From Escherichia phage WG01: a stretch of 64,000 nucleotides of DNA. Of the stretch, positions 1 through 64,000 are shown piece by piece. The position numbers were made by a program, and so were the translations under genes. The stretch is from the sequence record NC_031928.1. One strand, written 5' to 3'. Under the pieces are notes generated by a model. The model was not told the origin of the DNA. It made no database searches and saw only the letters and a list, made by a program, of their open reading frames with translations. Numbering within the stretch: position 1 is the stretch's first letter; each line of letters opens with the position of its first letter.

Positions 1-30
1 AGAGGAGGTCAAACACTTAATATTGTACAT
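1..30 (-). CDS. rIIB: rIIB N-terminus (partial; gene continues beyond window start)
   Basis: ATG at 30-28 (minus) preceded by AAGGAAA RBS; encoded MYNIKCLTSS matches recalled T4 rIIB N-terminus; lies immediately downstream of rIIA as in T4. Confidence 0.6.
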   Translation of the reverse strand, partial: MYNIKCLTSS

Positions 31-44
31 AATATTTCCTTAGA

Positions 45-2255
45 TTAAGCCGCTTCCACGGCTTTCATGAATTTAACAATTTGAGCTACAGAAGCCTCGG
101 TAATGGATGTTCCACGACGATACATGTAGTCCGAAACTAAATGGTAATCAGATTCAAACTGTACAGTCATTTTATCATTGTTGCTTGAAGCATTATCAGT
201 CAACTTAAAAAAAGTATTGTTACAAATTTTCTTGATAACGGAAAGCTTATCATCAGTGATATAACCATGGAAATTCATATAACGGAATATATCATAGAAA
301 TTACTCAGACGAGTATATGCTTCAGTTACCGGCTTATCACTGAAATACTTGGTCATGAAATTAAGCTGAGGGAACTTAGCAATGATTTCAAGGTAATACC
401 GAGCTCGAGTATTGCTACCAAGGTAGTCATCAACATCTACCGCGTCTAAGGCTTCAGCATAGGCTTCTAATGTAGCTTCCATCAAGCATTCGCACTGGCC
501 TAACTTTTTAATCTTTTTGGCAATCTGAGGGCGAATGATATGGAATTCGGTAGCACCAATCAAATTAGCCATACGACACATGGTAGTGGTATTGATGTCA
601 AAGATACCATAAGCTTCATCCATTCCCATGATATCAGAACGGCTACCAAACAGAACATAACCTGTAATTTCTTCTGCTTCGGCAGCGGTTAAGTACAGGG
701 TTTCATTAGCCCAGCGCCCGTCTTTAATGAACCAACGATAAGCACTTGGTGTTTTAGGACGCGGTTCTGATGAACGGACAGTAACCGGAATCCATGGCTT
801 AACAATTTTATTCAGTTCAGAGACTTTATAAAAATGAATTGTGTCACCTTTAAAAAGTTCTTTAACCTTTTCAAGTTGTTGCATTTGCAACATTGAATTT
901 GGGTCGACAAAAATAAGGTCAGTTCCGTATTTAGGAATATTGTTCTCTTTAACAATTTTCTTAGCCGAAGCACTGTTGTCCATTGCCAGAGCCCAAAGAC
1001 CTCGAACTAATGGCACACGACCTTTTTCATCATCATAAACAACATGGATTTCTTTCTTATTAATGCCTAATAAATTACTAAGTCCTGCTACCGAAGAAGT
1101 ATTACCACTTGACTTAATTCGTTTCAAACGTGGGTCTGAAACGACTTCGTAAACCACACCTAAATTAATAAGGTCGTTTTGAAGGGTATAACGCTGGTAT
1201 AATTTCTCATATGTCAATTTTTCTGTAGTAAACAGGCTAGTTCCACCTTTTTTGGTAAGATAGTCACGAGCACTGTAACCAAGGTTAGAAAGGTCACGAT
1301 AAACATGGCGTGGATTATCAGATTCAACCCATTCCTGTGTATCGTTTTTAAAGACCACTGCATCCAGTGCTTCGATACGGGTTGCAATATTTTCCATCGT
1401 ACGTTTATCAAGAGACAACACTTCACGAGACGGAGCAATATCCAGTGAACCCATAGGGAACTTAATATAAACTACATCATGGCGAGTACGCATCCATGTG
1501 CCTTTATTATAGGCAGAATCCAATGGATAAACAATACCACCATAAACTGCATAAAGTCCTGAACGTTCGAAGCTGCCATAATTTGTAGTGGTTACAGGAT
1601 GGTAATCGTCAAATTCAGGGAAATAATCAACTTCAACACCGTCTACATCACCAAGACCAATGAAAGGCCGCATGATATAACGAACTTCAGTTTCAAACTT
1701 ACGGAAATCTTCTTCATCAACAGGAACCGTGATTTCGATACCTGTTTTATCACCTGGCTGCATAGGTTCTACGAAAGTAGGTTTAATCTGCGGGCCATCA
1801 CCATCCATATATGCTACATAACCGCGAACTTCGCCATTGTGCCATGAGGTGATATTAAACGTTTCGGTATAACTGAACGGAGATTTTGAACCAAGGCCAA
1901 AGCCACCGATGAAATCGTTAGAAGCCGTTTTGGATGATGCGAAATAAGAGTTGTACAAACCTGTTTCGTTTTCATCACCACGAATTTGGAAATCACTCAT
2001 ACCCGGACCGAAATCACGACATACAAAGCGAGGGTCTAGTTTACCAGGAACCTGTACTTTCCAACGTTCTTTATTACCATTTAGAATATGGGCATCAATC
2101 ATGTTGGTAATTAGTTCACGAACTACGGCACGTACTTTATTACTATAAAGGTCTGATGACAAAATTTTAAAGACCTTAGGCGATGCCTGAATAGTAAAGC
2201 CTGTGGACTTAGCACCATTACCAATGATTTGTTCTTTTTCGGTTTCAATAATCAT
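45..2255 (-). CDS. rIIA: rIIA protein (GHKL/HATPase-like; protector from prophage-mediated exclusion)
   Basis: 736-aa ORF; N-terminus MIIETEKE...PKVFKILSSDLYSNKVRAVVRELITNMIDAH matches recalled T4 rIIA; ATG start confirmed. Confidence 0.9.
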   Translation of the reverse strand: MIIETEKEQIIGNGAKSTGFTIQASPKVFKILSSDLYSNKVRAVVRELITNMIDAHILNGNKERWKVQVPGKLDPRFVCRDFGPGMSDFQIRGDENETGLYNSYFASSKTASNDFIGGFGLGSKSPFSYTETFNITSWHNGEVRGYVAYMDGDGPQIKPTFVEPMQPGDKTGIEITVPVDEEDFRKFETEVRYIMRPFIGLGDVDGVEVDYFPEFDDYHPVTTTNYGSFERSGLYAVYGGIVYPLDSAYNKGTWMRTRHDVVYIKFPMGSLDIAPSREVLSLDKRTMENIATRIEALDAVVFKNDTQEWVESDNPRHVYRDLSNLGYSARDYLTKKGGTSLFTTEKLTYEKLYQRYTLQNDLINLGVVYEVVSDPRLKRIKSSGNTSSVAGLSNLLGINKKEIHVVYDDEKGRVPLVRGLWALAMDNSASAKKIVKENNIPKYGTDLIFVDPNSMLQMQQLEKVKELFKGDTIHFYKVSELNKIVKPWIPVTVRSSEPRPKTPSAYRWFIKDGRWANETLYLTAAEAEEITGYVLFGSRSDIMGMDEAYGIFDINTTTMCRMANLIGATEFHIIRPQIAKKIKKLGQCECLMEATLEAYAEALDAVDVDDYLGSNTRARYYLEIIAKFPQLNFMTKYFSDKPVTEAYTRLSNFYDIFRYMNFHGYITDDKLSVIKKICNNTFFKLTDNASSNNDKMTVQFESDYHLVSDYMYRRGTSITEASVAQIVKFMKAVEAA

Positions 2256-2262
2256 ATTTTTC

Positions 2263-2466
2263 TCAATTCAGGTTACGTTTAAAAATGTCTGCCACTTCAA
2301 GGAGCTCGTCCTTAGTAGCGATGTCGTTGAGTATTTTATATCTGATTTCTTTAAAGCGTTCTTTAAAATCCTCAGCCGCATTGATATCAAAAAATCGTTG
2401 GATTAACCGGAATTCTTTATGGACGGCTTTATCGAACAAATCAATATTCACTTTAAAGTTTGTCAT
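2263..2466 (-). CDS. hypothetical small protein (rIIA.1 position)
   Basis: 67-aa ORF directly upstream of rIIA, co-directional; no recognised motif. Confidence 0.5.
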   Translation of the reverse strand: MTNFKVNIDLFDKAVHKEFRLIQRFFDINAAEDFKERFKEIRYKILNDIATKDELLEVADIFKRNLN

Positions 2467-2776
2467 TTTTAACTACCTCATGTTGAACATATTCTCTGGT
2501 AGAACCTAGTTCAGCCAGAATTCTTCTCATAGAACCCATTGTACTTTTGTGCTCTCTGTGGCGATACATTATCTCTAAAACCTTTTCCTGGACCACAGGA
2601 GAGAGCGCCTGGTTATCTTTAATCTTTAAGGCAATAGATTTTACAGCCTTAAGGTATTCAAGTCCCTTACCGCTTGTAGTCACTACTCCTTCATCTTTAC
2701 AGTTACGAATGGCCGTTTCCATAAAGGATAAAGCTAGATTGTCAGTGTTCACTATACTGTTATCTTGCATAATCAT
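2453..2776 (-). CDS. hypothetical protein
   Basis: ORF-track ORF 2453..2809 trimmed to ATG at 2776 which has a GAGGTGA RBS; no recognised motif. Confidence 0.45.
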   Translation of the reverse strand: MIMQDNSIVNTDNLALSFMETAIRNCKDEGVVTTSGKGLEYLKAVKSIALKIKDNQALSPVVQEKVLEIMYRHREHKSTMGSMRRILAELGSTREYVQHEVVKNDKL

Positions 2777-2823
2777 ATTCTCACCTCTAGATAATCCTAT
2801 CATAACCACAGGTCTTTGTAAAC

Positions 2824-2848
2824 CCCGAAAAGGGCCCGAAGGCCCTTA
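2824..2848 (-). terminator. stem-loop terminator (GNRA-like CGAA loop)
   Basis: AAGGGCC CGAA GGCCCTT hairpin after small ORF 2854..3015. Confidence 0.5.
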
Positions 2849-2853
2849 TTAGT

Positions 2854-3015
2854 TTAGTTACTTGAATCGACCTTATAGACTTGTCCGCGGGTTTGGTAAA
2901 CTTCGCCGTCCCATGTCTCGACTGTAATAGTCACGTATTCTGCAAACTGAGGTCTAGTATCAGTCCAGATATAACCGTATTCACCGGTGACGAGCGTAAC
3001 CCAGTACTTTCTCAT
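2854..3015 (-). CDS. hypothetical small protein (53 aa)
   Basis: Hand-translated minus ORF MRKYWVTLVTGEYGYIW... with AAGGAG RBS 6 nt upstream; below the track length cutoff; followed by terminator hairpin. Confidence 0.35.
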   Translation of the reverse strand: MRKYWVTLVTGEYGYIWTDTRPQFAEYVTITVETWDGEVYQTRGQVYKVDSSN

Positions 3016-3059
3016 AAAGTCTCCTTTTGTATGGCACCAATTAGTACCATACGTATTTA

Positions 3060-4877
3060 TTACGACATCCAGGCCTTACGGAGTTGTGGGTCATTACCAA
3101 GGAGCATTTCGAACTGTTCTTTCCAATCTTCAGGTAATTGAACCACATCAAATTTAGGGTCTTGAATCATTCGACGGTATTCAGCTTTCTCAAGAGAACC
3201 TAGTCCTTTGATATACCGAATAGAATGTTTTGGTAGAGAGTCCTTAGCTTTGGTATAACTAGGAACATCATAGAACCATTCTTGTTCTTTACCAACCTGG
3301 GCAATAATTACAGGTGTTTTACAGAAACGTACTCGGCCTTGTTCGAACAATTCAGGCCATTGACTAAAGAAGGCTAGCAATGATGGATAAATCGAGCCAG
3401 TACCATCCACATCGGCATCAGTCATAATAGCAATATTACGATAGTTAGTTTTCTCTGCAGGTTCACCAATAACCAATCCAGTGATTGCACAGATATCAAA
3501 TAGTTCTTTGTTCTTCATGATATCTGTTGCTGTCATTCCCCAGGTATTCATAACCTTACCACGTAATGGGTAACCGCCTTGAAGGTCTTTATTACGGACT
3601 TCAATGAAAGGACCCATAGCGGAATCACCTTCGGTTAGGAACAGGGTTGTATCAGCATCTTTGCCGTATAAGTTAGCTTTAATATGCTTATGGACCTTGG
3701 CTTTAGAAGCTTTCTTAGCGGCTTTAGTTTCAGCGGCCTTTTCAGCTGCTAATTTACGTGCTAAAGCAGCTTCAACGATAGGCATAATCAACCCATCGAC
3801 TTTAAGAATAGCTGTGGCAATTTTCTTAGCATCAATTTGGATATGATTACGAATCTCGCCAAAAGGAGATGTTAAGCGCTCTTTAGTCTGGGAATCAAAA
3901 CGCATGTTGCTCATATCACGAATGAACATCACCATCGTAAGGCATTCTTTAACACGAGCTTTAGTTACTTCAATTCCACGGTATTTCTTTTTAATACCTG
4001 GCAGAAGGTGCTCACAGATATCATCGAATACGCATTCAACGTGGTGACCGCCATTCTTGGTGTGGATATTGTTTACATAAGTCAGTTGACGAAATCCATC
4101 CGGAGAAGGAGTGAATGCCATCGAAACATTATCAGTTTCCTGGATTACAAAGTCTTCACCAAATTGCTTAGCATACTTTTTAAAGTTGCCATCTACTTTT
4201 TTACCATTAAAAGTAAATTGAATATCAGGATAAACTACGGCCAGAGTTTGCAATCGGTCTAATGTAATATCCAGATAAATTTGTGACAGGCTATTTTCTT
4301 CGAAATGATTAAAGTCTGGGGTGAATATAACCGAAGTACCCTTACCTTTAGATTTCTTAGTAGACCAACCTTTGTTTTCCATTCCGTTTGAACAGTTAAC
4401 AGTAATCTCATTCTCACCATCAGAGGTGATGCCTGTGAACAAAACAGAGAAGATATTAGTTAAACTACTACCGACACCATTCATGCCGCCTGTCTTACGC
4501 TCAGCGTCATCTCCAAAGTTACCACCTGCCTTTGGAATAGTCCATGCAGCTACAGGACCTGGAATCTGTTCACCATTTTGGTCGGTGACCATTGCTTGTG
4601 GAATACCACGACCATTATCAGAAACTGAAACCTGGTTATTCTTAATTTGAACATCAATTTTATTTGCGAATTTAAAATTGGTACGAATAGCTTCATCGAC
4701 AGAGTTATCAATGATTTCATCAATTAATTTAACCAGTCCAGGAACATAGTTTACCTGTGTAAAATTACCAAACAGGAATCGACCGTGAGCTTCATTAGCA
4801 CTTGAGCCAATATACATCCCACTACGTTTTTTGATATGTTCAATGTCGGACAGTACTTTAATTTCATTCTTAATCAT
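3060..4877 (-). CDS. 39: DNA topoisomerase II large subunit (fused gp39/gp60-type, GyrB-like ATPase)
   Basis: 605-aa ORF with GHKL ATPase N-terminus (LVKLIDEIIDNSVDEA, SDNGRGIP) and TOPRIM-like region; length fits the uninterrupted 39+60 fusion seen in T4 relatives. Confidence 0.9.
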   Translation of the reverse strand: MIKNEIKVLSDIEHIKKRSGMYIGSSANEAHGRFLFGNFTQVNYVPGLVKLIDEIIDNSVDEAIRTNFKFANKIDVQIKNNQVSVSDNGRGIPQAMVTDQNGEQIPGPVAAWTIPKAGGNFGDDAERKTGGMNGVGSSLTNIFSVLFTGITSDGENEITVNCSNGMENKGWSTKKSKGKGTSVIFTPDFNHFEENSLSQIYLDITLDRLQTLAVVYPDIQFTFNGKKVDGNFKKYAKQFGEDFVIQETDNVSMAFTPSPDGFRQLTYVNNIHTKNGGHHVECVFDDICEHLLPGIKKKYRGIEVTKARVKECLTMVMFIRDMSNMRFDSQTKERLTSPFGEIRNHIQIDAKKIATAILKVDGLIMPIVEAALARKLAAEKAAETKAAKKASKAKVHKHIKANLYGKDADTTLFLTEGDSAMGPFIEVRNKDLQGGYPLRGKVMNTWGMTATDIMKNKELFDICAITGLVIGEPAEKTNYRNIAIMTDADVDGTGSIYPSLLAFFSQWPELFEQGRVRFCKTPVIIAQVGKEQEWFYDVPSYTKAKDSLPKHSIRYIKGLGSLEKAEYRRMIQDPKFDVVQLPEDWKEQFEMLLGNDPQLRKAWMS

Positions 4878-4927
4878 GTTATTTCCTCATGTAGTAGGAG
4901 AATATTATCCCATTTCACTTAAAGCAT

Positions 4928-4946
4928 AAAAGGGCCGAAGCCCTTA
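4928..4946 (-). terminator. stem-loop terminator
   Basis: AAGGGC CGAA GCCCTT hairpin at stop of lipoprotein gene. Confidence 0.5.
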
Positions 4947-5204
4947 ATCAAATCGAATGGTCGACTTTTTAAAGAATAATCCAGAACAAACAGTTCCTTC
5001 AACCCTTTTACCTGTCGGACCCACAGCAATAAAGCCTGTACGTTGGAAATCATCTTCAGAACAGCCGAATAGGTTGTATCCTGTGATTTGGATTTGTTCG
5101 TAGCCATTTGCATCCAATACACGGGTAGCATTATCGGCATCAGTACATCCAACCAAAGAAACTGCTAATACGAGAGCTGCAATAGAACGATTAATATATT
5201 TCAT
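4944..5204 (-). CDS. putative lipoprotein
   Basis: 86 aa; N-terminal signal peptide with lipobox-like LVGC (MKYINRSIAALVLAVSLVGC). Confidence 0.55.
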   Translation of the reverse strand: MKYINRSIAALVLAVSLVGCTDADNATRVLDANGYEQIQITGYNLFGCSEDDFQRTGFIAVGPTGKRVEGTVCSGLFFKKSTIRFD

Positions 5205-5210
5205 AATTTC

Positions 5211-5387
5211 TCACTTAGTCAGCAGGTCGTAAAAACCGCCATTAACATGTTTAGGAGCCGAGACTAACCGAACAGCCAGCCGATGGCAATCAGGACAAAC
5301 ATCATTATCTCTTTCAGAGATTTTCTTGATTTTTTCGTATTCTTTTGCACAGTCTTCAGATTGGCATTTGTAATCATAAAGTGGCAT
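5211..5387 (-). CDS. small zinc-ribbon protein (FmdB-like CxxC...CPxC)
   Basis: Hand-translated 58-aa ORF MPLYDYKCQSEDCAKEYEKIKKISERDNDVCPDCHRL...; start is 1 nt after the upstream stop; below track cutoff. Confidence 0.45.
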   Translation of the reverse strand: MPLYDYKCQSEDCAKEYEKIKKISERDNDVCPDCHRLAVRLVSAPKHVNGGFYDLLTK

Positions 5388-5388
5388 A

Positions 5389-5826
5389 TTATTCCTTAAA
5401 GTGAGCTTTCAACATCTGGAAAACTGACCAGGCTTCAGAATTATTAGAGATAGTGATTTTAGTTAAAGGAAAATCACTCGGTTCGAATGGAGCTGCATCT
5501 TCAGACCGGTCTTCGTCTTCAGAGAAACCATCTTCAGCCCATTCGTCTTCACTGTCAACTACAACCATTTCTGTAAAGAATTTACGCTCGCTTGGATATA
5601 AAACCATATCAGTGTTATCACCATAAGCCAAGTCCACGTTCATCACATAACCTGCCGCTAATCTAACAGGGCAAAAACCTTCAGAATTGACAATAATATC
5701 TGCTATAGAAGAATTATCAAGACTCCTAATATTACTGGAATTCAGGTTACGGAATTCAGCTTCTGCCGCATCATCTTTAAAATAATACCACTTACCTTTT
5801 TCAAATTCAAGTTCTTGATTAAGCAT
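5389..5826 (-). CDS. hypothetical acidic protein
   Basis: ORF-track ORF trimmed to first ATG (5826) with GGAAGGA RBS; acidic C-terminus; no recognised motif. Confidence 0.5.
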   Translation of the reverse strand: MLNQELEFEKGKWYYFKDDAAEAEFRNLNSSNIRSLDNSSIADIIVNSEGFCPVRLAAGYVMNVDLAYGDNTDMVLYPSERKFFTEMVVVDSEDEWAEDGFSEDEDRSEDAAPFEPSDFPLTKITISNNSEAWSVFQMLKAHFKE

Positions 5827-6037
5827 TGTAAGTTTCCTTCCAGAAGTCGGTGCCTTCAGCAGTGATTTCACGGAACACTGCATAGATAGGATTTTTATCG
5901 CCTTGATTTTCGTATACATAAACTGACGATAAATGAGAAAACGTATCAGAATGTTCCTTTTGAACCACGATTAAATCAGGGTTGAACAGAACATCTTCAA
6001 ATTCTTCACGAGTAGAGTTCACAGTAACTTTAGCCAT
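5819..6037 (-). CDS. hypothetical protein
   Basis: 72-aa ORF preceded by early-promoter cassette at 6056-6097. Confidence 0.5.
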   Translation of the reverse strand: MAKVTVNSTREEFEDVLFNPDLIVVQKEHSDTFSHLSSVYVYENQGDKNPIYAVFREITAEGTDFWKETYNA

Positions 6038-6055
6038 TTTATTTTCCTCTCATTT

Positions 6056-6097
6056 GTTGATAGGGTAATAGTATCACACTACTACCCTGTTGTATAC
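6056..6097 (-). promoter_or_regulatory. early promoter cassette (variant -35 GTATAC)
   Basis: Conserved motif GTTGATAGG-TA-ATAGTATCA...-35 upstream of 5819..6037. Confidence 0.5.
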
Positions 6098-6109
6098 TGT
6101 TTTTAAACT

Positions 6110-6661
6110 TTATGCAAAATGAATATCAGCATACTCAACAATAAAACTTTCAGGAACTACTTTAAAGGTGCCAAGGAACACGATGTTATACAGCTTAACA
6201 CCTTCTTCAACCCATTGGTCTGTGATGTAACCGGACATACTAGTGGTTTCATAAGTCGGACCGTACTTGCACTTGTATTCAAACGGTTTAGGTGAAACGA
6301 AAAAGACACCTTTACCTAATTTCCATTTGAAATCAACACCAACATGAGATTGGTCAATAGTTTCAACGTCTTGAGCTACTACGCCACGGATATCATTGCT
6401 TTCACACACATACCCATCATGGGATTCAACTTCTTCAACTACAGGAGCGATGTATCCGGTAAATTCAGTCGATTCCAAGAATTTAGGATGCACATAGGCA
6501 AATTCGGTTTCGGTATGGCCATTTTTAGGAATGATACGCACTTTAACTTCTTTAATTCCACCTACTAAATTAGTACGAATACCTGCAACTTCAACAAAAC
6601 GACCCGCGGCTTTTGAGCGAGATTCTTTGGATACACGAACAATTTCACCGATAGTAATCAT
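6110..6661 (-). CDS. hypothetical protein, paralog A of tandem pair
   Basis: 183 aa; C-terminal block ITDQWVEEGVKLYNIVFLGTFKVVPESF shared with the adjacent ORF. Confidence 0.6.
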   Translation of the reverse strand: MITIGEIVRVSKESRSKAAGRFVEVAGIRTNLVGGIKEVKVRIIPKNGHTETEFAYVHPKFLESTEFTGYIAPVVEEVESHDGYVCESNDIRGVVAQDVETIDQSHVGVDFKWKLGKGVFFVSPKPFEYKCKYGPTYETTSMSGYITDQWVEEGVKLYNIVFLGTFKVVPESFIVEYADIHFA

Positions 6662-6692
6662 AATTTTTCTCTCTTGGTTAAAGGTTTATTCT

Positions 6693-6731
6693 CCATGAGA
6701 GCCATTATAACATGGCCCTCGATAAAGTAAA
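6693..6731 (-). promoter_or_regulatory. early promoter (GTTTAC -35, TTATAAT -10) with inverted repeat
   Basis: gtaaac at 6726-6731 and attataa -10 region; flanking ccatgagag/ctccatgag repeat upstream of 6110..6661. Confidence 0.45.
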
Positions 6732-6734
6732 CTA

Positions 6735-7283
6735 TTAATTCAATACATTAACCACTGCACTACGAGGTACTACACTAAAATCACCAGCATGTACAACGTT
6801 CAACAGCTCAACCCCATCTTCAACCCATTGGTCTGTTACCCATCCACAGATAGGATTATCAAAAGGACGACGGATAGACACAGCACGAGTTAGAAGGTCG
6901 GTAGGGCCTTGTTCTTCAACTTCTTGGAACAGGATGAACTCTGCTTCATAAACCAGGGTTTGCTCAATTTTGTTATTGTCTAAACGACGGCCGTGGAGAA
7001 TATAGGCTTTAGAGAACCACTCACTTTTGGCAAATTCTTCAACAATAAATTCGCCTTCGCCAAAAACATCAGTCAGGGTTTTATGGCCGGAAATCAAGGC
7101 CTTAGTTTTAATTTCAGGTTCAACCAGTTTGTAGGTTTTGCCGATTTCGATAGTCTGAGTAGTCATAGTAGGTTCCTTAATTTCCAGTGGTTTAACAGGG
7201 CATACATAAGTGCTTAAAACATCAAAATCAATCAGTTTAGCTGCAGGATTTGGTGTATATTCAGGGTTATAATTAAATTTCAT
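6735..7283 (-). CDS. hypothetical protein, paralog B of tandem pair
   Basis: 182 aa; C-terminal block VTDQWVEDGVELLNVVHAGDFSVVPRSAV shared with 6110..6661. Confidence 0.6.
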   Translation of the reverse strand: MKFNYNPEYTPNPAAKLIDFDVLSTYVCPVKPLEIKEPTMTTQTIEIGKTYKLVEPEIKTKALISGHKTLTDVFGEGEFIVEEFAKSEWFSKAYILHGRRLDNNKIEQTLVYEAEFILFQEVEEQGPTDLLTRAVSIRRPFDNPICGWVTDQWVEDGVELLNVVHAGDFSVVPRSAVVNVLN

Positions 7284-7789
7284 AATTTTCTCATTTCAAT
7301 AAAATCTACGAGTTCGGCATAGGATTTGCGGAACATTAATTGTCGGCCACCGATGACAACCTCATCTTCTGGTATTTCGTAAACAGCAAGATAGAATCCT
7401 TTAGAAGATAATTCTTCACGCTCTTCACGAGTGAACCAGCGCATCATATCATACTCGCTGGCAAAAGCAAAATGGTAAAGATTAACAAACCAACCTGGAA
7501 TATAATCATCACAGCCTTCATAATCAGGCTGGTTCCACTTAGTTCGAATGGTTTTATTAGAATTTTCCACCAACAACTTGTCTTGACTTGGTAGTGGAAT
7601 ATTTTTATTATTGGTATGATGGTGTCTAAAATTAGGTCTGTCGAAACCTACTTCCAATAACCAACCTTCACTCCATTCGTCAAATGAGCCTCTATACGGG
7701 GTTAATTGGCGGCATTGTTGTCGAGTGATTGCGATAACATCGCTGTTGTCTAGGATACTGAACGATGACTCCACTCGATAAATTTTCAT
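7280..7789 (-). CDS. hypothetical protein
   Basis: 169-aa ORF with own early-promoter cassette; no recognised motif. Confidence 0.5.
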   Translation of the reverse strand: MKIYRVESSFSILDNSDVIAITRQQCRQLTPYRGSFDEWSEGWLLEVGFDRPNFRHHHTNNKNIPLPSQDKLLVENSNKTIRTKWNQPDYEGCDDYIPGWFVNLYHFAFASEYDMMRWFTREEREELSSKGFYLAVYEIPEDEVVIGGRQLMFRKSYAELVDFIEMRKL

Positions 7790-7803
7790 TTTGTTCTCCT
7801 CAT

Positions 7804-7845
7804 GTTGATAGGGTAGATAATATCATGTCATGAGGAGAAGTAAAC
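7804..7845 (-). promoter_or_regulatory. early promoter cassette with perfect inverted repeat CTCCTCATG/CATGAGGAG
   Basis: GTTGATAGGGTAGATAATATCA core, gtaaac 7840-7845. Confidence 0.55.
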
Positions 7846-7849
7846 ACTT

Positions 7850-8524
7850 TTATCGATTTTTTACACTTAACGGGTCAGGATTCTCAGGGACATCTTCCAG
7901 GCCTAAGGCATAACGTTGGGCATATTTCAGCATCAAGATATCCTTAGCACAGTCATGGATGGAGTCATGGGCAACAAAGCCATTCAATGTTCCGTTAGGC
8001 AGAGGACACATGCTCAATCCACGAGTTAGTGAATATGCTTCAATAGCCGTACGGATGTCACGTTGGTTCCAGAATTTAACCGGTTCTAATTTACTGGTAT
8101 CGATTTCATTCTCAGGAACACCTTCAGAACGATAAGCATCACGAATTAAGTCGACTAAGATAGGAAAGTCAAAGGACATTCCACGGCACCACATCTGTGA
8201 TTTCCACTGGTCTACTTCGTTTTTACGGCAGTATTCCAAGAAATTACCAAGGCCGATAGAAGTGGACACATCAATTTCGGATGGCGCCAGGTTTTTACGT
8301 GCTTCAGGCCCTTGCTCTTTCCACCACTGTAACGTGCTTTTAGAAAACAGACGTCTATCACGCTGAGAAGCGAGGTCAAATTTAATACGAAGGCCTCGTT
8401 GAGTAAGCTCTTCAAACGTTTCTACAACCTCTGGATTAGGGTCGTAAGCAATTACGGCTAGGTCGATAACCGCTGCATTTTGAGTAGTGGCAAAGGTTTC
8501 AAAGTCAATAATTATATCTTTCAT
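7850..8524 (-). CDS. dexA: exonuclease A (DnaQ-like 3'-5' DEDD exonuclease)
   Basis: 224 aa; N-terminal IIDFETFATT Exo I motif; position upstream of dda as in T4. Confidence 0.75.
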   Translation of the reverse strand: MKDIIIDFETFATTQNAAVIDLAVIAYDPNPEVVETFEELTQRGLRIKFDLASQRDRRLFSKSTLQWWKEQGPEARKNLAPSEIDVSTSIGLGNFLEYCRKNEVDQWKSQMWCRGMSFDFPILVDLIRDAYRSEGVPENEIDTSKLEPVKFWNQRDIRTAIEAYSLTRGLSMCPLPNGTLNGFVAHDSIHDCAKDILMLKYAQRYALGLEDVPENPDPLSVKNR

Positions 8525-8760
8525 TTAACGTACCTCATAAGGTCTCGGATTTGGCCAACGGTGTAGTCTTCAATATAAACCGAAGAGATATTGTCGTCCA
8601 TCAGATTTTGTACTGCAATAAAATCACTTTCAATCTCTTTAAGAGAGTTCAGGACAGTATGGGCCTTTTGCCTAATGCTGATATTATTTTGGTTGACTTT
8701 AATAATATGTTCGGTTTCGAATTTCAACTTATAAAATTGGTCTTTAGTTACTTTAATCAT
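8521..8760 (-). CDS. hypothetical small protein
   Basis: ORF-track ORF trimmed to ATG at 8760 with GAGGAAA RBS; sits between dda and dexA. Confidence 0.4.
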   Translation of the reverse strand: MIKVTKDQFYKLKFETEHIIKVNQNNISIRQKAHTVLNSLKEIESDFIAVQNLMDDNISSVYIEDYTVGQIRDLMRYVK

Positions 8761-8767
8761 ATTTTCC

Positions 8768-10099
8768 TCAAACGTAGTAGGCGTCAGTACGAGCACGAGT
8801 AATACTAACATAAGCCAGCTGTGAAGCTAAATTCGCATCAGCCATATGCATGCATGGAGTATAGATGAAACTGTTTTGGACTGTAAGTCCTTGGGATTTA
8901 TGAACAGTGCTCACAGGAAGAGCTCGAACCTTACTGAACATTCGCTTGGCTTTCCAGAAATCAGCCCACTTAGGTTTCTTACCACTACCACGCATGGCTT
9001 TGTACTCTGTAGCAACCTTAGCCAAGAAATAATGGAACTTCTCAACTGAAGCCTCATCGATAACCTTTAAATGCTCTACATAGTACTCGTCGTCTTCATC
9101 AACAGATTCTACTTGCAAGTCCCAGTAATTAATCATTTGACGAGTGCCTACATCCTTAGCAGACAAAAACAACGAGGTATGGTTCACATCCAGAATACGA
9201 ACCATTTGTCCATTATTAAAAATGGTTTCAGAGAATTTCTTACCATCGTATTCAAGTTCCTTCATAAAAGGCTCTTGCATCACTAGGATTTCGCCCTTGA
9301 TATAAGGTGCATCGGTTTCATAAAGCTTTTTACGAATAATGCTATTCAGCTTTTCAACCGATTTATTGGTATAAGCAAACATCCTATTCTCAAACAGGGC
9401 ATCAGCATCTTTTACAATGGAAAAATAATTCATCATAAAATCTTTTAATGCTGTTTGGGATTTAAAACCATGGACACCATGTCCTTCGAATACACAATCT
9501 CTAAACCACCCACCATTACGGATTTCAGTAGCCACCTCAATGATAGGAGCATTACTACGCATCACTTCAGTCAAATGTAATTGTTTGATTTTTGGATGTG
9601 TAAAGAATGGAGACAACTGAGGGCTACCATCACTTCCAGGTTCCACTGGCTGTAGCTGAGCTCTGTCGCCAATCCCTAATACAGTACACCATGGTGGCAC
9701 GGAGGATTCAATAATCTTAAACAGCTTACCGTCAATCATCGAGCCTTCGTCAACAACTAGAACATTACATTTGCTCAAGTCAGGAGCTTCGCGTTGTTCA
9801 AAGATGTCCTGGTCTTCGTACGTAGTAGGGTTAATTTTTAGAATTCTATGAATTGTTGATGCTTCTTGACCTGCGAGTTTCGACAGCACCTTTTTGGCCG
9901 CATGGGTAGGTGCAGTCAAAATAACTCCGAGTTCACCATTCTTGACTAGATGGTCAAGAATAAATTTGGTAAGGGTTGTTTTACCCGTACCAGCAGGGCC
10001 GTTCAATGTAATCCATTCGCCCTTACGTCGTTTAATAGCTTCAATGATTTCTTTAAAGGCCGTCCTCTGGCCGATGTTCAAGTCTTCAAATGTAATCAT
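8768..10099 (-). CDS. dda: Dda DNA helicase (SF1)
   Basis: 443 aa; Walker A GPAGTGKTT; length and position as T4 Dda. Confidence 0.9.
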   Translation of the reverse strand: MITFEDLNIGQRTAFKEIIEAIKRRKGEWITLNGPAGTGKTTLTKFILDHLVKNGELGVILTAPTHAAKKVLSKLAGQEASTIHRILKINPTTYEDQDIFEQREAPDLSKCNVLVVDEGSMIDGKLFKIIESSVPPWCTVLGIGDRAQLQPVEPGSDGSPQLSPFFTHPKIKQLHLTEVMRSNAPIIEVATEIRNGGWFRDCVFEGHGVHGFKSQTALKDFMMNYFSIVKDADALFENRMFAYTNKSVEKLNSIIRKKLYETDAPYIKGEILVMQEPFMKELEYDGKKFSETIFNNGQMVRILDVNHTSLFLSAKDVGTRQMINYWDLQVESVDEDDEYYVEHLKVIDEASVEKFHYFLAKVATEYKAMRGSGKKPKWADFWKAKRMFSKVRALPVSTVHKSQGLTVQNSFIYTPCMHMADANLASQLAYVSITRARTDAYYV

Positions 10100-10395
10100 G
10101 CCAATTTTACTCGCTTAACATATAAAGTGTCTAAAACTAATTTAAGTTCTCGGGCTCGTTCTTCGGTAGGATATACTGTTTTAGTTTCCCACTTATCAAA
10201 CCACCATTTTCTAGGTGTGCACACCGTTTCAAGGCGTCCAAGCCGAAGATATCTTTTTGTTGACATTTCATAAACGGATAGAGCGGTATCGGCTCCAATC
10301 TTTGTCGAATACAAAGTCACTTCACCGGCCTCTTCTAATGGAATTTCGTACCCGTCTTTGTCCTTGTGAACTAATACGTATGCATAGTACATCAC
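10096..10395 (-). CDS. hypothetical protein (dda.1 position)
   Basis: 99-aa ORF overlapping dda start by 4 nt. Confidence 0.5.
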   Translation of the reverse strand: MMYYAYVLVHKDKDGYEIPLEEAGEVTLYSTKIGADTALSVYEMSTKRYLRLGRLETVCTPRKWWFDKWETKTVYPTEERARELKLVLDTLYVKRVKLA

Positions 10396-10396
10396 G

Positions 10397-11146
10397 TTAA
10401 CCTCTAATCAGTGAAAAAATTGAAGCATTCAGCGGAAGACCTTTTTTCAACTTCATTTTGTCAATAAAAGAAAGGTGTTCTAAACGCTCCAGACCTTGAA
10501 TAATTTTATCATACATATCGTAACGCGTTTCTGCTTCAGACAATTTAAACTTGACACGCCAATCAGGCCCACCAATTAAAGATTTAAGACCCTTTTCCAT
10601 AGTACCTATTGAAGCGTTAGAACCATGGATACGGGCCTTAACCGCGATGACAGAAGGGGTATTATCAGTGGCTCCCGATTTAATAAGGTCCTTAAGACGT
10701 TTTTCACGCTTTTTAAGACCTCTTTGGGTATCTTTAATATTTTTAACTATTTTACGAATTTTATAATAATTATCTGGGGTAACTTTAAAACTATTAGGCA
10801 TTTTAGAACCACCTGAAATACGGGACGCTAAACGAGTCTGTGCACGTTTCAATTCATCTAAAGACAAATCAGCTCGCAACCCGTTGTACTTAACTTTAAC
10901 CGGGATTACATTACCTTCGATATAACCTATATCGTTGTTAAAGCGTTCAAACGAAATCTTATCTTTATCTGAATTCTCATCAAAGCGCTCGCCTGAATAT
11001 GCACACACTTTTTGTTCAAGAAGTCTACGAACGTACTTACTAGACAGGTTAAAGTCCTTACCACGTTTTTTGGCAGAGGCTTTAGTGTGTTCGCGACGTT
11101 TGTAAACCTTTAACTCAAATTCATCGTTAGTTTTAATAGTAGGCAT
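10397..11146 (-). CDS. Srd-like protein (assigned by position and length only)
   Basis: 249-aa basic protein between dda.1 and modA, the T4 srd position; no motif verified. Confidence 0.45.
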   Translation of the reverse strand: MPTIKTNDEFELKVYKRREHTKASAKKRGKDFNLSSKYVRRLLEQKVCAYSGERFDENSDKDKISFERFNNDIGYIEGNVIPVKVKYNGLRADLSLDELKRAQTRLASRISGGSKMPNSFKVTPDNYYKIRKIVKNIKDTQRGLKKREKRLKDLIKSGATDNTPSVIAVKARIHGSNASIGTMEKGLKSLIGGPDWRVKFKLSEAETRYDMYDKIIQGLERLEHLSFIDKMKLKKGLPLNASIFSLIRG

Positions 11147-11175
11147 AATATTTTTCTCATCTTACGGACGATTAG

Positions 11176-11215
11176 CTGATAGGTCTATAGTATCATGTTG
11201 CTCGGTAAAGTAAAC
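11176..11215 (-). promoter_or_regulatory. early promoter cassette (srd-like gene)
   Basis: CTGATAGGTCTATAGTATCA core, gtaaac 11210-11215. Confidence 0.55.
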
Positions 11216-11284
11216 ACTTTTTTGCTTTAAATTTTCGACGGTATAATGAATCAAGGACTTTGCCTTTCAATTAAACCGGGTGGT

Positions 11285-11899
11285 TCAGTAAGAAAGAACG
11301 GAAAGATTCCAAATGGTGTAATTATTCCATTTAGGATTTCTCTCAATAGAGTCTACGCGCAGCGTAGTTCCCGCAGGGAACATCATCTCATCTTCATCAT
11401 TGATTAATTGTAAGTTTGCTACACGGGTAGATTCAGGAAATGCTCCTGGGAACTCTTCAGGGGGCGCAGCACATAACATTTTAAAGATTTCTTCCTGATA
11501 ATTGTACACAAATGGTGCATCATTAATACAAAAGATATTAAATGTGCCGTAGAAGTTATAAGATGCGAAATTCCTTGCCACGTTGAAGTCTTTAGAGAAG
11601 CTCATCACGCGGTCGAATTCAATTACCGCACCTACACACATTGTGGACTCTAGATACTTCATAGTCTTTTTAGATATGCCGCGATAGAGCTTATCAGGCA
11701 CTACAGAAGTCAGGTTCTTACGGATGATTTTGTTCAGAGTTTCCTGGATACAATCTGGTTTATTTTCCATGCACTGCCAGAGGGTACTCTGTTCTAAATC
11801 AGAATACACTTCATCAATTTCTATCTGAGTATTCTCACGGAAATCATCGCATTTGGCATTGTTGATAAATTCTGCTAATTTATGGCTCGGATATAACAT
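11285..11899 (-). CDS. modA: ADP-ribosyltransferase ModA-like
   Basis: 204 aa; R-S-E ART signature (LYRGI, MSFSKD, acidic DEDEMMF) and position next to srd. Confidence 0.7.
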   Translation of the reverse strand: MLYPSHKLAEFINNAKCDDFRENTQIEIDEVYSDLEQSTLWQCMENKPDCIQETLNKIIRKNLTSVVPDKLYRGISKKTMKYLESTMCVGAVIEFDRVMSFSKDFNVARNFASYNFYGTFNIFCINDAPFVYNYQEEIFKMLCAAPPEEFPGAFPESTRVANLQLINDEDEMMFPAGTTLRVDSIERNPKWNNYTIWNLSVLSY

Positions 11900-11912
11900 A
11901 TTATTCTCCTCA

Positions 11913-11954
11913 GTTGATAGAAAGATAGTACCACAAGCTTCCTTGCCTGTAAAC
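11913..11954 (-). promoter_or_regulatory. early promoter cassette (modA)
   Basis: GTTGATAGAAAGATAGTACCA core, gtaaac 11949-11954. Confidence 0.5.
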
Positions 11955-12523
11955 TAAAAATCCAACATTTTTAAATGAATTGTTTTATACTCGATTTCGT
12001 ACGGGTCTCTTTTGACGGTTTCGATTGCAACAATCTCAAACCGAGATAGGCTGGAGACCATGAACTCACATTCAGTTTCGACCATATCATAGAGGTCAAT
12101 ACGAGTTTCATCTATTTCAAGCTCATCCACATTCCCTGCAAGAACAAGGTCGATAGCATGATTGTAGTAGTCGAAAATGAACGGTGCATTCCTGAGACTT
12201 AAAATGGTTTTGGTTCCATATTCCCATGCCCCTGCGAACTGACGAGCCTGAGAGTATTGTGTACTAAAAGAAGTAACGCGACCAGGAGACCATTGACATC
12301 CTACTGAAAGGAGCTCTAATTGCTCAAGTTCTCTGGTAGTAATCCCGCGATATAACTCTACTGGAACCGCTGAAGTAACATGCTTGCGAACCAGTTTGTC
12401 GAGGTCGTAATGGAAGTTAGGGTCCTTTTTAGCATCCAGACATTTTTCTAAAAGATTCTGTTCGTGTTTTGAGAATTTGGAATTGATTCGGTCTTGATAA
12501 AGACATTTTTGTTCGATGTTCAT
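11954..12523 (-). CDS. modB: ADP-ribosyltransferase ModB-like
   Basis: 189 aa; R-S-E ART signature (LYRGIT, TSFSTQ, DELEIDE); paralog of neighbouring modA. Confidence 0.7.
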   Translation of the reverse strand: MNIEQKCLYQDRINSKFSKHEQNLLEKCLDAKKDPNFHYDLDKLVRKHVTSAVPVELYRGITTRELEQLELLSVGCQWSPGRVTSFSTQYSQARQFAGAWEYGTKTILSLRNAPFIFDYYNHAIDLVLAGNVDELEIDETRIDLYDMVETECEFMVSSLSRFEIVAIETVKRDPYEIEYKTIHLKMLDF

Positions 12524-12526
12524 ATG

Positions 12527-12576
12527 ACCTCCAGTGATTTAGAGGTCATTATAACATGAAGGGAGGAGGTGTAAAC
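12527..12576 (-). promoter_or_regulatory. early promoter (modB) with inverted repeat
   Basis: gtaaac 12571-12576, TTATAAT -10, tgacctc/gaggtca repeat. Confidence 0.5.
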
Positions 12577-12809
12577 TACTTAAACACACCAAGTGGGACG
12601 CCAAACACTGCAATGTCAGCAGCCATGCCTAATGAGGATTGGGTATATGAAGTATAGGAGCTTTTTGATTCATACGAGCTTTTTGTTTCTGACTTCTCGA
12701 CTTCAATCTTAGGAGCTTTCGCCTGAATATTTTTTTGCTCGATTTCCTTACGAGCCTGTTTACGGTCGATATCCAACGCCGATGTAGGTATATTAGTCAG
12801 CCAATTCAT
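12576..12809 (-). CDS. hypothetical protein
   Basis: ORF-track ORF trimmed to ATG 12809 (TAATG overlap with upstream stop). Confidence 0.45.
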   Translation of the reverse strand: MNWLTNIPTSALDIDRKQARKEIEQKNIQAKAPKIEVEKSETKSSYESKSSYTSYTQSSLGMAADIAVFGVPLGVFK

Positions 12810-12997
12810 TATTTTACCCAAGGAGCCCAAGGTGGAGGGTCTAAGTAATAAGAAGCAAGGTCACTAAGGACCTCTTTAGGCAACTTAAACCCATGCTTCT
12901 GTATAATCATATCAAGTTCGTTGACAAGGTCAACAGGCGGCTCCTGAGTTGTTTCAGGCTCAGGGTCCGGAATGACAAACATATCAAATAAGTCCAT
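12809..12997 (-). CDS. hypothetical acidic/proline-rich protein
   Basis: 62-aa ORF, TAATG-coupled to upstream gene. Confidence 0.45.
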   Translation of the reverse strand: MDLFDMFVIPDPEPETTQEPPVDLVNELDMIIQKHGFKLPKEVLSDLASYYLDPPPWAPWVK

Positions 12998-13488
12998 TAG
13001 TAACCACCGATAGGGCCGTAACCGTACATACGAGCTCGTAACTTAGCATCACGAATAGCTTCTTCGGTCGGGGTAAAACGCAATCCAATATCAAAGTGTT
13101 TCCAAATCTGACGTTCTACTTCCATCAGGTCTTCGACGGCAGAAATCAGATAAGTACGACCTTTAAGACGTTCGTTGGACATTCTATCGGTATCTTTATA
13201 GAAAATGTCCATTGTTCCTTCAGCATACGGGTCAGCCGGATAACGATAGCCTTTGATATGCAAGGCTTGAGCCACACTAAAAGGACAACCCTCAGCAACA
13301 TCAACGTTTTGATTATGGCGTACTTTCATCATAACATTTTCTGGAAGCTTAATATCTTTTAAGTGCGTTTCTAACTGGGTGATAGAATTCATACCGTTGT
13401 CAACAAGGATAAGACTTACCGTAGCATCATAAGGACGCGTTTGTCCGGCAGAATCACGAACAAAGAATTCTAGTTCATAAACTTTCAT
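12997..13488 (-). CDS. hypothetical protein
   Basis: 163-aa ORF with AGAGGAAAT RBS. Confidence 0.5.
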
Positions 13489-13642
13489 TATGATTTCCTC
13501 TTCTTAGTTTACCTACTAAAGGACCATCCGGAATTTTATTTTCTTGGATGTATTTCTCGTTTTCTTCCATCATTTTACTACCGATTTTAAGAAGCAAATC
13601 CAATGCCTCTTTAGCATGTTTTTCAGCCTCTTCAGTAGTCAT
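13475..13642 (-). CDS. hypothetical small protein (55 aa)
   Basis: Hand-translated [31 protein letters not shown]...; ATGA-coupled to upstream ORF; below track cutoff. Confidence 0.3.
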
Positions 13643-13839
13643 GATTTATCCCCATAGATGTCACGCATAATTCTAAGAGCTTCGCGTTCTAATTTCTTTT
13701 CGCGTTCTTCACGAATACCTTTAAGAATCCATTCTTCGGAGTCACGTTTCATTTCTGCATTGGCTTGGTCCAACCATCCGTCATCAAGATAATCGCCTGG
13801 ACGGTCTAGCCAATCTTTAAGCCATGATAAAGGTTTCAT
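13639..13839 (-). CDS. hypothetical protein
   Basis: 66-aa ORF in operon frame. Confidence 0.45.
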
Positions 13840-14174
13840 TAATCACACGAGCCGGACGACGAGTCACAGCTTCCTGAGTCATAAGACGAATAAGAAGAAT
13901 CACCAGTCCAAGAACTGACAGCAGCCGCAACCATAATAGGAGTGGTATCAATATGGCTTGTGCGACGAGCTTCTAAATGTTCTTTTAACTTTTCAGAATT
14001 CAATGGTGTGGCGCATAGACCGACATTACCAGCTTTTTCAGGTTGCCTGATAACTTCTTCCATCGTACCATCACCCATGTAAACATATTCCCTTAACTTA
14101 ACGTCTGATGGACTAATAGGAACCGGCCCTTCGCCAGGGGTAATCTTGAAAAAATTCTTAAGCCAACGAATCAT
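13839..14174 (-). CDS. hypothetical protein with Ser/Cys-rich C-terminus
   Basis: 111-aa ORF; low-complexity C-terminal tail SSYSSYDSGSCDSSSGSCD. Confidence 0.45.
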   Translation of the reverse strand: MIRWLKNFFKITPGEGPVPISPSDVKLREYVYMGDGTMEEVIRQPEKAGNVGLCATPLNSEKLKEHLEARRTSHIDTTPIMVAAAVSSWTGDSSYSSYDSGSCDSSSGSCD

Positions 14175-14380
14175 AGGAAACCTCGTTTAAATTCAACTTT
14201 ATCAATATCATCAGTCTCGTGACGGATTTCGGCATTAAATTCGATAGAACCGTCTTCGTGCATCATAAATGAATGGACAATAACTTCGGTATACCAAGGA
14301 GTATAAAAGTACTTTTTCAATACGTGGTTAGCGATAATTTCATCCAAAGTTTTATTAGGTTTAATCCAACGATTTAACAT
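14171..14380 (-). CDS. hypothetical protein
   Basis: ORF-track ORF trimmed to ATG 14380 with GGAGAA RBS, downstream of promoter cassette. Confidence 0.45.
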   Translation of the reverse strand: MLNRWIKPNKTLDEIIANHVLKKYFYTPWYTEVIVHSFMMHEDGSIEFNAEIRHETDDIDKVEFKRGFL

Positions 14381-14394
14381 AGTGTTCTCCTCTA

Positions 14395-14436
14395 TAAGGT
14401 AAGACCATCTTAACACAACCTTCCTAGAAAGTAAAC
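14395..14436 (-). promoter_or_regulatory. early promoter following soc terminator
   Basis: gtaaac 14431-14436 then -10-like region and GGAGAA RBS. Confidence 0.45.
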
Positions 14437-14440
14437 CCTT

Positions 14441-14470
14441 AAAACGAAAAAAGGAACCCGAAGGTTCCTT
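14441..14470 (-). terminator. rho-independent terminator after soc
   Basis: AAGGAACC CGAA GGTTCCTT hairpin followed by T-run on minus strand. Confidence 0.65.
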
Positions 14471-14474
14471 ATAA

Positions 14475-14708
14475 TTAAACTACTGGGGTCGGCGTGAACA
14501 TTGCTGCGTTCTTAGTTCGCCAATCGGCTGCATCAGTCACTACGGTTGAGTAGGCCGCAACGGCTGAAGGGAAAGTCTGATAATGAGAGTCTGCAATACG
14601 GTGCTCGTTTGAATAAATCTCAAACGGGACCGAAACCTCAGTACCTTTAACTTCTTTGCCTTCGCCAGCTGGATGCGTGAAGGTTTTAATATTAACGAAA
14701 CCACCCAT
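14475..14708 (-). CDS. soc: small outer capsid protein Soc
   Basis: 77 aa; GFVNIKTF...AHYQTFPSAVAAYSTV matches recalled T4 Soc; late-promoter TATAAATA upstream; terminator downstream. Confidence 0.8.
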   Translation of the reverse strand: MGGFVNIKTFTHPAGEGKEVKGTEVSVPFEIYSNEHRIADSHYQTFPSAVAAYSTVVTDAADWRTKNAAMFTPTPVV

Positions 14709-14739
14709 AATTAACTCCTTTGTTGTTTAATTACAGGTG

Positions 14740-14747
14740 TATTTATA
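14740..14747 (-). promoter_or_regulatory. late promoter TATAAATA (soc)
   Basis: Minus-strand TATAAATA between gene 56 stop and soc start. Confidence 0.6.
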
Positions 14748-14749
14748 AC

Positions 14750-15271
14750 TTAATAACCTCGGTCTTGGCGAGCGAAGTTTTCAGCATTTTTCAGATAATA
14801 CAGTTTAAAGATTTCTTCAGCAGTCAGTCCAAGACCTTGGAACATATTCAGAACAAAGTGCAGAATATCAATCATTTCGAATTTAATTTCGAGCTGGTCT
14901 TCAGGAGACAAATCGTTAATCAGGGTTTCACGACGTTCAGCATGTTGAGCTTTCCAAGGCTTCCATACAGCGCTCGCATCTTTTTCGCCATTGCTCATGC
15001 CACCAAGAGAAGTCAGAAGTTCGCGGAATTCATCATCAATATAATCTTTCTGATTGCGCAACCAATCAACAACTTCACCTGCAGTAGCCAAGTCATCAGG
15101 ATGACGGTTATATTCAGGTTTATCTTTAGCCAAACGGACCTGTAATGATTTCTGCATATCAAGCATAACCTGCAGAGGGTCTTTATCTTCGTGAATCAGA
15201 GCATTAAAATAAGCTTCCTCAGCTTTATCAACACCAGCAATAAGTTGTGAGCATTCGTTAAAGTGTGCCAT
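14750..15271 (-). CDS. 56: dCTP pyrophosphatase (MazG-like dCTPase)
   Basis: 173 aa, length and position between soc and 61 as T4 gp56. Confidence 0.8.
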   Translation of the reverse strand: MAHFNECSQLIAGVDKAEEAYFNALIHEDKDPLQVMLDMQKSLQVRLAKDKPEYNRHPDDLATAGEVVDWLRNQKDYIDDEFRELLTSLGGMSNGEKDASAVWKPWKAQHAERRETLINDLSPEDQLEIKFEMIDILHFVLNMFQGLGLTAEEIFKLYYLKNAENFARQDRGY

Positions 15272-15362
15272 TATATTTTTTCCTTTTCAATTCATTAGTA
15301 AGTTAGATAATTATAAACTGTTAGATTAAAGCGAATAAATATTATTTTAACAGGAGGATAAC

Positions 15363-15563
15363 ATGGGCAGTATTTTTTACCAAATCTGGAAATTGGCCGA
15401 AAAGAAAGACAAGAAAATGATGTTAGGTTTTCTTGCGCTAGACGTATTCCTTTGGAATCTTCTAGTAGTCCCTGTAGCCGCTAGCCAAGGGATAATTTTA
15501 CCAGCGGTTACAATGGAACACGTATTAAGCATAATTGGATTCTTTAGCGGAGTTCCTGCCTAA
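15363..15563 (+). CDS. small hydrophobic protein (only plus-strand gene called)
   Basis: 66-aa ORF with strong AGGAGG RBS 5 nt before ATG; predicted TM segments; convergent with gene 61. Confidence 0.5.
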   Translation: MGSIFYQIWKLAEKKDKKMMLGFLALDVFLWNLLVVPVAASQGIILPAVTMEHVLSIIGFFSGVPA

Positions 15564-16588
15564 ATTTTAGAATATTTTGAAAGTCTCATTTTTGCCATTA
15601 AACCTTGGGCTATATTAGCTTTCATATATGCCAGTACATCATTTATATCAGCTTTATCTTTCATAATCATATCATTTATATCTTTAGAAGGCCATGGAGC
15701 CTTGTCCCAGAATAGAACCCTTTCGCCAGCATCAACTAATCGTTGCATACGCTTAATTGTGTCAGGATGGCGGGGTTCATTGTCCATTACCCAGGCACGA
15801 GTTTCTTTACATGGAACCATAGCCAAGTCCAACGACCCGCCAGTAATTGCTATTGCATTCGGAACAAACAAAGAGTCAATAGGGCCTTCCATTACCCACA
15901 CCAACTGACGTTCGTCAACTGTATCCATTCCATATATTTTTGTAGCTTGGTCATGAGCTTTTATTGTAATATATTTTTGTGGAGCATCTTTACGTAAGGC
16001 TCGACCCTGAAAACTTTCAATTTGTTTATTCTTATTGAAAATTGGAATAACCAAACGAGGCTCAGGCATTTCTTTAGAATAGGTCCCTGGATTGACAGAG
16101 TTCACCAATGCCGGCCATTCTTTAGTAAACCATAAGCGATTCCATTTGTTTTCAGGAATGCAACGTAGTGTTACATATTTGATAATAGGATGGTCCTTTG
16201 GCATTCTATCCAGACGTTCACAGAAATTAAGCTTTTCGATGACAGGCATCTTGGCTTTAATCTTTTCTGATATCTCCACCTTAGGTGCAGCTTGTCTCCC
16301 GAACGATTGCTCTTTATGTTTCTCAAGAATATATTCTCGATATAAATCAGGCTCATATTCGTATAGATACTTCTTAATTCCTGCTGAATAGTCACAGTTA
16401 AAACAGTGCAGCATTACGGAGCCGTCATTGGCCGGATAGGCCCAAAAACGAGCTTTGTTCTCATCTTTTAGGGAGTCGCCACATACACGACAACGACAGT
16501 TTAATTTAAAATCACTACCGGTTACTTGTCTGAATTTAGGTTGGTAATTCAAGGCACGTACAGCAAATTCTCTATCGACATATGACAT
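15560..16588 (-). CDS. 61: DNA primase
   Basis: 342 aa; zinc-binding CRCRVCGD...CFNC N-terminus plus TOPRIM-like core; length as T4 gp61. Confidence 0.9.
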   Translation of the reverse strand: MSYVDREFAVRALNYQPKFRQVTGSDFKLNCRCRVCGDSLKDENKARFWAYPANDGSVMLHCFNCDYSAGIKKYLYEYEPDLYREYILEKHKEQSFGRQAAPKVEISEKIKAKMPVIEKLNFCERLDRMPKDHPIIKYVTLRCIPENKWNRLWFTKEWPALVNSVNPGTYSKEMPEPRLVIPIFNKNKQIESFQGRALRKDAPQKYITIKAHDQATKIYGMDTVDERQLVWVMEGPIDSLFVPNAIAITGGSLDLAMVPCKETRAWVMDNEPRHPDTIKRMQRLVDAGERVLFWDKAPWPSKDINDMIMKDKADINDVLAYMKANIAQGLMAKMRLSKYSKI

Positions 16589-16626
16589 TATTTTTCCTTG
16601 GGCTCTAAATTAATAGAGCCATTATA

Positions 16627-16788
16627 TCATTCGTTTTCGGATTTTTCTTTACGCTTTTTAGATGGGATTTGTTCAGGCCCTTTGTTGACGACCGCGCCTG
16701 AGGTAGTTCCGGAGGCAATATTAGATGGGTTACCACCTGCATCGCCTGCGACCATATCTTCGTTCATAACTTCTTTAAAAGATTTCAT
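16627..16788 (-). CDS. hypothetical small hydrophilic protein (53 aa)
   Basis: Hand-translated ORF MKSFKEVMNEDMVAGDAGGNPSNIASG...; AGGAG RBS; below track cutoff. Confidence 0.3.
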   Translation of the reverse strand: MKSFKEVMNEDMVAGDAGGNPSNIASGTTSGAVVNKGPEQIPSKKRKEKSENE

Positions 16789-16801
16789 AGGCTCCTGGCC
16801 T

Positions 16802-16809
16802 TATTTATA
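16802..16809 (-). promoter_or_regulatory. late promoter-like TATAAATA
   Basis: Minus-strand TATAAATA upstream of small ORF 16627..16788 and gene 61. Confidence 0.35.
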
Positions 16810-16996
16810 TTACGAAAATAGCTTTATCACCATTCGCATCAGTGACTTCATAGGTATCTTCATGATACAGTGGGATAATCCAAGTCACACCATCACCGGC
16901 AATAATATGGATAGCTTCTTGGTCCTTTGATACGATTTCATACTCTTCGAATAATTCGAATACAGAAATCTTAGAGCCCGTACACATTGCACTCAT
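16805..16996 (-). CDS. hypothetical protein
   Basis: ORF-track ORF trimmed to first ATG with GAGAAGGGA RBS. Confidence 0.4.
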   Translation of the reverse strand: MSAMCTGSKISVFELFEEYEIVSKDQEAIHIIAGDGVTWIIPLYHEDTYEVTDANGDKAIFVI

Positions 16997-17192
16997 ATTG
17001 TTCCCTTCTCTCAATCAGTTGGCGATGGGCCTTTTTAAGTTTACGAAGCTGGCGCTTAGTTGGCCGTGCAACATAAGCTTGAGTAGTTACTCGACCAAAA
17101 ACACCGTACTTAGGTGAAGGAGAATCGATAAAGACTTCCCACTGACAAGAGTAACTATACACCGCTTTAGAGAATTGAGTTAAGACAAACAT
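16971..17192 (-). CDS. hypothetical basic protein
   Basis: 73-aa ORF in operon frame. Confidence 0.45.
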   Translation of the reverse strand: MFVLTQFSKAVYSYSCQWEVFIDSPSPKYGVFGRVTTQAYVARPTKRQLRKLKKAHRQLIERREQYECNVYGL

Positions 17193-17193
17193 A

Positions 17194-17634
17194 TTAACCT
17201 CGATTCATAAAGGCATTAAAAATCTGGTCATCTATTGAATAAACCGGAGCTTCCAGAATTTTCAACAGACTGTTTTTGATATACTTGCTAGGGATGTCCA
17301 TATTAACGCGGTCGTTCAATTCGTTGTCTGGGAGGATGTCTTTAAATTCGAATCCATCAAACTCAACCTTGTCAGGAATACCTTCAGCGAAAAAATAAAC
17401 CAATTGGTGCATTGTATTGCACGAAAATAATTTAGACCTCACCGCGATAAGTTCTTGCCAATGGTTTAATTCTCTGTTAAGAAGTTTATGAGCCATTGTA
17501 ATTCGATCATCGCTATCAACAAGAAAATAACCCAGGTATTGGTGGTCGTCGCTCCAAAACATCCTGTATGCTTGTGCATTTGGATTTTTACAACGAAGTT
17601 TTTTGATAACTAAATTTCTGTTAATCTTATTCAC
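17194..17634 (-). CDS. hypothetical protein
   Basis: 146-aa ORF in operon frame. Confidence 0.5.
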   Translation of the reverse strand: MNKINRNLVIKKLRCKNPNAQAYRMFWSDDHQYLGYFLVDSDDRITMAHKLLNRELNHWQELIAVRSKLFSCNTMHQLVYFFAEGIPDKVEFDGFEFKDILPDNELNDRVNMDIPSKYIKNSLLKILEAPVYSIDDQIFNAFMNRG

Positions 17635-17920
17635 CTGTCACCTCTTTAACGATATTTTTGTTATCGAAATTGGCATCACAATACAAATTCCAGTTATATT
17701 GCATAACACCACCTGAAGCTAATTGGTCTGACACTTCTTTAGCCATGTCAGGACGGTCGCGTTTAGTGATGTTCATGATATCAGCATAAATCTGATGCTC
17801 AACCGCTTCTTGATCGGCAGTCATAGACCATTCACAAAGGTCTTTATCCAATCCAGCCGTAACTGGAGCCGTGCCACATGACGCTACTGTAAGGATTGCT
17901 GCGATTAATAACTTTTTCAT
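17627..17920 (-). CDS. sp: Spackle periplasmic protein (superinfection exclusion / lysozyme-domain inhibitor)
   Basis: 97 aa from ATG 17920; signal peptide MKKLLIAAILTVASC; DKDLCEWSMTADQ...MQYNWNLYCDANFDNKNI matches recalled T4 Sp. Confidence 0.75.
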   Translation of the reverse strand: MKKLLIAAILTVASCGTAPVTAGLDKDLCEWSMTADQEAVEHQIYADIMNITKRDRPDMAKEVSDQLASGGVMQYNWNLYCDANFDNKNIVKEVTGE

Positions 17921-17935
17921 AATGTTCTCCTCGGT

Positions 17936-17978
17936 AGTTGATAGGTCCATAGTATCACTACCATAGACCGTTGTAAAC
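17936..17978 (-). promoter_or_regulatory. early promoter cassette (sp)
   Basis: GTTGATAGGTCCATAGTATCA core, gtaaac 17973-17978. Confidence 0.55.
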
Positions 17979-17979
17979 T

Positions 17980-18219
17980 TTATTTTAATGAATCTTCCAA
18001 ATAAATTTTACGGAATTTACGTTTTGTCTGACGAATCTGACGCTTAGTAGGCTTCACAGGAAAATCGAAGAACTCTACGTATTCTTGTTCATAATCATTG
18101 TGACCGACTGAAAGAACTAGTTCCCAGTTGTTTACGGTACGTTGGATAAACATGTTATGCTTACCAAAAGATTTATTCCAAAAAGAGCTAGGAGTCGGTT
18201 TCATTAGTACGATATTCAT
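17980..18219 (-). CDS. hypothetical protein
   Basis: 79-aa ORF in operon frame. Confidence 0.5.
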   Translation of the reverse strand: MNIVLMKPTPSSFWNKSFGKHNMFIQRTVNNWELVLSVGHNDYEQEYVEFFDFPVKPTKRQIRQTKRKFRKIYLEDSLK

Positions 18220-18360
18220 TTATTCCTCACCTTCATGTTTATGAGCAATTTCTTCGAATTCGCTGTCACAGTCTAAACAGGTTGCGTTATCCCAAGCATC
18301 AAATACCGCTTGGTCTTCATAGACTGAACAACCACATACTACACATTCAAATTCTTCCAT
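18220..18360 (-). CDS. small zinc-finger protein (46 aa, CxxC...CxxC)
   Basis: Hand-translated ORF MEEFECVVCGCSVYEDQAVFDAWDNATCLDCDSEF...; fills the gap between dmd and next gene exactly. Confidence 0.4.
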   Translation of the reverse strand: MEEFECVVCGCSVYEDQAVFDAWDNATCLDCDSEFEEIAHKHEGEE

Positions 18361-18555
18361 TTAGATTTCCTCAATGCGAGCATCATGTTCATAAACTTCT
18401 ACGTCGTCGACATAGGCCTTGACTAGAATACTATTGACTTCAGCGAATTGGGTAGCCACCCACACAATATCGTTTTCACGCACTGAAGCTTCTTTGGTAG
18501 CGGTATCACCGTTGGCGAAATGGCCGACAAATTTTACTTTAATTGATTCAGACAT
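18361..18555 (-). CDS. dmd: Dmd antitoxin-like (discriminator of mRNA degradation)
   Basis: 64 aa; WVATQFAEVNSILVKAYVDD resembles recalled T4 Dmd core; position near 41/61. Confidence 0.65.
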   Translation of the reverse strand: MSESIKVKFVGHFANGDTATKEASVRENDIVWVATQFAEVNSILVKAYVDDVEVYEHDARIEEI

Positions 18556-18885
18556 TTAGATTTCCTCGCAGAAGGCCCATTCAGCATGATAAACCGTAGC
18601 GCCTTTAGTATCATTTAAACAAACCACATCCACCGGAGCAATTACACGATAAAGACGGGGTTCTCCTCCCACTGAACGAGCTGCACGTCCAGCATAAATC
18701 TTAGCCAAACCGATATCTTCAGTAAAGAACACACGATTTAGGTTTTTCTTACGACCGGTTTCAGACAGAACTCCTGTTTCCTCAGGAGGACAAAGCATAT
18801 TACCGATATTAGCGACACTACAACTTCCATGGTAATACACTTTATATTCTGCTTTACAGTCGATGGTTTTCATTTTGTTCTCCAA
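18556..18885 (-). CDS. hypothetical protein
   Basis: 109-aa ORF downstream of promoter cassette 18886-18926. Confidence 0.5.
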   Translation of the reverse strand: MENKMKTIDCKAEYKVYYHGSCSVANIGNMLCPPEETGVLSETGRKKNLNRVFFTEDIGLAKIYAGRAARSVGGEPRLYRVIAPVDVVCLNDTKGATVYHAEWAFCEEI

Positions 18886-18926
18886 GTTGATAGGTCTATA
18901 GTATCATGCCTATAGGAGATGTAAAC
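18886..18926 (-). promoter_or_regulatory. early promoter cassette
   Basis: GTTGATAGGTCTATAGTATCA core, gtaaac 18921-18926. Confidence 0.55.
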
Positions 18927-18930
18927 CCTT

Positions 18931-18957
18931 AAAACAAAAAAGGAGCCGAAGCTCCTT
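18931..18957 (-). terminator. rho-independent terminator after gene 41
   Basis: AAGGAGC CGAA GCTCCTT hairpin followed by T-run on minus strand. Confidence 0.65.
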
Positions 18958-20395
18958 AAAATTTGATAGATGCTGCTAAATCGTCTAAATCACTTCTATT
19001 AACACGCGTCTGTCGATTGACCTCGGCTTGGCGATTCATCTCACCTGTAGCCTCACGTACCGTGTTCACTGGACCTGGGTTGGAATCGTCTTCAACTTCA
19101 TACCAACGTTGATTTCCTTTCTTAACACCAATCTTAAATTTGTTGTAGTAGCTCTTATCACCATAACGAGATTTAAGCTGCTTAACCATCTGCATACCCA
19201 TCTGAGCGAACTCTTCTGTCTCGACCACACCCAACATGAAGTCTGCAGTATGTGCAATACCAAAGGATTCAGCAATATCGGCCATATCGATTTCGGCTGC
19301 AACGTTCGCACCACGAGTAGTCTGGGCTGCAGTCCACAACAGTAATTTCTTCTCTACTGCAAGTCCACGTAGTTCTTCAGCAACCATCTTAATCAATCCG
19401 TAACTGTTTTCAGAGAAAACTTTCGTACGAGACGATGCACAGATAGCCAAGTAGTCAACGATAACGACCTGTGGGACAAAGTTTTGTTTGAGCTTGTATT
19501 CGTTTAATAATGCACGGAATGTATCGGCATTAGCACCGCCAGTAGGATACTGTTTAATCTTTAAACGACCTAAAGTAGCAGTTGAACGCCATTTATCCAT
19601 CTTAGCTTTATATTCAGGCCACGAGACGTGACCATCATCGATATCATCCAGCGACACGTCCAGAAGGTTGGCATCGATACGCTTAGCACATACTTCCTCT
19701 GCCATCTCCATGGAGATATAAAGAACATCGTAACCAGATTGAAGGTAATCAGCAGCCAATGAACAAAGACCAAGAGACTTACCTACGTTTGTTCCTGCCA
19801 ACAATACGTTTTCAGTACCAAACTCAGCACCACCTTTGGTAATCTTATTCAGAATATTAAGACGGAACGGAACCTTACGTGCTTTATCAGAATAACTTTT
19901 GAAACGTTCTTCATAGTCATCCATCCAGTCATGACCTAATTCAGAATCGAAACAAATCGATAATGCATCACGCATGATATCCGGAATAGCACCAATACCT
20001 GGAAGTTTTCTATTTTGTTGCTCAACCGGAAGGTCGGCATTAGTTTGGATTTCAATGATTTTTGAAGTTGCATTATACATCGCTGCTTTCTGAACGTATT
20101 TCTCCGTCTCTTTAACCAACCATTCTTGGTCTTCAGGCCCGGCGTTCAGCGAACTTAAAAGCTCTTTAGCGCCTTGATGTTCAACTTCTGAAAGCGTACT
20201 GTTATCTAATGCAATGCTCAATGCGTTCTTAGAAGGCACTGCATTATATTCATTGACGTGTTTTTTAATTTCTTTGAAAAGGGTCTTTGCAGGACCCTGG
20301 TCAAAATAAGAATCATTCATATAAGGCCAGACCTTAGTGAAATAATCACTATTGCCTAGCAGTTGAGCCAAAATAGTTTCTACCACTTCCACCAC
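18956..20395 (-). CDS. 41: replicative DNA helicase (DnaB-like)
   Basis: 479 aa; Walker A LLAGTNVGKSLGL; the first codon at 20395 is GTG; followed by terminator hairpin. Confidence 0.9.
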   Translation of the reverse strand: MVEVVETILAQLLGNSDYFTKVWPYMNDSYFDQGPAKTLFKEIKKHVNEYNAVPSKNALSIALDNSTLSEVEHQGAKELLSSLNAGPEDQEWLVKETEKYVQKAAMYNATSKIIEIQTNADLPVEQQNRKLPGIGAIPDIMRDALSICFDSELGHDWMDDYEERFKSYSDKARKVPFRLNILNKITKGGAEFGTENVLLAGTNVGKSLGLCSLAADYLQSGYDVLYISMEMAEEVCAKRIDANLLDVSLDDIDDGHVSWPEYKAKMDKWRSTATLGRLKIKQYPTGGANADTFRALLNEYKLKQNFVPQVVIVDYLAICASSRTKVFSENSYGLIKMVAEELRGLAVEKKLLLWTAAQTTRGANVAAEIDMADIAESFGIAHTADFMLGVVETEEFAQMGMQMVKQLKSRYGDKSYYNKFKIGVKKGNQRWYEVEDDSNPGPVNTVREATGEMNRQAEVNRQTRVNRSDLDDLAASIKF

Positions 20396-20709
20396 CTCTT
20401 AGATTTAATTTTATCCAGTTCTTCTTGTATTTGCATTGTAACACATTTTTCTACATGAAGCGCTAGCTCTTCTTTTCGGTCTTCGGAAGGTGTTCCGAAA
20501 TCAACCGACACTTTTCCATCTTTCTCAATAACAATATTCATCACATAAACGATGTGAGCAGTGCCATCGGGTAAAGTAAGCATAATTTCCTGCTTAACAG
20601 AACCCATTGACTTACGGATTATATCTAATGATTTCTCATAATACCGAGGGTCACTAGGACCCTCTTCGGTATCTTTAACAAAATTATCTAAATCAGATAA
20701 ATCAGTCAT
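20380..20709 (-). CDS. hypothetical protein (gene 40 position)
   Basis: 109-aa ORF between uvsX and 41; assignment by position only. Confidence 0.45.
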   Translation of the reverse strand: MTDLSDLDNFVKDTEEGPSDPRYYEKSLDIIRKSMGSVKQEIMLTLPDGTAHIVYVMNIVIEKDGKVSVDFGTPSEDRKEELALHVEKCVTMQIQEELDKIKSKRWWKW

Positions 20710-21874
20710 CTAAATCCATCTCTTCTAAATCGCTTTCGATGTCAGCGGCGCTTTGGGTATTTCCGCCTAATTTAACAGCAACGTTCTTAGAGACACGAGA
20801 GTTAATAAGGTCATTTACCGCATCGTCAACTTCTTTAATAGAATTAATTGCACCAAGCTTATACTTATTCTCGATTGCTTCACGGAACGGAGCATGTTTA
20901 AACAGTGGTCCCCAGAACTCAACACAATCGGTAGCTTTAGCACGCCATGCTTTTTCTTCTTGAACCATTTCACCTGTGGTTTCGTCAAGGAATGCACGAT
21001 TATACCAACCAGCTTTAGGTTTCACGACAAAGCCGATATCAGTAGCCATTTCAAGCAATCCACTGAATGGGTCGATACCACCTTCGAAGTTCACTGTAAT
21101 CGGGAACGTTGATTTCTCTTTAACCGTACGAGATTTCTCGGCCTTCAGTGTGAAGTCATAACCAGTGAGCTCAGTACCATCTTTAACCTGACGTTTAGAG
21201 ATAAAGAACACGGTAGAAGCAGAGTACAGAATACCAGTACCACCACCCATAATCTCTTTAGGGTACATTCCACCAATTTCCATAGCCGTGTGGTTAATTG
21301 CTACACAAGGGATATCTTTGATAGTCAGATAAGGTGTTACGATACGGAACAGAGATTTCAGTGACTTAGCACGGGTCATATCACCTACAACTTTCTCGTT
21401 CAAAGCATCTTCGGTTTCTTTCTTAGAAGCAGTGTTACCAATGGAGTCGATAAAGATAATAACCTTTTCGCCACGAGTAATTTCTTCTAACTGGTTGGTC
21501 ATATCAACTTTAAGCTGTTCGACTGACTGGATTGGTGTATGAACCACACGTTCCAAATCAACACCCATCGAACGGAAATAAGATTCTGAAGCACCAAACT
21601 CAGAGTCATAGAACAAACAAATTGCGTCTGGATATTTCTTCATATATGCCGCAACCATGGTAAGTCCAAACAACGTTTTAAAGTGTTTAGATGGAGCAGC
21701 AAAGATTGTCAAACCTGATTGTAAGCCTGCATTCAACGCACCGCCTAATGCAATATTCAGCATAGGGATACGAGTAGGAACTTCGTCACGACCATTAAAC
21801 AATTTAGATTTGGTCAGGTCGGCGGTCATTTTAGAAGTAGAAGCTTTAATCAAACGGGATTTTAAATCAGACAT
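20702..21874 (-). CDS. uvsX: UvsX recombinase (RecA-like)
   Basis: 390 aa; RecA-fold Walker A region around GLQSGLTIFAAPSKHFKT; length as T4 UvsX. Confidence 0.9.
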   Translation of the reverse strand: MSDLKSRLIKASTSKMTADLTKSKLFNGRDEVPTRIPMLNIALGGALNAGLQSGLTIFAAPSKHFKTLFGLTMVAAYMKKYPDAICLFYDSEFGASESYFRSMGVDLERVVHTPIQSVEQLKVDMTNQLEEITRGEKVIIFIDSIGNTASKKETEDALNEKVVGDMTRAKSLKSLFRIVTPYLTIKDIPCVAINHTAMEIGGMYPKEIMGGGTGILYSASTVFFISKRQVKDGTELTGYDFTLKAEKSRTVKEKSTFPITVNFEGGIDPFSGLLEMATDIGFVVKPKAGWYNRAFLDETTGEMVQEEKAWRAKATDCVEFWGPLFKHAPFREAIENKYKLGAINSIKEVDDAVNDLINSRVSKNVAVKLGGNTQSAADIESDLEEMDLDD

Positions 21875-21951
21875 TATATTTTTCCATAGGCATCATTATA
21901 TTTTACTCACGTTTTAAGATAGGGTAATTATATCACTTCACATTTACAGCG

Positions 21952-22845
21952 TTAAAGGACCACGTCCTCATAACTTGGCATTTCGTGCTCAGAATGGATG
22001 TGGGCACCGAAATAAATGAATTCAGCCAGACCAGGATGGAATACTAAACTGGGATTCTCATGATAAATGATATGAGGTCTTGATTTCAGAATCTGATAAT
22101 ATTCAACCTTACTCGGTTTGAATTTAATAATCTCTACATCAGGACGATGGTCTTCACGCTTAAATGAATCATTCGGATCGGTGATATAAAGGCGAGAACC
22201 TTCAGCCGCAGCTTGGTCTACAACTCTTTCGAATTGATAGCATTTATCTGAGATACGGAATGGATGGAAAATACCATCAATTTTAATAGGCGCTAGACCT
22301 TCAGAGTAACGCTCAATTACTGCGGGATTAATTACCTTTTGGTCTACAAAAATCTTATCAGAGGACGCACCTCGTGACACCAGGACGTCTTTCTGACATT
22401 GATTCAAGACTGTAGTATAAATCGAACGTTCAACTGAACCCACGTCGGTATCAATAAACTCATCGATGTAATAACGAGGAACTTCAGGGTCCATTGTAAT
22501 GTTAAAGTTGAATTGTACAGTCTGAGTGCCATCATAACCTGTGATATCGGTTACCAATCCTGAGCAGTCATAGTATTCGATTAACGAATCAACAACGAAC
22601 TCATTTTCAGACCAAAAATGTTTACGAGTTTCATAAGCATTTTCTTTATACCAAAGCGGTACAAAATTCAGTTCAGGAAATAATTCAATGCATTCTTTGA
22701 TATCGCTCGAATTTCTAGGATAAGCCAGATAATCACCTGGGCAAGCACGGTTTAAATGGAGTTGAAAATTACCGTCCTTAAGGACGGCATATTCACCTGT
22801 TTCGTAACTACGCATACTGAAAATAGGAACGATAAACAAACTCAT
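21952..22845 (-). CDS. orphan protein at the beta-glucosyltransferase locus; candidate hmC glycosyl(arabinosyl)transferase
   Basis: 297-aa ORF, ATGA-coupled to gene 42; occupies the position of beta-gt but does not resemble recalled T4 beta-gt; function inferred from context only. Confidence 0.6.
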   Translation of the reverse strand: MSLFIVPIFSMRSYETGEYAVLKDGNFQLHLNRACPGDYLAYPRNSSDIKECIELFPELNFVPLWYKENAYETRKHFWSENEFVVDSLIEYYDCSGLVTDITGYDGTQTVQFNFNITMDPEVPRYYIDEFIDTDVGSVERSIYTTVLNQCQKDVLVSRGASSDKIFVDQKVINPAVIERYSEGLAPIKIDGIFHPFRISDKCYQFERVVDQAAAEGSRLYITDPNDSFKREDHRPDVEIIKFKPSKVEYYQILKSRPHIIYHENPSLVFHPGLAEFIYFGAHIHSEHEMPSYEDVVL

Positions 22846-23540
22846 TTCAGGAATCCTCGAACGTAGTCAAAATCACGTTCAAATACGTGTGCACTAACCA
22901 TAGTATGGGAATACGTACCCAGACCAACACCACACTGTTCAGCAATAAAGGCCATCAGTTTACCCTGCAGATAGAAATCCAGCTGCATAACAATAGCACA
23001 GTTCTGTGAACGCATATGGGTATGTGCATAAAGACGTCCATCACGAATATAATATGTCACTGAATCAGTACATGGATATTCTAAGGATTCGTCAGAATCA
23101 AGGAGGGCTTGGTCTTGTTCTTGGAGAATTTGGAACACAACTCGTCTTGAGTTAGGCTTCTCTTTAAGCTCTTTAAGTAAGGCTGGGAGTTGGGCCACAA
23201 TTCTAGGTCCATAGAAAGTGTTGAAGTTTGCAGGCAATACGTCACTTTTCGGCTTATCAATGAACTTAGCAACATTAGGGTATTCCTTAAATGCTTCGGC
23301 GGCGTCAGTACCACCAGAAATCATAAACTTCCAGAAAGATTCGGCATAATCATAGTTGATACGATTAATACGAGGGTCGGTGAATTTATAGGTGCTTGCA
23401 TCCAGTACTTCTACCGAAGCAGAACCAATTTCATAACAACGGCCGATACGAGAATCAACTGCAAACTGTGGAGCTTCCAGGATTTCTTCGTTCATTTGCT
23501 TAAACGCGTTTTCAAAACTAACAGCGGTAATGTGTTTCAT
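22842..23540 (-). CDS. 42: dCMP hydroxymethylase (thymidylate synthase family)
   Basis: 232 aa; TS-family blocks PNSRRVVFQI, YPCTDSVTYYIRDGRL, MRSQNCAIVMQLDFY align with recalled T4 gp42 (PDSRR, CTNTVQYLIRD, MRSND). Confidence 0.75.
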   Translation of the reverse strand: MKHITAVSFENAFKQMNEEILEAPQFAVDSRIGRCYEIGSASVEVLDASTYKFTDPRINRINYDYAESFWKFMISGGTDAAEAFKEYPNVAKFIDKPKSDVLPANFNTFYGPRIVAQLPALLKELKEKPNSRRVVFQILQEQDQALLDSDESLEYPCTDSVTYYIRDGRLYAHTHMRSQNCAIVMQLDFYLQGKLMAFIAEQCGVGLGTYSHTMVSAHVFERDFDYVRGFLK

Positions 23541-24073
23541 TTATTCACCTTATTTTCAATATATTCATTCAGACGTTTTAATTCTACCATATCGACGTTA
23601 AGCAAGTTATTATGGCCGTCGTGATTTAAGATTTTAAACACGTTTTCAAAACATGTTTCATATTGCCGGATAGTTAGGTTGAACTCATCTTTGGTTAATT
23701 TAATAAGGTCATCTTCAAAGTCTTTATCCAGTGGATTACGGGTTAAAATAACCTCAATAATATTGAATTCAGATTTAAACCCTTTCCAATCTTCCAGTTC
23801 TACATAAGGGTCCATTTCACCACGAAGGAATCCAGAGTAAACAATATTACTAGGATACCCACGGTCTAAGATGTAGACAAAATTAGGGTCTAAAAACTTA
23901 TACAACGTCTCGACTAAAGCCTTGTCATTATCAGTCCCTAATGAAATGCATTTGCCATTAATCTTTTTAGGGAAATCAATAAGACGATATTTCTTATCAG
24001 ATAAAAGTGATTCAATTAAAGTAGACTTCCCGGAATTATCCGGGCCGTCGATAACAATGATTTTTGGTTTCAC
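23537..24073 (-). CDS. P-loop kinase (dNMP/thymidylate kinase-like fold)
   Basis: 178 aa; Walker A IVIDGPDNSGKST at N-terminus; first codon is GTG overlapping the upstream stop. Confidence 0.6.
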   Translation of the reverse strand: MKPKIIVIDGPDNSGKSTLIESLLSDKKYRLIDFPKKINGKCISLGTDNDKALVETLYKFLDPNFVYILDRGYPSNIVYSGFLRGEMDPYVELEDWKGFKSEFNIIEVILTRNPLDKDFEDDLIKLTKDEFNLTIRQYETCFENVFKILNHDGHNNLLNVDMVELKRLNEYIENKVNK

Positions 24074-24444
24074 GGATGATATGCCTTATAGGTTTCAAGA
24101 GTTCCTTCACGAACCATTTCTTTAAAGTGGTCAGGACGGATTGCTCGGTCATCGATGATAAAAGTATAACTCGGCTTATGTGTAAGCAGATTGTGATATT
24201 TCAATCCAATCTTTTCAAGGTTCTTAACTAATGCAGGAACTACTTCAACCAAGATTCGACCCGGGCCGCATGAAGTCATACCACGGGCAGTGAACAAGGT
24301 AATCTCGTACCCTTCATCATAAAGCTTATTAATCATGGACACCATTTCGGTGTCCGGTTTAAAGTTTTCGTAATCACGGTCATCTTGCCAGTGAGTAATG
24401 GTATTATCGATATCAAAACACAGATGCATTAAATTTTCTTCCAT
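24070..24444 (-). CDS. HAD-superfamily phosphatase
   Basis: 124 aa; HAD motif I FDIDNTIT near N-terminus; alternative start at 24429. Confidence 0.6.
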   Translation of the reverse strand: MEENLMHLCFDIDNTITHWQDDRDYENFKPDTEMVSMINKLYDEGYEITLFTARGMTSCGPGRILVEVVPALVKNLEKIGLKYHNLLTHKPSYTFIIDDRAIRPDHFKEMVREGTLETYKAYHP

Positions 24445-26102
24445 TGTTTGTGGAGTTCGGTAGAACCTGTAGGTTTATATTTTACACCAGTTTCCTGGTC
24501 AAGCAAAACCCACTTATCAGGACAACGAGTGATAATTTGAGCCGTGATAGGGTCGCGAACTTCATCAACGAATTCACCTGTGATAAGCTTACGCTTACGA
24601 GGATGCCGCTTCAGCAGCACACTCAGTTGATATAGCCCATTGTAATAAGCGCCCAGAGCTTTCAGAGGGTTATTTTTAAAGTAACCTGCCAATGCCATCC
24701 AAATAACGGCAATCCAGAGCTTGTGCTTAAATGTACACATCGGAATATCATCTAAAGGCATAACCTTTTCAATATCAACGAATACACGAGTTCCGTTACG
24801 AGTTAATCCGCCCCATAGAGGGTCAGAGTTAAATTTGTCATAACCATCGATAGAATAAAGCACCTTAGCTTCATCATAAATCGCAGGGCCTTTAGAACTA
24901 TTACCAAAATAACCACGTGGGTCGATGATTTTAATATTACCTTCGTCCGACAACATAATATTACTGTAGTGCGGGTCGCCATGAATAAGTTGGTACGGTT
25001 CTTTATGTTCAGACAGAATTTCTAAGGCGTGACGAAGAAGTTTTTCTGGGTCGCCTACCTTGAAGTCGTTAACATGGGTAATACCCTGTGGAGCAAAGCC
25101 TTCAATCAATCCGGCAATAGAAGCATTACGAATAAGGACCTTGTCCAATACTTCTTTCTTAACATCAGAATACCATTGCTCATCGGACGGATTATCGATA
25201 GTTCCACCGAACGAACGTAATGCACTAATAACCTTATAAACCATTAGGACTTTAGTTTCTTTAGACATAAACCGGTAGGCATCTGCCATGGTTCGACCAA
25301 AGATACGTTCCATTTTAATGAATTCGCCTGGAGCAAAGTCTACAATGCTAGGAACGAATTCGGAATCAATAGAATTATACCAATTGATTTCTTTAGATTG
25401 GATTTCTTTACCCAATTCGTTAGTTGGTACTTTAATAGCTAGATTCTCGGTGAACTCTAATTTATTAAATTCACGGTTAATTTCAGAATCTTCATGCGCC
25501 TTAGCCAGTTTCAGTTTGTCACCAACATCAACTACAAAGTCTAACTTACGTTCAGTCAAATGGACCATTGAATCCAGGTTGTCAGCAAGGTCTTCACCAT
25601 AATTAGAACGGTCGAAACCTGTCCAATTAGCCACCTGATACAAGCCAACTACGCCACCACCGGTACCAATTTCACGCAAGTACGGTTCTTCAAATGTAAA
25701 ACGACAGTCAGTCCCATAGGTATAACAGTAGTCGTTATCCCACTCAACTTTATGACCTTCAGGAATAATATCACACCAGTTAAACAAGACATTGTGCCCA
25801 ATGATATCTTCGGCAATGCAATCGATAGCATGAGCCGAACCATTGGCAACATCAACGTTACGAATAGTGAATTTAGGCTTATCACTATTAATCATGTTAA
25901 TGGATTTAATATAGCCTTTAACGAGGTCGTTAAATTTGCTGTGAATAACCAGAATAATTTCATCTGATTGATTACTATACAAATCATACAAATGTTTTAA
26001 TACAGTATGTTGTTTGTAGTTAACCAGTACCTTCGGGATTTCGTTGGTAATTGGATACAACCGTGAGCCAAGACCCGCGCCTAAAATAACAACCTTTTTC
26101 AT
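24429..26102 (-). CDS. bifunctional sugar-1-phosphate nucleotidyltransferase / APH-fold sugar kinase
   Basis: 557 aa from ATG 26102 (GAGGAA RBS); N-terminal NTase motif ILGAGLGSRLYPIT; C-terminal kinase motifs LIHGDPHYSNIM and IIDPRGYFG. Confidence 0.75.
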   Translation of the reverse strand: MKKVVILGAGLGSRLYPITNEIPKVLVNYKQHTVLKHLYDLYSNQSDEIILVIHSKFNDLVKGYIKSINMINSDKPKFTIRNVDVANGSAHAIDCIAEDIIGHNVLFNWCDIIPEGHKVEWDNDYCYTYGTDCRFTFEEPYLREIGTGGGVVGLYQVANWTGFDRSNYGEDLADNLDSMVHLTERKLDFVVDVGDKLKLAKAHEDSEINREFNKLEFTENLAIKVPTNELGKEIQSKEINWYNSIDSEFVPSIVDFAPGEFIKMERIFGRTMADAYRFMSKETKVLMVYKVISALRSFGGTIDNPSDEQWYSDVKKEVLDKVLIRNASIAGLIEGFAPQGITHVNDFKVGDPEKLLRHALEILSEHKEPYQLIHGDPHYSNIMLSDEGNIKIIDPRGYFGNSSKGPAIYDEAKVLYSIDGYDKFNSDPLWGGLTRNGTRVFVDIEKVMPLDDIPMCTFKHKLWIAVIWMALAGYFKNNPLKALGAYYNGLYQLSVLLKRHPRKRKLITGEFVDEVRDPITAQIITRCPDKWVLLDQETGVKYKPTGSTELHKQWKKI

Positions 26103-26162
26103 TATCTGTTCCTCAAGTGAATGTAGGTACATTATACACTATTTTTAATAAATTGGTATTGC

Positions 26163-26663
26163 TTAAATCTTATCTTTACCGATTTCAATACACTGTTCTA
26201 TTGCCGCCGGTGCTTTGGTCTTGAGCTTATCGATTTGTTTCTTATAATCACGAGCTTTACCGAAGCTCTCGGTTTCGAGCATTTCGTAATAACGAGCCTC
26301 GTGGATGGAAATCTGTAGATTGATATGGTTTACGCACATCGCATACAGTTTCTGCTTTTTGTACAAATCATCTTGACGCTTCATTTCTGCCTGGTGTTTG
26401 GCTAGTACCGCTTCACGCTTGGACTCTTGTTCACGTTGGAATTCGATTTCCCTTTGAGCATATTTTGCACAGTTATTACCACATTGATTATTGGCTCGGG
26501 TGTACACAAGTCCAGAACCTGCACGGAATTTCATTTCGCCATCGAATTGTTTCTGTTCAGCTGCGATACGAGCTTTACCAACTTCATCAGCCGAAACTGC
26601 ATCACCATATTGGACCGCGCAACCTGATAGGAGCATACTCATTGCGATAATTAACTTTTTCAT
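26163..26663 (-). CDS. putative lipoprotein with coiled-coil region
   Basis: 166 aa; signal peptide with lipobox LLSGC; GAGGA RBS. Confidence 0.55.
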   Translation of the reverse strand: MKKLIIAMSMLLSGCAVQYGDAVSADEVGKARIAAEQKQFDGEMKFRAGSGLVYTRANNQCGNNCAKYAQREIEFQREQESKREAVLAKHQAEMKRQDDLYKKQKLYAMCVNHINLQISIHEARYYEMLETESFGKARDYKKQIDKLKTKAPAAIEQCIEIGKDKI

Positions 26664-26670
26664 AATATCC

Positions 26671-26808
26671 TCAATTAAAACAGTTATACTTAATTTGTGC
26701 TATAAGAATAATCCATCCGATGATTAGTGTCGGAATCATTGGCGGAATTGCCACTGCCCAATAAATGGTAAAGGCAGTCATTATAAGAAATAAAATAATT
26801 ATTTTCAT
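26671..26808 (-). CDS. small membrane protein (45 aa)
   Basis: Hand-translated hydrophobic ORF MKIIILFLIMTAFTIYWAVAIPPMIPTLIIGWIIL...; ATGA-coupled to imm; below track cutoff. Confidence 0.35.
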   Translation of the reverse strand: MKIIILFLIMTAFTIYWAVAIPPMIPTLIIGWIILIAQIKYNCFN

Positions 26809-27041
26809 TGCTTAACAATAATGATTTGTGCGTTTGATTTACGTTCAGCGACGATAGCCCAGATTAAAGCCACTACCCAACCAATCATAGTCCATCCTAA
26901 CAGAAGGTTTAGGAAGAAAATTCCGACATTACTACGAGTGCCTCGCAGAAGAGCCAGAATCCATGGTAAAAAGTAACCGATGAACATAATAACCAGAGAA
27001 CCGAATCCTAAAACACCAGCACTAACGATTAAAGCTTCCAT
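26805..27041 (-). CDS. imm: superinfection immunity membrane protein
   Basis: 78 aa, two TM helices, LNLLLGWTMIGWVVALIWA block typical of Imm family; position next to 43. Confidence 0.6.
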   Translation of the reverse strand: MEALIVSAGVLGFGSLVIMFIGYFLPWILALLRGTRSNVGIFFLNLLLGWTMIGWVVALIWAIVAERKSNAQIIIVKQ

Positions 27042-27056
27042 TGTAATTTCCTCATG

Positions 27057-27101
27057 TAGTTGATAGGAAGGATACTACCACGTTCCTTGTGGTATGTAAA
27101 C
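27057..27101 (-). promoter_or_regulatory. early promoter cassette (imm)
   Basis: GTTGATAGGAAGGATACTACCA core, gtaaac 27096-27101. Confidence 0.5.
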
Positions 27102-27103
27102 AC

Positions 27104-29815
27104 TTAAAAGTCGAACATATCAAATAATGTTGCTTTTTTCTCGTAGTCGATTTTAGCAGACTCAGTAAAACCGGTCAGAGGCTTGATAAAGGTCTTTTGG
27201 AACAGTACGTTGTAGTCCATCCAACGGAGGACCTGGTCGCGAATCTGAACCGGGAGTTCAATACCTGACGGCCATGCCATACAAGCTTCACCGAACGGGT
27301 TGCCTTCTTTAAGTGGCAGTACATATACCTTTTCACCATCAACGATACGAGGCATAGTCAAATCACCTGCAGAAGCACGCATGTAAGCTAAGCAACCTTT
27401 GATGTGGTATGGACATTTAGAACCCGGGAATCCACCTTCATTATATTTCTCGATGTTGTTAGCACTGGATACTGCTGCAATGCTTACATAGTTGAGTTCG
27501 TTAAATTCCTTATTAAACTGTTTGAAATATTCTTGCAAAGATGCCTCGCCTTCCTGAAGCATACGACGGATACATTCCTTCAGAGCTTTCTGAACTGCTT
27601 TAGGTGTACTTGATTTCTGAGTTTCAAGGCCCATGATTTTCAAGTGCGGTTCGGCATAACGAGTACCTTCCATGTCCCAAACGTTCAGTGCATAACGTTT
27701 CTTGCCTGTCCAGAATCCACCAAGACCTTTAGAACCAAGTGGAGGACCTGCGATAGCTTCTCGGTCCATGAACATCAAGTGTTGTTTGTTGTTCATGTAT
27801 TCGCACATCTCACGGAAGCCTGCATCAATAGCTGGTTCCATACGTTCACGTGCAAATTTATCTAAGAAGTCGACCCAGTGGTTAGTATCACGGAATTTAT
27901 CTTCGCCTACTTTATTGATGATTGCATCTGCCTTAACATAAATGGAGTCAGTATCACCGTAGAGCACGAACTTCTGGTTTTCAGTCTTACACACGCTATT
28001 CAGATATTCGTTAACCTTACGTTCAATCCATTGGAGGGCCATTTGACCAAACAATGTGATTGCAGTTGCGTTCCTGAGGTCATAGTAACGGAACCATACG
28101 TTACCAAGTGCACCATAAAGGGAGTTGATAAGCAACTTACGGTTAATCTGAGCAGTGTTACCTGCAACTTCAGTGAGCTCGGCTTTCTTCAACATTTCTC
28201 TTAAAGAAGGCGCTGACAGTGCTTTAATCTGGGCTTTGATTTCGTCAGAGAAGTCAAAACGATAATCGATATCCAGTGGACTATCAACTGAGAGATTAGG
28301 ATTTTCCAATGCTTCTTTAATTAACTCGCCATTACGTTGAGCTGCAAGCATGTAACCTTTATGTTCTTTACGCTGCAAGAATACCTTTGTGATTTCTGTC
28401 GGAATCACACCTTCACGGTCTTTATAATACATCATGCCGTTAGGAGAGCAACTGTAGGTGTCGCTAGGACGCGGAGCTGTTCCGGCAATATATTCATGTA
28501 TCGGTGCGTTAGCGAATGTCCCTGCGATGGTCTCTGGGCTTATATTCACTTGTCTAATGATACTCGGGTACAGAGATGTAAGGTCGAAACTCATTACATA
28601 TTTGTAAGCGTTAGGAATCGGTTCCTTAACGAAAGCACCAGGATAAGGTTGGACCACGTGCGAACGAGCTTGTGGAATTACCTTGCCTTGTTCTTTAAGG
28701 CTATTAAAGATAATAGCGTCCCAAGTCTTAATTGGACTAAACACCGACTGAATCTGCATCTTGGCATAATAACCCATGTCCAAACTCAGAAGAATGAACT
28801 GACGCTTCATATCAATCTGCACTACACGATATACGTCGATAATGTTATAGGAAATATATCGTTGGTGGTTCGTCTCACGTAACTTGGAGATTGGGCCATC
28901 ATATTTCAACTTACCTACTTTCAATTCATATTCAGAAACATAATCCAGAGAATAAGAAGGCTGGTTGGTAAAGCTGAATTTTTTATACAGGTCGATATAA
29001 TCCAGAACAGAGATACCGAACAATGTAATGATTTCACGAGCACCGTACATGTTCTCGATAACTTTAACACGAGTTTTACGATGTGGGCTTAATCGCTTAG
29101 CAGTGTTCTCACCGAACAGATTTTTCAGACGGTTATAAACGTACGGTACGTCAAACGACTCAACGTTCCATCCAGTCAAAATCACAGGAGTTTTCTGTTG
29201 CCAGAAATTCAAGTACTCAAGCATCATTTCTTCTTCAGAATTAAACGGAAGATAAACGATTTTGTCAATGATTTCTTGTGGAACTTCGTCACCGCCTTCG
29301 TCTTGGAGTTTCTCAGCGATTTTAATCGACCACTCTTCGACAGTACCATAAGGCGAAACTAAAAGGTCGAATACATAGAATTTATCGTCAATCGAGTCGT
29401 AGTGGGTAATGGCATCGATAGGATGTTTAGCCTGAGCTGGTTCAGGGAATCCATCAGGAGATGTTACCTCGATGTCGAAGTTAGCAATACGAATCTTAGA
29501 AGAATCATATCTGATTTCTTTACGATAGGTATCAGACAAATAGGCTAATTTATAGTCGTCCATACCCAGGGCTTCGAGACCCATATCGTCCATACGTTTC
29601 ATCCATTGGGATGCATCACGCATAGAGTCGAATTCTTTCTTAACACAACCCTTACCATAGATATCAATGTATTTTACGGCTTGCTCTGGATTAGCATGCA
29701 TAAACATTGTAGGCTTGTAAGGAACTTCACGACTACGTTCGTTACCATTTTTATCGATGTAACGTTCGAGAATATTATCACCGATTTGTTCGACTGTCAA
29801 ATAGAATTCTTGCAT
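27104..29815 (-). CDS. 43: DNA polymerase (family B)
   Basis: 903 aa from ATG 29815 (AAGGAAATGAA RBS); exonuclease FDIEV and polymerase YGDTDS motifs; near-identical blocks to recalled RB69/T4 gp43. Confidence 0.95.
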   Translation of the reverse strand: MQEFYLTVEQIGDNILERYIDKNGNERSREVPYKPTMFMHANPEQAVKYIDIYGKGCVKKEFDSMRDASQWMKRMDDMGLEALGMDDYKLAYLSDTYRKEIRYDSSKIRIANFDIEVTSPDGFPEPAQAKHPIDAITHYDSIDDKFYVFDLLVSPYGTVEEWSIKIAEKLQDEGGDEVPQEIIDKIVYLPFNSEEEMMLEYLNFWQQKTPVILTGWNVESFDVPYVYNRLKNLFGENTAKRLSPHRKTRVKVIENMYGAREIITLFGISVLDYIDLYKKFSFTNQPSYSLDYVSEYELKVGKLKYDGPISKLRETNHQRYISYNIIDVYRVVQIDMKRQFILLSLDMGYYAKMQIQSVFSPIKTWDAIIFNSLKEQGKVIPQARSHVVQPYPGAFVKEPIPNAYKYVMSFDLTSLYPSIIRQVNISPETIAGTFANAPIHEYIAGTAPRPSDTYSCSPNGMMYYKDREGVIPTEITKVFLQRKEHKGYMLAAQRNGELIKEALENPNLSVDSPLDIDYRFDFSDEIKAQIKALSAPSLREMLKKAELTEVAGNTAQINRKLLINSLYGALGNVWFRYYDLRNATAITLFGQMALQWIERKVNEYLNSVCKTENQKFVLYGDTDSIYVKADAIINKVGEDKFRDTNHWVDFLDKFARERMEPAIDAGFREMCEYMNNKQHLMFMDREAIAGPPLGSKGLGGFWTGKKRYALNVWDMEGTRYAEPHLKIMGLETQKSSTPKAVQKALKECIRRMLQEGEASLQEYFKQFNKEFNELNYVSIAAVSSANNIEKYNEGGFPGSKCPYHIKGCLAYMRASAGDLTMPRIVDGEKVYVLPLKEGNPFGEACMAWPSGIELPVQIRDQVLRWMDYNVLFQKTFIKPLTGFTESAKIDYEKKATLFDMFDF

Positions 29816-29869
29816 TTCATTTCCTTTATAGACGAGTGATTGTCTTTTGTTTGTTGATGAATCATTATA

Positions 29870-29894
29870 CTCCAAAAGGGACCGAAGTCCCTTT
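29870..29894 (-). terminator. stem-loop terminator upstream of gene 43
   Basis: AAAGGGAC CGAA GTCCCTTT hairpin followed by TTGGAGTATAATG. Confidence 0.55.
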
Positions 29895-29896
29895 GC

Positions 29897-30112
29897 TTAA
29901 ATTTCTATTGTAAAACGTTTAATGGATGGATTGCCATATTCGTCTTTAGTTCTAATCATAGCCTGGAAGACTTGCTGTCCGGGATGTAATAACTTATGGA
30001 GGTCCTTTTGAAATTCTATTTGGAGCTCTTCGGAAAGGTCAAAAACAGTTTGAGTTGGAGAAAGTCCGTATACCTCTTTAAGACGTTCACACGTTTCAAT
30101 TTCAAGAATCAT
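29897..30112 (-). CDS. hypothetical small protein between regA and 43
   Basis: 71-aa ORF from first ATG, 1 nt after regA stop. Confidence 0.3.
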   Translation of the reverse strand: MILEIETCERLKEVYGLSPTQTVFDLSEELQIEFQKDLHKLLHPGQQVFQAMIRTKDEYGNPSIKRFTIEI

Positions 30113-30113
30113 A

Positions 30114-30476
30114 TTAATTACCAATGGTGTACTTAGACAGTAGTTCCCAGTCATTTTTCTGCTTAAAGGAAATGACACGGAAGTTATTGGTGATTTCGAA
30201 CAGTTCAGAGTCGTCTACGATATCAATCAGTCCCCACTCCTTAAGAAGCTGGGCAATTGAATCACGACGTTGGTAGTCTTCACCATCGATATCAACTTGG
30301 CGGCCATCCATACGCAACATCTCTTTAAAGTGGACGATATAGTATAGCCCTTGCTTTTGCAGAATGTGGCAGGATTGATATAGTTTCTTTTCTTTATTAT
30401 TAGCGATACCCATACGAGTTAGGGTCTCTTTCACTTTCAAGAAGTCTTCAGGTTGTTTCAGAGTAATTTCAATCAT
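30114..30476 (-). CDS. regA: translational repressor RegA
   Basis: 120 aa; MIEITLKQPEDFLKVKETLTRMGIANNKEKKLYQSCHILQKQGLYYIVHFKEMLRMDGRQV nearly identical to recalled T4 RegA. Confidence 0.92.
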   Translation of the reverse strand: MIEITLKQPEDFLKVKETLTRMGIANNKEKKLYQSCHILQKQGLYYIVHFKEMLRMDGRQVDIDGEDYQRRDSIAQLLKEWGLIDIVDDSELFEITNNFRVISFKQKNDWELLSKYTIGN

Positions 30477-30482
30477 TTTAAT

Positions 30483-31055
30483 TTACCATTCCAATGCTTT
30501 CTTTTTCAAGTCTTTTTGTTCTTTAACATTTTTAGTTACGGATTTCAGGAATTCGTCCGTAACCAACCCTTTCATCTTCTTAAGCACTGCCGGAAGATGG
30601 CCTTTAATTTTATAAGTCTCGAGATAACGATAAGCGTCATCATTATTAATTGAATGGTATTTCATCAATAAACGAGTAATAAAAACTACACTAACTTCAT
30701 CATCATGGGCCTTAGCCCATTTACCAAACCTCTTACCCTTAGGAACAGCGTGTAAAAGATAGTTGAAATGACTTTGGTCATCAAGTTTCAGACAGTTAAC
30801 CATTGCAGCCTGCATAATACAATCCACATGTTGGCTCAAACTATTATCGAGCCAAAATTGATTGTAGTTTTCCGACTGAGCCAAGTTACGTTGGTTCTTA
30901 CCATATGTGATATCGTTCATAATGGCAAACAATTCGTTTTCAGCCTTTTCTTTAAATGAATCGGCCAAGGCTTGAATAGCGGCATCGTTACGTTGTTTCC
31001 AAGCAACTTCATGTTCGTTCAGTTCAACGTCATCATCAAAAAGACTTATAGCCAT
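30483..31055 (-). CDS. 62: clamp loader small subunit
   Basis: 190 aa; ADSFKEKAENE, HFNYL, GKRFGKWAK, GLVTDEFLKSVTKNVKEQKDLKKKALEW match recalled T4 gp62. Confidence 0.85.
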   Translation of the reverse strand: MAISLFDDDVELNEHEVAWKQRNDAAIQALADSFKEKAENELFAIMNDITYGKNQRNLAQSENYNQFWLDNSLSQHVDCIMQAAMVNCLKLDDQSHFNYLLHAVPKGKRFGKWAKAHDDEVSVVFITRLLMKYHSINNDDAYRYLETYKIKGHLPAVLKKMKGLVTDEFLKSVTKNVKEQKDLKKKALEW

Positions 31056-32005
31056 TGGAGCTCCAGAGCAAGTTGGATGAACAGATAAGTCATGTGAATT
31101 TCTGGGTTAGCCGCAATACCGTGGTATTGGTTATTTTCACCGACAATTTCATACATTCTAACAATGCTTGGCCCAGGCAATTTACCATAGAGTTCGTTAG
31201 CCAGCGCCATAATAAAGTTGGAATAGTCATTGACATGGCGTGGAGCTAATGCACGGAGTTCTTTAAAGTTTTTATCTTTAAGTGCAGCCACTACTTCATC
31301 AATAGGCGAATTGGTATTCATTACAATACTCAAAATGCCTGAATCGATTTTACCACCGGACGAGTAACGGTCTAGTTGGTTAACTGTTTTACGGAAGTCA
31401 GGAAAGTTTTGTTTAACTAAGGCAGCAATAACTTTAAGGTCTTCGACTTCGATATTTTCGTTTTTACAGATTGCTACAGCACGATGAATCATTTCTTTCA
31501 TCATGGATGTTTGGTCGGCCGGGGTGGCTTCACCAAATTTAATAACACGACAACGGGATTGAAGTGGACCGATAATACCATCAATATTGTTTGCTGTAAT
31601 AATTACAGAACAGTTTGAGGAATAGGCTTCTAAGAACGAACGAAGGTGACGTTGAGCTTCAGCAACACCGGCGCGGTCGAATTCGTCGATAACAATTACC
31701 TTACGCTTACCTTCGATAGATTTGGAAGATGCAAAACGAGTAAGTTCATTACGAACGAAATCAATACGGCAGTCAGAACCGTTAACAAACAACATGTCTG
31801 AATTTGTATCAGCACACAATGCTTTAGCTACGGTAGTTTTACCTGTGCCTGGTGAAGCAGAGACTAGGATAATGTTAGGGATTAGGCCCTTATTAACAAT
31901 GGCTTGGAGGGTTTCTTTATCATGCGCAGGCAGAATACACTCAGATAAAGTACCTGGACGATATTTCTGTTCCCACATGAATTCATTATTGTTTACTGTA
32001 AGCAT
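31046..32005 (-). CDS. 44: clamp loader large subunit (AAA+)
   Basis: 319 aa; Walker A SPGTGKTTVAKAL, Walker B VIVIDEFD. Confidence 0.9.
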   Translation of the reverse strand: MLTVNNNEFMWEQKYRPGTLSECILPAHDKETLQAIVNKGLIPNIILVSASPGTGKTTVAKALCADTNSDMLFVNGSDCRIDFVRNELTRFASSKSIEGKRKVIVIDEFDRAGVAEAQRHLRSFLEAYSSNCSVIITANNIDGIIGPLQSRCRVIKFGEATPADQTSMMKEMIHRAVAICKNENIEVEDLKVIAALVKQNFPDFRKTVNQLDRYSSGGKIDSGILSIVMNTNSPIDEVVAALKDKNFKELRALAPRHVNDYSNFIMALANELYGKLPGPSIVRMYEIVGENNQYHGIAANPEIHMTYLFIQLALELQWL

Positions 32006-32043
32006 ATTAATTTCCTCAGGTTTGTTTTTACATTATACTCCAA

Positions 32044-32060
32044 GGGAGGAAATTCCTCCC
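32044..32060 (-). promoter_or_regulatory. intergenic hairpin between 45 and 44 followed by TATAAT
   Basis: GGGAGGAA-ATT-CCTCCC palindrome followed on minus strand by TTGGAGTATAATG. Confidence 0.4.
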
Positions 32061-32066
32061 TATGCT

Positions 32067-32765
32067 TTAGAACGAGTGGCTTGAGCCTGCTTCCATAGCC
32101 AATACATAAGAAGCTTGTGAACCTTCAAACTTGGCTGCGAAACGAGCGTCCTGGCCTTCACCACGGGCCCATAACAATACATGGTAATCGGCAGGCATCA
32201 TTTTCATATTAGTTTTGTTGATAATGAATTTGAATTCAGGGCCATCATGATCTGCAACCACTAAGGAATACAATGGACGGGCCAGGTCCTTATCATCAAC
32301 TTGTTTGTAGCCATTGATTACAATTTTACCATTGTCTACAGTAATAGCAAATGTATCAATACTCAGTCCAGAGGACACACGCATCAACTGCTGGTAATCT
32401 TCGGCTTTAAGGTCAAAAATAACTTCAGCCACCGGGAACGGAATAGCTTTGCTTGGGAATGCAATTGTGCTTGGGTCGGCAATAGGCCACTTAATAGTTG
32501 AACGTTGGTCTTTAATAATTAAAGTGGTTTGGTCTTCACTTACCGAAACTTCAGCACTTTCAGATACCAATGACAGAATACTTAAGAAGCCGTTCAGGTC
32601 GTAGATTGCGGCTTCGATATCAAAGGTGTCATTTACAGTAGCTTCACCATAACTTGCACCCGTTACTGAACGAGTTAGAATAGTGTTACCAGGTTTAAGC
32701 ATGATACCTGGGTTAATACCGGAGAAGTTTTTCAGAATGTTCAGAGTTTCTTTAGAGAATTTCAT
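32067..32765 (-). CDS. 45: sliding clamp
   Basis: 232 aa; aligns along length with recalled T4 gp45 (LKNFSGINPGIMLK..., AIYDLNGFL..., C-terminal block). Confidence 0.9.
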   Translation of the reverse strand: MKFSKETLNILKNFSGINPGIMLKPGNTILTRSVTGASYGEATVNDTFDIEAAIYDLNGFLSILSLVSESAEVSVSEDQTTLIIKDQRSTIKWPIADPSTIAFPSKAIPFPVAEVIFDLKAEDYQQLMRVSSGLSIDTFAITVDNGKIVINGYKQVDDKDLARPLYSLVVADHDGPEFKFIINKTNMKMMPADYHVLLWARGEGQDARFAAKFEGSQASYVLAMEAGSSHSF

Positions 32766-32793
32766 AATGTTTCCTTATCAAGTCAAAAATTAA

Positions 32794-33207
32794 TTAAGCA
32801 ATAACGATCATTTGTTTACGAATGGATTCAGGCAGAGATTCAATATACTCTGGAATCTGGGAAGCAACAATAGCACCAGCTTCAAGCAGTTGTTCGTCAA
32901 AATCTACACAATAATCATCTTCGAGACGTTCAGAACCATCACGGTCGATAACCAGTTTAGCACCTGCGGCCAGTGAATCATTATAGTGGCGACGCATAAT
33001 TTCTACCCACTTATCGGATACGTCGTTATCAATGATACCGTAGAGCATGAACTTAGTTTCTTGTGGAAGAGACTGCAGACGACGTGCAGAGTCGGTATCA
33101 ATATTCAGTACCCATGATTTACGGATACGGTTTTGATTATGTGGGTTGGAATCAGTACGAATGGTTTTAACTTGGATATCTTTAACAGTAATAGCGTTAG
33201 CAAACAT
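32794..33207 (-). CDS. RpbA-like RNA polymerase-binding protein (by position)
   Basis: ORF between 45 and 46 as T4 rpbA; start moved to internal ATG; no motif verified. Confidence 0.45.
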   Translation of the reverse strand: MFANAITVKDIQVKTIRTDSNPHNQNRIRKSWVLNIDTDSARRLQSLPQETKFMLYGIIDNDVSDKWVEIMRRHYNDSLAAGAKLVIDRDGSERLEDDYCVDFDEQLLEAGAIVASQIPEYIESLPESIRKQMIVIA

Positions 33208-33267
33208 AATATTTTCTCTCATTTGGTTGGTAGATGTATTATAAATCAATATTTTAAAGCACTTAAT

Positions 33268-33459
33268 TTAATCAAAGTATTCATAAACGAACCAGGCAGG
33301 ATTCCTGTTCGACATGATTCTATCATACTCTGACTTAAAAGCATTTCGGAGATAATCTTCAGTAACAAGATGTTCGTCTCCAGAGAAGTTATTAACTAAA
33401 ACATACCGCTTTAGTTCAGGAACGGCCAACAAATGCTGGCCTGTTATAAAATCACTCAT
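33268..33459 (-). CDS. hypothetical protein (45.2 position)
   Basis: 63-aa ORF overlapping start of 46 region. Confidence 0.45.
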   Translation of the reverse strand: MSDFITGQHLLAVPELKRYVLVNNFSGDEHLVTEDYLRNAFKSEYDRIMSNRNPAWFVYEYFD

Positions 33460-35138
33460 TCCATCACCGTGAATCGTCCAACTTTCTTCATTTGAAGATG
33501 TTGGCCATAAGCTTGTGGGTCATGGTCTCGGTGAGAGATAATGAACACGTTCGTATCCTCAAGGCTATTCAAGATGGTTGCAATGGTCTTAACGCCTTCA
33601 GCGTCAGTAGCACTGTCAAATACCTCATCAAGAATTAACGTGCTGATATTAACACCTGATACCTTAGAAGCAATATCGCGCCATGTAAAAAGTAGTGCGA
33701 TATCAATACGTGCTTTCTCACCCTGTGAAAATGAAGCATAACTAAAGTCTTCACGTCCACGTGATTTAATCGTCTCATTGAACTCTTCGTCTAGTGTAAA
33801 GACGTAGTCCGCTTCCATAATCTTCAAATAAGAATTTATCTGCTTATTAAAGATAGGAATGTATTTCTTAATAATGGAACCTTTAATACCAGTATCCTTC
33901 AACATTTCTGTCAGAATTCCACGATGGTATTTTTCCATTACCAAGGACGATTTGGTAGAGACGATTTTATCAAGCTCTGCTTGAAGCGCGGCAATCTCTT
34001 CGGCATTACTTACGAACTCAGCAGCTGCTTGGTCGATTAATACTTTAACTTTTTTAGCTTTCTCTACGGCAGTAATGGCTTGTTGCTTATGAGTAGCTAT
34101 CTGAGATTTAATAGCCAGAGCTTTATTACGTTGTTCGGTTACTTGGTCCTTAATGAGCTTGAGTTCTTGGTACTGTTCGTTAATCTTATCCAAAGATTTT
34201 TGAAGCTCAAAGTTCTTATCCTTAATTTTAGTAAGGATATTTCCATGCTCTTCCAGTCCTTGCATACATGTAGGACAACTACCACCGGTTTCGTATAATT
34301 TCACGACCTTAGTAAAGGTTGCCATATCATTCTTGATTGCAAATCCTTTATTGCTCAGGTCACTCATAGAGTTGCTAGGGTCATCATCGACGATGACATT
34401 GAGTAATTCATCAGTCAGTTTTTCTATATTGCCCTTCGCAGTCCTGGCTTCTTTAACGAGCTCATCGTACATTGTTTGTAGACGTGCTGCGTTCTCACCT
34501 GATAATTTACGCTGACGTTCTTCGTTGTCATTATAAATTTTAATTTGCTGGATAATAGAATCCTGTTTAACGTCGATTACTTGGATTTGGCTATTAGTCT
34601 CACGAATCAAAGATTTGTTCAACTTGTCCATATCCGCTAATACAGAAACCTCTAAGAGGTCTTCCACAAGCTTTCGGCGCGCAGGGGTCGACAAACCCAT
34701 GAAAGGGGTATACCCTGCTGTACCAAGTACGACAATCTGTTTGAAACTGGTATATGACATTCCGATAAGCTGTTCAAATTCTGCTTGGAAGTCTTTACTG
34801 CTGGCAGATTCATCAAGACGTTCACCGCCACAAGAGATTTCAAAAATATTGGGTTTTTGCCCGCGCTTGATATAGTATTCTTTGCCATCATATTCCATCC
34901 ACAGTTCGACCAAAAGGTCTTTCTTATTACTTGAGTTAATCAACTGCCCTTTCTTAACATCACGAAAAGGCTTACCGAACAGAGCAAATGTAACGGCTTC
35001 AAGGAACGTAGATTTACCAGCGCCGTTTTTACCGGTGACTAAGGTCTTTTGGACCTTATCAAGTTGGATTGTAATAGGTTGCTGGCCTACCGACATAATA
35101 TTTTTATACGTTACTTTCTTTAACTTAAACGTTTTCAT
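33456..35138 (-). CDS. 46: recombination endonuclease subunit (Rad50/SbcC-like ATPase)
   Basis: 560 aa; Walker A GKNGAGKST, central coiled coil with CPTC zinc hook, C-terminal signature and Walker B LILDEVFD. Confidence 0.9.
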   Translation of the reverse strand: MKTFKLKKVTYKNIMSVGQQPITIQLDKVQKTLVTGKNGAGKSTFLEAVTFALFGKPFRDVKKGQLINSSNKKDLLVELWMEYDGKEYYIKRGQKPNIFEISCGGERLDESASSKDFQAEFEQLIGMSYTSFKQIVVLGTAGYTPFMGLSTPARRKLVEDLLEVSVLADMDKLNKSLIRETNSQIQVIDVKQDSIIQQIKIYNDNEERQRKLSGENAARLQTMYDELVKEARTAKGNIEKLTDELLNVIVDDDPSNSMSDLSNKGFAIKNDMATFTKVVKLYETGGSCPTCMQGLEEHGNILTKIKDKNFELQKSLDKINEQYQELKLIKDQVTEQRNKALAIKSQIATHKQQAITAVEKAKKVKVLIDQAAAEFVSNAEEIAALQAELDKIVSTKSSLVMEKYHRGILTEMLKDTGIKGSIIKKYIPIFNKQINSYLKIMEADYVFTLDEEFNETIKSRGREDFSYASFSQGEKARIDIALLFTWRDIASKVSGVNISTLILDEVFDSATDAEGVKTIATILNSLEDTNVFIISHRDHDPQAYGQHLQMKKVGRFTVME

Positions 35139-35359
35139 GTATTGTTCTCACGAATTGTTTGTTCAGCATATTCTAGCATTTCTTCGGAAGAAGCAAACAC
35201 GTCGTCAAGTTCCATGGCCCATGAAACACCTTCAGAATATTCAGAAGTGACATACATAGTTCCGGTATACCAAGAACCATCCACGTCCCATTCTACATTA
35301 CCGAACCAGCCATCGCCAATATGAAAATCATGTTTATACATTTTCATCATTATAAGCAT
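35135..35359 (-). CDS. hypothetical protein (46.1 position)
   Basis: 74-aa ORF between 46 and 47. Confidence 0.5.
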   Translation of the reverse strand: MLIMMKMYKHDFHIGDGWFGNVEWDVDGSWYTGTMYVTSEYSEGVSWAMELDDVFASSEEMLEYAEQTIRENNT

Positions 35360-35597
35360 CCTTGATGCATGATTCAGCCATATGAATTAATGTTTCTGGA
35401 GTATCATCTACCATTACATTAAAGCTAAATTCCACAGCCCAATCAGTAGCAACATAAACTTTAATAAGCTCGTTGGTATCGCGAGTGCTCACGGCTTCAA
35501 ACCAGAACTTAATGATATTCGTTTGGTTATCGTCATCAATAACGATGCAGTCGTGTTCTAGTTCAAGGCCTGATTTTTTGAATTCATCTAAAGTCAT
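35334..35597 (-). CDS. hypothetical protein (46.2 position)
   Basis: 87-aa ORF between 46 and 47. Confidence 0.5.
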   Translation of the reverse strand: MTLDEFKKSGLELEHDCIVIDDDNQTNIIKFWFEAVSTRDTNELIKVYVATDWAVEFSFNVMVDDTPETLIHMAESCIKDAYNDENV

Positions 35598-36616
35598 CGT
35601 GTAACCTCATTATAAAGTTGTGCGGCCATAGTCTTAAGGGCTTTAACATCGTCTTCAGTGTGGCCATCAGGAAGGGCATCGATATAATCATACATCATAT
35701 CCAAGAGGGACTTAACTTCATCTTCCTCTTCAGAATCATCGATATCAACACTGTTATCTACCTTAGACACAATACGTAAAGAGTGAACAACCTTTTCAAG
35801 TTCAGATTCGAACTTGGTAAGCCCGTCATCAATTTTATCGACTATAACACGAACCGCAATATTTGTAAAATCTTTGTAATCGATAGTCGCATTCGGATAA
35901 TGAATCTTACGATGCCAACAAGTTTCATTGATGATGAAATCCATTTTATGGGTTTCTGTATCGAAAATCCAGAAGCCACGAGGGTCGTTCTCATCACCTG
36001 CAGTCAGGGTCCATGGCGTACCAATATACTTGACGTTTGCTGCATCAGAAATGGTGTGGAAGTGACCAGACCATACTTGCTTATACTTCTTAAGGAAATC
36101 AGGTTCTAAACCATGTGATTTCATTCCTTTATAGAAATAGAAACCATTTAATTCCCAGTGGCCAATACAGAAATCGGCAGTAGTATTTTTGATATGGTCC
36201 ATGATATCGGTCGTGTTTTCTTCACACATCCATGGAATCAAATCAATTTCTGTACCATCAAAATTAACCGTAGTAGGTTTCTCAATAACCTTGATATGGT
36301 CGTATTTACCCAGAACTTCAGAAGCAGCGTTCGGAGTCAATGTGTTTTTGTAGTGCATATCATGGTTACCAACGACCGTATACATGGTAATGCCGTTGGC
36401 TTTAAGCAAATCGGAGATTTCGCGAGCGAATTCCATACACTTATGGGTAATTGCTTTACGAACGTCAAAGATATCACCGTATTGAATCCATACAGTAATG
36501 CCATTTGCTTTAGAATAATTAATAGCGTCTTGGATACCTTGACGTTGGATATTTTGTACCCACACATCATCGGCCTTCACTCCAAGGTGCCAGTCACCTG
36601 TGTTTAATATTTTCAT
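35594..36616 (-). CDS. 47: recombination nuclease subunit (Mre11/SbcD-like phosphoesterase)
   Basis: 340 aa from ATG 36616; MKILNTGDWHLG phosphoesterase motif I, GNHD motif. Confidence 0.9.
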   Translation of the reverse strand: MKILNTGDWHLGVKADDVWVQNIQRQGIQDAINYSKANGITVWIQYGDIFDVRKAITHKCMEFAREISDLLKANGITMYTVVGNHDMHYKNTLTPNAASEVLGKYDHIKVIEKPTTVNFDGTEIDLIPWMCEENTTDIMDHIKNTTADFCIGHWELNGFYFYKGMKSHGLEPDFLKKYKQVWSGHFHTISDAANVKYIGTPWTLTAGDENDPRGFWIFDTETHKMDFIINETCWHRKIHYPNATIDYKDFTNIAVRVIVDKIDDGLTKFESELEKVVHSLRIVSKVDNSVDIDDSEEEDEVKSLLDMMYDYIDALPDGHTEDDVKALKTMAAQLYNEVTR

Positions 36617-36756
36617 AAGCCAAGCGCCGTTATTGCAATGCAAAATAAAATTATTGAAATGAACCCGTCAGGAGTGGAAAAGAATCCTATCCAACAAGCT
36701 CGTGTGAATGTGTAGAATGCCATGAATAACACGACATATCCTAAAAGTAGTTCCAT
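36613..36756 (-). CDS. small membrane protein (47 aa)
   Basis: Hand-translated ORF MELLLGYVVLFMAFYTFTRACWIGFF...; GAGGAGAACA RBS; ATGA-coupled to gene 47; below track cutoff. Confidence 0.4.
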   Translation of the reverse strand: MELLLGYVVLFMAFYTFTRACWIGFFSTPDGFISIILFCIAITALGL

Positions 36757-36799
36757 ATGTTCTCCTCAGTTGGTTCATTTTATCATCCAAATATAAAGC

Positions 36800-36822
36800 A
36801 AAAAAGGAGCCTAAGCTCCTTT
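36800..36822 (-). terminator. stem-loop terminator
   Basis: AAGGAGC CTAA GCTCCTT hairpin with flanking A/T runs. Confidence 0.5.
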
Positions 36823-36984
36823 ACCAACTAATACACCGTACAGAGGTTCGTGATTAGACCTGAACTTGATAGGCTTATAGGTAATAGTACCTTCATTTTC
36901 TGCTTTAATACGAGCGGCTTCAAATTGAAGTATCATCTCATTTTTGTCAGATTTAATCTTATCAAAATCCATCGAATTCGTCAT
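36811..36984 (-). CDS. hypothetical small protein (57 aa)
   Basis: Hand-translated ORF MTNSMDFDKIKSDKNEMILQFEAARIK...; AAGAGG RBS; 3' end overlaps terminator hairpin. Confidence 0.3.
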   Translation of the reverse strand: MTNSMDFDKIKSDKNEMILQFEAARIKAENEGTITYKPIKFRSNHEPLYGVLVGKGA

Positions 36985-37226
36985 TCATACAACCTCTTAA
37001 ACTTTTTCGTATTCGTCTTTCATTAGCCGCCTGTCCACGTTATCATCGTTGCCACCATTTCTTAAGTTGATGAGAATCTACCCAAACCTTGGCTACGGGC
37101 TCAATCCGAAAAATTCCATCGGAATACTGGCCGACCATTTTATATTCGGTTTCGGACTGCTTAATACAGATATTACCGTATGAGCGAAGTCTAAAGGCGG
37201 CTCCAATAAGAAGCCGTTTAAAGGGT

Positions 37227-37538
37227 TTATTTACTAGGGCCATTGACGATTTCCCAAATTTGTTTGCGGGTAGATTCCCACATCAATTGAACAAGTTCAT
37301 CAGTAACAGGTTGACGGTAAATACCACGTAATTTAATTAAAGCGTACTTATATGCTTCAAAGTTGTTTTCAAGTACAGCGCCTTGGGCATGGAGATTTAA
37401 ACGACGGATTTCACGAGCATTCTTCTTAAGAATCTTAGCCGCTTGAGAATTAGCTTCTTTAATATTGTGCTCTTCTAAACGTTGCTGGGCTTCTTCAATT
37501 TGCTCATCAGTCAATTGAGAAATGTCATGGCTTTGCAT
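37227..37538 (-). CDS. hypothetical protein
   Basis: 103-aa ORF with AAGGA RBS. Confidence 0.5.
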   Translation of the reverse strand: MQSHDISQLTDEQIEEAQQRLEEHNIKEANSQAAKILKKNAREIRRLNLHAQGAVLENNFEAYKYALIKLRGIYRQPVTDELVQLMWESTRKQIWEIVNGPSK

Positions 37539-37539
37539 A

Positions 37540-37770
37540 TTAATCCTTTGGAGTCAATTCAATAGTGAAGTAGAAATTAGCGTTCTCAACATGATAACGG
37601 TAATCTACGTTATTGTCAGGAGAAGTGAATTCAATATTCCTGACGTTAAGTGGGTCAATATCAATAGGAAGACCTTTAACATCCCGTAATATCAATTTAA
37701 TAAAATAAGGGAGTGCTTCGAAGTCTTCCATTCCATCTAAAAGTGGAGTGATATTAATCTGATGTTCCAT
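37540..37770 (-). CDS. hypothetical protein
   Basis: ORF-track ORF trimmed to first ATG; upstream of gene 55. Confidence 0.4.
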
Positions 37771-38311
37771 ATAAAAAATCCAGTTCACCAACTTTAGGTT
37801 GGGCACTCTTATCAGACCCTGGTGCTTTAGTTAAAGAGGTTTCATACTGAGTCATTTTGTCGTAGATATCTTGGATAAAGGTTTCATCTGCAATACCTAC
37901 CATGTCGTCATCATTACTGTCATAGACATTATGGACGAAGTAGCTATATTTCTTTGCCATTTCTTTACGTTCTTTTTTGATACGCTGAACGAAGGCATTA
38001 AAACAAGCCATAGTGATATATGCATGTGGGTTGTCGTATTTTGTTTCGTCGAAGTTGTGAAGACCTTTAATCGAAGCTTCGATTCCATCAGCAATCATTT
38101 CTTGCTTCCAAGATTGGGTATATCCTGAGAAGTTGAAACGTTTACTTAGTCCTTCAGCAATGAGCATAATAGCCAAGCCGATAACGTCGTTCTGGCGAAC
38201 TATTTTATTAGGATCGGTATTTTCTCTGAGTTCTGTTTTCCATTGGGTGATAGCTTTCAGAAGCTCCTTATTATTTACATAGTTATTTTTAGTCAGTTTA
38301 ATTTCGGTCAT
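37754..38311 (-). CDS. 55: late-transcription sigma factor
   Basis: 185 aa; length and N-terminal region consistent with T4 gp55; position between 47 and nrd-region genes. Confidence 0.85.
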
Positions 38312-38377
38312 TGTTACCTCAGATAACTCAAATCATAGGTCTATTATATCATAGTATTTGAAGACCCTTTTAAAGCA

Positions 38378-38641
38378 TCAACGGAGTAAGCAATAAGCCT
38401 GAAATACGGTTTCAAGGATTTGTGTGAACTCGGAATAAGAAATTGTATCAGTACATCCATGTTCAGACATATATCCACAAAATTCTTTAAAAAGACCTGG
38501 ATATTCGCGATGGTTGTATTTGGAAATATGAGACTTCCATACTAAAGAAGTCTCACCACAAACAAACTCAACATCCATACGGTTATCTATTAAGAAAAAT
38601 CCGAGACCTTCGTAGGCGAGGGTGGTGGATATGGGTTTCAT
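38378..38641 (-). CDS. hypothetical protein
   Basis: 87-aa ORF in operon frame. Confidence 0.45.
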   Translation of the reverse strand: MKPISTTLAYEGLGFFLIDNRMDVEFVCGETSLVWKSHISKYNHREYPGLFKEFCGYMSEHGCTDTISYSEFTQILETVFQAYCLLR

Positions 38642-38904
38642 TGTAGGAATCGAGCTCCTTCTAGTGCGTCATCAAGATTATCAAACTCGTCGACATAATC
38701 AACACCGCCAACTTCGTCCTTCGCATAAAGCCAGTACTGTTTAAATTCGTATTCGATGATGAAGTGGTCACCCTCAATCTGGAGAGCCCCATCACCATTA
38801 AATTGAACTGCATAACCTGTAAAGCGGACATCATTCAAGAGTTCTTCTTTCATAGCAATCATTTCCAAGTTTTTATCGTAATTAGAGAGTTTTATTTTAA
38901 TCAT
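38638..38904 (-). CDS. hypothetical acidic protein
   Basis: 88-aa ORF, ATGA-coupled. Confidence 0.45.
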   Translation of the reverse strand: MIKIKLSNYDKNLEMIAMKEELLNDVRFTGYAVQFNGDGALQIEGDHFIIEYEFKQYWLYAKDEVGGVDYVDEFDNLDDALEGARFLQ

Positions 38905-39230
38905 TTCGCTGCCTTAACAATTTTCAGGTCAACGAATTTTTTCTTACGTTGGTTTTTCATACGACGGATGGTTTTATCCGTGATTTCACCAGGGGCCCAA
39001 GCTTTAGATTCTACACCAAAGGCAGCGACATCGAATTCATCGAGGATATATTGAACCAGGATTTCACGAATACCGTTCTTACCAATTTTCTGGTCTTTAG
39101 AGTGCATGATAGGTAACAGTTCAGCAACCCATTGGTCAAGAACCTGAGGAGTTACAAAACCTGTTTTCATCAGTTCGTTTACTTTATCGAAAGCGAAAGA
39201 GTTCAGTACGTTTTTAATAGCTTGTGACAT
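38901..39230 (-). CDS. hypothetical protein
   Basis: ORF-track ORF trimmed to ATG 39230 with GAGGAAATTAT RBS. Confidence 0.5.
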   Translation of the reverse strand: MSQAIKNVLNSFAFDKVNELMKTGFVTPQVLDQWVAELLPIMHSKDQKIGKNGIREILVQYILDEFDVAAFGVESKAWAPGEITDKTIRRMKNQRKKKFVDLKIVKAAK

Positions 39231-39298
39231 AATAATTTCCTCAGTTTTAAAGTTATAATCCGTAGGACCATTATACTCTGGTCCCAAGAGTTTGTAAA

Positions 39299-39499
39299 CT
39301 ATTTTTGACTCATTGCACCTTTCCAGCCTTCGTACATAGATGCAGCTGAAATTAATAAAGCGCCTGAACAACTTGAATATTTGTGGTTCCAAAACCAGTT
39401 CAGAAAAACTTCGTCATCAATACCTTGGGCTATCATATTTTCAAAGAACTGACGACGAGCTTCAGCAATTCGCTGTGATAATTTAGATTCAGGATTCAT
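39299..39499 (-). CDS. hypothetical protein
   Basis: 66-aa ORF. Confidence 0.4.
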   Translation of the reverse strand: MNPESKLSQRIAEARRQFFENMIAQGIDDEVFLNWFWNHKYSSCSGALLISAASMYEGWKGAMSQK

Positions 39500-39631
39500 T
39501 TAAATTTTCCAGTTTCCGTGTTTATCAATGAATTTAATCCAGTCATTTACTGACCACGTGGTTGTATCGCCCTTTGGACTAACATTTAAAGTGTATAGTC
39601 CTTGCTTAAAAAGCATTCGTTTGATATTCAT
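39500..39631 (-). CDS. hypothetical small protein (43 aa)
   Basis: ORF-track ORF trimmed to first ATG with GAGGAAAAT RBS. Confidence 0.35.
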   Translation of the reverse strand: MNIKRMLFKQGLYTLNVSPKGDTTTWSVNDWIKFIDKHGNWKI

Positions 39632-39638
39632 ATTTTCC

Positions 39639-39932
39639 TCAGCTATAACGATAACATTCGTTTGATTTACGTTTTGCAACTCGATGAGAAGTATTGTAAT
39701 CAGGTTCATCGTCATTGTAAACATCTTTTTTCAGCTTTCTCACTTCTTTACGAAGCTGGCGGTTCATTTCGTTCTTAACTTCAGAATCAACACCGCGCAT
39801 ACGTTTCCACTTGTCGGAACGGAAGATATTTTCTTCAACCAGTTCCTGACTTACGCCGTCCGGTGCTTTACGACGTCCGGAATAATAAAAATCTTTTACA
39901 GACAATTCTTTACGACGAATAGTTTTACCCAT
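39639..39932 (-). CDS. hypothetical basic protein
   Basis: 97-aa ORF. Confidence 0.45.
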   Translation of the reverse strand: MGKTIRRKELSVKDFYYSGRRKAPDGVSQELVEENIFRSDKWKRMRGVDSEVKNEMNRQLRKEVRKLKKDVYNDDEPDYNTSHRVAKRKSNECYRYS

Positions 39933-39934
39933 AG

Positions 39935-40189
39935 TTACCTCAGCAGTTTGTATCCAATAAGATTTTTAATGTATTGGACATCTTTGACATCCAAATCTAA
40001 CTTAATATCTTTCAGACGGTCGCACAGGGTCAAAAAGGTTACATGTTTCCAATTCTTCACTGGGCAACAATAAGTCTTAGGACCATTTGCAATTTCAATA
40101 TTCTTATCAGTGACGGTGAGAAAAATCAGGCGCTCATCATCCAGATTAAGGGTAATGATATTTTTCATTGAATGTAATTTCAGACTCAT
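39935..40189 (-). CDS. hypothetical protein
   Basis: 84-aa ORF. Confidence 0.45.
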   Translation of the reverse strand: MSLKLHSMKNIITLNLDDERLIFLTVTDKNIEIANGPKTYCCPVKNWKHVTFLTLCDRLKDIKLDLDVKDVQYIKNLIGYKLLR

Positions 40190-40368
40190 GATTTAATTTC
40201 CTTAGCTACTGAACAAAATAAAGAACGGTCGCACACCATCAATGGAGCATCAGGGTGAGTCAAAGGTTGATACCATACATCGAGATTTGTTACCTTTGTT
40301 ACTTGAACAGGGTAGCCATTTACTGAATAATACTGGTCGGCTTTAATTTCTTTATCTTGGATAGTCAT
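40186..40368 (-). CDS. hypothetical protein
   Basis: 60-aa ORF downstream of promoter cassette 40385-40426. Confidence 0.45.
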   Translation of the reverse strand: MTIQDKEIKADQYYSVNGYPVQVTKVTNLDVWYQPLTHPDAPLMVCDRSLFCSVAKEIKS

Positions 40369-40384
40369 AATGTTCTCCTCATGT

Positions 40385-40426
40385 GTTGATAGGATAGACT
40401 ATAACACGTGAGGAGAGGAAGTAAAT
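40385..40426 (-). promoter_or_regulatory. early promoter cassette with inverted repeat CTCCTCATGTG/CACGTGAGGAG
   Basis: GTTGATAGGATAGACTATAACA core; -35 variant gtaaat. Confidence 0.5.
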
Positions 40427-40427
40427 A

Positions 40428-40745
40428 CTAATCTTCAATTAAATCTTGGTCATAACCAAGTTCAATCAAAAGCGATTTGAAGGCAGGAATATTTTCTATT
40501 TTCTTATTATCGACAAATATGACAGGATAGCGTATCGCTAAGCTCTTGAAGCCTGCACGTTTGGCCAATGATACTATAAGAGGCTTGTCGTATACTGCGC
40601 CTGACGGCGTCTGGTTAATCACAGGATAGAAAGTATGTGGGATAGAAAGGGAATTTAGGAGCGATAGAACAGCAATGCACCCTGGACAGCGCATGACTGT
40701 CTCAGGGATACCGTAAATCTCAATTTTAGTTAACTTTTGGTCCAC
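40428..40745 (-). CDS. glutaredoxin/thioredoxin-fold protein (NrdH-like)
   Basis: 105 aa; CPGC redox motif after first beta-strand. Confidence 0.6.
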   Translation of the reverse strand: MDQKLTKIEIYGIPETVMRCPGCIAVLSLLNSLSIPHTFYPVINQTPSGAVYDKPLIVSLAKRAGFKSLAIRYPVIFVDNKKIENIPAFKSLLIELGYDQDLIED

Positions 40746-41022
40746 AGGAAATAACTCCTTGGTAGTCCCAAGTTTTTAGAACTTCGTCTTCATTAGTTCC
40801 GTATGGGACGTAAATCTGGATAAGGAACCCGGTATCATCAAAAGAGAAATAGACAGTAGGTTTAATACCATGAATCTCTGACAGAGCATAGATGTCCTTG
40901 AGGTCGTCTTCCTTACCTTTAAAGAATTCAGGGTTCAGGTCACAGTCATGGAAGTACCAATCATCACCAAACTTGTCCCAAGCGGTCCAATTCAAAGCTA
41001 CATATTCTTCAAAACGTTTCAT
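40726..41022 (-). CDS. hypothetical protein
   Basis: 98-aa ORF. Confidence 0.45.
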   Translation of the reverse strand: MKRFEEYVALNWTAWDKFGDDWYFHDCDLNPEFFKGKEDDLKDIYALSEIHGIKPTVYFSFDDTGFLIQIYVPYGTNEDEVLKTWDYQGVISCGPKVN

Positions 41023-41234
41023 TCTTTCACCTTCATCATTTTTGCAATAACACTATGAACAGCCTGGATTCGTTTGTCGAACTCGGACCCTTCAAGACCT
41101 TTTTCAGTACTCAGAGCACCAATAATCATGAACAGCAATCCAAACGGAATAGCCAGGATTAAAAGGCATACGATAAACAGAACCAATGTTATATTAGCCA
41201 GGATATCAGAAACAGCATTACGAAATTTATTCAT
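41019..41234 (-). CDS. small membrane protein
   Basis: ORF-track ORF begins with GTG at 41246; trimmed to first ATG 41234, TAATG-coupled to the upstream ORF; one TM helix. Confidence 0.45.
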   Translation of the reverse strand: MNKFRNAVSDILANITLVLFIVCLLILAIPFGLLFMIIGALSTEKGLEGSEFDKRIQAVHSVIAKMMKVKE

Positions 41235-41359
41235 TAAAGAACCCACATGTTAGTTACAACAAATAACCATTGAGCAGGATACTCAACACCCATAATACGC
41301 ACCGCATCATTCAGAGATTCGGCTAAAGCATAAAATGTGTAGCCATAAAAATTAATCAT
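41234..41359 (-). CDS. hypothetical small protein (41 aa)
   Basis: Hand-translated ORF MINFYGYTFYALAESLNDAVRIMGVEYPAQWLF...; ATGA-coupled to gene 49 stop; below track cutoff. Confidence 0.35.
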   Translation of the reverse strand: MINFYGYTFYALAESLNDAVRIMGVEYPAQWLFVVTNMWVL

Positions 41360-41829
41360 TTAAGCGATTTCCTCAGTTGTTTTTTAAATGAATCGACCAT
41401 TTGTTTCTTAGTGTCAGATTCATTATAAGTCATTCCATGTGAAAGCATTTCAGCAATCATTTCTTCCTTACCTAACCTGCTGAACTCTTTGGTTTTATCA
41501 GGAACGAAATTAGGATGGATATTGTTTTCAGTATAATCAGCTTTCAGATAGACCAGCAAATTCTCTAACCATTCGAGGTAGTCAACGTTTTGACCTTTAA
41601 GACCAGAACGGTTGAACTTATGCTTCATTTGTCCTTCTGCAGCATTACACAGATTACATAGTAAACCACGAACCTTACCGGCTTTTGGCCCGTTCAATTC
41701 ATGGTCGTGGTCAAGGTGGTTACTTTGAACATCAGGGTTTAATTCACGTTTACAAATCAAACACTTACCACATTGTGCATCATAAAGTTTTTGTTTTTCT
41801 TCTTTGTATAATTTGCCGGTCAACAACAT
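41356..41829 (-). CDS. 49: endonuclease VII (Holliday junction resolvase)
   Basis: 157 aa; zinc-binding CGKCLIC...HLDHDHELNG...LLCNLCN as T4 gp49. Confidence 0.85.
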   Translation of the reverse strand: MLLTGKLYKEEKQKLYDAQCGKCLICKRELNPDVQSNHLDHDHELNGPKAGKVRGLLCNLCNAAEGQMKHKFNRSGLKGQNVDYLEWLENLLVYLKADYTENNIHPNFVPDKTKEFSRLGKEEMIAEMLSHGMTYNESDTKKQMVDSFKKQLRKSLK

Positions 41830-41864
41830 AATAAACCCTTACCATTATTAGATAAGGGTATTTA

Positions 41865-42062
41865 TTATTTTTCAAATGTACTATAAAACGAGCGATGCAA
41901 CCGTTTAAATTGACGAATCATCTTTTTAGTAGGACGGGTGTATAACCCTACACAAGTGGCCATAAACTGATCAGTAGGACTTCCTTTAATAAGAAGTTTC
42001 CAGACTTTACCGCCATTTAACTTTTCAGTATAAATCAGTTCAGTTTTCATAGTAAAACCCAT
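41865..42062 (-). CDS. hypothetical protein
   Basis: ORF-track ORF begins with TTG; trimmed to first ATG; GTTTAC-N18-TATAAT promoter immediately upstream. Confidence 0.4.
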   Translation of the reverse strand: MGFTMKTELIYTEKLNGGKVWKLLIKGSPTDQFMATCVGLYTRPTKKMIRQFKRLHRSFYSTFEK

Positions 42063-42096
42063 ATTCCATATCAATTAAATCATTGTTTGAAGGTTC

Positions 42097-42126
42097 ATTA
42101 TACTCTATTTCGGAATCGTTGTAAAC
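42097..42126 (-). promoter_or_regulatory. sigma70-type promoter GTTTAC-N18-TATAAT
   Basis: Minus-strand GTTTAC (revcomp of 42121-42126) and TATAAT (revcomp of 42097-42102) upstream of 41865..42062. Confidence 0.45.
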
Positions 42127-42181
42127 GGGTTCCTCTGGCTCGGTAGGTTCTATCGTATCCCACCGAGCGACATACCATGGC

Positions 42182-42490
42182 TTAACGGTCACACCACCAA
42201 CTACTTACTTCAAAATCAGGTTCACCGTGTTCCCAGTACCAAGGACCGACTGGATGCCAATCACCGTGTTCATCTTCTTCAAATTCTTCAGATTCAAGGC
42301 CAACGTATTGCCATTGGACTTCGTAAGCGGTGCCGCCGATTACAACAGTGTTCTCGCCATATGGATGGGCTACAGCAAAGTCTATACCTTCTGCTTTAGC
42401 CAACCAAACCATATATTCGTATAGTTTATATTCCAGGTCATCTTCGGTACCATCACCTAGAAAAATGGTTTGTTCGTTTAATTCAATCAT
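42182..42490 (-). CDS. hypothetical acidic Trp-rich protein
   Basis: ORF-track ORF trimmed to first ATG 42490 (track start is TTG); ATGA-coupled to upstream small ORF. Confidence 0.45.
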   Translation of the reverse strand: MIELNEQTIFLGDGTEDDLEYKLYEYMVWLAKAEGIDFAVAHPYGENTVVIGGTAYEVQWQYVGLESEEFEEDEHGDWHPVGPWYWEHGEPDFEVSSWWCDR

Positions 42491-42648
42491 TTGAAGTTCC
42501 AGAATGAAGCACCAACCAGAAATAAAGGCCAACAAATCATAGACGTCAACCACCAACAAAAGTCACCTGAATCATCTAATTTAGCTAGGGTCTTAGCATA
42601 ACCAATACCGATGATAAGATACAAAACAACCAACATTAATTCAATCAT
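42487..42648 (-). CDS. small membrane protein (53 aa)
   Basis: Hand-translated ORF MIELMLVVLYLIIGIGYAKTLAKLDDSGDFCWWLTSMICWPLFLVGASFWNFK; ATGA-coupled at both ends (nrdC stop and downstream start). Confidence 0.4.
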   Translation of the reverse strand: MIELMLVVLYLIIGIGYAKTLAKLDDSGDFCWWLTSMICWPLFLVGASFWNFK

Positions 42649-42908
42649 TTGAAATACGCTCGCAGTTGGTCAAAGCCACCAATATGACTTCCATCAGGGG
42701 CAAATACTTGCGGCATGGTCAAACCGATTTGAGATTCGCGACCAAGCGCAGCCAGGAGTTGAGCAATCTTCTCATCATCAAATACGCCTTTTTCCGGCAT
42801 CACGTTAATGAATTCGTAAGGTTGTTTCTTAACATCAAGCAGACGTTTGGCATTATCACAGAAAACACAACGGTGAATATTTGAATCATAACCATAAACT
42901 TTAAACAT
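42645..42908 (-). CDS. nrdC: thioredoxin (glutaredoxin-like)
   Basis: 87 aa; MFKVYGYDSNIHRCVFCDNAKRLL...GLTMPQVFAPDGSHIGGFDQL nearly identical to recalled T4 NrdC. Confidence 0.92.
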   Translation of the reverse strand: MFKVYGYDSNIHRCVFCDNAKRLLDVKKQPYEFINVMPEKGVFDDEKIAQLLAALGRESQIGLTMPQVFAPDGSHIGGFDQLRAYFK

Positions 42909-42909
42909 T

Positions 42910-43146
42910 TTAAATTCCTAATATTTGTTTGAATGCTTCAGAACGGTCAAGTTCTGTTCCATATTTTTCCATGTGCTCATATTTTAAATTATACACATCA
43001 GATAGTATATTATTATACGAGCGAGTTAAAGCAGATTTCAATACTGAATAACTGTCCGGAAATTTACCATGCTCTTTATAATAAGCTAAAGTAAGTTCGC
43101 GGACTGCCTTATCGGCAGCCTCTACATATTCTTTACGCTTTGCCAT
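42910..43146 (-). CDS. hypothetical protein
   Basis: ORF-track ORF trimmed to first ATG at 43146. Confidence 0.45.
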
Positions 43147-43444
43147 TTTCTTCTCGCTCAAATTTATGTTTACAATGGCGGCATTTGTAACGAAGATTAC
43201 TAGTCTGCCAATGGACCAATTGAACCTGTTCTGTGCCGCACTTAGGACAGTTAGGAACATTCTTAGAAGCTTGTTCTCGTCGTGCGACCATAGCCATTAC
43301 AGCATCCCAATTAACGGCATCACCATAATCATCACAACCATGAATTTTACCAACCAATTCAACTTCAACATCCGCGGCTTTAATAAATTTCAATAAGCCG
43401 GTATTAGATGCTGAAGCAATATCTTCAGCTAAACGTTGTTTCAT
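43133..43444 (-). CDS. zinc-ribbon protein
   Basis: 103 aa; C-terminal CPKCG...CRHCKHKF four-Cys ribbon; ATGA-coupled. Confidence 0.5.
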
Positions 43445-44451
43445 TTCAGCAGCTCCAGAGCCTGTTCAAGACGGTCTAAACGATTGGTAGACTCTTCCCA
43501 AAGTTTCTTGGCAGCGGTATATTGTCCAGCCAGTTTTTTGTTGATAGCAAGGGCATCTTTATACGCTTTTTCTAAGGCAACGACTTCTGGTAACTTGGAT
43601 TTAGTAATTGGTGTAGGGGCCATGATAGGGCCGTTCAAGTCGTTAATCAAATCTTCTAATGTAGCAGGCTCTTTATCAGTGTTCACAATTTCCTCACATT
43701 TTTCTTGGTAAATTTCAGCGTCAGTTTTTGGAACGGTACATTTGATTTCACGGACTGTTACTAAGACTTCATATCCTTTCCAGCCTAAGTGGTGTTTAAC
43801 TTCTTGGGTCTCATATTTCTCTACGGTATCCATCAGAGCTAAAGCCTGTTCGATAGTATTCAAGGTATCGTAAGCAATATCTTGATACTTTACAACTTCC
43901 GCATCATCTTTAGGTTTCCTATTAGGCGACCAAATAACAGAAATAATAGCTTTTCCTTTATAACTATTTGTTTTAATCATGCAATTAGCCATCGGGTGAA
44001 TAGTACGACAATCACCGGAAACTATAGTTTTAGAGGCCGCTTTGAGAATTAATGCAGAGTTAGCCTTGAATTCGCTAACCCAACGTTGCGGAAATAAACT
44101 ATTAGGGTCCATACCTTTAATTTTGATATAACCTTTTATGGTATCACCAAACCATTTGTAGCTAACAACACGGTTGGAACCTGGATATTTCTCTTTACCG
44201 AACTCAGAAAGGATGTCCTTATTGACCAGGCGCGAAAGCAGTCGAGAACCTTTAAATGTTTTAATGATATCATGAATGCACAAACGGCCTGCAATCTTTT
44301 CGATTTCAGCTTTGAAACAGCGCGATAATGCATCATCAATTTGGTCGACCCATTTATTGATATTAGAAACTATTACCTCGTATGGGGTTAACGGAGGGGT
44401 GTTGGTAGTGATATACGTAGTAAAGGCATTGATGTATTCAGTACGAGTCAT
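43441..44451 (-). CDS. hypothetical protein with C-terminal coiled coil
   Basis: ORF-track ORF trimmed to ATG 44451 with GAGGAGAATAT RBS. Confidence 0.55.
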   Translation of the reverse strand: MTRTEYINAFTTYITTNTPPLTPYEVIVSNINKWVDQIDDALSRCFKAEIEKIAGRLCIHDIIKTFKGSRLLSRLVNKDILSEFGKEKYPGSNRVVSYKWFGDTIKGYIKIKGMDPNSLFPQRWVSEFKANSALILKAASKTIVSGDCRTIHPMANCMIKTNSYKGKAIISVIWSPNRKPKDDAEVVKYQDIAYDTLNTIEQALALMDTVEKYETQEVKHHLGWKGYEVLVTVREIKCTVPKTDAEIYQEKCEEIVNTDKEPATLEDLINDLNGPIMAPTPITKSKLPEVVALEKAYKDALAINKKLAGQYTAAKKLWEESTNRLDRLEQALELLK

Positions 44452-44509
44452 GATATTCTCCTCAGTAGATTTAAAAAGATTATACTCCATCCGTCCTTGG
44501 ATGTAAACA

Positions 44510-45403
44510 TTATTTTAGAGCTAATACTGCCGCGCTAAGCTTGTCACGCTGGATTTCCATGTTCTTGATGCGAATCAATACGTCTTGAATACTCTTTTTC
44601 TCATCTTCGATCTGGCCGTTTAAACGGTGGATTGATTCCTGGAGGTGGTCCTCATGATACTTCTCGATAGGTTTCATCGTAGGGTTAGTAACCACCAAAG
44701 AATTCTCGGGTTTAATTTTCCAATGATACGGTTCGGAATTGAATGGGCTTGGTACAGCAGTGGTTTTGAATTTGTCATAGGCCGCATACTGGCCTACACT
44801 GTCACATGATACTGCAGAGATACGACGTTCCATTTGTGGGTCCTTTTGTTGGGATTGATAAGGGGCATAAGACAAAAGATATTCACGAGTTAGTTTAACA
44901 TTAAAATACACTGCATCAGGCCGTCCGGAACAATCAGCATATTCATCGGTTGTAACTTTATATGATTCTACTGCCTTAATACGAGTCATTGCTTCCCTGA
45001 ATAAGGTTTCGAATGCTTCACGAAGAGCCTTATTGCCTTTTGAGGTGGGACGGAAACGAACTTGAATACCGTCAGGCAGAATATTAATGACTAGGTTACG
45101 AGCCGTAAAATTAATATTCTTGATATTGACAGGAACCGTAGAAATACGTCCTGCGGTAGCCAAGAGGTCTTTGATATTAGCTCGCAGTGTTGCACCAAAT
45201 AAATGAGCAGGGCAACGGCAATAATCGTTCAAAGAACTAATATAAGTCCCTTTACGACCTACACCATAAGTATAATTACCATTACAAATATGGCCAAAGT
45301 CTGCCAGCCGATCGATAGCGATACGACGAGTCGTGTCATGGTCATAGATGGAATATTCTTTACGTGTTTTAATGTTCATATCAGAGTCCAAATAATTTTT
45401 CAT
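44510..45403 (-). CDS. hypothetical protein
   Basis: 297-aa ORF; alternative start at 45379. Confidence 0.5.
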   Translation of the reverse strand: MKNYLDSDMNIKTRKEYSIYDHDTTRRIAIDRLADFGHICNGNYTYGVGRKGTYISSLNDYCRCPAHLFGATLRANIKDLLATAGRISTVPVNIKNINFTARNLVINILPDGIQVRFRPTSKGNKALREAFETLFREAMTRIKAVESYKVTTDEYADCSGRPDAVYFNVKLTREYLLSYAPYQSQQKDPQMERRISAVSCDSVGQYAAYDKFKTTAVPSPFNSEPYHWKIKPENSLVVTNPTMKPIEKYHEDHLQESIHRLNGQIEDEKKSIQDVLIRIKNMEIQRDKLSAAVLALK

Positions 45404-45596
45404 AGAGTTTAGCGATAGGCCACAGAATTAGCATACATAACCAGGCAAAGCAAAATACTGGCCATACAAATGTAATGAATACCGCATCATAGCTTGATTC
45501 AATTTTAACCGGGTTCCACGCGCCTGTTTTATGCGCAATCAAAGCAGTAATAAATCCTATCACAAGATAAGCAAGAATAAAACCAATAATTTCCAT
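45381..45596 (-). CDS. small membrane protein
   Basis: 71-aa ORF with two predicted TM helices. Confidence 0.45.
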   Translation of the reverse strand: MEIIGFILAYLVIGFITALIAHKTGAWNPVKIESSYDAVFITFVWPVFCFAWLCMLILWPIAKLYEKLFGL

Positions 45597-45598
45597 AA

Positions 45599-46441
45599 TT
45601 AATCCTTAAGAAGATTTAGGATATCGATATATTTTTGACGTTCAGCCTTGGCTTTAGCATTCAGACCAGAGAGTCGGAAAATCTCATCATCTTGTTGTTG
45701 AATTGTAACATTCAAGCAAGTAAGCAAATTGCTAAAATACTCAATCTGGGCTTGATGCTTCTCATTGCTGCGCACTGGCACAGGTTCCGGTTTAGGAGCT
45801 TGTTCTGAATGCTCTTCAGCCAGGTCTTTAATTTTATAAAGTTTAATACGCTGACCCACCCCAGTTTCGGCATCACCAAAACTAAGAACACCGTGCTGTT
45901 CTAATTCGGACAAGGCTAATCGGAGATGGAACTTCCAGTTGTCATATTGACAACCACTAAAAGTTGAAATGGTATACTCATTTTCATTTCTGGGGTGGTT
46001 AACAATACTAAAGATAATCCAATCACCTGAACCATTAGTCTTAAAGGTCATTTGTTTATCTTGACCTTTTGCAAGGCGAGCACCTAGTGCTAGTAGACGT
46101 CGTTGGTTGGCATGAAGGTCTTGAACCACTTCGTCAAATGACATCGCCGGGATTAAACGACCATAGAGGTCGTAGCCTTTGTTATAATTTTTAAGAATAA
46201 TTTTGGCATTAGCACGAGACAACATACCTGTTTTACGAAGAGTTTTCATGACCCGGTCTTCTAAGGTAAACGACCTGGTCTTGTCAAAGATTTTAGTGAA
46301 GTCATCTTTAACAGTACAAACGTTGAACTTGTCCCACATCATATATAGAACCTTTTCAACCACTTCTTTAGAACTCGGAATACGACCAAATTTAACAACT
46401 TTTTTAACTTCAGAACGAATTTGATTAATTGCCTGTGACAT
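45599..46441 (-). CDS. hypothetical protein
   Basis: 280-aa ORF with GAGGAAATTAT RBS. Confidence 0.55.
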   Translation of the reverse strand: MSQAINQIRSEVKKVVKFGRIPSSKEVVEKVLYMMWDKFNVCTVKDDFTKIFDKTRSFTLEDRVMKTLRKTGMLSRANAKIILKNYNKGYDLYGRLIPAMSFDEVVQDLHANQRRLLALGARLAKGQDKQMTFKTNGSGDWIIFSIVNHPRNENEYTISTFSGCQYDNWKFHLRLALSELEQHGVLSFGDAETGVGQRIKLYKIKDLAEEHSEQAPKPEPVPVRSNEKHQAQIEYFSNLLTCLNVTIQQQDDEIFRLSGLNAKAKAERQKYIDILNLLKD

Positions 46442-46504
46442 AATAATTTCCTCAGTAAGTAATTAAGAACCTAGAACCATTATACCATCCTTGGTATAAA
46501 GCGT

Positions 46505-47029
46505 TTATGCGAGAACCGTCTTTAAACGCTCTTCAAATTTCTGAAGCAGAGCTTGGCGTTCAGCTCGTTGTGATTTGTACTGCTCGATACGACCTGAAGT
46601 GAGGGCGTACTGTTCGTTTACTGATTCCCGCATGAATTCAGGAATCTCTTTACAAGCTTTGATTTCGTCAAACTTATCAATAACAGCTTGTTGTTCAGCA
46701 ATCAGATTATCGAAATAAGCGATATCAGATTTAACGTTTGCCAGGTCAGATTCGGTAGGCATTAAACGTTTGTTACGTTCAGCTTGATAAGCTTGATTGG
46801 TTTCACGACTCCAGTGAAGAGTACGTTTTTTGTTAGTGTTTTTATAGAGCTCTACAATACCAACTGAATCGATGACAACAATCCAGTTCCAACGGCTTTT
46901 GTAAATCTCTCCTCCAGATACAGTAATCTCATTACCACAAGCAACGTCGTTAAAGAACTTGCTTTGTTTTTCGGATTTGAAATTACCATTGTTATAATTG
47001 ATGAGTGAAAAAATATCTTTAGCGTTCAT
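46505..47029 (-). CDS. hypothetical protein with C-terminal coiled coil
   Basis: 174-aa ORF preceded by promoter cassette 47043-47084. Confidence 0.5.
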   Translation of the reverse strand: MNAKDIFSLINYNNGNFKSEKQSKFFNDVACGNEITVSGGEIYKSRWNWIVVIDSVGIVELYKNTNKKRTLHWSRETNQAYQAERNKRLMPTESDLANVKSDIAYFDNLIAEQQAVIDKFDEIKACKEIPEFMRESVNEQYALTSGRIEQYKSQRAERQALLQKFEERLKTVLA

Positions 47030-47042
47030 GTTAACCTCCAGT

Positions 47043-47084
47043 AGTTGATAGGTCTATAGTATCATTTCTACTGGAGATGTAAAC
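47043..47084 (-). promoter_or_regulatory. early promoter cassette with covarying inverted repeat CTCCAGTAG/CTACTGGAG
   Basis: GTTGATAGGTCTATAGTATCA core, gtaaac 47079-47084. Confidence 0.55.
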
Positions 47085-47086
47085 AA

Positions 47087-47428
47087 CTAATAGAAACTTT
47101 TTTCACCGGCTTGACCACTAAACCAAGCGGATTGGGTGTTCTCTTTCCGTTGGTGTTCAATACGAATGCGATATTCATTCCTGATGGCGCAGAGTTCATC
47201 TCGGAAGTCGCCTGCCAACTTTACCTGCTTATGGTCTAGATTTATTAAGGCCTGGGTCTTCGCGGCCAAGAGCAGTCTCTTGTAGTCTCCTTCTTCACAA
47301 TCGGTTTTATAAACTCTATTAGTATATCCATCGATAAGTTCTTTATCATAGTCCTCGACGGACTGTTTCATAGCTTTGGAAAAAGTCTGACCTGCGTTAT
47401 AAAGATTGTAAATAAATTGTTCAAACAT
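47087..47428 (-). CDS. hypothetical protein
   Basis: 113-aa ORF. Confidence 0.5.
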   Translation of the reverse strand: MFEQFIYNLYNAGQTFSKAMKQSVEDYDKELIDGYTNRVYKTDCEEGDYKRLLLAAKTQALINLDHKQVKLAGDFRDELCAIRNEYRIRIEHQRKENTQSAWFSGQAGEKSFY

Positions 47429-47437
47429 AATTCACCC

Positions 47438-48418
47438 TTATTTCAGAAGTGTAACTTCAGCGATTTCGCTCCAGTCATTTTTATCGGTGGCAATGAAGTC
47501 CGCCAGATAAAGAGCTGTACGTAATGATACGTTACGAAGACGAGATACATTAGCCTTCATCCATGCTAAAGCTTGGTAAGTCTCGGCATCAGTCAGACCA
47601 CGGTTTTGCATCATATCAGTGGACAGGATAACGTCTTCAACACGAACCATAATCTCTTCGTTAGAGTGAACTCCGAGGTCTAAGTAAACTGAACGAGATA
47701 CTAAAGCCTGGAGGTGTGGAGCAAGTTTAGTTCCACGCTCTAATTCACGGTCAATATCAACGTTGGTGATGAACACGATGGTGCCTTCATACTCAAATTC
47801 TTTATCGATATTTTTATCATCAAGATAAGAACTTGAAGTGCTCCAGCACACCTTACGTTTTTCACCAGTATCCAATGCTGCTTTTAACAGGTTCAGGATA
47901 TCCATATCAGAGAATACATCAACATCATCAATAAGAAGAACACTATTAGGGCCGCGGTTATTCCAAAGCTGCTCGTAAAGACCGATTCCACTAATCTTTC
48001 CGTTGATTGATTTATATTCGATAGTTTCATTTTCGTGGGCATTCTGTAATGCTTTATCCAAAGAATATGTTTTACCAATACCTGCGGCACCAGAGATTAT
48101 AAGGGAACGAATTTTACCATCGATGATTCCGTTAGTCATCATGTTCATTACTTTAAAACGTTTGTTGATACGGTGTTTCATTTCTTCAGCGGATTCAGTA
48201 ACCATTGCAGGAGCTGGTGCGCCTTCGGTTTCGATATCACATTTGAATACCCATACACCACGTTCAACACCATCAATCTGTACGAATACCTTGCCATCAC
48301 CGAGGTGAGCTTCGGATTCATGAATTTTGTTAGGGAACCAGGTTTTACCTGAACTCATGAACGTACCAGAGATTTCATTACCGCGATAGATACCTTTGTT
48401 GATTTTGATAGTTAACAT
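47438..48418 (-). CDS. P-loop NTPase (AAA-like)
   Basis: ORF-track ORF trimmed to ATG 48418 (GGAGAA RBS); Walker A ISGAAGIGKTYSL, Walker B VLLIDDVD. Confidence 0.6.
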   Translation of the reverse strand: MLTIKINKGIYRGNEISGTFMSSGKTWFPNKIHESEAHLGDGKVFVQIDGVERGVWVFKCDIETEGAPAPAMVTESAEEMKHRINKRFKVMNMMTNGIIDGKIRSLIISGAAGIGKTYSLDKALQNAHENETIEYKSINGKISGIGLYEQLWNNRGPNSVLLIDDVDVFSDMDILNLLKAALDTGEKRKVCWSTSSSYLDDKNIDKEFEYEGTIVFITNVDIDRELERGTKLAPHLQALVSRSVYLDLGVHSNEEIMVRVEDVILSTDMMQNRGLTDAETYQALAWMKANVSRLRNVSLRTALYLADFIATDKNDWSEIAEVTLLK

Positions 48419-48445
48419 TATATTCTCCATTTCACTCAGTAGATT

Positions 48446-48484
48446 TGATAGGTCTATAATAACATGTTTAAAGCAGATGTACAC
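48446..48484 (-). promoter_or_regulatory. early promoter cassette copy 1 (-35 GTGTAC)
   Basis: TGATAGGTCTATAATAACATGTTTAAAGCAGATGTACAC, near-identical to copy at 48758. Confidence 0.5.
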
Positions 48485-48486
48485 AC

Positions 48487-48717
48487 TTATTTTGCAATAA
48501 TTTCACAGAAGCCATCTTTATAGCGGGCCCATGTTTCACCATTTACTGTATAAAGAGCAGCTTTACGGCCATTAGGCATAACAACTTGTTTACCTTTGTT
48601 TTTAGTTACTGCTTCAATAATTTCGTATTCTTCAGCACGATCAGCTTTAAAGGTATCTTCCAGAGCGATCAAGTTAGTAGTGTAAGAACCGTATTTGTAA
48701 TTTTTGATAGCGTACAT
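48487..48717 (-). CDS. hypothetical protein
   Basis: 76-aa ORF with own promoter cassette copy. Confidence 0.45.
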   Translation of the reverse strand: MYAIKNYKYGSYTTNLIALEDTFKADRAEEYEIIEAVTKNKGKQVVMPNGRKAALYTVNGETWARYKDGFCEIIAK

Positions 48718-48757
48718 TTTTATATCTCCGTTTGGTTTAAGTTTTCAGCTCTTTAGC

Positions 48758-48796
48758 TGATAGGTCTATAATAACATGTTTAAAGCAGATGTACAC
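48758..48796 (-). promoter_or_regulatory. early promoter cassette copy 2 (-35 GTGTAC)
   Basis: Near-identical ~39-bp duplicate of 48446-48484. Confidence 0.5.
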
Positions 48797-48810
48797 TACT
48801 TTTTTGCACT

Positions 48811-48837
48811 AAACCCAAAAAAGGCCCGAAGGCCTTT
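48811..48837 (-). terminator. rho-independent terminator after NTase gene
   Basis: AAGGCC CGAA GGCCTT hairpin followed by T-run on minus strand. Confidence 0.6.
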
Positions 48838-48839
48838 TA

Positions 48840-49850
48840 TCATTTATAATACGAGTTATGGTTTTCTAGGTAAACCTGCTCAACGAACTTGTCCCAGAAC
48901 TTCATGTCTACCTTCTCAGGCATACCGTTCTTGGCCGCCCAGATGGCATTGGTTTCGACTTCATCAACGATAGCTTCAAGTTCGGCCTGTACATCTTTAA
49001 AAGCATGAAGCCCTTGTTTGATTTCAAGGATAAACGGTGCTGTACGTAAAGGATATTGGAGGTCACCTGTTTGATAGATTTCCTTCAACTGGTATCCAGC
49101 ACGATAAGCGTGGCTCAGAGCTTTCCAGTCAATACCTTCGTTAGCTTCAGCTTTACGAGCACGTTCACCATATTCCGCATCAAGCTTATTCAGGGATTGC
49201 TTGAGCTCTGTAATTGATAACGTTGTTTGGTACTTACGTCCGAGAACAGTATAGAACGTTTGCGGACCTGTTTTCTCATGGTTATGGAATACCCATTCAC
49301 AGAACTCATTTTCAGGGAGTCTGTGTTTGATATCTTCTACCTTAGTACGACGAAGTCTATCAGGGATTCCTTCTTGATAATCGACCCACTGTTCAGGAAT
49401 CTGGTTAACAATAGCCAGTACACCACGCAGTGCAGCTAGTCGAGAACCCTTAACACCATATTTAGAAGCTTGCTTACGGACGTACCCTAAATAGGCTTTC
49501 ATGTTAGTCGTATAGAACCGAGAACGATTGTCTTGGATAAATTTCCATACACCAGGTAAATCAGATTTAACCACCAGTTCAGGTGGAGTGTGGAGCATAT
49601 CCAGAGCAACGGTTTCGCCTTCAGCAGCCAGTTTAAAGAAATATTTCAGACTGTAAAGCTCGTGGTCAACATCATCTTTAGTGTTTTTGGAAGCAGTGTT
49701 ATTCGTATTCAGGTTGGTATGGTTCATAGCCGTACCTAACAGAATATCACGCGGATGTGGAACAAAGATTTCTTTAAAATCAACATCAGATTCTGGAGTA
49801 CTTGTTCCATAAAGGTGGCTACCGAAGTAGCCTTTCATAACTGTTCTCAT
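48840..49850 (-). CDS. Pol-beta-type nucleotidyltransferase-fold protein
   Basis: 336 aa; N-terminal GS-x11-DVD motif (FGSHLYGTSTPESDVDF); terminator hairpin downstream. Confidence 0.6.
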   Translation of the reverse strand: MRTVMKGYFGSHLYGTSTPESDVDFKEIFVPHPRDILLGTAMNHTNLNTNNTASKNTKDDVDHELYSLKYFFKLAAEGETVALDMLHTPPELVVKSDLPGVWKFIQDNRSRFYTTNMKAYLGYVRKQASKYGVKGSRLAALRGVLAIVNQIPEQWVDYQEGIPDRLRRTKVEDIKHRLPENEFCEWVFHNHEKTGPQTFYTVLGRKYQTTLSITELKQSLNKLDAEYGERARKAEANEGIDWKALSHAYRAGYQLKEIYQTGDLQYPLRTAPFILEIKQGLHAFKDVQAELEAIVDEVETNAIWAAKNGMPEKVDMKFWDKFVEQVYLENHNSYYK

Positions 49851-50299
49851 TCTTTGTCCTCGAAGTGGATTACCGGACAGACCTTAGATTTACGAGCTTT
49901 AATGTATTGAATAACGATGTTTTCTTTAGTTTCTCGGCCTTCACGCTCAGCTTGAATACGTTGCCATTCCTTTTCTTCTCTACGGGCATCATACCATGCG
50001 TGTAAATTCATCGCACCGAATGCCAAACCAATGGATAGCGCAATAATAAGAGCTATTGCAACCAATCCTAAAACAAACCCTAGACTCAACAGAACAGGGG
50101 TACTTAATACAAAGAAATGCTCTAATACACCAACACCTGCAACAGTTAATCCAAAAAGCGTACTACCTGCAACAACAGCACAAGCAAAACAAGCCCAAAC
50201 CATTTTCCAGAAGTAAGCACACAAAGAGTGTGGTCGAGAATGACGGTCATAAAAACGGTCATGAAGTTTAGCGTGCCAAGAGTTTGCATTGATAATCAT
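49847..50299 (-). CDS. membrane protein
   Basis: 150 aa; 2-3 predicted TM helices; ATGA-coupled to the NTase gene. Confidence 0.5.
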   Translation of the reverse strand: MIINANSWHAKLHDRFYDRHSRPHSLCAYFWKMVWACFACAVVAGSTLFGLTVAGVGVLEHFFVLSTPVLLSLGFVLGLVAIALIIALSIGLAFGAMNLHAWYDARREEKEWQRIQAEREGRETKENIVIQYIKARKSKVCPVIHFEDKE

Positions 50300-50309
50300 A
50301 ATATTTTCC

Positions 50310-50870
50310 TTAAGAGTTCATAGTTGGGATAACAGAGTTCAGATAAGAGACTAAAACTTTTAGTTCGTCTTTAGTAAATACCACTTCACTTTCACCATCG
50401 TGTCTTTGGGTCAAGGATAACAAATCACGGCCCTGATGTTGATACACGGTTAATTCAGTATCATAATTCAGTTCTTCTTCATCACCTTCAAAGGTTTCAC
50501 TAGAACGAATCACGGCATCTTGGCCAGGGACTTTCCATTCAACTTCCGGCTTGCATTCTTCCTGGAACAGTTTGAAAATACAATCAAAGAATTTATCAGA
50601 ATCGCTGATGCTCAGACATTCAATACCATTTTCCAGATTAAACCCGGTTTCATTTTTATAGATATAGGCAAACATATCATCATTGATATCGATAGGAGCA
50701 CTAGCCCGACCGTTAAGATAATCGTGTCTATCTAAAACCATTAAATCATAAAGCGGTTTAATATCAGCGATAGTCAGTACGATTTTATCGTCTTCTTGTG
50801 AAAGCTCAATTGCGTTATTAACTACTTCAGCGGACAGTTCGCCAAACAATTCAGTTGTTTCAATAATCAT
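50310..50870 (-). CDS. hypothetical acidic protein
   Basis: 186-aa ORF. Confidence 0.5.
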   Translation of the reverse strand: MIIETTELFGELSAEVVNNAIELSQEDDKIVLTIADIKPLYDLMVLDRHDYLNGRASAPIDINDDMFAYIYKNETGFNLENGIECLSISDSDKFFDCIFKLFQEECKPEVEWKVPGQDAVIRSSETFEGDEEELNYDTELTVYQHQGRDLLSLTQRHDGESEVVFTKDELKVLVSYLNSVIPTMNS

Positions 50871-50880
50871 TTTCTATTCC

Positions 50881-51078
50881 TCAACGGTTATGTTTTAAAA
50901 TACTATAAAGCTCTTCGACTTGGTCTGCATTCAGACAAATCATATCATTTTCTTGTTGGAGCGTGATTCCACCTTTTTCTTCCCAATCTTTAACAAAGAC
51001 GTCATCGTCAGATTCTTCAACATCTGCTAAAAGGGCAATCACACCATCTTCAGAACAACCATTTGGATCGTATAACAT
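50881..51078 (-). CDS. hypothetical acidic protein
   Basis: 65-aa ORF. Confidence 0.4.
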   Translation of the reverse strand: MLYDPNGCSEDGVIALLADVEESDDDVFVKDWEEKGGITLQQENDMICLNADQVEELYSILKHNR

Positions 51079-51199
51079 TTACAATTTCCTCACTAACCAT
51101 GAAAAGAATAAACCGATTAAAATAGGGCCTATAATCATTGTTGACCAAGCCCAGGGTTCTAAGTAATAAATCATCTTCATGCTCCTATGCCGACAGCCA

Positions 51200-51382
51200 T
51201 TAGGCTTTCAACCCATTCAGATACTCAACCAATGCCGCTTTAGAGTTATCCAAATCTCGTTTACACTGCTCTATTGCGGAATATGAATAGCCTTCGCAAT
51301 GTTCTACTGCACTATCATAAGAATCACGTTCAATAGCAGTAGCTAGTTTAAGGATTTGTTCAATCTGTTCAGTAGTTAACAT
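51200..51382 (-). CDS. hypothetical protein
   Basis: 60-aa ORF. Confidence 0.4.
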   Translation of the reverse strand: MLTTEQIEQILKLATAIERDSYDSAVEHCEGYSYSAIEQCKRDLDNSKAALVEYLNGLKA

Positions 51383-51386
51383 AATA

Positions 51387-51623
51387 TCACCAGTATTTGT
51401 TGATAGTAGAAATTAATTCTTGGGCTTGGGTAGTCTTCAGTTTACATCCACAACCCTTTAATGTGTCTTTAAGGAGCCACGGTTCCTTGAGCTCGTCCTT
51501 TTCTAGACGAATTCTGTATCCTCGATAATCAGCGAAGATACTTCGGTCGTCGAATATCTTAATCTCAAGGATACGACCGTTGATTTCATATTCTAATGAA
51601 ACCGTAGTACTTGTAAGTTTCAT
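51387..51623 (-). CDS. hypothetical protein
   Basis: 78-aa ORF preceded by promoter cassette 51641-51680. Confidence 0.45.
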   Translation of the reverse strand: MKLTSTTVSLEYEINGRILEIKIFDDRSIFADYRGYRIRLEKDELKEPWLLKDTLKGCGCKLKTTQAQELISTINKYW

Positions 51624-51640
51624 ACTGTTCTCCTCATTAG

Positions 51641-51680
51641 TTGATAGGTCTATAGTATCATGTTCCTAGAGGATGTAAAC
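51641..51680 (-). promoter_or_regulatory. early promoter cassette
   Basis: GTTGATAGGTCTATAGTATCA core, gtaaac 51675-51680. Confidence 0.55.
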
Positions 51681-51687
51681 ACCTAAA

Positions 51688-51718
51688 CGAAAAAAGGTCC
51701 CACCGAAGTGAGACCTTT
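51688..51718 (-). terminator. rho-independent terminator
   Basis: AAAGGTCCCAC CGAA GTGAGACCTTT hairpin followed by T-run on minus strand. Confidence 0.55.
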
Positions 51719-51720
51719 GA

Positions 51721-52104
51721 TTATTCTAACGTCAGCAAATACTTAGTCTGGTAAAAGACGCCAGTGATATCGTCCAAAGTCGACTGGATGGCCTTAGGAA
51801 GGGTGTCATAGATTTTATCAGATGCTTTAAGAAGCTCGTCAAGGAAATCTACAGGGTCCTTAGGCAAGTCTGAAGCAGACGGTAATGATGCTTTATATTC
51901 TTTGCCACTGAATCCAAGATATTGCTCACTAAATTGGTCCAGCGGTCCTTGAACTTCTACATAATAGAAGTCATACGCTTTGTGTCTTGCATAGCTTTTG
52001 GTTTCTAAATGGGCTGACTTAAAATAGGCTAAAGAAACCAGTAGCCAACCAATATAAGAATCCACTTCAGACCCTCGACTGGGTACGAAATCATTGAACT
52101 TCAT
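51721..52104 (-). CDS. hypothetical protein (rI.-1 position)
   Basis: 127-aa ORF after terminator hairpin. Confidence 0.45.
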   Translation of the reverse strand: MKFNDFVPSRGSEVDSYIGWLLVSLAYFKSAHLETKSYARHKAYDFYYVEVQGPLDQFSEQYLGFSGKEYKASLPSASDLPKDPVDFLDELLKASDKIYDTLPKAIQSTLDDITGVFYQTKYLLTLE

Positions 52105-52384
52105 CTTCCACCTTCATTAGTTTTACATAACGCTCTCCGATGGCCCGACCTTCAATTGAGCACGCTTCTATAGTCCGACAACTTGAAATCTTCCAGGAAG
52201 CCGTAACATAGGCCCAATAGTCTTCGGAGGCCTTTACGCTGGGTCTACTCATTTGCGCATAAACAGGCATCGCACTACTAGCAAATGCATCCATCAATTT
52301 ATCATTGGCACCATTTGCTAGTGAAACTGTAGGGCTTAAACATCCCGCCATAAGGATACAAGCCGCTGTACGGAAAATATCCAT
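52091..52384 (-). CDS. rI: lysis-inhibition antiholin RI-like
   Basis: 97 aa; N-terminal signal/SAR-like segment; C-terminal SSCRTIEACSIEGRAIGERYVKLM resembles recalled T4 RI; located next to tk. Confidence 0.55.
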   Translation of the reverse strand: MDIFRTAACILMAGCLSPTVSLANGANDKLMDAFASSAMPVYAQMSRPSVKASEDYWAYVTASWKISSCRTIEACSIEGRAIGERYVKLMKVEDEVQ

Positions 52385-52473
52385 ACAAAAGTCCTTTGTT
52401 GTTTTATACTATTTGCCTTTCGGCCTTAACCGATAGCGATTACCAAAAGCTAAAGCTCTACGGTTAGTATTAT

Positions 52474-52481
52474 TATTTATA
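52474..52481 (-). promoter_or_regulatory. late promoter-like TATAAATA (rI region)
   Basis: Minus-strand TATAAATA ~90 nt upstream of rI-like gene. Confidence 0.35.
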
Positions 52482-52755
52482 GCTTTTTAAGCTTACGACA
52501 ATAAGAATAGAACACGTCGTTAAAATTATATTCAACCCAATTCCTCTGTATAGGCGAGGTAATGGAAAGCATATAATGCGCTTTAATTAAATCCATCCCG
52601 TTTTTATTAGGACACTCTTTATTATTAGCATTATACGTCGCTGCTACAACCTCTATCTCTCTTTTGTAAGCCACATCATCCATGATAGGCGAAAGAACAA
52701 TATAAGAAATAGCCACAGCGAACGCTAGAATTAAAATCTTTGAATTTAGGTCCAT
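52477..52755 (-). CDS. small membrane protein (rI.1 position)
   Basis: 92 aa; N-terminal TM helix. Confidence 0.45.
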   Translation of the reverse strand: MDLNSKILILAFAVAISYIVLSPIMDDVAYKREIEVVAATYNANNKECPNKNGMDLIKAHYMLSITSPIQRNWVEYNFNDVFYSYCRKLKKL

Positions 52756-52762
52756 AATACCC

Positions 52763-53335
52763 TCAACTCGTTATTTCTATCCAGTGCTTCCTGCACAATG
52801 ACACGTAAGAATCGTTGCCACCTATAGAAACTTGGGCGCCGTCCTTAATTGCGATACCATCCTGGACCCTAGCAGTCATAGTAGCTTTACGGCCACAATG
52901 GCACACACCTTTGTACTCAACGAGTTTATCTGCCGTAGCGAGTAATTCAGCAGAGCCAGGAAACAGTTTACCCTGAAAATCAGTTCTTAGCCCATAGCAC
53001 ATAACTGGAACATTATAATTGTCTACTATCTTTGCCAGTTGTTTTATCTGTGCAGGTTCTAAGAACTGTGCTTCATCCACAAATACACAGTGGATATCTT
53101 TTTGAGATTCAGCCCAACGATAGAACTCGTATAGGTCCATATCCGGAGTCACGGCATTAGCCTCTTGACTAATCCCTATACGAGACGAAATGCTATGGCT
53201 TGATTCTCTATTGTCTATCGCAGGCTTTAAAAGGAGTACGCCCATACCGCGTTCTTTGTAGTTATGAGCCGCTGTTAGCAATGAAGCGGTCTTCCCAGAA
53301 TTCATCGCCGCATAGTGAAAATAAAGTTGAGCCAT
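52763..53335 (-). CDS. tk: thymidine kinase
   Basis: 190 aa; Walker A AAMNSGKTASLL, zinc-ribbon CHCG...C at C-terminus. Confidence 0.85.
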   Translation of the reverse strand: MAQLYFHYAAMNSGKTASLLTAAHNYKERGMGVLLLKPAIDNRESSHSISSRIGISQEANAVTPDMDLYEFYRWAESQKDIHCVFVDEAQFLEPAQIKQLAKIVDNYNVPVMCYGLRTDFQGKLFPGSAELLATADKLVEYKGVCHCGRKATMTARVQDGIAIKDGAQVSIGGNDSYVSLCRKHWIEITS

Positions 53336-53344
53336 ATTACCTTC

Positions 53345-53551
53345 TTAAAGACTATTTACATAAGCAATTAATTCATTTTCTTTCTCATCAAATCGATTAG
53401 CAAATTCTTCCAGATGGTCGGCATCTATAGGGCCGTATTCATCATAAAAGGCGTTTGCTTCTGTATGCTCGTCCAAAAGCTCATGGATAAGCTCAAACAA
53501 TTTATCTTTCTGTTCTTTACTCAGACTCATAACCATTGCACCTTTAAGCAA
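53345..53551 (-). CDS. hypothetical acidic protein
   Basis: 68-aa ORF. Confidence 0.4.
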   Translation of the reverse strand: MLKGAMVMSLSKEQKDKLFELIHELLDEHTEANAFYDEYGPIDADHLEEFANRFDEKENELIAYVNSL

Positions 53552-53739
53552 TATTCTTCTACATGCTGTTTACGTTTATTTTTATCTATAAAAGTATATT
53601 CAACATATTCACCAATATACCATTTATCGGTGTTGTGTTGACTTTTTATAGGGCATTTAGTTACTCGTGTTTCGGTCCAGCGTCGAATAATTTCCGCTTT
53701 GTTTTTAGGGTCAAACGGATGCGGGTAATGGGCTTTCAT
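53527..53739 (-). CDS. hypothetical protein
   Basis: 70-aa ORF. Confidence 0.4.
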   Translation of the reverse strand: MKAHYPHPFDPKNKAEIIRRWTETRVTKCPIKSQHNTDKWYIGEYVEYTFIDKNKRKQHVEEYCLKVQWL

Positions 53740-54178
53740 AATCTACCACCACTAAATTAATATCAGGAGTAAACAAATTAATCAATTGGTAAACCTTGTC
53801 CCAATCACCACCAGCAATACCACAACCAATGCGAGGAATATAAATTCTTGGTTTAAACAAAAGACCTTTTGCGGTACGGTTTAATTCTATCATACAGTTT
53901 ACTAAAGCACCATAATCAAGATTAGGGCCTGGTTCGTATTGGGTATATAAATTATAGCAAATTTGGCCATTATTACCTGTAGCTTGAGTAAACGTGCCAA
54001 GTTTTGCCAAATTGCCTAAATAAGTAGTTTTATCGATAGCGAGAATAGGCGGATAAGCCTTAGCCAATTGCCCAGCTACACCTGAACCCATTGTGTGGAA
54101 ACAGTTGCACCCGTGTGCAACATTATTACCTTGAAGAAACAGGGCGACGATATCGCCCTTAATATAATCAATAATCAT
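53711..54178 (-). CDS. macro-domain protein (ADP-ribose binding/processing)
   Basis: 155 aa; GNNVAHGCNCFHTMGSGVAGQLAKAYP macro-domain nucleotide-binding motif. Confidence 0.7.
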   Translation of the reverse strand: MIIDYIKGDIVALFLQGNNVAHGCNCFHTMGSGVAGQLAKAYPPILAIDKTTYLGNLAKLGTFTQATGNNGQICYNLYTQYEPGPNLDYGALVNCMIELNRTAKGLLFKPRIYIPRIGCGIAGGDWDKVYQLINLFTPDINLVVVDYESPLPASV

Positions 54179-54531
54179 TTAGAGTTTAATCCTCGATTGT
54201 ATGAGTCAACGAGTCTGTCTACCATAGACGCGCACATTTCTTTGTACTTTTTATCAGATGGAATACATTCAGTAACGTTTAGACGTTGCTCGTATCTTTT
54301 AGAAAGAGTTTTCTCTTTCATTCGGCGATGCTCTACGTCATTCTGGCCATCTTTAAAAGCAGCTGTGATTTTTGAACTGAATTCGATAATGCATTCAGTA
54401 TTGCTCGGATGACAATAATCTTTTGCTGTACGGGTAGCATACTCGACAATTGAATTATTACTATCATCAACTTGTGACGCTAATACTCCCGGAGCAATCA
54501 ACATAAGCGCTATAGTCATCTGCTTAATCAT
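54175..54531 (-). CDS. secreted hypothetical protein
   Basis: 118 aa; N-terminal signal peptide. Confidence 0.45.
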   Translation of the reverse strand: MIKQMTIALMLIAPGVLASQVDDSNNSIVEYATRTAKDYCHPSNTECIIEFSSKITAAFKDGQNDVEHRRMKEKTLSKRYEQRLNVTECIPSDKKYKEMCASMVDRLVDSYNRGLNSK

Positions 54532-55071
54532 TTAATACACCGCCTCAAACATCTTTTTAGATTTTAGGTAATTGGCCTTTTCTAGAACTTCAGAAGCATA
54601 TTTACTGCCTGCTTTGGCGTTCCAGCCCGCATTATAAGAAGCAATCGCTTTTCTCAGGTCACCTTTGTGAACATCAATCCAATAAGACAGTTCAATGTAG
54701 GCCCAAGAGGCACTGTTCTGTCGTTTTTGGACCATACGAATTATTTCTTTGTCTGACATCTTCCAACCTACCTGTTGAACACGACTTCTTAACGTAGGCA
54801 AGTAATTTTGGAACATGCCATAAGCATGGTGCTTATCTTTATTTAAACCCTGATTAATTCCGGCAGATGATTCCTGCCATAGTAATCCGGCCATGATATA
54901 TCCTAATCCTTTTTGATTAGGGTTTTCTTTGAACTTTCCCGACTTTTGGTATTGTTCACCGAAAGCATATGCATAATGCAAATTGTCGAGTTGCTCACTG
55001 TTGAAAGTAGGCTCTACGCTATAGGCAGACATACTAACTGTCAATAGTAAAGTGGCTAATACTTTTTTCAT
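54532..55071 (-). CDS. secreted lytic transglycosylase-like protein
   Basis: 179 aa; signal peptide; SLT-like catalytic region LWQESS and later YNAG. Confidence 0.55.
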   Translation of the reverse strand: MKKVLATLLLTVSMSAYSVEPTFNSEQLDNLHYAYAFGEQYQKSGKFKENPNQKGLGYIMAGLLWQESSAGINQGLNKDKHHAYGMFQNYLPTLRSRVQQVGWKMSDKEIIRMVQKRQNSASWAYIELSYWIDVHKGDLRKAIASYNAGWNAKAGSKYASEVLEKANYLKSKKMFEAVY

Positions 55072-55083
55072 GAGACCTCATTA

Positions 55084-55542
55084 TTAAAGATAGATTACTT
55101 TCGTGCTGGTTTTACCTTCTAAACGTTTAGAGTTAACAAATGCCATACGACATTTAAGGGAATATCCTTTATCAGGATGTTTACGGTCTACAGTCATACC
55201 TAGCCATAAGGTTTTATCGGTAATTTCGAGACGCAATGGGCGATACACTTTACCAGGAATGATTTCGGCTTCTACATCAGGCAGAGGTTCCTGGATTAAA
55301 AATTCATGAATTTCTTTAACATGGTTATGGAGTTGCTTGAATAAAGCAAAAACGTATTTTTCGTCGATTTCACGTTGGATAGCACGGTCCAACAAGTGAT
55401 TAGAGTACTTAATAAAGAAGGCTGGGACTCCGCTCTTAATGGCGGCTTTTTTGATGGACGCATTCAGTTCACGGAATTCGGTTTCGAACTGACGACGTAA
55501 TTTATTGCGGCGGATGAATACTTCTGAATTAATTTCTGACAT
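55084..55542 (-). CDS. regB: RegB site-specific endoribonuclease
   Basis: 152 aa from ATG 55542; EVFIRRNKLRR...KYSNHLLDRAIQREIDE...RLEITD closely matches recalled T4 RegB. Confidence 0.85.
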   Translation of the reverse strand: MSEINSEVFIRRNKLRRQFETEFRELNASIKKAAIKSGVPAFFIKYSNHLLDRAIQREIDEKYVFALFKQLHNHVKEIHEFLIQEPLPDVEAEIIPGKVYRPLRLEITDKTLWLGMTVDRKHPDKGYSLKCRMAFVNSKRLEGKTSTKVIYL

Positions 55543-55557
55543 TTTGTAATCTCCTGT

Positions 55558-55599
55558 AGTTGATAGGTTTATAGTATCATACCTACAGGAGATGTAAAC
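55558..55599 (-). promoter_or_regulatory. early promoter cassette (regB) with inverted repeat CTCCTGTAG/CTACAGGAG
   Basis: GTTGATAGGTTTATAGTATCA core, gtaaac 55594-55599. Confidence 0.55.
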
Positions 55600-55603
55600 T
55601 GCT

Positions 55604-55882
55604 TTAGTACTTTTCTTCCGGTTGGAAAACGGAACGACACGCCCACATACTAGCTTCTTTAAGACGGTCAATTGCATTACGAATCTGGGTAATGCGTTCA
55701 TGAGCCTGGTCTAGTTCTTGTTCAGAAACCTCTTCGGTATCTAAGTTCATATAATAGGTAACATGTTCTTCTTCTAGAGCTTTAAACATCAGCCCTAACC
55801 GAATTTCGGCATCTTTAATAGCATTCACTTTACCGATTTTATCGTCGGTATGTGGTTTGTAACCCTTGATATCTTCAATCAT
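55604..55882 (-). CDS. hypothetical small helical protein (vs.3/vs.4 position)
   Basis: 92-aa ORF immediately upstream of regB. Confidence 0.45.
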   Translation of the reverse strand: MIEDIKGYKPHTDDKIGKVNAIKDAEIRLGLMFKALEEEHVTYYMNLDTEEVSEQELDQAHERITQIRNAIDRLKEASMWACRSVFQPEEKY

Positions 55883-56097
55883 TTCACTTCCTCGCCAGTT
55901 GCGATATCATATTCTACCAAACGAAGGCCTTCAGTCCAACCTTGCACGGAGATATAGGTAGTCGGGTAAATCATTTCTTTACCGTTCCACCGACCGCCAT
56001 CCCAGACTTCCAGAAAGTCTTGTTCACCTGGTCCATTAAGCCATTCAACAAATCTTTTCAGAGCTTCTTCAGAACCTTCAATTGTCAATTTAGACAT
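55879..56097 (-). CDS. hypothetical protein
   Basis: 72-aa ORF, ATGA-coupled. Confidence 0.45.
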   Translation of the reverse strand: MSKLTIEGSEEALKRFVEWLNGPGEQDFLEVWDGGRWNGKEMIYPTTYISVQGWTEGLRLVEYDIATGEEVK

Positions 56098-56383
56098 ATT
56101 TTTTCCAATCAGAAATCATATGAATCTCTTGGTCATAAGTCAAGAGACTACGAGCAATAATACCCTTACAAGGCCCTGAGATGAACTCGAGAGTGAAGTA
56201 AGGAACCTGTTTCATTAATCGGATACTAGGAGCATGACATCTAAAACGAGAGCCCTTAAAGGGCCCTGTCATGAATACATATTCCAATGGGTAGAAATAA
56301 GCATATTCGAAATTTGCAGTAAGGTCCTCTCTTCGAACCTTACGTGAGAAATAACAGAACTCAAAAAGTTCTTCATCAGTCAT
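56090..56383 (-). CDS. hypothetical protein
   Basis: ORF-track ORF trimmed to ATG 56383. Confidence 0.4.
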   Translation of the reverse strand: MTDEELFEFCYFSRKVRREDLTANFEYAYFYPLEYVFMTGPFKGSRFRCHAPSIRLMKQVPYFTLEFISGPCKGIIARSLLTYDQEIHMISDWKKYV

Positions 56384-56910
56384 CATTGCATTCCTATCAC
56401 AAAGAACAGAGGCAAAGGCTTGTCGCCTTGGCACATAAATTTATTAATCATTACCTGGTAAGCTTCATAGAACTTATCCATCGCTGGAAGGCGCATTGGC
56501 TCTTCGATAATAATCAATAATCGAGTAACAGATAGTCCACGATACTTATGGAAATTGTCTTCATCAAGGAAACTGCGCACAGTATCATAGACAACAAAAC
56601 CAGGACCTTCGACTTGGAGATGTGGGTGTGCCTTAGAAACCTGTTTTATTACATTACAAATTTCTCGCGAGCGATGCGAAGAACTCGACATAACAATCAC
56701 ATCATTACCCTTGGAAACCCAATCAGCGGCGAACTGAGCAAGGGCACTTGTTTTACCTGTTTGGCGTCCGCCATCAAGTCGAAGAGTACCAAACTCTTGC
56801 ATTCTTGAAGCAGGTTCATACCAGGTATATTGGTCTGAGTCTAAACGTTCAATGGCGCGTTCAGCGAAGGCGTGCATTAAGGTTAGATAAATGGGAGTTA
56901 AAAATTTCAT
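56383..56910 (-). CDS. P-loop NTPase-like protein
   Basis: 175 aa from ATG 56910 (AAAGGAAATACT RBS); Walker A-like GGRQTGKTSA. Confidence 0.5.
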   Translation of the reverse strand: MKFLTPIYLTLMHAFAERAIERLDSDQYTWYEPASRMQEFGTLRLDGGRQTGKTSALAQFAADWVSKGNDVIVMSSSSHRSREICNVIKQVSKAHPHLQVEGPGFVVYDTVRSFLDEDNFHKYRGLSVTRLLIIIEEPMRLPAMDKFYEAYQVMINKFMCQGDKPLPLFFVIGMQ

Positions 56911-57059
56911 AGTATTTCCTTTGAGGGCCGTTCCTTGGCACATTAATTCGTCCCTTTCTGCATTTACCCATTACCGCACTTGGGCTCGACCTTATTACAG
57001 GTTGGCGGGAGTCCCTCACAGAATTGTGAGGTCCAGGTTGCTCCCATTTAAAATGCTAA

Positions 57060-57317
57060 TTAACGTTCTTCGTGTTTAAAACCTTTCTTAGTAAACAGCT
57101 TAACAACATCTGCTACTTTACGAAGTTGATCTGCATCAGCAACCAGTTGCTTAACCACTTTCTCGTCAGTTTCTTTAGAGCTAAAAGCGTGCTCAAGTTC
57201 GTCATCATTAGGGTCGGCCATAGAAACTTCAGTGCCGGAAGGTTTAACGTTTACAATCATATTCCAACGTTTAGAAACTAAAGTGGATTCTGTAATAAAT
57301 TCTTGGTAAGTTTTCAT
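57060..57317 (-). CDS. internal protein with capsid-targeting leader (85 aa)
   Basis: N-terminus MKTYQEFITES matches the T4 internal-protein capsid targeting sequence. Confidence 0.6.
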   Translation of the reverse strand: MKTYQEFITESTLVSKRWNMIVNVKPSGTEVSMADPNDDELEHAFSSKETDEKVVKQLVADADQLRKVADVVKLFTKKGFKHEER

Positions 57318-57325
57318 ATTAAGCC

Positions 57326-57685
57326 TTAAAGATGGTCTAGTGCCGGGTTATGAGGTTTTTCTGCTTTAGTAGTGTTTTTATGCCAATCTGATTTAGAAAC
57401 ACGGATGGCATCCGCGCCATAAGAACTCTTAAGGAGACCTTTTTTATTGTACACACTTATTGAAGTAAGAGAATCACCATTCCATGTAGCATGAATGAAG
57501 TTAGATTTAGATTTAAGTTCTTTAGCCAAGCTCTGGTTAGTGGCCATGGAAGCAAAGTCTTTACCTGTAACTTTAAAAACTTCAGATGGGTTCAGCCCTT
57601 CTTTGGCCTTAGCCAATTGTTCAGGAGACATAGCTTCGTTAATGCGCTGAGTAGATTCAGTAATAAATTGTTGGTAAGTTTTCAT
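57326..57685 (-). CDS. internal protein with capsid-targeting leader (119 aa)
   Basis: N-terminus MKTYQQFITES capsid-targeting leader. Confidence 0.6.
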   Translation of the reverse strand: MKTYQQFITESTQRINEAMSPEQLAKAKEGLNPSEVFKVTGKDFASMATNQSLAKELKSKSNFIHATWNGDSLTSISVYNKKGLLKSSYGADAIRVSKSDWHKNTTKAEKPHNPALDHL

Positions 57686-57699
57686 ATTATTCCTTAAGT

Positions 57700-57736
57700 T
57701 GATAGAAGTATTCTATCACGGATTTAATTAAGCGTA
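57700..57736 (-). promoter_or_regulatory. early promoter-like cassette (variant)
   Basis: GTTGATAGAAGTATTCTATCA core upstream of internal protein gene; -35 variant gtaaat. Confidence 0.4.
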
Positions 57737-58144
57737 AATAGCCTTGCCGTAATGTTTGTACCAGGTAGAGCGTTGTGCAATTTTTTCGTCCAAACGGGCC
57801 TGAGATATAGCAATAGAAGCTTCGTGTGGAGTATAGTCACCACGGAATTCCTGAGGAATGTCACTAATGTCCTGGACAGTAGTATCCTTGATATTAAAAC
57901 CACGTTTTAAACATTCGGCTATAAGCTCAATTTGTCGCTTACGTAAAAATTCAAGCTTATCGTAAAAGAATGTAACATGGCCTGTGCCAAGGATAAAAGT
58001 AGGACTGATTTTGAAATCACGGACACGTTTACCATTAGCAACATGCTTACGAACTGCACCGAAAACACGTGGTAATTCACGATATTCAGCCATTAAGTGT
58101 TGGTCAGCCAATTCAGATACTAAGGTAAGGTTGATACGAGTCAT
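57728..58144 (-). CDS. denV: endonuclease V (pyrimidine-dimer DNA glycosylase)
   Basis: 138 aa; essentially identical to recalled T4 DenV ([41 protein letters not shown]...). Confidence 0.95.
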
Positions 58145-58150
58145 TTTTAA

Positions 58151-58200
58151 TCTCCTGTAGTTGATAGGTCTATAGTATCATGACTACAGGAGATGTAAAC
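58151..58200 (-). promoter_or_regulatory. early promoter cassette (denV) with inverted repeat CTCCTGTAG/CTACAGGAG
   Basis: GTTGATAGGTCTATAGTATCA core, gtaaac 58195-58200; repeat arms flank the -10. Confidence 0.6.
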
Positions 58201-58224
58201 AACTTTTATCAAGTATAGGCTTTA

Positions 58225-58821
58225 TTAATTACCACGGGCAGCATTAGCAACGGCGTAAGCGTACTGAATATTAGCGTCTTTAAACGTACCTTTAGAGGTA
58301 TCTATTTCTGCCTTAAAGCCGCCTTTAGCCATAACATCGGCAAATTCTTTACGGAAAGTCATTGCATCAAGACCTTTCCATGCGGATTTATGCTTGGCAA
58401 ATTCAAGACCGGCGAAGTTGACCGCCTTAGCCAATTTATTATCAATAGTCCATTTACCTGCTTTAGGTACAAATACAGGACCTTTCTGTTTAGAGAACAG
58501 TTTTAAATTCCAGCGACGAAGGTCGCCGTCAGCTTTAACAAAAGCTGCGTCCAAGTTACTAGCAACAACATCTTGGATATGGGCAAATTTAAGTCCATCA
58601 GCTTCAATATTTAGGTCGTTACGCCAGCGAAGTCCTTCCCAGGCGAAAGCTTTAAAATCAGAAGCTTTTGTAGCCAAGTACCGTTCAATAGGAGCTGTTT
58701 TAGCGTCAAAACCGTTTCCTGGGTTGTCAACGCCGTTTCCTTTGTAAGTCCACTCATCTTTATTAATGCCTTGGACCTTTCCTACAGAAGCTTCGGCGAT
58801 AAATTCTTTATACGTTTTCAT
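58225..58821 (-). CDS. internal protein with capsid-targeting leader (198 aa; IPIII-sized)
   Basis: N-terminus MKTYKEFIAEA capsid-targeting leader; basic Ala/Lys-rich body; early and late promoter motifs upstream. Confidence 0.65.
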   Translation of the reverse strand: MKTYKEFIAEASVGKVQGINKDEWTYKGNGVDNPGNGFDAKTAPIERYLATKASDFKAFAWEGLRWRNDLNIEADGLKFAHIQDVVASNLDAAFVKADGDLRRWNLKLFSKQKGPVFVPKAGKWTIDNKLAKAVNFAGLEFAKHKSAWKGLDAMTFRKEFADVMAKGGFKAEIDTSKGTFKDANIQYAYAVANAARGN

Positions 58822-58866
58822 ACGGGTTCCTTAAAGGAAAATATTTTAATTGGTCTGTTCAAGTAA

Positions 58867-58903
58867 CTGTAGATATACTATCACAATTCTAGGAGATGTA
58901 AAC
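58867..58903 (-). promoter_or_regulatory. early promoter cassette (internal protein gene)
   Basis: ATATACTATCA core, gtaaac 58898-58903. Confidence 0.5.
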
Positions 58904-59302
58904 TTATTTATAGGTCTTCATCCAATTCTTGAACAAAGCCGCGACGTCTTTCTCTTTAACGTTCAGTTTAATGTCCAACATTTTACCACCCGCTGCTCTG
59001 GTTTGGCGAATCTTAGCAGTACCGGTTTCGCCATTCCACTCAACATAATACTGTCCAGTGTTCATTGCAATACCATCACCGTAGTCTTCATTTTTAGAAG
59101 TGGTGAATGCTAGCTTCATAGTCTTAGATACACGAGCCTGCATGCCTGTCTGAAGGGCATTACGAACGCGAATAACCTGAGGAGTGGCCTGGGTCAAGTT
59201 CTCATTCAGTTCTTCAGTGAACTCTTCAGATTCAAACATCGCCAAAAGTTCTTTAGATGCAGGAATTACATTCTCTGCGATAAATTCATTATAAGTTTTC
59301 AT
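58904..59302 (-). CDS. internal protein with capsid-targeting leader (132 aa)
   Basis: N-terminus [11 protein letters not shown] capsid-targeting leader. Confidence 0.6.
58906..58913 (-). promoter_or_regulatory. late promoter TATAAATA (internal protein gene)
   Basis: Minus-strand TATAAATA immediately upstream of early -35 for 58225..58821. Confidence 0.5.
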
Positions 59303-59783
59303 ATGCTTTCCAAGTACCTGTTTTAAATGTTGAAATCACGCGCTTAGCACGATTAGGAGTTTGTTTATACCAACGGGATTGAGCCAGGTTAACTGCCGCA
59401 TCGTTCCAACGTTTCTGTTGGAGCATACGTAAAGAGTTAGTGAACCCTGCTACGCCTGCTTCACCCATTTGGAAGACCATGTTAATTAAAGCACAACGAC
59501 GAACTTCGTCCAGTACATCATAAACAGGTTTCAATTTAGGATTACGCAGAATAGCTCTACGAGCATTTTCAACCGATCGGTTAAAGAGTTGTTCAGCTTC
59601 AGCCATAGTAATACGACCATTACAAACTCGACCCATAAGCTTATCAAGTTCAGCACGAGCAACATCTTTAGAAGGGTTCTTAGTAATCAATTGGCCAATG
59701 CCAATAGTCCAATAACCTTCAGTGTCTTTATAAAGATTTAAATCAAGACCTTCGTCTTGACGTAACATATCAAAAATATCCAT
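59289..59783 (-). CDS. e: lysozyme (endolysin, T4 lysozyme family)
   Basis: 164 aa; catalytic region [11 protein letters not shown] and [32 protein letters not shown] nearly identical to recalled T4 lysozyme. Confidence 0.95.
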
Positions 59784-59787
59784 AATA

Positions 59788-59813
59788 CCTCCTGAGTATA
59801 GGAGGTATTTATA
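59788..59813 (-). promoter_or_regulatory. gene e late promoter TATAAATA embedded in SD-sequestering hairpin
   Basis: Minus-strand TATAAATA CCTCCT ATACTC AGGAGG TATT ATG; same architecture as described for T4 gene e. Confidence 0.7.
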
Positions 59814-60263
59814 TCAAAAGAGTGAATCCAAAACCTTAAACATCGACGGGCCCATGACATATTCCCATTGTGGCCGTTTAATCAAGGCAAAAGCATCGAA
59901 TTCAGGAATAGTACGACCATCAGGGAACGTATGGTAAGCCGTACATTTGCAATCCTTGAACTGCTCGTGTTCCACAGGAACTGTATATAAGAACAGATGT
60001 AGATTCTTATTGCTTGAATATTTGAACTCACCTAGGTCTTTCAGGAACGCAGGATCGTATGCTGTGAATCCAATCTCTTCTTCGGTTTCGCGCATTGCCG
60101 CTTGAATGGGCTCTTCGCCTGGTTCGACATGACCCTTAGGAATGTCCCATTTATGACGCATATTCTCTGGATTACGAGAGCCTGTTACACGGCCCATGAC
60201 CAGTTCTTTATCAACGGTCATGAATAAAATACCGGCAGATAGTTCTTTCACTTTCTTACTCAT
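59814..60263 (-). CDS. nudE: Nudix hydrolase
   Basis: 150 aa from ATG 60263; Nudix box GHVEPGEEPIQAAMRETEEEIG; position next to e. Confidence 0.75.
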   Translation of the reverse strand: MSKKVKELSAGILFMTVDKELVMGRVTGSRNPENMRHKWDIPKGHVEPGEEPIQAAMRETEEEIGFTAYDPAFLKDLGEFKYSSNKNLHLFLYTVPVEHEQFKDCKCTAYHTFPDGRTIPEFDAFALIKRPQWEYVMGPSMFKVLDSLF

Positions 60264-60492
60264 CGTCTCGTTCCCATGATTGTTTAAAAATATCTTGCAT
60301 AATAATTTGAAGTCTATTTTCTGATGATGGACTTTCACTATCAGACACTTGAAGCATATAGTCACCAATAGGACAGAACATATCCATATCGCTTTCTAAG
60401 TCTTCTTTAATTTTCTCTTCTGATGTTCCGGTATCATAGGAATACAGATAAGAATCACATGACTCAGATTTAATATAAATTGCAATGCTCAT
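60256..60492 (-). CDS. hypothetical acidic protein
   Basis: 78-aa ORF. Confidence 0.4.
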   Translation of the reverse strand: MSIAIYIKSESCDSYLYSYDTGTSEEKIKEDLESDMDMFCPIGDYMLQVSDSESPSSENRLQIIMQDIFKQSWERDDE

Positions 60493-61076
60493 TTACGGCA
60501 TTCCTTAATAAAAGAGTTTAATGTATTTTTCTTAGTGATATCGTCATATACCTTTTTAACTTTAGAAATACGAAAAGGTACTTCGATAACAGAGGTCCAT
60601 AAAAATGATGCGATAAGACCTAAGATAGCAGCAGACATCGCTGAAGCGAATACACAAATAGGCAGGTCATTATCTGTTGTCAGGAAAAACCCTAGGAGTG
60701 GGAAAAATAATATACCCATCCAAACATAGAATCTAGAACTCACCAATTTGTCGTATTCATCACTCCAGGCACGGAAGCCGTATTTTTTGCTATAACAAAT
60801 CAATGGGTCTGGAGTCTGTTCTTTATATGGTTCCGCTTGCCAGCCGTTTACAATATAGCCCATTTTATATTCCTCAATTAAAAGCTGTTTCATTTCGGCA
60901 GTACAACCTGACCAATCTATTGTACTGGCTGAAATTCCTTCATCACAGTCATCGATATTTCGCCAGGACTTTTTAATAATCATATTCTCACCACTTGGGA
61001 TAATAATTCCAGCATTTTCCGACCGACGGATGAAGTTTGTATCAATACCCATACAACCAGGTTCATAAAGGGCCAT
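60489..61076 (-). CDS. membrane protein
   Basis: 195 aa; two C-terminal TM helices. Confidence 0.45.
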   Translation of the reverse strand: MALYEPGCMGIDTNFIRRSENAGIIIPSGENMIIKKSWRNIDDCDEGISASTIDWSGCTAEMKQLLIEEYKMGYIVNGWQAEPYKEQTPDPLICYSKKYGFRAWSDEYDKLVSSRFYVWMGILFFPLLGFFLTTDNDLPICVFASAMSAAILGLIASFLWTSVIEVPFRISKVKKVYDDITKKNTLNSFIKECRK

Positions 61077-61762
61077 TACCAGCCCTCCATAGGGAATTCC
61101 AGATATACTTGAGCATTAACGCGGATTTCATTTGTAATCTTTTTAACACGGTCTGTATTACGAGACACACGACCAAACCAGCGCCAACCGTTACTTACTG
61201 CACGAGAACCTGTATGCCATGTCTGCCAATCAAACTGGAGCAACGTGCGGTCAGGAGCATCCCACTTAGTTAATTCATTAGACTCAATTTTTTCCAGAAC
61301 TTCTTTATGCCACTGGCGATAGATAAGTTCGCCTTCAGGAATCTGACTGAACTGGGCAGTTCCGGTTGCAAAATGAGTAGGACACACATCAGCGTTAACA
61401 AGACCAAGAATATGTTCAGAATGGTATCGAGGATTATCATAATCAGGTTGCCCTGCGGTAATAAAGTGTTGACCCACCGGAATATCCGGGCGTGGTACAT
61501 CATCATGGTGGAAGCCTGGAATTGCAGGGTACCAGCCGGGCATTAACATGTGTACACGGGAATCAAATACGCATTCAACGGCTTTCCACTCATCAGGGAG
61601 ATTAGTAATAAAGCTACGAGTAATAGGACCACCATTTTGTGCAGCAAAATTCAAATCACAGTTAAAGAACATAGGCTCGTTTTTAATATCATCATTAGAA
61701 ATATGACCTGCAAAACCACCTACTGCACGAGCTTTAGAATTAAAAGTTTTCGGACCGTTCAT
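61076..61762 (-). CDS. hypothetical protein
   Basis: 228-aa ORF, His/Asp-rich; no assigned fold. Confidence 0.5.
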   Translation of the reverse strand: MNGPKTFNSKARAVGGFAGHISNDDIKNEPMFFNCDLNFAAQNGGPITRSFITNLPDEWKAVECVFDSRVHMLMPGWYPAIPGFHHDDVPRPDIPVGQHFITAGQPDYDNPRYHSEHILGLVNADVCPTHFATGTAQFSQIPEGELIYRQWHKEVLEKIESNELTKWDAPDRTLLQFDWQTWHTGSRAVSNGWRWFGRVSRNTDRVKKITNEIRVNAQVYLEFPMEGW

Positions 61763-61776
61763 AATATTTTCCTCAC

Positions 61777-61989
61777 TTACTTTTTGTTGAAAAAGTACAT
61801 TTTACCTTTAGGAGATAAGGATACACGAAGTGCGTTACCAATACCAACTGAACATTTAACCAGGTCAGCAGATTTCAATTCACCAAATGCTTGACGAAGG
61901 TCACCATCACGAGTGTTAACCATCAGGCATTTAGCACCAGCTGCACGAACTTCGTTTAACATGTTGATTGCTTGGTTAGAAAGTTTCAT
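61777..61989 (-). CDS. hypothetical protein
   Basis: ORF-track ORF trimmed to ATG 61989 with GGAGAA RBS. Confidence 0.45.
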   Translation of the reverse strand: MKLSNQAINMLNEVRAAGAKCLMVNTRDGDLRQAFGELKSADLVKCSVGIGNALRVSLSPKGKMYFFNKK

Positions 61990-62014
61990 TTTATTCTCCA
62001 TTTCACTCTGTTGT

Positions 62015-62055
62015 TTTGATAGGTCTATAGTATCACACCTATAGACCTTGTACAC
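62015..62055 (-). promoter_or_regulatory. early promoter cassette (-35 GTGTAC variant)
   Basis: TTGATAGGTCTATAGTATCA core with aggtctatag/ctatagacc repeat. Confidence 0.5.
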
Positions 62056-62067
62056 TGTTTTGTGCAA

Positions 62068-63027
62068 TTATTTTTCGAAAGGACGAATTAAATGTTGGTT
62101 ACGCTTAAACCGTTCAATGTAGTCGTTTTCACCTAAAGTCTTGTACATATTAACCACAGCTTGGTAGTTTTCCCATGCATAAGTGCGGAACCAACCTGAA
62201 GTGATTGAGGTGCACACTTTCTCAAGGGCCATATAGAAACTTAATGATGGTGAAATATTGAAGTCATTAGGAACCTGTGAACGTTCTAGTGCCAGGACAC
62301 AAGTTTCTTCATACACACCAGCCAGTTTAATAGCTTCAGGCAAAGCCTCGAACTTCTCACGAGAGGTCATGACTTCAGAACCTTCCTTCATATAAAAGGT
62401 ATATGCAGGGCGCCCTGCCAATGCCACTGCTTCATGGATAGAGTCGTGGTCTAGGGTATAAATGGTATCATTAAAGAACGATGATTTGTTTACATCCAAT
62501 TTAGGGTGGGAATAGCTCAACGTTTCTTTTTGACGTTGCAACATAATTTCCTGGAGTTCTTCGTTAAGGGTGATACCTTTATTACGAAGGTATTTGATGT
62601 GGGACATGGTTTTCAAGAAGAACGGATTATTCTTCAAGAAACGATGGGAGGTTTTGATAGCCAGACAGATATCAGGGGTTGCCCAATAGAAACCTGTAAG
62701 ACGGTCCTTTTTAATATGATTTTCAGCATATTTCAGAAGACGATAACTTGAGGTGAAATCTTCATCTTGGAGCTCACCGGTGATTTCTCGTACGTTAGTC
62801 AGAGCACGAACGATATATGCTTCAAAATAGGTTTCTTTACCGTTGTACATGCATTTAAAAGCCTGGACATCAGGATTATCCACAGGAACATGGGCACCAA
62901 ACATCCGAGCTTTAAAGTGATTCCATGAGCCTTGGTCGGCAATGAAATCCCAATCAGAATTTTCGATATGCTTACTTTCAATCAGACCAGCGTGGTGCAG
63001 TGCACGAGAACCAATAACTAACATCAT
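62068..63027 (-). CDS. hypothetical protein with possible nucleotidyltransferase-like N-terminus
   Basis: ORF trimmed to ATG 63027 (GAGGAAAAT RBS); N-terminal GS...DWD spacing loosely resembles Pol-beta NTase motif. Confidence 0.45.
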   Translation of the reverse strand: MMLVIGSRALHHAGLIESKHIENSDWDFIADQGSWNHFKARMFGAHVPVDNPDVQAFKCMYNGKETYFEAYIVRALTNVREITGELQDEDFTSSYRLLKYAENHIKKDRLTGFYWATPDICLAIKTSHRFLKNNPFFLKTMSHIKYLRNKGITLNEELQEIMLQRQKETLSYSHPKLDVNKSSFFNDTIYTLDHDSIHEAVALAGRPAYTFYMKEGSEVMTSREKFEALPEAIKLAGVYEETCVLALERSQVPNDFNISPSLSFYMALEKVCTSITSGWFRTYAWENYQAVVNMYKTLGENDYIERFKRNQHLIRPFEK

Positions 63028-63046
63028 AATATTTTCCTCAGTAAAC

Positions 63047-63286
63047 TTAAATTTCAGCGACGTAATCGTTATGCAATTCCCACATATCATCAGAATTATT
63101 CTTAATGATAGGAATTATCTCATTAGAGATTTCTTCAGCATAAGGGTCATTGATACAGTGGGCATCTTCAAAACGAACACCGTAATCAGACTTCTTATAA
63201 GAGAAGCCATAAATCTTTTTAAACTTGGCGCGAGTAATGCGTACCGGTTCATTAGACTTATCGGACATCGGAGCGTAATACCACAT
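63047..63286 (-). CDS. hypothetical protein
   Basis: 79-aa ORF with GAGGAGAACAT RBS. Confidence 0.45.
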   Translation of the reverse strand: MWYYAPMSDKSNEPVRITRAKFKKIYGFSYKKSDYGVRFEDAHCINDPYAEEISNEIIPIIKNNSDDMWELHNDYVAEI

Positions 63287-63300
63287 ATGTTCTCCTCATG

Positions 63301-63350
63301 TTTGTGTAGGGTAATAGTAACATGATTTTCTAGAGTTGTACATCACTTCT
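63301..63350 (-). promoter_or_regulatory. early promoter-like cassette (variant)
   Basis: TGTGTAGGGTAATAGTAACA core, -35 variant gtacat. Confidence 0.4.
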
Positions 63351-63680
63351 GCAATATTCTAAAAATAATTTATCATTGTCTACTGTATCCCAACGACGCC
63401 AAGACGGGTTCCAGACCAAAGCGTTGTCACCACAATCATTGAGCTTAAAATGGTCGTAGTACATAGCTATGTGTCTAGTCTCGTCACCAGAGAACCCCAG
63501 TATAGGCTCACCGCGGGTGTGATACATATGATGGTGCATTGAGAGGTCGCATTTGTAAAACATCTCACGTTTACCACGAACGAACAAGAAGGCCTGTCCA
63601 TTCATATAGAATTCTTTATTTGTTTTCAAAAGATATTTGAATACTGAATCTTTATGCATAAGTCCTCCTACCACATCCAT
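63330..63680 (-). CDS. hypothetical His-rich protein
   Basis: 116-aa ORF. Confidence 0.45.
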   Translation of the reverse strand: MDVVGGLMHKDSVFKYLLKTNKEFYMNGQAFLFVRGKREMFYKCDLSMHHHMYHTRGEPILGFSGDETRHIAMYYDHFKLNDCGDNALVWNPSWRRWDTVDNDKLFLEYCRSDVQL

Positions 63681-63689
63681 GTGGTTAAA

Positions 63690-63917
63690 TTATTTTCCTA
63701 ACGAAATACGAGTAGGTTTTTTACCGAAATAGTCTTCATAAGAACCATCTAAACGACCTGCTTTAGACCGACAATATGAATCGTACTTTTTGTAATAAGT
63801 CATCTCAGTATTATAACGCGGGTGTCTATCAGCCATAATAATACTTAACGGCCAACCTTTGGCATAATCGCGAAGACCATTTATTTTACGAATGTATCTT
63901 TTCTTTAATTTTAGCAT
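63690..63917 (-). CDS. hypothetical basic protein
   Basis: 75-aa ORF. Confidence 0.45.
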   Translation of the reverse strand: MLKLKKRYIRKINGLRDYAKGWPLSIIMADRHPRYNTEMTYYKKYDSYCRSKAGRLDGSYEDYFGKKPTRISLGK

Positions 63918-64000
63918 GAGCTCGGATACCAGATTTTACCATCGGCCTGAGCAACGAAGGTGCGACCAGCTTCTTCGCCATAACACGAGCTATTCAGCCA

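What the first reader, a model, noticed from the sequence alone, without database searches (positions are those of the whole stretch)
53711..54178. Macro-domain protein in a genome that also encodes two ADP-ribosyltransferases and a Nudix hydrolase
The 155-aa protein has a clear macro-domain motif (GNNVAHGCNCFHTMGSGVAGQL). With ModA/ModB (R-S-E motifs) and NudE in the same window, the phage carries writer, reader/eraser and nucleotide-hydrolase functions for ADP-ribose. The macro domain could reverse host or phage ADP-ribosylation or process NAD-derived defence signals.
Basis: partly seen in the sequence, partly recalled or inferred. Interest (0 to 1): 0.5.

Follow-up and report, generated by a model that had tools for sequence, protein, structure and literature searches.

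The report
T4 Tk.4/AdfM macrodomain ortholog, anti-DarTG2
The ORF is a real macrodomain protein, but it is the ortholog of phage T4 gene tk.4, recently named adfM and shown to protect T4 against the bacterial DarTG2 defence that ADP-ribosylates DNA, so it is a known counter-defence gene and not a partner of the phage's own ADP-ribosyltransferases.

Summary
Window 53711-54178 (-) encodes a 155-aa protein carrying the quoted motif. It passes the Pfam Macro threshold, folds confidently (pLDDT 92.7), and matches TARG1, Poa1p, BT1257 and DarG macrodomains best. ModA, ModB and NudE are also in the window.

The window is a Dhakavirus (Bp7/JS10/PSD9-like, T4 family). The gene is the syntenic ortholog of T4 tk.4 (53% identity; order regB-vs.1-vs-tk.4-tk.3-tk.2-tk). 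A 2025 preprint found tk.4 as the single T4 transposon hit against DarTG2. A clean knockout sensitised T4 to DarTG2, and the gene was renamed adfM.

The most likely mechanism is hydrolysis of thymidine-linked ADP-ribose that DarT2 places on phage ssDNA.

One detail that the preprint passages I read do not mention: the Tk.4 family has an invariant Gln (Q80) where DarG, TARG1 and PhiKZ AdfM have their catalytic Lys, and it lacks TARG1's Asp. This matches Streptomyces SCO6735, an orphan macrodomain shown to cleave dT-ADPr DNA using an essential Gln.

A writer/eraser link to ModA/ModB/NudE is not supported.

Verdict: already known, low interest.

The parts
53711..54178 (-). tk.4 / adfM ortholog: 155-aa stand-alone macrodomain protein (16.8 kDa, pI 6.0)
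   Evidence: ORF. Pfam Macro 32.8 bits against cut-off 22. PHROG 335 at 1.4e-66. 53% identity over the full length to T4 Tk.4. 100% identical to a protein of Shigella phage PSD9. AlphaFold2 pLDDT 92.7.
54104..54115 (-). Codons H22-G23-C24-N25 (the AHGCN motif), covering the active-site Asn and the neighbouring His
   Evidence: H22, G23 and N25 are invariant in 39 family members and in 80 of 80 bacterial relatives, although that motif was part of the search pattern. They align with AHVCN of SCO6735, where the N27S mutant almost completely lost activity. The PhiKZ AdfM N23A mutant has reduced activity.
53939..53941 (-). Codon Q80: a Gln at the position of the catalytic Lys of TARG1 (K84), DarG (K80) and PhiKZ AdfM (K78)
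   Evidence: Q80 is invariant in alignment A1 and present in 79 of 80 bacterial relatives, and it was not part of the search pattern. It aligns with TARG1 K84 in the profile-versus-PDB alignment and with PhiKZ gp104 K78 in hhalign. SCO6735 Gln85 occupies this position and is essential.
53801..53827 (-). Codons G118-W126 (GCGIAGGDW), the phosphate-binding loop; A122 sits where TARG1 has catalytic D125
   Evidence: G118, G120 and W126 are invariant. The loop is near-identical in BT1257 and SCO6735 (PRIGCGLAGG.W). A122 aligns with TARG1 D125.
54190..54194 (-). Shine-Dalgarno-like GAGGA, 11 nt upstream of the tk.4 ATG
   Evidence: Read directly from the sequence.
54175..54178 (-). ATGA overlap of the vs stop codon with the tk.4 start codon, suggesting translational coupling within the leftward gene string
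   Evidence: ORF coordinates and sequence. T4 has the same 4-nt overlap.
54175..54531 (-). vs ortholog (valyl-tRNA synthetase modifier), the upstream neighbour
   Evidence: Synteny with the Bp7 and T4 annotation.
53527..53739 (-). tk.3 ortholog (DUF7202), the downstream neighbour; it overlaps the tk.4 3' end by 29 nt
   Evidence: Pfam PF23832 at 2.5e-37 over the full length; Bp7 annotation.
52763..53335 (-). tk (thymidine kinase), the synteny anchor
   Evidence: ORF; annotation of Bp7 and of the other best-matching phages.
55604..55882 (-). vs.4 ortholog with an Acb2/Tad1 hairpin domain: a second counter-defence gene in the same gene string, context only
   Evidence: Pfam PF24729 at 4.1e-15; Bp7 annotates it as vs.4.
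   Evidence: PHROG 832 at 1.3e-44; LYRGIS / SFS / EDE motifs; Bp7 modA.
   Evidence: PHROG 832 at 2.8e-37; LYRGIT / SFS / ECE motifs; Bp7 modB.
59814..60368 (-). nudE (Nudix hydrolase). The listed ORF starts at a TTG; the true start is probably an internal ATG near 60263
   Evidence: PHROG 1185 at 1.2e-72; Pfam NUDIX at 1.3e-14; Bp7 nudE is 450 nt.

Best explanation
The ORF is the Dhakavirus ortholog of T4 tk.4 (adfM). It is a stand-alone macrodomain enzyme that acts as an orphan antitoxin against the bacterial DarTG2 defence system.

Proposed steps:
1. On infection, the host toxin DarT2 ADP-ribosylates thymidines in single-stranded phage DNA and blocks replication.
2. The phage macrodomain binds the ADP-ribose moiety through its conserved phosphate-binding loop (GCGIAGGDW).
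3. It hydrolyses the ribose-thymine bond, releasing ADP-ribose and restoring the DNA.

The active site is of the SCO6735/BT1257 type: a Gln (Q80) held in place by Asn (N25). It is not the Lys type found in DarG, TARG1 and PhiKZ AdfM. Catalysis is therefore expected to be substrate-positioning and water-mediated, without a Lys-Schiff-base intermediate.

Basis of each part:
- Shown here: the fold, family membership, orthology and synteny, and active-site residue identities.
- Shown by others: T4 tk.4 is needed to resist DarTG2 (genetic evidence, preprint). SCO6735, a Gln-type macrodomain, and PhiKZ AdfM, a Lys-type one, each remove dT-ADPr from DNA in vitro.
- Inferred: that this ortholog has the same activity, substrate and biological role.
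For: Macrodomain identity:
- Pfam Macro is above its threshold.
- The AlphaFold2 model has pLDDT 92.7.
- The only hit in a defence-system library is the N-terminal macrodomain of DarG (PADLOC 3.2e-6; NCBIfam DarG 2.6e-4).

Orthology:
- 53% identity end to end with T4 Tk.4, E=1e-62.
- The gene order regB-vs.1-vs-tk.4-tk.3-tk.2-tk is identical in Bp7 and T4, including the ATGA overlap between vs and tk.4.

Function of the ortholog:
- tk.4 was the single significant T4 transposon hit in the presence of DarTG2, and a clean knockout sensitised T4 to it (bioRxiv 10.1101/2025.11.20.689424).
- T4 lacking adfA and adfN stays resistant to DarTG2, which had predicted a further factor (PMC11825919).

Active site:
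- H22, N25, Q80, G118, G120 and W126 are invariant across 39 family members of 37-97% identity.
- Q80 aligns with TARG1 K84, and A122 with TARG1 D125.
- Q80 aligns with PhiKZ AdfM K78.
- SCO6735 carries Gln85 at that position; the Q85A and Q85E mutants are inactive and N27S is nearly inactive. The enzyme cleaves dT-ADPr DNA and protects against DarT (PMC9411070).

Expression: the T2 Tk.4 protein is detected in infected cells.
Against: - No biochemistry exists for any Tk.4-type protein. The T4 evidence is genetic and comes from a preprint.
- This ortholog is only 53% identical to T4 Tk.4, and its phosphate-binding loop differs (GCGIAGGDW against T4's GAGIGKGNW).
- SCO6735 Lys34, which is important for DNA substrate positioning, is Ser/Ala in the Tk.4 family.
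- I never obtained a direct alignment of the central region with SCO6735. The Q80-Gln85 equivalence is transitive, via TARG1 K84 (plus PMC9411070).
- The protein is mildly acidic (pI 6.0), which is not what one would naively expect of a DNA-binding enzyme.
- Similarity to DarG profiles is weak (24.9 bits, against 132.9 for PhiKZ AdfM).
Confidence: 0.72

Rival explanations
1. Eraser for the phage's own ADP-ribosylation. The macrodomain would remove ADP-ribose, or RNA chains attached by ModB, that Alt/ModA/ModB place on RNA polymerase and other host proteins. This would give a timed writer/eraser cycle, with NudE clearing the released ADP-ribose.
For: ModA, ModB and NudE are all encoded in the same window. 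Macrodomains of this class are ADP-ribosylhydrolases. SCO6735 and TARG1 also act on protein-linked ADP-ribose.
Against: From established knowledge, Alt/ModA/ModB modify arginine, and TARG1/DarG-class macrodomains act on acidic-residue esters and on thymidine, not on arginine N-glycosides. The genes are about 42 kb and about 6 kb away, in the standard T4 layout and not in one operon. T4 tk.4 mutants persisted in a library grown on K-12 and were depleted specifically with DarTG2. The macrodomain family also occurs in many phage groups beyond the T4 family, though I did not check those phages for Mod-type transferases. It also occurs as an orphan gene in at least 477 bacterial genome loci.
Confidence: 0.06
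2. Small-molecule enzyme, as the database label 'phosphatase' implies: an ADP-ribose-1''-phosphate phosphatase (Poa1p-like) or an O-acetyl-ADP-ribose deacetylase, with a nucleotide-metabolic role and no counter-defence role.
Against: From established knowledge, no source of ADP-ribose-1''-phosphate is known in T4-infected E. coli, because T4 tRNA repair uses Pnk/Rnl and not Tpt1. The genetic phenotype of the T4 ortholog is specific to DarTG2. The label comes from historical family naming, not from an assay. The sequence match to Poa1p covers mainly the N-terminal 44-95 residues.
Confidence: 0.07
3. Broader or different counter-defence target. The macrodomain would reverse ADP-ribosylation of RNA or protein by other defence transferases, or degrade ADP-ribose-derived immune signals (Thoeris-type), with DarTG2 being only one of several targets.
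Against: T-even phages, which carry tk.4, remain strongly restricted by the mRNA ADP-ribosyltransferase system CmdTAC (PMC11618068), so Tk.4 does not neutralise that enzyme. No data link Tk.4 to Thoeris. The HIDEN-SEQ passages I read report tk.4 only in connection with DarTG2.
Confidence: 0.1
4. Non-catalytic antitoxin. The protein would neutralise DarT2 mainly by binding and occluding it, with hydrolysis dispensable.
For: Catalytically dead SCO6735 (Q85A), a stand-alone macrodomain of the same Gln type, still inhibits DarT strongly by interaction. The phage ICP1 factor AdfB works purely by binding DarT (PMC11481870).
Against: The active-site residues H22, N25 and Q80 and the phosphate-binding loop are invariant across phage and bacterial relatives, which argues for selection on catalysis. 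The protein lacks the C-terminal DarT-binding domain of DarG: it is 155 aa and matches only positions 3-142 of the 329-position DarG profile.
Confidence: 0.05

Closest known systems
T4 Tk.4 = AdfM (anti-DarT factor Macrodomain), bioRxiv 10.1101/2025.11.20.689424
   Same: Same length (155 aa) and 53% identity end to end. Same position between vs and tk.3, with the same start/stop overlap. Same PHROG 335. Same invariant H22, N25 and Q80.
   Different: The phage genus differs (Dhakavirus against Tequatrovirus). The phosphate-binding loop is GCGIAGGDW here and GAGIGKGNW in T4. There is a 29-nt overlap with tk.3 here and a 4-nt overlap in T4. No experiment has been done on this ortholog.
Streptomyces coelicolor SCO6735 (PDB 5E3B), an orphan ALC1-like macrodomain that cleaves thymidine-linked ADP-ribose on DNA (PMC9411070)
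   Same: Both are stand-alone macrodomains without a cognate DarT. Both have the AH.CN motif, a Gln in place of the catalytic Lys, no TARG1-type Asp, and the PRIGCG[IL]AGG.W loop. The family profile hits 5E3B at 1.6e-16.
   Different: SCO6735 is bacterial and housekeeping or protective, not viral. Its Lys34, a DNA-positioning residue, is Ser32 here. Sequence similarity is low outside the two motif regions, where phmmer aligns only 3-44 and 107-134.
PhiKZ gp104 AdfM (chimallivirus DarG2-like antitoxin, Cell Rep 2026, PMC13309987)
   Same: Both are phage-encoded stand-alone macrodomains that counter DarTG2. For PhiKZ AdfM, removal of dT-ADPr from an oligonucleotide was shown in vitro, and the equivalent Asn (N23) matters.
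   Different: It belongs to a different subfamily, a true DarG-type with Lys78 (FPTK motif). It scores phmmer 9e-25 to Mtb DarG and 132.9 bits on PADLOC DarG, against 24.9 bits for this protein. It is only 18% identical to the Tk.4 profile and is imported into the phage nucleus. The shared name AdfM therefore covers two separate acquisitions.
DarG antitoxin of DarTG2 (T. aquaticus and M. tuberculosis; PDB 5M31, 5M3E, 5M3I)
   Different: DarG has catalytic Lys80, a C-terminal DarT-binding domain (about 330-340 aa in total) and is encoded next to darT. This protein has Gln80, no second domain and no toxin neighbour.
Human TARG1/OARD1 and yeast Poa1p (ALC1-like macrodomain class)
   Same: They are among the best structural matches and share the AH motif and the G.G loop.
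   Different: The TARG1 Lys84/Asp125 dyad is Gln80/Ala122 here. Poa1p is an Appr-1''-p phosphatase and is 20-23% identical.

Membership tests
Macro domain superfamily (Pfam PF01661) | Sequence match above the curated gathering threshold over most of the domain | tested here: met
   32.8 bits against cut-off 22; residues 22-132 cover profile positions 2-117 of 118.
Macro domain superfamily (Pfam PF01661) | Three-layer alpha/beta/alpha macro fold | tested here: met
Macro domain superfamily (Pfam PF01661) | Binds ADP-ribose | not testable with these tools
   Only inferred, from the conserved phosphate-binding loop GCGIAGGDW and Asn25.
ALC1-like / TARG1-DarG-Poa1p macrodomain class | Closest structural and profile neighbours are members of this class and not MacroD, PARG or viral Mac1 types | tested here: met
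T4 Tk.4 / AdfM orthologous group | Full-length similarity to T4 Tk.4 | tested here: met
   53% identity, 72% positives, 155 of 155 residues, E=1e-62; PHROG 335 at 1.4e-66.
T4 Tk.4 / AdfM orthologous group | Conserved genomic position (vs - tk.4 - tk.3 - tk.2 - tk) | tested here: met
   Bp7 and T4 annotations aligned to the window. tk.3 and tk.2 neighbours confirmed by Pfam DUF7202 and DUF7438.
T4 Tk.4 / AdfM orthologous group | Confers resistance to DarTG2 | not testable with these tools
   Shown only for T4 itself.
SCO6735-like Gln-type dT-ADPr-DNA hydrolases | Gln at the position of the DarG/TARG1 catalytic Lys, plus the supporting Asn | tested here: met
   Q80 aligns with TARG1 K84 and PhiKZ K78. 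The paper places SCO6735 Gln85 at that same position. N25 and H22 align with SCO6735 N27 and H24. The Q80-Gln85 link is transitive, not from a direct alignment.
SCO6735-like Gln-type dT-ADPr-DNA hydrolases | Hydrolyses thymidine-linked ADP-ribose on ssDNA | not testable with these tools
   Needs a gel-shift de-ADP-ribosylation assay.
DarG antitoxin (NCBIfam NF048014 / PADLOC PDLC02990) | Score above the equivalog cut-off | tested here: not met
   20.4 bits against cut-off 250. PADLOC gives 24.9 bits, covering only profile positions 3-142 of 329.
DarG antitoxin (NCBIfam NF048014 / PADLOC PDLC02990) | Catalytic Lys (K80 in T. aquaticus DarG) | tested here: not met
   Gln80 is at that position and is invariant in the family.
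DarG antitoxin (NCBIfam NF048014 / PADLOC PDLC02990) | C-terminal DarT-binding domain and an adjacent darT gene | tested here: not met
   The protein is 155 aa, macrodomain only. Its neighbours are vs and tk.3.

The most novel reading that the evidence does not exclude
The Tk.4-type macrodomain is not a DarG copy. It would be a separate, Gln-type lineage shared with hundreds of orphan bacterial macrodomains, and its real substrate range would extend beyond DarT2 products. For example, it might also erase ADP-ribose placed on nucleic acids or proteins by other, still uncharacterised defence transferases, or trim the phage's own ModB-type modifications. That would make it a general ADP-ribose eraser, which could explain its presence in more than 2700 phage genomes.
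Probability: 0.12. Interest if true: 0.5.

Novelty: already known. Interest (0 to 1): 0.15.

Why it matters
It matters little as a discovery. The gene is a recognised member of the T4 accessory set. An identical protein is already in GenBank (Shigella phage PSD9), and its T4 ortholog has a published name and phenotype (preprint).

Two practical points remain.
- Database labels for this family ('phosphatase', 'hypothetical protein') are out of date and should read anti-DarT2 macrodomain (AdfM/Tk.4-like).
- Two unrelated macrodomain lineages now share the name AdfM: the T4 Tk.4 type with a catalytic-site Gln, as in SCO6735, and the PhiKZ gp104 type with the DarG Lys. Phages therefore appear to have recruited DNA de-ADP-ribosylases at least twice, and mechanistic conclusions drawn from DarG or PhiKZ AdfM should not be transferred uncritically to Tk.4-type proteins.

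Tried and rejected
- I tried to fetch the SCO6735 gene from genome contigs using the 43-aa fragment printed. The Q80-Gln85 equivalence therefore rests on TARG1 K84 as the common reference (plus PMC9411070).
- I used the single genome-contig scan with the family alignment instead. It returned bacterial orphan relatives. Clustering their neighbours found no recurrent partner and no DarT, so there is no hidden operon logic to exploit.
- I suspected that the vs.8 ortholog (56383-56943) might be the NADAR anti-DarTG1 factor. Pfam gave no hit, and the literature places adfN at T4 gene 30.3. Rejected.
- ORF 14750-15271 was first considered a candidate for gene 61.2/adfA. It is the gp56 dCTPase.
- The promoter and terminator scan of 52300-56200 gave counts within shuffle expectation (15 against 12.2 +/- 2.8, and 5 against 3.2 +/- 1.9). 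No dedicated promoter for tk.4 can be claimed.
- A literature search for 'AdfM' alone was swamped by journal-abbreviation matches.
- The writer/eraser hypothesis with ModA/ModB was considered and rejected on linkage chemistry, gene distance and the T4 knockout phenotype.

Full report

Yes. The minus strand of window 53711-54178 carries an ATG-started ORF of 155 codons. The protein passes Pfam's curated threshold for the Macro domain: 32.8 bits against 22, covering almost the whole profile. It belongs to PHROG 335 at 1.4e-66.

The companion genes are also present. ModA (11285-11899) and ModB (11954-12523) both hit PHROG 832 and carry R / S-x-S / E-x-E motifs. NudE lies within 59814-60368.

**2. 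What is it?**

The 3.4 kb around the ORF is 94-98% identical to Shigella phage PSD9 and to Escherichia phages Bp7, JS10, QL01 and others. Bp7 is classified as Dhakavirus, Tevenvirinae. Bp7's annotation names the gene tk.4 and gives the order regB - vs.1 - vs - tk.4 - tk.3 - tk.2 - tk. T4 has the same order.

The protein is 100% identical to a PSD9 protein. It is 53% identical over all 155 residues to T4 Tk.4. As in T4, the vs stop codon and the tk.4 start codon overlap as ATGA, and a GAGGA lies 11 nt upstream. tk.3 and tk.2 were confirmed independently by their Pfam DUF families. This is therefore the positional ortholog of T4 tk.4.

Relatives occur in 2731 phage records, including phages of Escherichia, Klebsiella, Salmonella, Pseudomonas, Vibrio, Acinetobacter and Aeromonas.

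**3. What is known about the ortholog?**

A November 2025 preprint (HIDEN-SEQ, bioRxiv 10.1101/2025.11.20.689424) screened a T4 transposon library on E. coli expressing DarTG2. [quoted passage not shown] A clean knockout sensitised T4 to DarTG2, and the authors renamed the gene adfM, for anti-DarT factor Macrodomain. They proposed that it removes ADP-ribose from DNA.

This filled a gap left by earlier work: T4 lacking adfA and adfN remained fully resistant to DarTG2, which suggested a further factor (PMC11825919).

Independently, a chimallivirus macrodomain, PhiKZ gp104, was also named AdfM. It was shown in vitro to remove thymidine-linked ADP-ribose from an oligonucleotide (PMC13309987).

The T2 Tk.4 protein is detectable in infected cells.

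**4. Mechanism and the one detail that differs from the DarG picture**

The family alignment has 16 invariant positions, including H22, N25 and Q80, with G118, G120 and W126 in the GCGIAGGDW loop.

In the profile-to-TARG1 alignment, Q80 sits opposite the catalytic Lys84 and A122 opposite Asp125. I checked the numbering by counting the chain. In hhalign against PhiKZ gp104, Q80 sits opposite Lys78 of the FPTK motif. The Tk.4 family thus lacks the catalytic Lys of DarG, TARG1 and PhiKZ AdfM.

The same situation is described for Streptomyces SCO6735:
- Gln85 occupies the Lys position.
- The Q85A and Q85E mutants are inactive, and the N27S mutant almost completely lost activity.
- The enzyme cleaves dT-ADPr DNA efficiently and protects cells from DarT.
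- A water-mediated mechanism, with Gln positioning the distal ribose, was proposed (PMC9411070).

Tk.4's AHGCN and PRIGCGIAGGDW match SCO6735's AHVCN and PRIGCGLAGGTW.

Consistent with a separate lineage, DarG profiles score this protein weakly: PADLOC 24.9 bits and NCBIfam 20.4 bits against a cut-off of 250. PhiKZ gp104 scores 132.9 bits on PADLOC and hits Mtb DarG at 9e-25.

My best explanation is that this is a Gln-type, SCO6735-like DNA de-ADP-ribosylase working as an orphan antitoxin against DarT2. The fold, orthology and residue identities are shown here. The DarTG2 phenotype and the enzymology come from relatives. Transferring them to this protein is inference. One caveat is that I could not retrieve the SCO6735 sequence for a direct alignment of the central region, so the Q80-Gln85 equivalence is transitive.

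**5. Bacterial relatives**

A scan of one genome per bacterial species found at least 477 loci encoding relatives. The 80 best are 34-43% identical and come from Rhodobacteraceae, Desulfobacterales, Verrucomicrobia, Planctomycetota and others.

In those 80, positions outside the search patterns are conserved: Q80 in 79 of 80, K59 in 78 of 80, D49 in 79 of 80 and Y78 in 79 of 80.

Clustering all neighbouring ORFs within 3 kb found no recurrent partner. The only clusters were housekeeping genes shared among closely related taxa. These are orphan macrodomains like SCO6735, not DarTG operons.

**6. Rivals**

(a) Eraser of the phage's own Alt/ModA/ModB marks.
- Those enzymes make arginine-linked ADP-ribose, which this macrodomain class is not known to cleave (established knowledge).
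- The genes are about 42 kb and about 6 kb away, in the standard T4 layout.
- T4 tk.4 insertion mutants persisted on K-12 and were depleted specifically with DarTG2.

(b) Appr-1''-p phosphatase or OAADPr deacetylase, as the database labels imply. Structural similarity to Poa1p is real. However, there is no known substrate source in T4-infected E. coli, and the label is historical.

(c) A broader counter-defence eraser. This is possible given the promiscuity of the class. However, T-even phages remain restricted by the mRNA ADP-ribosyltransferase system CmdTAC.

(d) Binding-only inhibition of DarT. Catalytically dead SCO6735 inhibits DarT. However, invariance of the catalytic residues argues for hydrolysis.

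**7. Novelty and verdict**

It is a conserved, annotated T4-family gene whose ortholog has a name and a phenotype. The proposed ADP-ribose writer/eraser/hydrolase system is a coincidence of the T4 gene complement.

The residual points of interest are modest. The Tk.4 lineage is Gln-type and distinct from the DarG-type PhiKZ AdfM, so the shared name covers two independent recruitments. Database labels ('phosphatase') are misleading. Interest 0.15.

**8. Seen in passing**

- The vs.4 ortholog (55604-55882), 1.4 kb upstream in the same gene string, carries the Acb2/Tad1 hairpin domain. This stretch therefore holds at least two counter-defence genes.
- tk.4 overlaps tk.3 by 29 nt here, against 4 nt in T4.
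- A GC-rich hairpin with a T-run lies inside codons 7-13 of tk.4. Such sites are not enriched in the region.

Noticed in passing
window 55604-55882 (-): The vs.4 ortholog (92 aa) carries the Pfam Acb2/Tad1 hairpin domain (PF24729, E=4e-15). That domain marks phage sponges for cyclic-nucleotide immune signals (anti-CBASS/anti-Thoeris). It lies 1.4 kb upstream of tk.4 in the same leftward gene string, so this stretch holds at least two counter-defence genes.
   Followed up: partly
window 53711-53739 (-): The 3' end of tk.4 (its last 9 codons plus stop, a low-confidence tail in the model) overlaps the start of tk.3 by 29 nt. T4 has only a 4-nt overlap at this junction.
   Followed up: partly
window 54141-54159 (-): A GC-rich 8-bp hairpin (AGGGCGAT ATC GTCGCCCT) followed by a T-rich run lies inside codons 7-13 of tk.4. 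The number of terminator-like sites in the region is within the shuffle expectation (5 against 3.2 +/- 1.9).
   Followed up: no
loci L006-L085 (bacterial genomes, match at about 4001-4450 of each): At least 477 bacterial genome loci encode orphan macrodomains of the same Gln-type subfamily (HGCNC...KLG...NLYTQ...GxGLAGGDW, 34-43% identity). Among the 80 examined there was no conserved neighbouring gene and no recurrent toxin-like partner; the neighbours were not individually screened for DarT. Their role in bacteria is unstudied apart from SCO6735.
   Followed up: partly
L005:12518-13006 (PhiKZ gp104) versus window 53711-54178: The name AdfM is now used for two unrelated macrodomain lineages. 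PhiKZ gp104 is DarG-type with a catalytic Lys (132.9 bits on the PADLOC DarG model). T4 Tk.4 and this protein are Gln-type (36 and 24.9 bits).
   Followed up: yes
window 53711-54178 (-), database annotation: RefSeq and PHROG 335 label this family 'phosphatase', and some records 'hypothetical protein'. The phosphatase label is inherited from Appr-1''-p naming and does not reflect the published anti-DarTG2 phenotype.
   Followed up: yes
window 55084-55701 (-) and 59814-60368 (-): The mechanical ORFs for regB (205 aa) and nudE (184 aa, TTG start) are longer than the annotated genes in Bp7 (459 nt and 450 nt). Domain matches begin at residues 57 and about 27-43, so the true starts are probably internal ATGs near 55542 and 60263.
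   Followed up: partly

What the first reader, a model, noticed from the sequence alone, without database searches (positions are those of the whole stretch)
56911..57059. GC-richer ~150-bp non-coding interval with nested hairpin between a P-loop gene and the internal-protein genes
No ORF on either strand in an otherwise gene-dense region. It contains a nested palindrome GGGAG TCC CTCACA GAAT TGTGAGG TCC AGGTTG CTCCC with no following U-run, so it is not a classic terminator and lacks the early-promoter cassette. It could be a structured RNA, a processing site or a protein-binding element.
Basis: seen in the sequence. Interest (0 to 1): 0.45.

Follow-up and report, generated by a model that had tools for sequence, protein, structure and literature searches.

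The report
Widespread unannotated structured phage RNA
The hairpin is real, and it is the variable front end of a small structured RNA whose 44-base core is almost identical in over a thousand phage genomes from unrelated families, including T4 itself, yet is in no RNA family database and has no known function.

Summary
The window is a Dhakavirus, 100% identical to Shigella phage PSD9. The interval 56911-57059 lies between an internal-protein gene and vs.8, and all genes here are on the minus strand.

The nested hairpin is real and keeps its pairing through compensatory changes, but its sequence is variable. The conserved part lies next to it at 56965-57008 on the minus strand. It is a 44-nt three-way junction, N-ACCU-GUAAUA-AGGU-CGA-(short hairpin)-GGUAA-N'.

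The closing pair occurs as A-U, U-A, C-G, G-C and U.G in 38 distinct sequences, and none is unpaired. A covariance model finds one copy in the window (69.5 bits, next best 11.8).

The core is in about 1,088 phage records: T4-like phages, rV5-like phages, Vibrio and Pseudomonas phages and a Kagunavirus. It is in none of 5,426 E. coli genomes. Outside T4-likes it lies in or beside tRNA gene clusters on the tRNA strand. In some phages it sits between two promoters with no ORF.

Rfam 15, ARAGORN and the literature searches found nothing. No reading frame is conserved, and T4's long vs.8 annotation runs through the element by accident.

Best reading: a new family of phage structured small RNA. Its function is unknown. 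My guess is that it acts in trans by binding a conserved host factor.

The parts
57007..57045 (-). Outer stem GGGAG/CUCCC, a 9-nt 5' internal loop CAACCUGGA, inner stem CCUCACA/UGUGAGG and loop AUUC. This is the variable 5' module.
   Evidence: Folds at -15.6 kcal/mol, z = -2.1. Among 12 type-A relatives there are compensatory changes at three pairs (A-U/G-C; C-G/U-A; U-A/C-G/U.G) and 97-100% of cells are paired. A hairpin of unrelated sequence ends 0-5 nt before the core in 16 of 18 lineage representatives folded. The two exceptions are JS98-like type B, where the hairpin ends 7 nt before, and Kagunavirus, where RNAfold chose another pairing.
56965..57008 (-). Conserved 44-nt core, a three-way junction that closes P3 and P4. 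This is the family-defining part.
   Evidence: The covariance model R1 scores 69.5 bits, E 1.6e-21. It is the only hit in 64 kb, and the next best scores 11.8 bits. Covariation score 0.205 against 0.056 for shuffles, 0 of 500 reaching it.
57003..57005 (-). P2 5' strand (CCA). It pairs with 56968-56970 (UGG).
   Evidence: The closing pair (alignment columns 6-39) is A-U in 23 sequences, U-A in 6, C-G in 4, U.G in 4 and G-C in 1, with 0 of 38 unpaired. The next pair is C-G in 32 and U.G in 2.
56989..57002 (-). P3 hairpin ACCU-GUAAUA-AGGU. The stem sequence is invariant, and the hexaloop is GUAAYA.
   Evidence: 100% paired. The loop-closing pair is U-A in 37 sequences and A-U in 1 (a Vibrio phage, L038). 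A scan that left the 3' strand free found no further convincing members.
56986..56988 (-). Junction J3/4, CGA. It is invariant in the alignment, and one Kagunavirus has CGG.
56976..56985 (-). P4, a short hairpin G-C...G-C with a variable 3-6 nt loop.
   Evidence: Pair 25-32 is C-G in 32 sequences, U-A in 3 and G-C in 2, with 1 unpaired. The 7-nt versions form GCG-CAA-CGC and GUC-CGU-GAC.
56971..56975 (-). Junction J4/2, GGUAA, invariant.
   Evidence: This stretch was fixed in the search pattern, so its invariance is partly imposed. It is also kept in the BLAST-derived hits.
56968..56970 (-). P2 3' strand (UGG).
56940..56967 (-). 3' extension specific to T4-like phages. It contains the conserved RRGGAY motif (AAGGGAC here). 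No supported pairing was found.
   Evidence: Conserved in type A and type B relatives. No structure is supported by covariation.
56927..56939 (-). 3' hairpin GCC-AAGGAAC-GGC with GGA in the loop. It is the last conserved part before the vs.8 ribosome-binding site.
   Evidence: Three invariant G-C pairs. In L020 the same hairpin occurs twice, after the core and again upstream of vs.8, with an internal-protein gene between. It may therefore be a separate module.
56908..56921 (-). vs.8 ribosome-binding site (AAGGAAA, 56921-56915) and true start codon (56910-56908). This is the boundary of the element, not part of it.
   Evidence: The MKFLTPIYLTLMHAF start is conserved across relatives, and the sequence upstream of it is not in a conserved frame.

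Best explanation
The interval encodes, on the minus strand, one member of a previously uncatalogued family of phage structured RNAs.

Anatomy:
- In the junction, a 2-3 bp closing helix (P2) encloses an invariant hairpin ACCU-GUAAYA-AGGU (P3), the junction CGA, a short variable hairpin (P4) and the junction GGUAA.
- T4-like phages add a 3' extension of about 55 nt that ends in a GGA-loop hairpin.

Proposed mechanism:
- In this phage the element is transcribed as part of the polycistronic message that runs from the internal-protein genes into vs.8 (inferred).
- The folded module acts as an RNA in its own right, not as a regulator of vs.8 (inferred).
- Its nearly invariant junction and loop nucleotides form a binding surface for a factor conserved across gamma-proteobacterial hosts (inferred).
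- The link to tRNA clusters points to a component of the tRNA or translation machinery, or to a tRNA-directed defence nuclease that it decoys (speculation).

Shown: conservation, the secondary structure, the strand, the lack of coding, the association with tRNA clusters, a promoter-like site 5' of the element with no convincing ORF in some phages (two flanking near-consensus promoters in L030), and its occupying a variable noncoding slot as a roughly 90-nt unit.

My probabilities: about 0.85 that it is a functional structured RNA of a new family, and about 0.4 that it acts in trans through a host factor.
For: Structure and strand:
- In 38 distinct cores the closing pair takes all four Watson-Crick forms plus U.G and is never unpaired. 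P4 and the P3 loop-closing pair show compensatory changes. Covariation is 0.205 against 0.056 for shuffles (0 of 500), and slid controls collapse to 20-48% paired.
- The rival helix predicted by minimum free energy is only 70% paired.
- P1 keeps pairing through three compensatory changes. A hairpin of unrelated sequence takes the same position in 16 of 18 lineage representatives folded.
- U.G pairs would be C.A mismatches on the other strand.
- The element is co-oriented with tRNA genes in all 15 loci that have them, which represent about 7 lineages.

Distribution:
- About 970-1,090 phage records carry it, including T4, RB32, Mosigvirus, and Klebsiella, Citrobacter and Enterobacter T4-likes, rV5-like phages, Vibrio phages of 60 and 133 kb, Pseudomonas phage PsgM04F and a Kagunavirus.
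- It is in 0 of 5,426 E. coli genomes.

It is not tied to vs.8:
- In L020 and relatives it precedes an internal-protein gene.
- In rV5-like phages and the Kagunavirus it is followed by a near-consensus promoter.

It can stand alone:
- In L030 it lies between TTGACA-17-TATACT and TTGACA-17-TAAACT.
- In L056 a promoter-like site (TATAAT second hexamer, 10 of 12) lies about 50 nt upstream, between a divergent and a convergent gene. The only overlapping ORF is an unconserved 44-aa one.
- In L075 it fills a slot between two tRNAs.

It fills a variable slot:
- In Kagunavirus EcoPhCCP1 a roughly 90-nt unit fills the slot between endolysin and the next promoter. 441 of 445 matching records do not cover it, and the one relative read (fEg-Eco06) holds a different noncoding stretch with a terminator there.
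- No protein gene accompanies it in that slot, which argues that it works with host factors.

It is not coding: every frame is broken or shifts relative to the downstream gene among close relatives.

It is not catalogued: no Rfam 15 hit even at E up to 10 in the window, or up to 1 at ten other loci. ARAGORN finds nothing, and an exact-sequence search of the paper library returns 0 papers.

Background: a 2010 review states that no trans-acting regulatory RNA or riboswitch had been characterised in T4 (PMC3014915).
Against: - There are no expression or end-mapping data, so transcription as a discrete RNA in T4-like phages is inferred.
- Here and in T4 there is no promoter or terminator at the element.
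- From my own recollection of the 1970s work on labelled low-molecular-weight T4 RNA, only the tRNAs and species 1 and 2 were reported, all from the tRNA region. An abundant stable RNA from this locus would probably have been seen.
- No partner has been identified, and the host-factor and decoy ideas rest only on context.
- Part of the invariance is imposed by how I collected sequences, because the fixed pattern contained ACC, GTAA, GGTCGAG and CGGTAA. The covariation tests use only positions left free. BLAST-derived members require high identity.
- The near identity between T4-like and rV5-like cores (46 of 49 nt) could partly reflect recent transfer and not constraint.
- P2 is short, and its third pair is unpaired in 12 of 37 sequences.
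- Folding energy of the core is no better than shuffles (z = +0.18).
Confidence: 0.45

Rival explanations
1. A cis-acting RNA element of the polycistronic transcript. It would be a processing, stability or 3'-end module that marks a boundary between transcription or translation units. Examples are a recognition structure for a host RNase, a barrier to exonucleases, or an unconventional termination or insulation signal. It would act only on the RNA that carries it.
For: - In T4-like phages it is embedded between cistrons with no promoter or terminator of its own.
- In several other phages it lies at the end of a unit just before a promoter: rV5-like, type D and Kagunavirus.
- In the Kagunavirus it occupies the slot where a relative has an intrinsic terminator.
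- In tRNA arrays it lies where processing occurs.
Against: - In L030 it lies between two near-consensus promoters, and in L056 a promoter-like site lies just upstream and only an unconserved 44-aa ORF overlaps it. In these cases there is no cargo to process or protect.
- About twenty invariant unpaired or loop nucleotides across distant phages is more than a simple RNase site or exonuclease block needs.
- The flanking genes differ completely between lineages.
Confidence: 0.28
2. A new self-cleaving ribozyme, a small three-way junction with a conserved core. It would cut polycistronic or tRNA-cluster transcripts, as HDV-like and hammerhead ribozymes do near phage tRNAs.
For: - The core is a compact three-way junction with invariant junction nucleotides.
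- It lies between tRNAs or between cistrons.
- From my own recollection, HDV-like 'theta' ribozymes have been described next to tRNAs in gut phages.
Against: - There is no match to any Rfam ribozyme model even at E up to 10.
- The junction strand lengths (0, 3 and 5 nt) and sequences do not fit the hammerhead core (1, 7 and 3 nt, with CUGANGA and GAA).
- tRNA arrays are already processed by RNase P and RNase Z.
- Nothing here bears on catalysis.
Confidence: 0.07
3. A DNA-level element. It would be a conserved recombination junction or cassette boundary of the hypervariable internal-protein locus (in the spirit of the PeSL cassettes of T4-type phages), or a protein-binding site on DNA.
For: - It sits exactly at the edge of the hyperplastic internal-protein and denV region.
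- Two alternative 5' modules (types A and B) are joined to the same core.
- In L020 an internal-protein gene is inserted between two copies of the 3' hairpin.
- A roughly 90-nt unit sits in a variable noncoding slot of a Kagunavirus.
Against: - Compensatory base changes and G.U pairs are signatures of selection on RNA pairing, and on one strand only.
- There is no sigma-70 promoter, which PeSLs require.
- The same core sits in tRNA clusters of unrelated phages that have no internal-protein locus.
- The strand is always that of the tRNAs.
Confidence: 0.07
4. A riboswitch or translational operator in the leader of vs.8, which would sense a ligand or protein to control the P-loop gene.
For: - In most T4-like phages it lies directly upstream of vs.8.
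- It is a small junction with conserved unpaired nucleotides, like an aptamer.
- A GGA-loop hairpin lies near the ribosome-binding site.
Against: - The downstream gene is not constant. It is an internal-protein gene in L020, L011, L013 and L051, a promoter in rV5-like, type D and Kagunavirus phages, tRNAs in L075 and a convergent gene in L056.
- No alternative pairing with the ribosome-binding site is conserved.
- The frame and distance to the start codon vary.
Confidence: 0.05
5. Protein-coding sequence: a small peptide (the 27-codon ORF 57047-56964) or an N-terminal extension of vs.8, as annotated in T4 (219 aa) and PSD9 (186 aa).
For: - T4 and PSD9 annotations run into the interval.
- One frame (PVIRSSPSAV...) is open across the core in every sequence.
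Against: - The 27-codon ORF has an in-frame TGA in 10 of the 13 type A sequences, T4 and RB32 included, and two more lack its ATG.
- The frame that is open across the core is closed by stops upstream in all type B sequences.
- That frame is in phase with vs.8 only in T4, L027 and L034, and in the latter two a stop intervenes.
- In the window it is out of phase with vs.8.
- The conserved vs.8 N-terminus begins at MKF or MRTF.
- Substitutions follow base pairing, not codon positions.
Confidence: 0.02

Closest known systems
T4 species 1 and species 2 RNAs (rnaC, rnaD)
   Same: They are small phage-encoded non-tRNA RNAs on the same strand as the tRNA genes, they lie inside a tRNA cluster, and their function is unknown. 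In L075, L037 and L038 the element occupies the same kind of slot.
   Different: There is no sequence or structural relation. The core model finds nothing in T4 rnaC or rnaD. In T4 the element lies about 6 kb away, between denV and vs.8. rnaC ends in a tRNA-like T-arm and CCA, and the element has neither.
Large ornate phage-associated RNAs (GOLLD, ROOL)
   Same: From my own recollection, these are orphan structured RNAs often carried by phages and prophages and often next to tRNA genes.
   Different: They are 500-800 nt and are in Rfam, and there is no match. This core is 44 nt and the whole element is about 90-135 nt.
PeSL cassettes (promoter-early stem-loop) of T4-type phages
   Same: They are conserved non-coding modules at the boundaries of hypervariable regions and are associated with cassette shuffling (PMC2839356 and PMC4122927, titles and abstracts). 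This element also marks the edge of the internal-protein locus.
   Different: A PeSL is an early promoter plus a terminator-like stem-loop. There is no promoter-like site here, covariation indicates RNA structure, and the element occurs outside T4-like phages.
Intrinsic (Rho-independent) terminator
   Same: A GC-rich hairpin after a stop codon.
   Different: There is no U-run, and the hairpin is followed by a conserved junction and not by a 3' end signal.
Three-way-junction ribozymes and aptamers (hammerhead, purine riboswitch)
   Same: A closing helix, two hairpins and conserved junction nucleotides.
   Different: The junction lengths and sequences differ, there are no Rfam hits, there is no constant downstream gene and there is no expression platform.
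Candidate structured RNAs catalogued from IMG/VR (Fremin et al. 2023, PMC10690425)
   Same: That survey lists 8,495 unnamed candidates from viral contigs, found by covariation, including tRNA-like ones. This motif could be among them.
   Different: I could not check this, because the supplementary files are not held. The paper's text does not describe this motif, the T4 locus or the association with tRNA clusters.

Membership tests
Any curated Rfam 15 family | Covariance-model score at or above the family's gathering threshold | tested here: not met
   There are 0 matches in the window at gathering threshold. At E up to 10 over 56700-57300 the only match is a chance snoRNA hit outside the element. 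No family matches at the element in 10 other loci at E up to 1.
tRNA / tmRNA | Cloverleaf with anticodon arm, T-arm and acceptor stem | tested here: not met
   ARAGORN finds 0 genes in the whole window. The Rfam tRNA model matches the neighbouring tRNAs in other loci but never the element.
Intrinsic terminator | GC-rich stem-loop followed directly by a run of U | tested here: not met
   There is no terminator-like site at 56911-57059 on either strand, and P1 is followed by GCCAACCUG.
PeSL cassette | Sigma-70 early promoter adjoining the stem-loop | tested here: not met
   There are no promoter-like hexamers in or next to the interval. The nearest is at 57738-57710.
Riboswitch or cis-regulatory leader | Constant position upstream of a functionally coherent set of genes | tested here: not met
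   What lies downstream varies: vs.8, an internal-protein gene, a promoter, tRNAs or a convergent gene.
Riboswitch or cis-regulatory leader | Expression platform (alternative pairing with a terminator or the ribosome-binding site) | tested here: inconclusive
   No conserved alternative pairing was seen by eye or by RNAalifold. The search was not exhaustive.
Hammerhead ribozyme | Three-way junction with the core strands CUGANGA and GAA and a cleavage-site H | tested here: not met
   The junction strands are 0 nt, CGA and GGUAA. There is no Rfam hammerhead hit.
T4 rnaC / rnaD | Homology to the T4 species 1 or 2 RNA sequences | tested here: not met
   Model R1 searched over the T4 12-kb locus L040, which contains rnaC and rnaD, gives one hit only, at the denV-vs.8 interval.
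Protein-coding gene | An open frame conserved among relatives, in phase with a start codon | tested here: not met
   A three-frame comparison of about 40 relatives shows stops or phase changes in every frame.
New family proposed here (P1 plus three-way-junction core) | Closing pair and P4 pair maintained by compensatory change around invariant P3, CGA and GGUAA | tested here: met
   Window hit of 69.5 bits, and pair statistics.
New family proposed here (P1 plus three-way-junction core) | Transcribed as RNA, with defined ends | not testable with these tools
   No transcriptome data are available. Promoter-like sites flank it in L030 and precede it in L056.
UAA/GAN-type or loop-E-type junction motif | Characteristic non-canonical pairs between a UAA strand and a GAN strand | not testable with these tools
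   The strands GG-UAA and C-GAG are present. The resemblance is recalled from memory and needs a 3D structure or chemical probing.

The most novel reading that the evidence does not exclude
A new class of small phage RNA, carried as a self-contained unit of about 90 nt that turns up in unrelated virulent phages of gamma-proteobacteria. It would work in trans on the host's tRNA or translation apparatus, or as an RNA decoy against a tRNA-directed defence nuclease. That would make it an RNA counterpart of the phage tRNA genes it travels with, and the first trans-acting RNA with a function in T4.
Probability: 0.3. Interest if true: 0.85.

Novelty: categorically new. Interest (0 to 1): 0.72.

Why it matters
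T4 is among the most intensively studied phages. A 2010 review still noted that no riboswitch or trans-acting regulatory RNA had been characterised in it, and that its two known small RNAs had no known role (PMC3014915).

This element has about twenty invariant nucleotides and clear covariation, and T4's own annotation hides it inside a mis-extended gene. It is shared with rV5-like, Vibrio, Pseudomonas and Kagunavirus phages. Outside the T4-like phages it travels with tRNA genes, which are now widely seen as counter-defence cargo.

If it binds a host factor or blocks a defence system, it would open RNA-based host manipulation in the classic lytic phages to direct test. The test is easy, because T4 genetics, a 44-nt target and obvious point mutants are all at hand.

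At the least, about a thousand phage genome annotations have a missing RNA feature and a wrong vs.8 start.

'Categorically new' here means that no known family or described element fits. It does not mean that a new mechanism has been shown.

Tried and rejected
- **Known RNA families.** Rfam at gathering threshold and at permissive E-values, on the window and on ten other loci, found nothing at the element. ARAGORN found nothing.
- **Thermodynamic signal.** The whole interval and the core fold no better than shuffles. Only P1 stands out.
- **The helix predicted by minimum free energy** (GCCCA with UGGGU). Rejected, because only 70% of cells pair.
- **Coding.** Rejected.
- **Homology to T4 rnaD** (shared GGUCG...CGGUAA). 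The model does not hit it, so I treat the similarity as chance.
- **Mimicry of a host sequence or a copy in the host.** No match in 5,426 E. coli genomes. The one plasmid hit is a 137-kb record that I take to be a phage of the rV5 type.
- **Anticodon-loop mimicry.** CUGUAA equals positions 32-37 of tRNA-Tyr, and UGU is the TGT identity element. Weakened, because the U before GUA covaries as a base pair (U-A to A-U in L038).
- **Identity of GUAACAAGGU to 16S rRNA 1497-1506** (recalled from memory). A 10-mer match is within chance, and the enteric version differs.
- **Pseudoknot between the P1 internal loop and the 3' tail.** There is 4-6 bp of complementarity in the Kagunavirus, rV5 and type D versions. 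It is absent or uncompensated in types A and B (RB32 changes the loop without compensation), so it is not claimed.
- **A closing helix between the 5' flank and GUAAAUNC.** The complementarity is AU-rich and its position is inconsistent, so it is not claimed.
- **CsrA-type control** (a GGA hairpin plus GGA in the ribosome-binding site). The second GGA is not conserved.
- **Relaxing the P3 stem in a collection scan.** This gave only weak, unconvincing hits of 12-19 bits.
- **Neighbouring proteins.** Pfam found no family for vs.8, the vs.7-like protein or the two internal proteins.
- **Literature.** Eight searches found no description. The closest is a bulk catalogue whose supplements I could not read.
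- **'Campylobacter' hits in BLAST.** The one examined (A12a) is a 135-kb record matching like the rV5-type E. coli phage BP9. I take them to be mislabelled or of that type, not Campylobacter T4-likes. This was not verified.
Full report
**Where we are.** The window is a T4-like phage of the genus Dhakavirus. The 1.1 kb around the finding is 100% identical to Shigella phage PSD9 (taxonomy). All genes here are on the minus strand, in the order nudE, e (lysozyme), internal-protein genes, denV, two more internal-protein genes, the interval, then vs.8 (a P-loop protein) and the rest of the vs cluster. The interval 56911-57059 is bounded by the stop of the 85-aa internal-protein gene (57060) and by the conserved start of vs.8 (ATG 56910-56908, MKFLTPIY).

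**The observation.** The nested palindrome is at 57007-57045 as described and folds at -15.6 kcal/mol (z = -2.1). No promoter-like or terminator-like site adjoins it. The 'GC-richer' claim holds only modestly: GC is 0.47 against 0.37-0.43 in the internal-protein genes, and vs.8 reaches the same value.

'No ORF' is not literally true, because several mechanical ORFs and two database annotations overlap the interval. A frame-by-frame comparison of about 40 relatives shows that none is conserved:
- The 27-codon ORF carries an in-frame TGA in most type A relatives, including T4 and RB32.
- The frame that stays open across the core changes phase relative to vs.8 among close relatives.
- T4's 219-aa vs.8 reads through only because of a small local duplication.

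As a whole the interval folds no better than shuffled sequence. The evidence for function is comparative, not thermodynamic.

**What is conserved.** BLAST of the interval finds about 970 phage records. In T4-like phages of Escherichia, Shigella, Klebsiella, Citrobacter, Enterobacter and Yersinia it lies at the same place, at the downstream edge of the hypervariable internal-protein and denV region.

A stretch of 40-49 nt is also nearly identical in rV5-like phages (Vequintavirus), in a Pseudomonas phage and, as found from a metagenomic variant, in Vibrio phages of 60 and 133 kb. Pattern scans of viral, metagenomic and genome collections added further lineages.

It is one of at least two alternative 5' modules in T4-like phages (types A and B), and its sequence differs again in every other lineage. 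The constant part is the 44 nt next to it, at 56965-57008 on the minus strand.

**The structure.** In 38 distinct cores (alignment A1) the fold is a three-way junction:
- A short closing helix, P2.
- Directly after it, the hairpin ACCU-GUAAYA-AGGU (P3).
- The junction CGA.
- A 2-3 bp hairpin with a variable loop (P4).
- The junction GGUAA.
- The return strand of P2.

The base immediately before ACC and the base immediately after GGUAA were free in every search pattern. They form A-U (23 sequences), U-A (6), C-G (4), U.G (4) and G-C (1), and none is unpaired. The second pair of P4 is C-G (32), U-A (3) or G-C (2). The loop-closing pair of P3 switches from U-A to A-U in one Vibrio phage.

The covariation score is 0.205 against 0.056 for shuffles (0 of 500 reach it). 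Sliding the partners by one to three columns drops pairing from 95% to 20-48%. The alternative helix favoured by energy minimisation is only 70% paired.

A covariance model of the core finds one copy in the window (69.5 bits, E 1.6e-21, next best 11.8 bits). It finds one copy in the T4 locus, between denV and the true start of vs.8.

**Caveat on bias.** The invariance of ACC, GTAA, GGTCGAG and CGGTAA is partly imposed by my search patterns. A scan that freed the P3 3' strand produced no convincing additional members. BLAST-derived members show one change, CGAG to CGGG, in a Kagunavirus.

**Strand and nature.** Three lines of evidence place the functional molecule as RNA of the minus strand:
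- G.U pairs would be C.A mismatches on the other strand.
- The pattern of substitution is compensatory.
- The element is on the tRNA strand in all 15 loci that contain tRNA genes.

**Context outside T4-like phages.**
- In Pseudomonas phage PsgM04F the element lies inside an 11-tRNA cluster.
- In a 60-kb Vibrio phage it lies about 110 nt after tRNA-Gly.
- In L075 it fills a slot of about 110 nt between a tRNA and a degenerate tRNA-like sequence.
- In L025 it lies in a 1-kb ORF-poor stretch between tRNA-Asn and tRNA-Tyr.
- In rV5-like phages and in a related group of about 140-kb phages ('type D') it lies 550-600 nt upstream of the tRNA cluster.
- In type D it sits between two near-consensus promoters, TTGACA-17-TATACT and TTGACA-17-TAAACT, about 200 bp apart.
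- In L056 a promoter-like site lies about 50 nt upstream, between a divergent and a convergent gene. The only overlapping ORF is an unconserved 44-aa one.
- In Kagunavirus EcoPhCCP1 a unit of about 90 nt (P1, core and a short tail) fills the gap between endolysin and the next promoter. 441 of 445 matching records do not cover that part, and the one relative read (fEg-Eco06) holds a different non-coding stretch with an ordinary terminator there.

**What the context implies.**
- The element is not a leader of vs.8. In L020 and several relatives it precedes an internal-protein gene instead.
- It can be a gene of its own.
- It occurs in a variable slot with no accompanying protein gene, so it probably does not need a dedicated phage partner.
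- It is absent from 5,426 complete E. coli genomes, so it is not a host or prophage sequence.

**What it is not.** It matches no Rfam 15 family, in the window or at ten other loci, and it is not a tRNA or tmRNA. It is not an intrinsic terminator or a PeSL cassette. Its junction strands do not fit a hammerhead. The model finds nothing in T4 rnaC or rnaD.

A search of the paper library for the exact sequence returned nothing, and topical searches found no description. A 2010 review states that no riboswitch or trans-acting regulatory RNA had been characterised in T4. A 2023 survey lists 8,495 unnamed candidate structured RNAs from viral contigs.

**How it most likely works.** I put about 0.85 on this being a functional structured RNA of a new family. 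Its action is inferred.

I favour a trans-acting RNA (about 0.4), released from longer transcripts by the host's tRNA and mRNA processing enzymes or made from its own promoter. Its invariant loop and junctions would bind a factor conserved among gamma-proteobacterial hosts. The arguments are the number of invariant unpaired nucleotides, the stand-alone cases, the occurrence without a protein partner, and the company of tRNA genes. That company suggests the tRNA or translation machinery, or a tRNA-directed defence, as the target.

The main rival (about 0.28) is a cis-acting boundary module for processing, stability or 3'-end formation. It fits the embedded position in T4-like phages and the frequent position just before a promoter, and it fits the Kagunavirus slot where a relative has a terminator.

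A new self-cleaving ribozyme (0.07) and a DNA-level recombination junction (0.07) are not excluded. A vs.8 riboswitch (0.05) and coding (0.02) are largely excluded.

The main argument against the favoured reading is that there are no expression data. From my own recollection, the classic T4 low-molecular-weight RNA gels showed nothing from this locus.

**Verdict.** The interpretation 'structured RNA' is right and understated. The element is an uncatalogued RNA family that is highly conserved and widely distributed, with members in T4 and in this phage. The next experiments are cheap. Interest 0.72.

Noticed in passing
window 56908-56943; L040 (T4 NC_000866) 4254-4913: The annotated starts of vs.8 lie inside the RNA element, in T4 (219 aa) and in PSD9 (ATG at window 56943). 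The conserved N-terminus begins at MKF or MRTF, which is window ATG 56910-56908. Many T4-like records probably inherit the wrong start.
   Followed up: yes
L028 ~45-75 and ~185-215; L003 ~1570-1600 (minus strand): A second repeated motif, CCC(U/A)UAGAGGGCUUGA(U/A)AGUGC (a small hairpin plus a tail), flanks the element on both sides in the type D phages of about 140 kb. It occurs once, upstream, in rV5-like phages. Its role is unknown.
   Followed up: no
L020 10295-10312 and 9891-9908 (minus strand): The GGA-loop hairpin G(U/C)GCCAAGGAAUGGCCCC occurs twice, after the core and again just upstream of vs.8, with a 100-aa internal-protein gene between the copies. This looks like a cassette inserted between repeats, so the hairpin may be a separate module or a recombination joint.
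   Followed up: partly
L078 2846-2960 (Kagunavirus EcoPhCCP1), conserved in about 445 Kagunavirus and Jerseyvirus records: A promoter with a consensus -35, TTGACA-17-ATACTT, is followed about 70 nt later by a strong terminator. The tiny C-rich transcript contains CACCUCCU, which resembles the 16S anti-Shine-Dalgarno sequence. It is a candidate small RNA.
   Followed up: no
L028 3115-3418: A group I intron (Rfam RF00028, 81 bits) lies in the phage contig of about 140 kb, 3 kb from the element.
   Followed up: no
L025 3342-4337 (minus strand): About 1 kb between tRNA-Asn and tRNA-Tyr has no annotated tRNA and contains the element. It may hold further non-coding RNAs.
   Followed up: no
L075 3407-3475 (minus strand): A degenerate tRNA-like sequence (26.7 bits, just under the Rfam threshold; ARAGORN is silent) lies directly after the element. 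A tRNA with a 4-base anticodon call (ctgg) lies directly before it.
   Followed up: no
L085 2238-2277, L095 2654-2693, L099 1633-1671: Weak model hits (19 bits) share UCGAGCAAUGGUGCGGUAAUG with the core. They have a different hairpin (CGACC-GUUACU-GGUCG) and a 10-nt insert in place of P3, and they lie in an intergenic region. They may be a distant variant or chance.
   Followed up: partly
L043 8395-8425 and L056 3440-3470: In the two metagenomic phages with the longest versions, a second UCGA(G/A)...GGUAA stretch about 60 nt after the core is conserved between them (CUCUAGCUUCGAGAUGUGGUAAGUUACGGCAG and UUCUAGCCUCGAAAUGUAGCAGGUAACGGCGG). It may be a repeat of the junction module.
   Followed up: no
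window 57060-59302: Four genes around denV start with MKTY(Q/K/N)EFI(T/A)E, the internal-protein leader. This marks a locus of shuffled internal-protein cassettes whose downstream edge is the element.
   Followed up: no

Follow-up and report, generated by a model that had tools for sequence, protein, structure and literature searches.

Polymorphic internal protein (IP) loci were reportedly described in T-even phages by Repoila et al. in 1994. More than 30 IP variants were counted by Comeau et al. (2007), as cited in PMC2839356, and IP loci are bounded by early-promoter/stem-loop elements that resemble the PeSL (promoter-early stem-loop) elements of other cassettes (Arbiol et al. 2010, PMC2839356). 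The T4 leader sends the proteins that carry it to the core of the prohead (Mullaney & Black 1996, as summarized in PMC13326640; PMC3012670), and it is enough on its own for packaging, foreign proteins included (PMC3012670). Each of the T4 proteins Ip1, Ip2, and Ip3 inhibits its own GmrSD variant among the type IV restriction enzymes, without cross-protection, and the targets of Ip2 and Ip3 emerged only after O-antigen barriers had been removed (Silas 2025, PMC12373910). Silas et al. liken IP loci to anti-defense hotspots and expect all proteins of both IP loci to target GmrSD variants, but GmrSD inhibition is not an established property of every IP, because ip4-10 inhibited none of the eight active GmrSD systems tested, in a panel far narrower than GmrSD diversity (PMC12373910).

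The window, which is the whole 64-kb stretch of DNA analyzed here, contains the e-denV-vs.8 IP hyperplastic locus of a T-even-related phage similar to JS98 (Dhakavirus), syntenic with T4 e-ipIII-ipII-denV-vs.8, and its four leader-bearing proteins are each identical in sequence to proteins of phage WG01. Its features, with one nearby counter-defense gene, are as follows.

59289..59783, minus strand: lysozyme gene e, the conserved flank on the right (Pfam Phage_lysozyme, E 1e-12)
58904..59302, minus strand: 132-aa leader-bearing protein (family F3); leader codons 1-10 at 59273..59302
58225..58821, minus strand: IpIII ortholog, 198 aa, start MKTYKEFIAEA; leader codons 1-10 at 58792..58821
57728..58144, minus strand: denV, endonuclease V (Pfam PF03013 Pyr_excise, E 1e-14; phrog_1183, E 1e-62)
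57326..57685, minus strand: 119-aa leader-bearing protein (family F7), start MKTYQQFITES; leader codons 1-10 at 57656..57685, the recombination junction
57060..57317, minus strand: 85-aa leader-bearing protein (family F11), start MKTYQEFITES; leader codons 1-10 at 57288..57317
56383..56943, minus strand: vs.8 homolog, the conserved left flank (phrog_1488, E 7e-69; synteny with JS10 and T4)
55604-55882: vs.4/Acb2 anti-CBASS sponge, not restriction directed

The order between e and vs.8 is 132-IpIII-denV-119-85, a combination known from WG01. The first 14 nt of the 132-aa gene lie within the 3' end of gene e, and denV, the conserved anchor gene within the array, has the IpIII and 132-aa genes on one side and the 119-aa and 85-aa genes on the other. 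All four leader-bearing ORFs sit in this locus, which is one of two IP hyperplastic loci (the other adjoins 57B). The ipII gene is absent from the window and is present in the closest relative, ABTNLS3.

An earlier note on this DNA had claimed that four ORFs with the T4 capsid-targeting leader flank denV, and a scan of the six-frame translation of the whole window with the pattern M-K-T-[YF]-x-x-[FLIV]-[IVL]-x-[ED] bears this out. The pattern matches four times, each time at one of the four ORF starts and at no other place in the window, with a chance expectation of 0.0027 matches per window and no match in 300 shuffles. The leader MKTYxxFIxE is carried by exactly four ORFs, all on the minus strand, and all four conform to the capsid-targeting consensus MKT[YF]xEF[IL]xE. 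Each is identical to T4 IpII and IpIII, both of which start with MKTYQEFIAEA, at 8 to 10 of the first 11 residues; the 19-residue leader of T4 IpI, MKTFKEFTSTTTPVSTITE, is more divergent. In T4, the prohead protease gp21 follows the motif rule [LI]-x-E. The predicted motif is present in all four leaders at residues 8 to 10, with the sites reading ITE|S, ITE|S, IAE|A, and IAE|N. In the 132-aa protein, the mature form could begin at Asn35 rather than Asn11, following an invariant L-N-E.

The bodies behind the leaders had been called unrelated to each other, which the comparisons uphold: with the leaders removed, BLASTP of body against body gave nothing better than an E value of 0.03, and profile-profile hhalign between the bodies and against the T4 internal proteins gave probabilities of at most 1.7% throughout. 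The 132-, 119-, and 85-aa bodies show no similarity to T4 IpI, IpII, or IpIII by BLASTP or hhalign, whereas the 198-aa protein shares 87% identity with T4 IpIII across 188 residues (E 2e-120) and matches phrog_5341, "internal virion protein" (E 4e-115), which identifies it by sequence as an IpIII ortholog rather than a novel body. This family corresponds to PF26861 (Phage_T4_IpIII) and phrog_5341, and the Pfam set searched was one without PF26861. The protein is annotated as "internal virion protein" in WG01 (exact match). Like T4 IpIII (Ip3, which inhibits ECOR17 GmrS1/GmrSD2), it has the leader and a locus beside gene e; compared with the 193-aa T4 protein, it has a short insertion near the mature N terminus. 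The predicted mature forms of the IpIII ortholog (188 aa, pI 9.5), the 119-aa protein (109 aa, pI 9.5), and the 132-aa protein (pI 8.8) are basic and lysine rich. The predicted mature 85-aa product (75 aa from Ser11, pI 6.1) is near neutral, unlike the classical basic IPs.

The three unnamed proteins differ in how widely they occur. The 132-aa protein matches phrog_15461, "unknown function," and is found in 48 phage records, among them those of Dhakavirus, of Klebsiella phages such as Marfa (Marfavirus), and of phages of Erwinia and Serratia, for example, Cronus (Risoevirus); all homolog records listed say "hypothetical." The 119-aa protein matches phrog_3966, "unknown function," and has homologs in 88 phage records, 11 of them close and 77 at about 32% identity; those of the latter that were checked belong to Mosigvirus, for example, RB69ORF123c, and no record inspected annotates it as an internal protein. 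The 85-aa protein is WG01 gp114 (exact match), annotated as "hypothetical," and, of 50,697 phage records, only 5 contain it, in each case without a single difference. An exhaustive HMMER search of 1.84 billion representatives yielded only one relative at 96% and one at 56%, and the 85-aa protein is, as judged from these searches, a near-orphan. The 56% relative adjoins a different IP of 134 aa. An 87-aa family (F10) with the same MKTYQEFITESA start was rejected as a relative, the bodies being unrelated. In the records inspected, the 132-, 119-, and 85-aa proteins are labeled "hypothetical," with one record mislabeling the 119-aa protein as an ADP-ribosylase.

Pfam searches gave no match for the three unnamed bodies. 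A match of the 119-aa protein to 9hnh_A (E 4e-4) was rejected, as it covers 28 residues and aligns to an apparently internally repeated chain. A match of the 132-aa protein to M.HhaI residues 189 to 275 (E 0.01) was gone when a 15-sequence family profile was used, and the flagellin match that replaced it (E 0.019) is at chance level. Matches of the unnamed bodies to PADLOC JukA (E 0.009) and NCBIfam fmt (E 0.05) fell far below the cutoffs and were likewise set aside. Structure prediction, proposed in the earlier note as one of its checks, was run on the 85- and 132-aa proteins and yielded neither a fold assignment nor a lead. The AlphaFold2 model of the 132-aa protein, built with 15 sequences, reached a pLDDT of 54, too poor for a fold search. 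For the 85-aa protein, the best model (pLDDT 82, pTM 0.70; the other four models, 42 to 47) shows a sheet of four strands and two helices, with one more strand at the end. With this model, Foldseek gave no match in the PDB with an E value below 1 and did not convincingly retrieve IpI*, and a search of BFVD returned only the identical WG01 protein.

The genes of the array are separated by predicted promoters and stem-loops.

58875..58912, minus strand: late promoter TATAAATA (58905-58912) with an early-type promoter immediately after it (58875-58902), both upstream of IpIII; consensus matches
58145..58200, minus strand: predicted early-type promoter and strong stem-loop at denV, TTTACA-16-TACTAT
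57710..57738, minus strand: predicted early-type promoter upstream of the 119-aa/85-aa pair, TTTACG-17-TAGAAT with TG
57007..57045, minus strand: stem-loop just 3' of the 85-aa stop codon, the left boundary of the variable cassette

The three early-type promoters, all consensus matches, have an extended -10 element. The element at 58145..58200 is a linker of the PeSL type; its fold has a predicted energy of -20.7 kcal/mol (z -6.05), none of 200 shuffles was as stable, and its stem-loop is predicted to pair with the denV Shine-Dalgarno sequence. The 132-aa gene and the promoter pair upstream of IpIII overlap at the stop codon of the former. The 132-aa protein ends in MKTYK, encoded by codons that overlap the late promoter TATAAATA; this MKTYK was considered as a scar of leader recombination and rejected, since the family keeps KTYK, KTHK, or KVHK there. 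No canonical late promoter was seen directly upstream of the 119-aa/85-aa pair, and T4 ipII and ipIII likewise lack one.

The positions at which relatives diverge from the window coincide with leader codons 10 and 11, the promoter/stem-loop linkers, and the 3' hairpin. At the position of the 119-aa protein, QL01 and JS98 have another body (F2, 99 aa); their DNA equals that of the window through the promoter, the Shine-Dalgarno sequence, and the leader codons and diverges right after codon 10 or 11, with the promoter region at 57710..57738 conserved in relatives that have a different downstream body. Cassette boundaries in relatives fall at 58147, 58200, and 58211, and the 132-aa and IpIII cassettes are in swapped order in JS98 and JS10, at 58891-58904. 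QL01, JS10, and VR5 cease to be homologous to the window at 57005-57045, where the terminal hairpin lies within a 78-nt fold (-21.1 kcal/mol, z -1.96). These comparisons show that the array is assembled and reshuffled by homologous recombination at the 30 nt of the leader, the promoter/stem-loop linkers, and the terminal hairpin, which is why close relatives differ in the combinations and orders of their cassettes.

Across the 83 denV-anchored loci scanned, 34 contain leader-bearing ORFs, 82 in number and with at least 18 body families, and the window itself was added to these as the 35th source. The 10 closest loci have nine architectures with two to five IP genes each; in a metagenomic relative the 119-aa/85-aa pair is all there is, and in ABTNLS3 the number of IP genes is five. 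The 119-aa gene and the 85-aa gene do not form an obligatory pair, as close homologs of the former are in 11 records and the latter is in 5. In other lineages, IpIII lies to the left or to the right of denV, and the presence of IPs varies even between near-identical phages. The bodies are not invariant homologs of T4 IPII and IPIII, the outcome that the earlier note had named as one that would refute its reading, because only one is IpIII and the close loci vary as described. Leader-tagged IPs, hypervariable loci, and an anti-restriction role are already described, and the locus is no new phenomenon. As in the polymorphic T-even IP loci, unrelated bodies stand behind one leader, within the same promoter/stem-loop bounds and with the same shuffling; the window differs in no kind and only contributes a combination known from WG01. 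Anti-CRISPR and anti-defense hotspots share the small, unrelated, fast-turnover inhibitor genes at one conserved position, but the IP products would be made in advance, packaged, and coinjected by means of a common N-terminal tag rather than expressed early.

We consider it very probable that the locus encodes four leader-tagged small internal proteins that are packaged, injected, and most probably block host nucleases. By analogy with T4, the leader would carry each protein into the prohead scaffolding core, gp21 would cut it off after Glu10 at the I-x-E motif, and the mature protein would remain in the head with the DNA and enter the host at infection. There it would act ahead of phage gene expression; most probably it would bind a nuclease of the host directed at the modified phage DNA and so block it. 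The near-neutral charge of the 85-aa product and the lack of a canonical late promoter directly upstream of the 119-aa/85-aa pair weigh against this reading. The earlier proposal of a packaged, injected, and likely anti-defense array is in line with the literature on the T-even locus and on GmrSD inhibition (PMC12373910). Homology to a proven GmrSD inhibitor is limited to the IpIII ortholog, which by analogy would have the activity of T4 Ip3, inhibiting a two-gene GmrS/GmrSD type IV restriction system. For the 85-, 119-, and 132-aa proteins, packaging, processing, and injection are suggested by the leader and the locus; the literature search found no Dhakavirus virion proteome. These three resemble T4 IpI* and IpII (which inhibit GmrSD-CT596 and GmrSD-ECOR21/BrxU, respectively) in small size, in the leader and gp21 site, and in the location of their genes in an IP hyperplastic locus with presence/absence variation, but their bodies have no sequence or profile similarity to them. 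They may work like Ip1, Ip2, and Ip3 without being assignable as members of those families, each body on the common delivery tag probably having its own narrow target.

The phage carries an RB69-type cytosine arabinosylation cluster, and its cytosines are probably arabinosylated rather than glucosylated, whereas the DNA of the phage of T4 IpIII is glucosyl-hmC DNA; the targets of the T4 IPs therefore may not transfer directly, and the leader proteins may act against nucleases directed at arabinosylated DNA. Where the genus was checked, the unnamed bodies occur only in Dhakavirus, Mosigvirus, Marfavirus, and Risoevirus, the first three being lineages with reported or predicted arabinosylated 5-hydroxycytosine DNA. 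We suggest only tentatively that the unnamed bodies are injected inhibitors of modification-dependent nucleases that recognize arabinosyl-cytosine DNA, or of a nonrestriction defense, and that the 85-aa protein is a specificity of recent origin whose fold lacks any solved relative.

The three unnamed proteins could instead be injected effectors against targets other than GmrSD, such as other nucleases, abortive infection, host functions, or competing phages. None of their bodies is homologous to Ip1, Ip2, or Ip3, the failure of ip4-10 against the eight active GmrSD systems points the same way, and the neighborhood also holds the vs.4/Acb2 anti-CBASS sponge. However, the three characterized IPs all act on one enzyme family, the GmrSD family member BrxU cleaves arabinosylated DNA too (PMC13390438), and the breadth of GmrSD diversity beyond the tested panel leaves room for targets within it; we regard targets outside GmrSD as a possibility with less than even prospects. 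It is improbable that the four proteins are packaged as structural or charge-neutralizing components of condensed DNA, with no specific anti-defense target except that of IpIII. The basic, lysine-rich character of three of the four mature forms (pI 8.8 to 9.5) fits such a role, as do the lysines of T4 internal proteins, which contact DNA phosphates with about 1,000 copies embedded in the DNA (PMC3012670), Ip3 seen inside the T4 capsid bound to the capsid wall and residual DNA (bioRxiv 2026.03.06.709160), and the lack of reproducible inhibition of the GmrSD panel by ip4-10 (PMC12373910). A structural role leaves unexplained, however, the many unrelated body families, the presence/absence variation among near-identical phages, and the near-neutral 85-aa member, and the three T4 IPs that were long considered structural proved to be specific restriction inhibitors.

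It is very improbable that the common 5' end is conserved mainly as DNA, for recombination or translation initiation, and that some of the ORFs are not packaged. The leader DNAs of the adjacent 85- and 119-aa genes are identical at 33 of 36 nt, synonymous positions included, and recombination junctions lie within the leader. The 82 ORFs nevertheless keep the leader as protein (M-K-T-Y/F..F-I/L-x-E and the Glu10 site) despite synonymous and conservative changes, and the leader by itself suffices for packaging in T4 (PMC3012670).

The reading of the locus as an array of packaged and injected proteins, most probably directed at host nucleases, has a practical value. The three small unnamed proteins, each behind a leader of proven delivery, form a candidate list for target finding, in a lineage with a recently recognized DNA modification, arabinosyl-5-hydroxycytosine.

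The window carries four ORFs that begin with the 10-residue capsid-targeting leader (MKTYxxFIxE) of T4-type internal proteins (IPs) and flank denV at 57060-59302, as the earlier note had described. The genes of this locus are as follows.

56383-56943, minus strand: vs.8 homologue (186 aa; phrog_1488, unknown function), on one flank of the IP set
57060-57317, minus strand: 85-aa ORF, leader MKTYQEFITES
57326-57685, minus strand: 119-aa ORF, leader MKTYQQFITES
57728-58144, between the 119-aa and 198-aa ORFs: denV (Pfam Pyr_excise, E 1e-14)
58225-58821, minus strand: 198-aa ORF, leader MKTYKEFIAEA
58904-59302, minus strand: 132-aa ORF, leader-bearing
59289-59783: lysozyme gene e, on the other flank

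Translated in all six frames, the window has four matches to the pattern M-K-T-[YF]-x-x-[FLIV]-[IVL]-x-[ED], all at the starts of these ORFs, with 0.0027 expected by chance per window and none in 300 shuffles. T4 IpII and IpIII begin with MKTYQEFIAEA, and the T4 IpI leader is longer and looser. All four proteins have I-x-E, the motif of the T4 prohead protease, at residues 8 to 10. The T4 counterpart locus is e-ipIII-ipII-denV-vs.8, and Megablast assigns the region to Dhakavirus, the Tevenvirinae group that includes JS98, JS10, and QL01. The WG01 (Dhakavirus wg01) entries of the four IPs (AND75786, AND75787, AND75789, and AND75790) have the exact sequences and the window's gene order, and the gap in the numbering is consistent with denV between the IP genes. 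Only the 198-aa protein is named in WG01 ("internal virion protein"), and the other three are "hypothetical protein" across sources, bar one record for the 119-aa protein. A 98%-identical homologue of the latter in Escherichia phage vB_EcoM_ESCO10 (OM386655.1, 45333-45659) is annotated "RNA polymerase ADP-ribosylase", which looks like an annotation error. The vs.8 homologue shows weak, sub-threshold P-loop NTPase matches (AAA_14, AAA_30, and nSTAND_NTPase5; E 0.01-0.03) around a GKT motif.

The regions following the leaders (bodies) had been considered unrelated to each other, and this holds because, apart from one pair, BLASTP with leaders removed found nothing better than E 0.01 among the four bodies and T4 IpI, IpII, and IpIII, and hhalign between family profiles gave probabilities of at most 1.7%. 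Novelty does not extend to the 198-aa body, which shares 87% identity with T4 IpIII (E 2e-120), matches phrog_5341 "internal virion protein", and is by sequence plain IpIII. The 132-aa protein (phrog_15461, unknown function) is present in 48 of 50,697 phage records, among them those of Dhakavirus, of phages of Klebsiella (e.g., Marfa, Marfavirus), and of phages of Erwinia and Serratia (e.g., Cronus, Risoevirus). The 119-aa protein (phrog_3966, unknown function) has homologues in 88 phage records, 11 of them close and 77 at about 32% identity; the distant ones that were checked belong to Mosigvirus and include RB69ORF123c. The 85-aa protein is almost an orphan: only five phage records contain it, at 100% identity in all, and it forms one cluster among 5.8 billion proteins; an exhaustive HMMER search of 1.84 billion representatives found only two relatives, at 96% and 56%, the latter leader-bearing and at the same locus on a different T4-like contig. 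The predicted mature pI is 9.5 for the 119- and 198-aa proteins, 8.8 for the 132-aa protein, and 6.1 for the 85-aa protein. Sequence searches for function in Pfam, NCBIfam, PADLOC, and the PDB gave chance-level matches only; the Pfam set used gave no family even for the IpIII orthologue, so its nulls are uninformative for T4-specific families. Precomputed annotations list PF26861 Phage_T4_IpIII, as well as PF26834 and PF26896 on neighbouring genes.

In the 132-aa family alignment, residues 11-31 are acidic, variable, and missing from distant members, and an invariant L-N-E-N follows; the protein may undergo another maturation cleavage, after Glu34. Structure prediction, which the earlier note had proposed for each body, gave a poor AlphaFold model here (pLDDT 54 overall, below 50 at residues 1-32). 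The C terminus of this protein (...NWMKTYK*, 58904-58921, minus strand) resembles the leader start MKTYK. Its reading as a recombination scar was rejected, because the family keeps KTYK, KTHK, or KVHK and the codons overlap the late promoter TATAAATA; the likeness is taken to be coincidence or a promoter constraint.

The comparison covered the window, 79 denV-anchored viral loci, and four annotated regions from T4 and Dhakavirus. A total of 82 leader-bearing ORFs were found in 34 loci and the window, and by BLAST their bodies form at least 18 families with no connection to one another. Gene order varies even where denV is 96-99% identical.

Gene orders at the denV locus (numbers are protein lengths; F2 is a 99-aa body family, annotated ip7 in VR5)
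Window: e-132-IpIII-denV-119-85
ABTNLS3: e-132-IpIII-IpII-denV-119-85
QL01: e-132-IpIII-denV-F2
JS98, JS10: e-IpIII-132-denV-F2
IME281: e-132-denV-F2
vB_EcoM_005: e-IpIII-IpII-denV-F2
IME341: e-IpII-denV-F2
VR5: e-IpIII-F2-denV
Metagenomic contig: e-denV-119-85

IpIII lies on the opposite side of denV in Mosigvirus- and Marfavirus-like loci. Thus, of the earlier note's alternative, that the bodies are homologous to T4 IpII or IpIII without variation among relatives, only the IpIII identity of the 198-aa body is borne out; the other three are unrelated and the gene orders vary. DUF7412 (PF24183) is also a leader-bearing IP family (158 aa, MKTYNEFLTET...), found at locus L087 (with L026 and L020), and the L087 contig carries this IP plus a further unnamed 134-aa IP (MKTYQEFIAEAA...) at 1743-2219 and 3588-3992. 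IP body families outnumber the 18 counted.

The breakpoints are sharp and lie at leader codons and linkers. At the 119-aa gene, the window and QL01/JS98 are identical over the promoter, Shine-Dalgarno sequence, and first 10 codons and diverge completely from codon 11. The left cassette boundary is a hairpin (57007-57045) directly after the 85-aa stop codon, and the order swap of the 132-aa and IpIII cassettes occurs at the promoter block 58891-58904. The 85-aa gene and its neighbour, the 119-aa gene, share 33 of 36 nt of leader DNA. Promoters are predicted here as consensus matches. Three, which precede the 119-aa gene, denV, and IpIII, are early type with an extended -10, and that of denV sits within a strong stem-loop (-20.7 kcal/mol, z -6.05) in which the Shine-Dalgarno sequence is paired. 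Perfect late promoters (TATAAATA) precede e and IpIII, the latter overlapping the stop codon of the 132-aa gene; the 119/85 pair has none immediately in front of it, as is also the case for T4 ipII and ipIII. Upstream of e (59784-59815, minus strand), the late promoter TATAAATA is followed at once by a 10-bp hairpin (-13.4 kcal/mol, z -4.1) in which the Shine-Dalgarno sequence is sequestered, the known T4 gene e arrangement, which allows translation from late transcripts only. The start of the 132-aa gene overlaps the 3' end of e by 14 nt (59289-59302) with no promoter between them, so cotranscription and translational coupling of the gene with e are probable. The JS98 and JS10 copies of this gene lie between IpIII and denV, not at e.

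The window also contains a DNA modification cluster.

21952-26663, minus strand: modification cluster, between uvsX and the DNA polymerase gene
22842-23540, within the cluster: thymidylate-synthase-family enzyme
24429-26132, within the cluster: 567-aa NTP-transferase/APH-kinase fusion

QL01 annotations alongside these two genes include thymidylate kinase and phosphoheptose isomerase. The cluster is of the cytosine-arabinosylation type found in RB69 and holds no beta-glucosyltransferase; the virion DNA therefore probably contains arabinosyl-5-hydroxycytosine. T-even glucosyltransferases are absent from JS98-type phages (PMC2993671), and arabosylated 5-hydroxycytosine has been predicted for Dhakaviruses, Mosigviruses, and Marfaviruses (a 2026 paper, PMC13326640). 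BrxU, a GmrSD-family enzyme, cleaves arabinosylated DNA (PMC13390438). Among genus-checked matches, the 119- and 132-aa families were limited to these arabinosylation lineages and Risoevirus, which is only suggestive because part of the matches were classified to genus. In addition, the 92-aa vs.4 homologue (55604-55882, minus strand) matches Pfam PF24729 Acb2_Tad1_hairpin (E 4e-15), identifying it as Acb2, an anti-CBASS cyclic-nucleotide sponge. The distance to the IP array is about 1.2 kb, so the regB-to-e stretch forms an anti-defence neighbourhood.

The earlier note's reading of the array as injected anti-defence proteins agrees with the T4 IP literature, in which the phenomenon is already well described. 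The capsid-targeting sequence brings even foreign proteins into T4 heads, and IPs are diverse defence proteins with only that sequence in common (PMC3012670). Arbiol et al. (PMC2839356) credit Repoila et al. (1994) with early-promoter/stem-loop elements at both variable IP loci and count more than 30 IP variants known by 2007. Silas et al. (2025; PMC12373910) found that T4 Ip1, Ip2, and Ip3 each block one GmrSD type IV restriction enzyme, a different one in each case and with no cross-protection, and that ip4-10 blocked none of the tested systems; they termed the IP loci a hotspot and expected all products to target GmrSD variants. A 2026 preprint (bioRxiv 2026.03.06.709160) shows Ip3 bound to the inside of the capsid wall once the DNA has been ejected. 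From this literature, the best explanation is the known one: premade IPs would enter the head via the leader, be processed by gp21, and be coinjected to disarm host nucleases, and recombination at leader codons and linker elements reshuffles the collection. For the window itself, the leader, cleavage motif, locus, IpIII orthology, body diversity, and breakpoints are established by sequence and comparison. The genome is already deposited, and the 85-, 119-, and 132-aa proteins are unannotated proteins of a known kind, whose packaging, processing, injection, and targets we infer. They are candidate inhibitors of nucleases that attack arabinosylated DNA, and this is the main interest of the locus.
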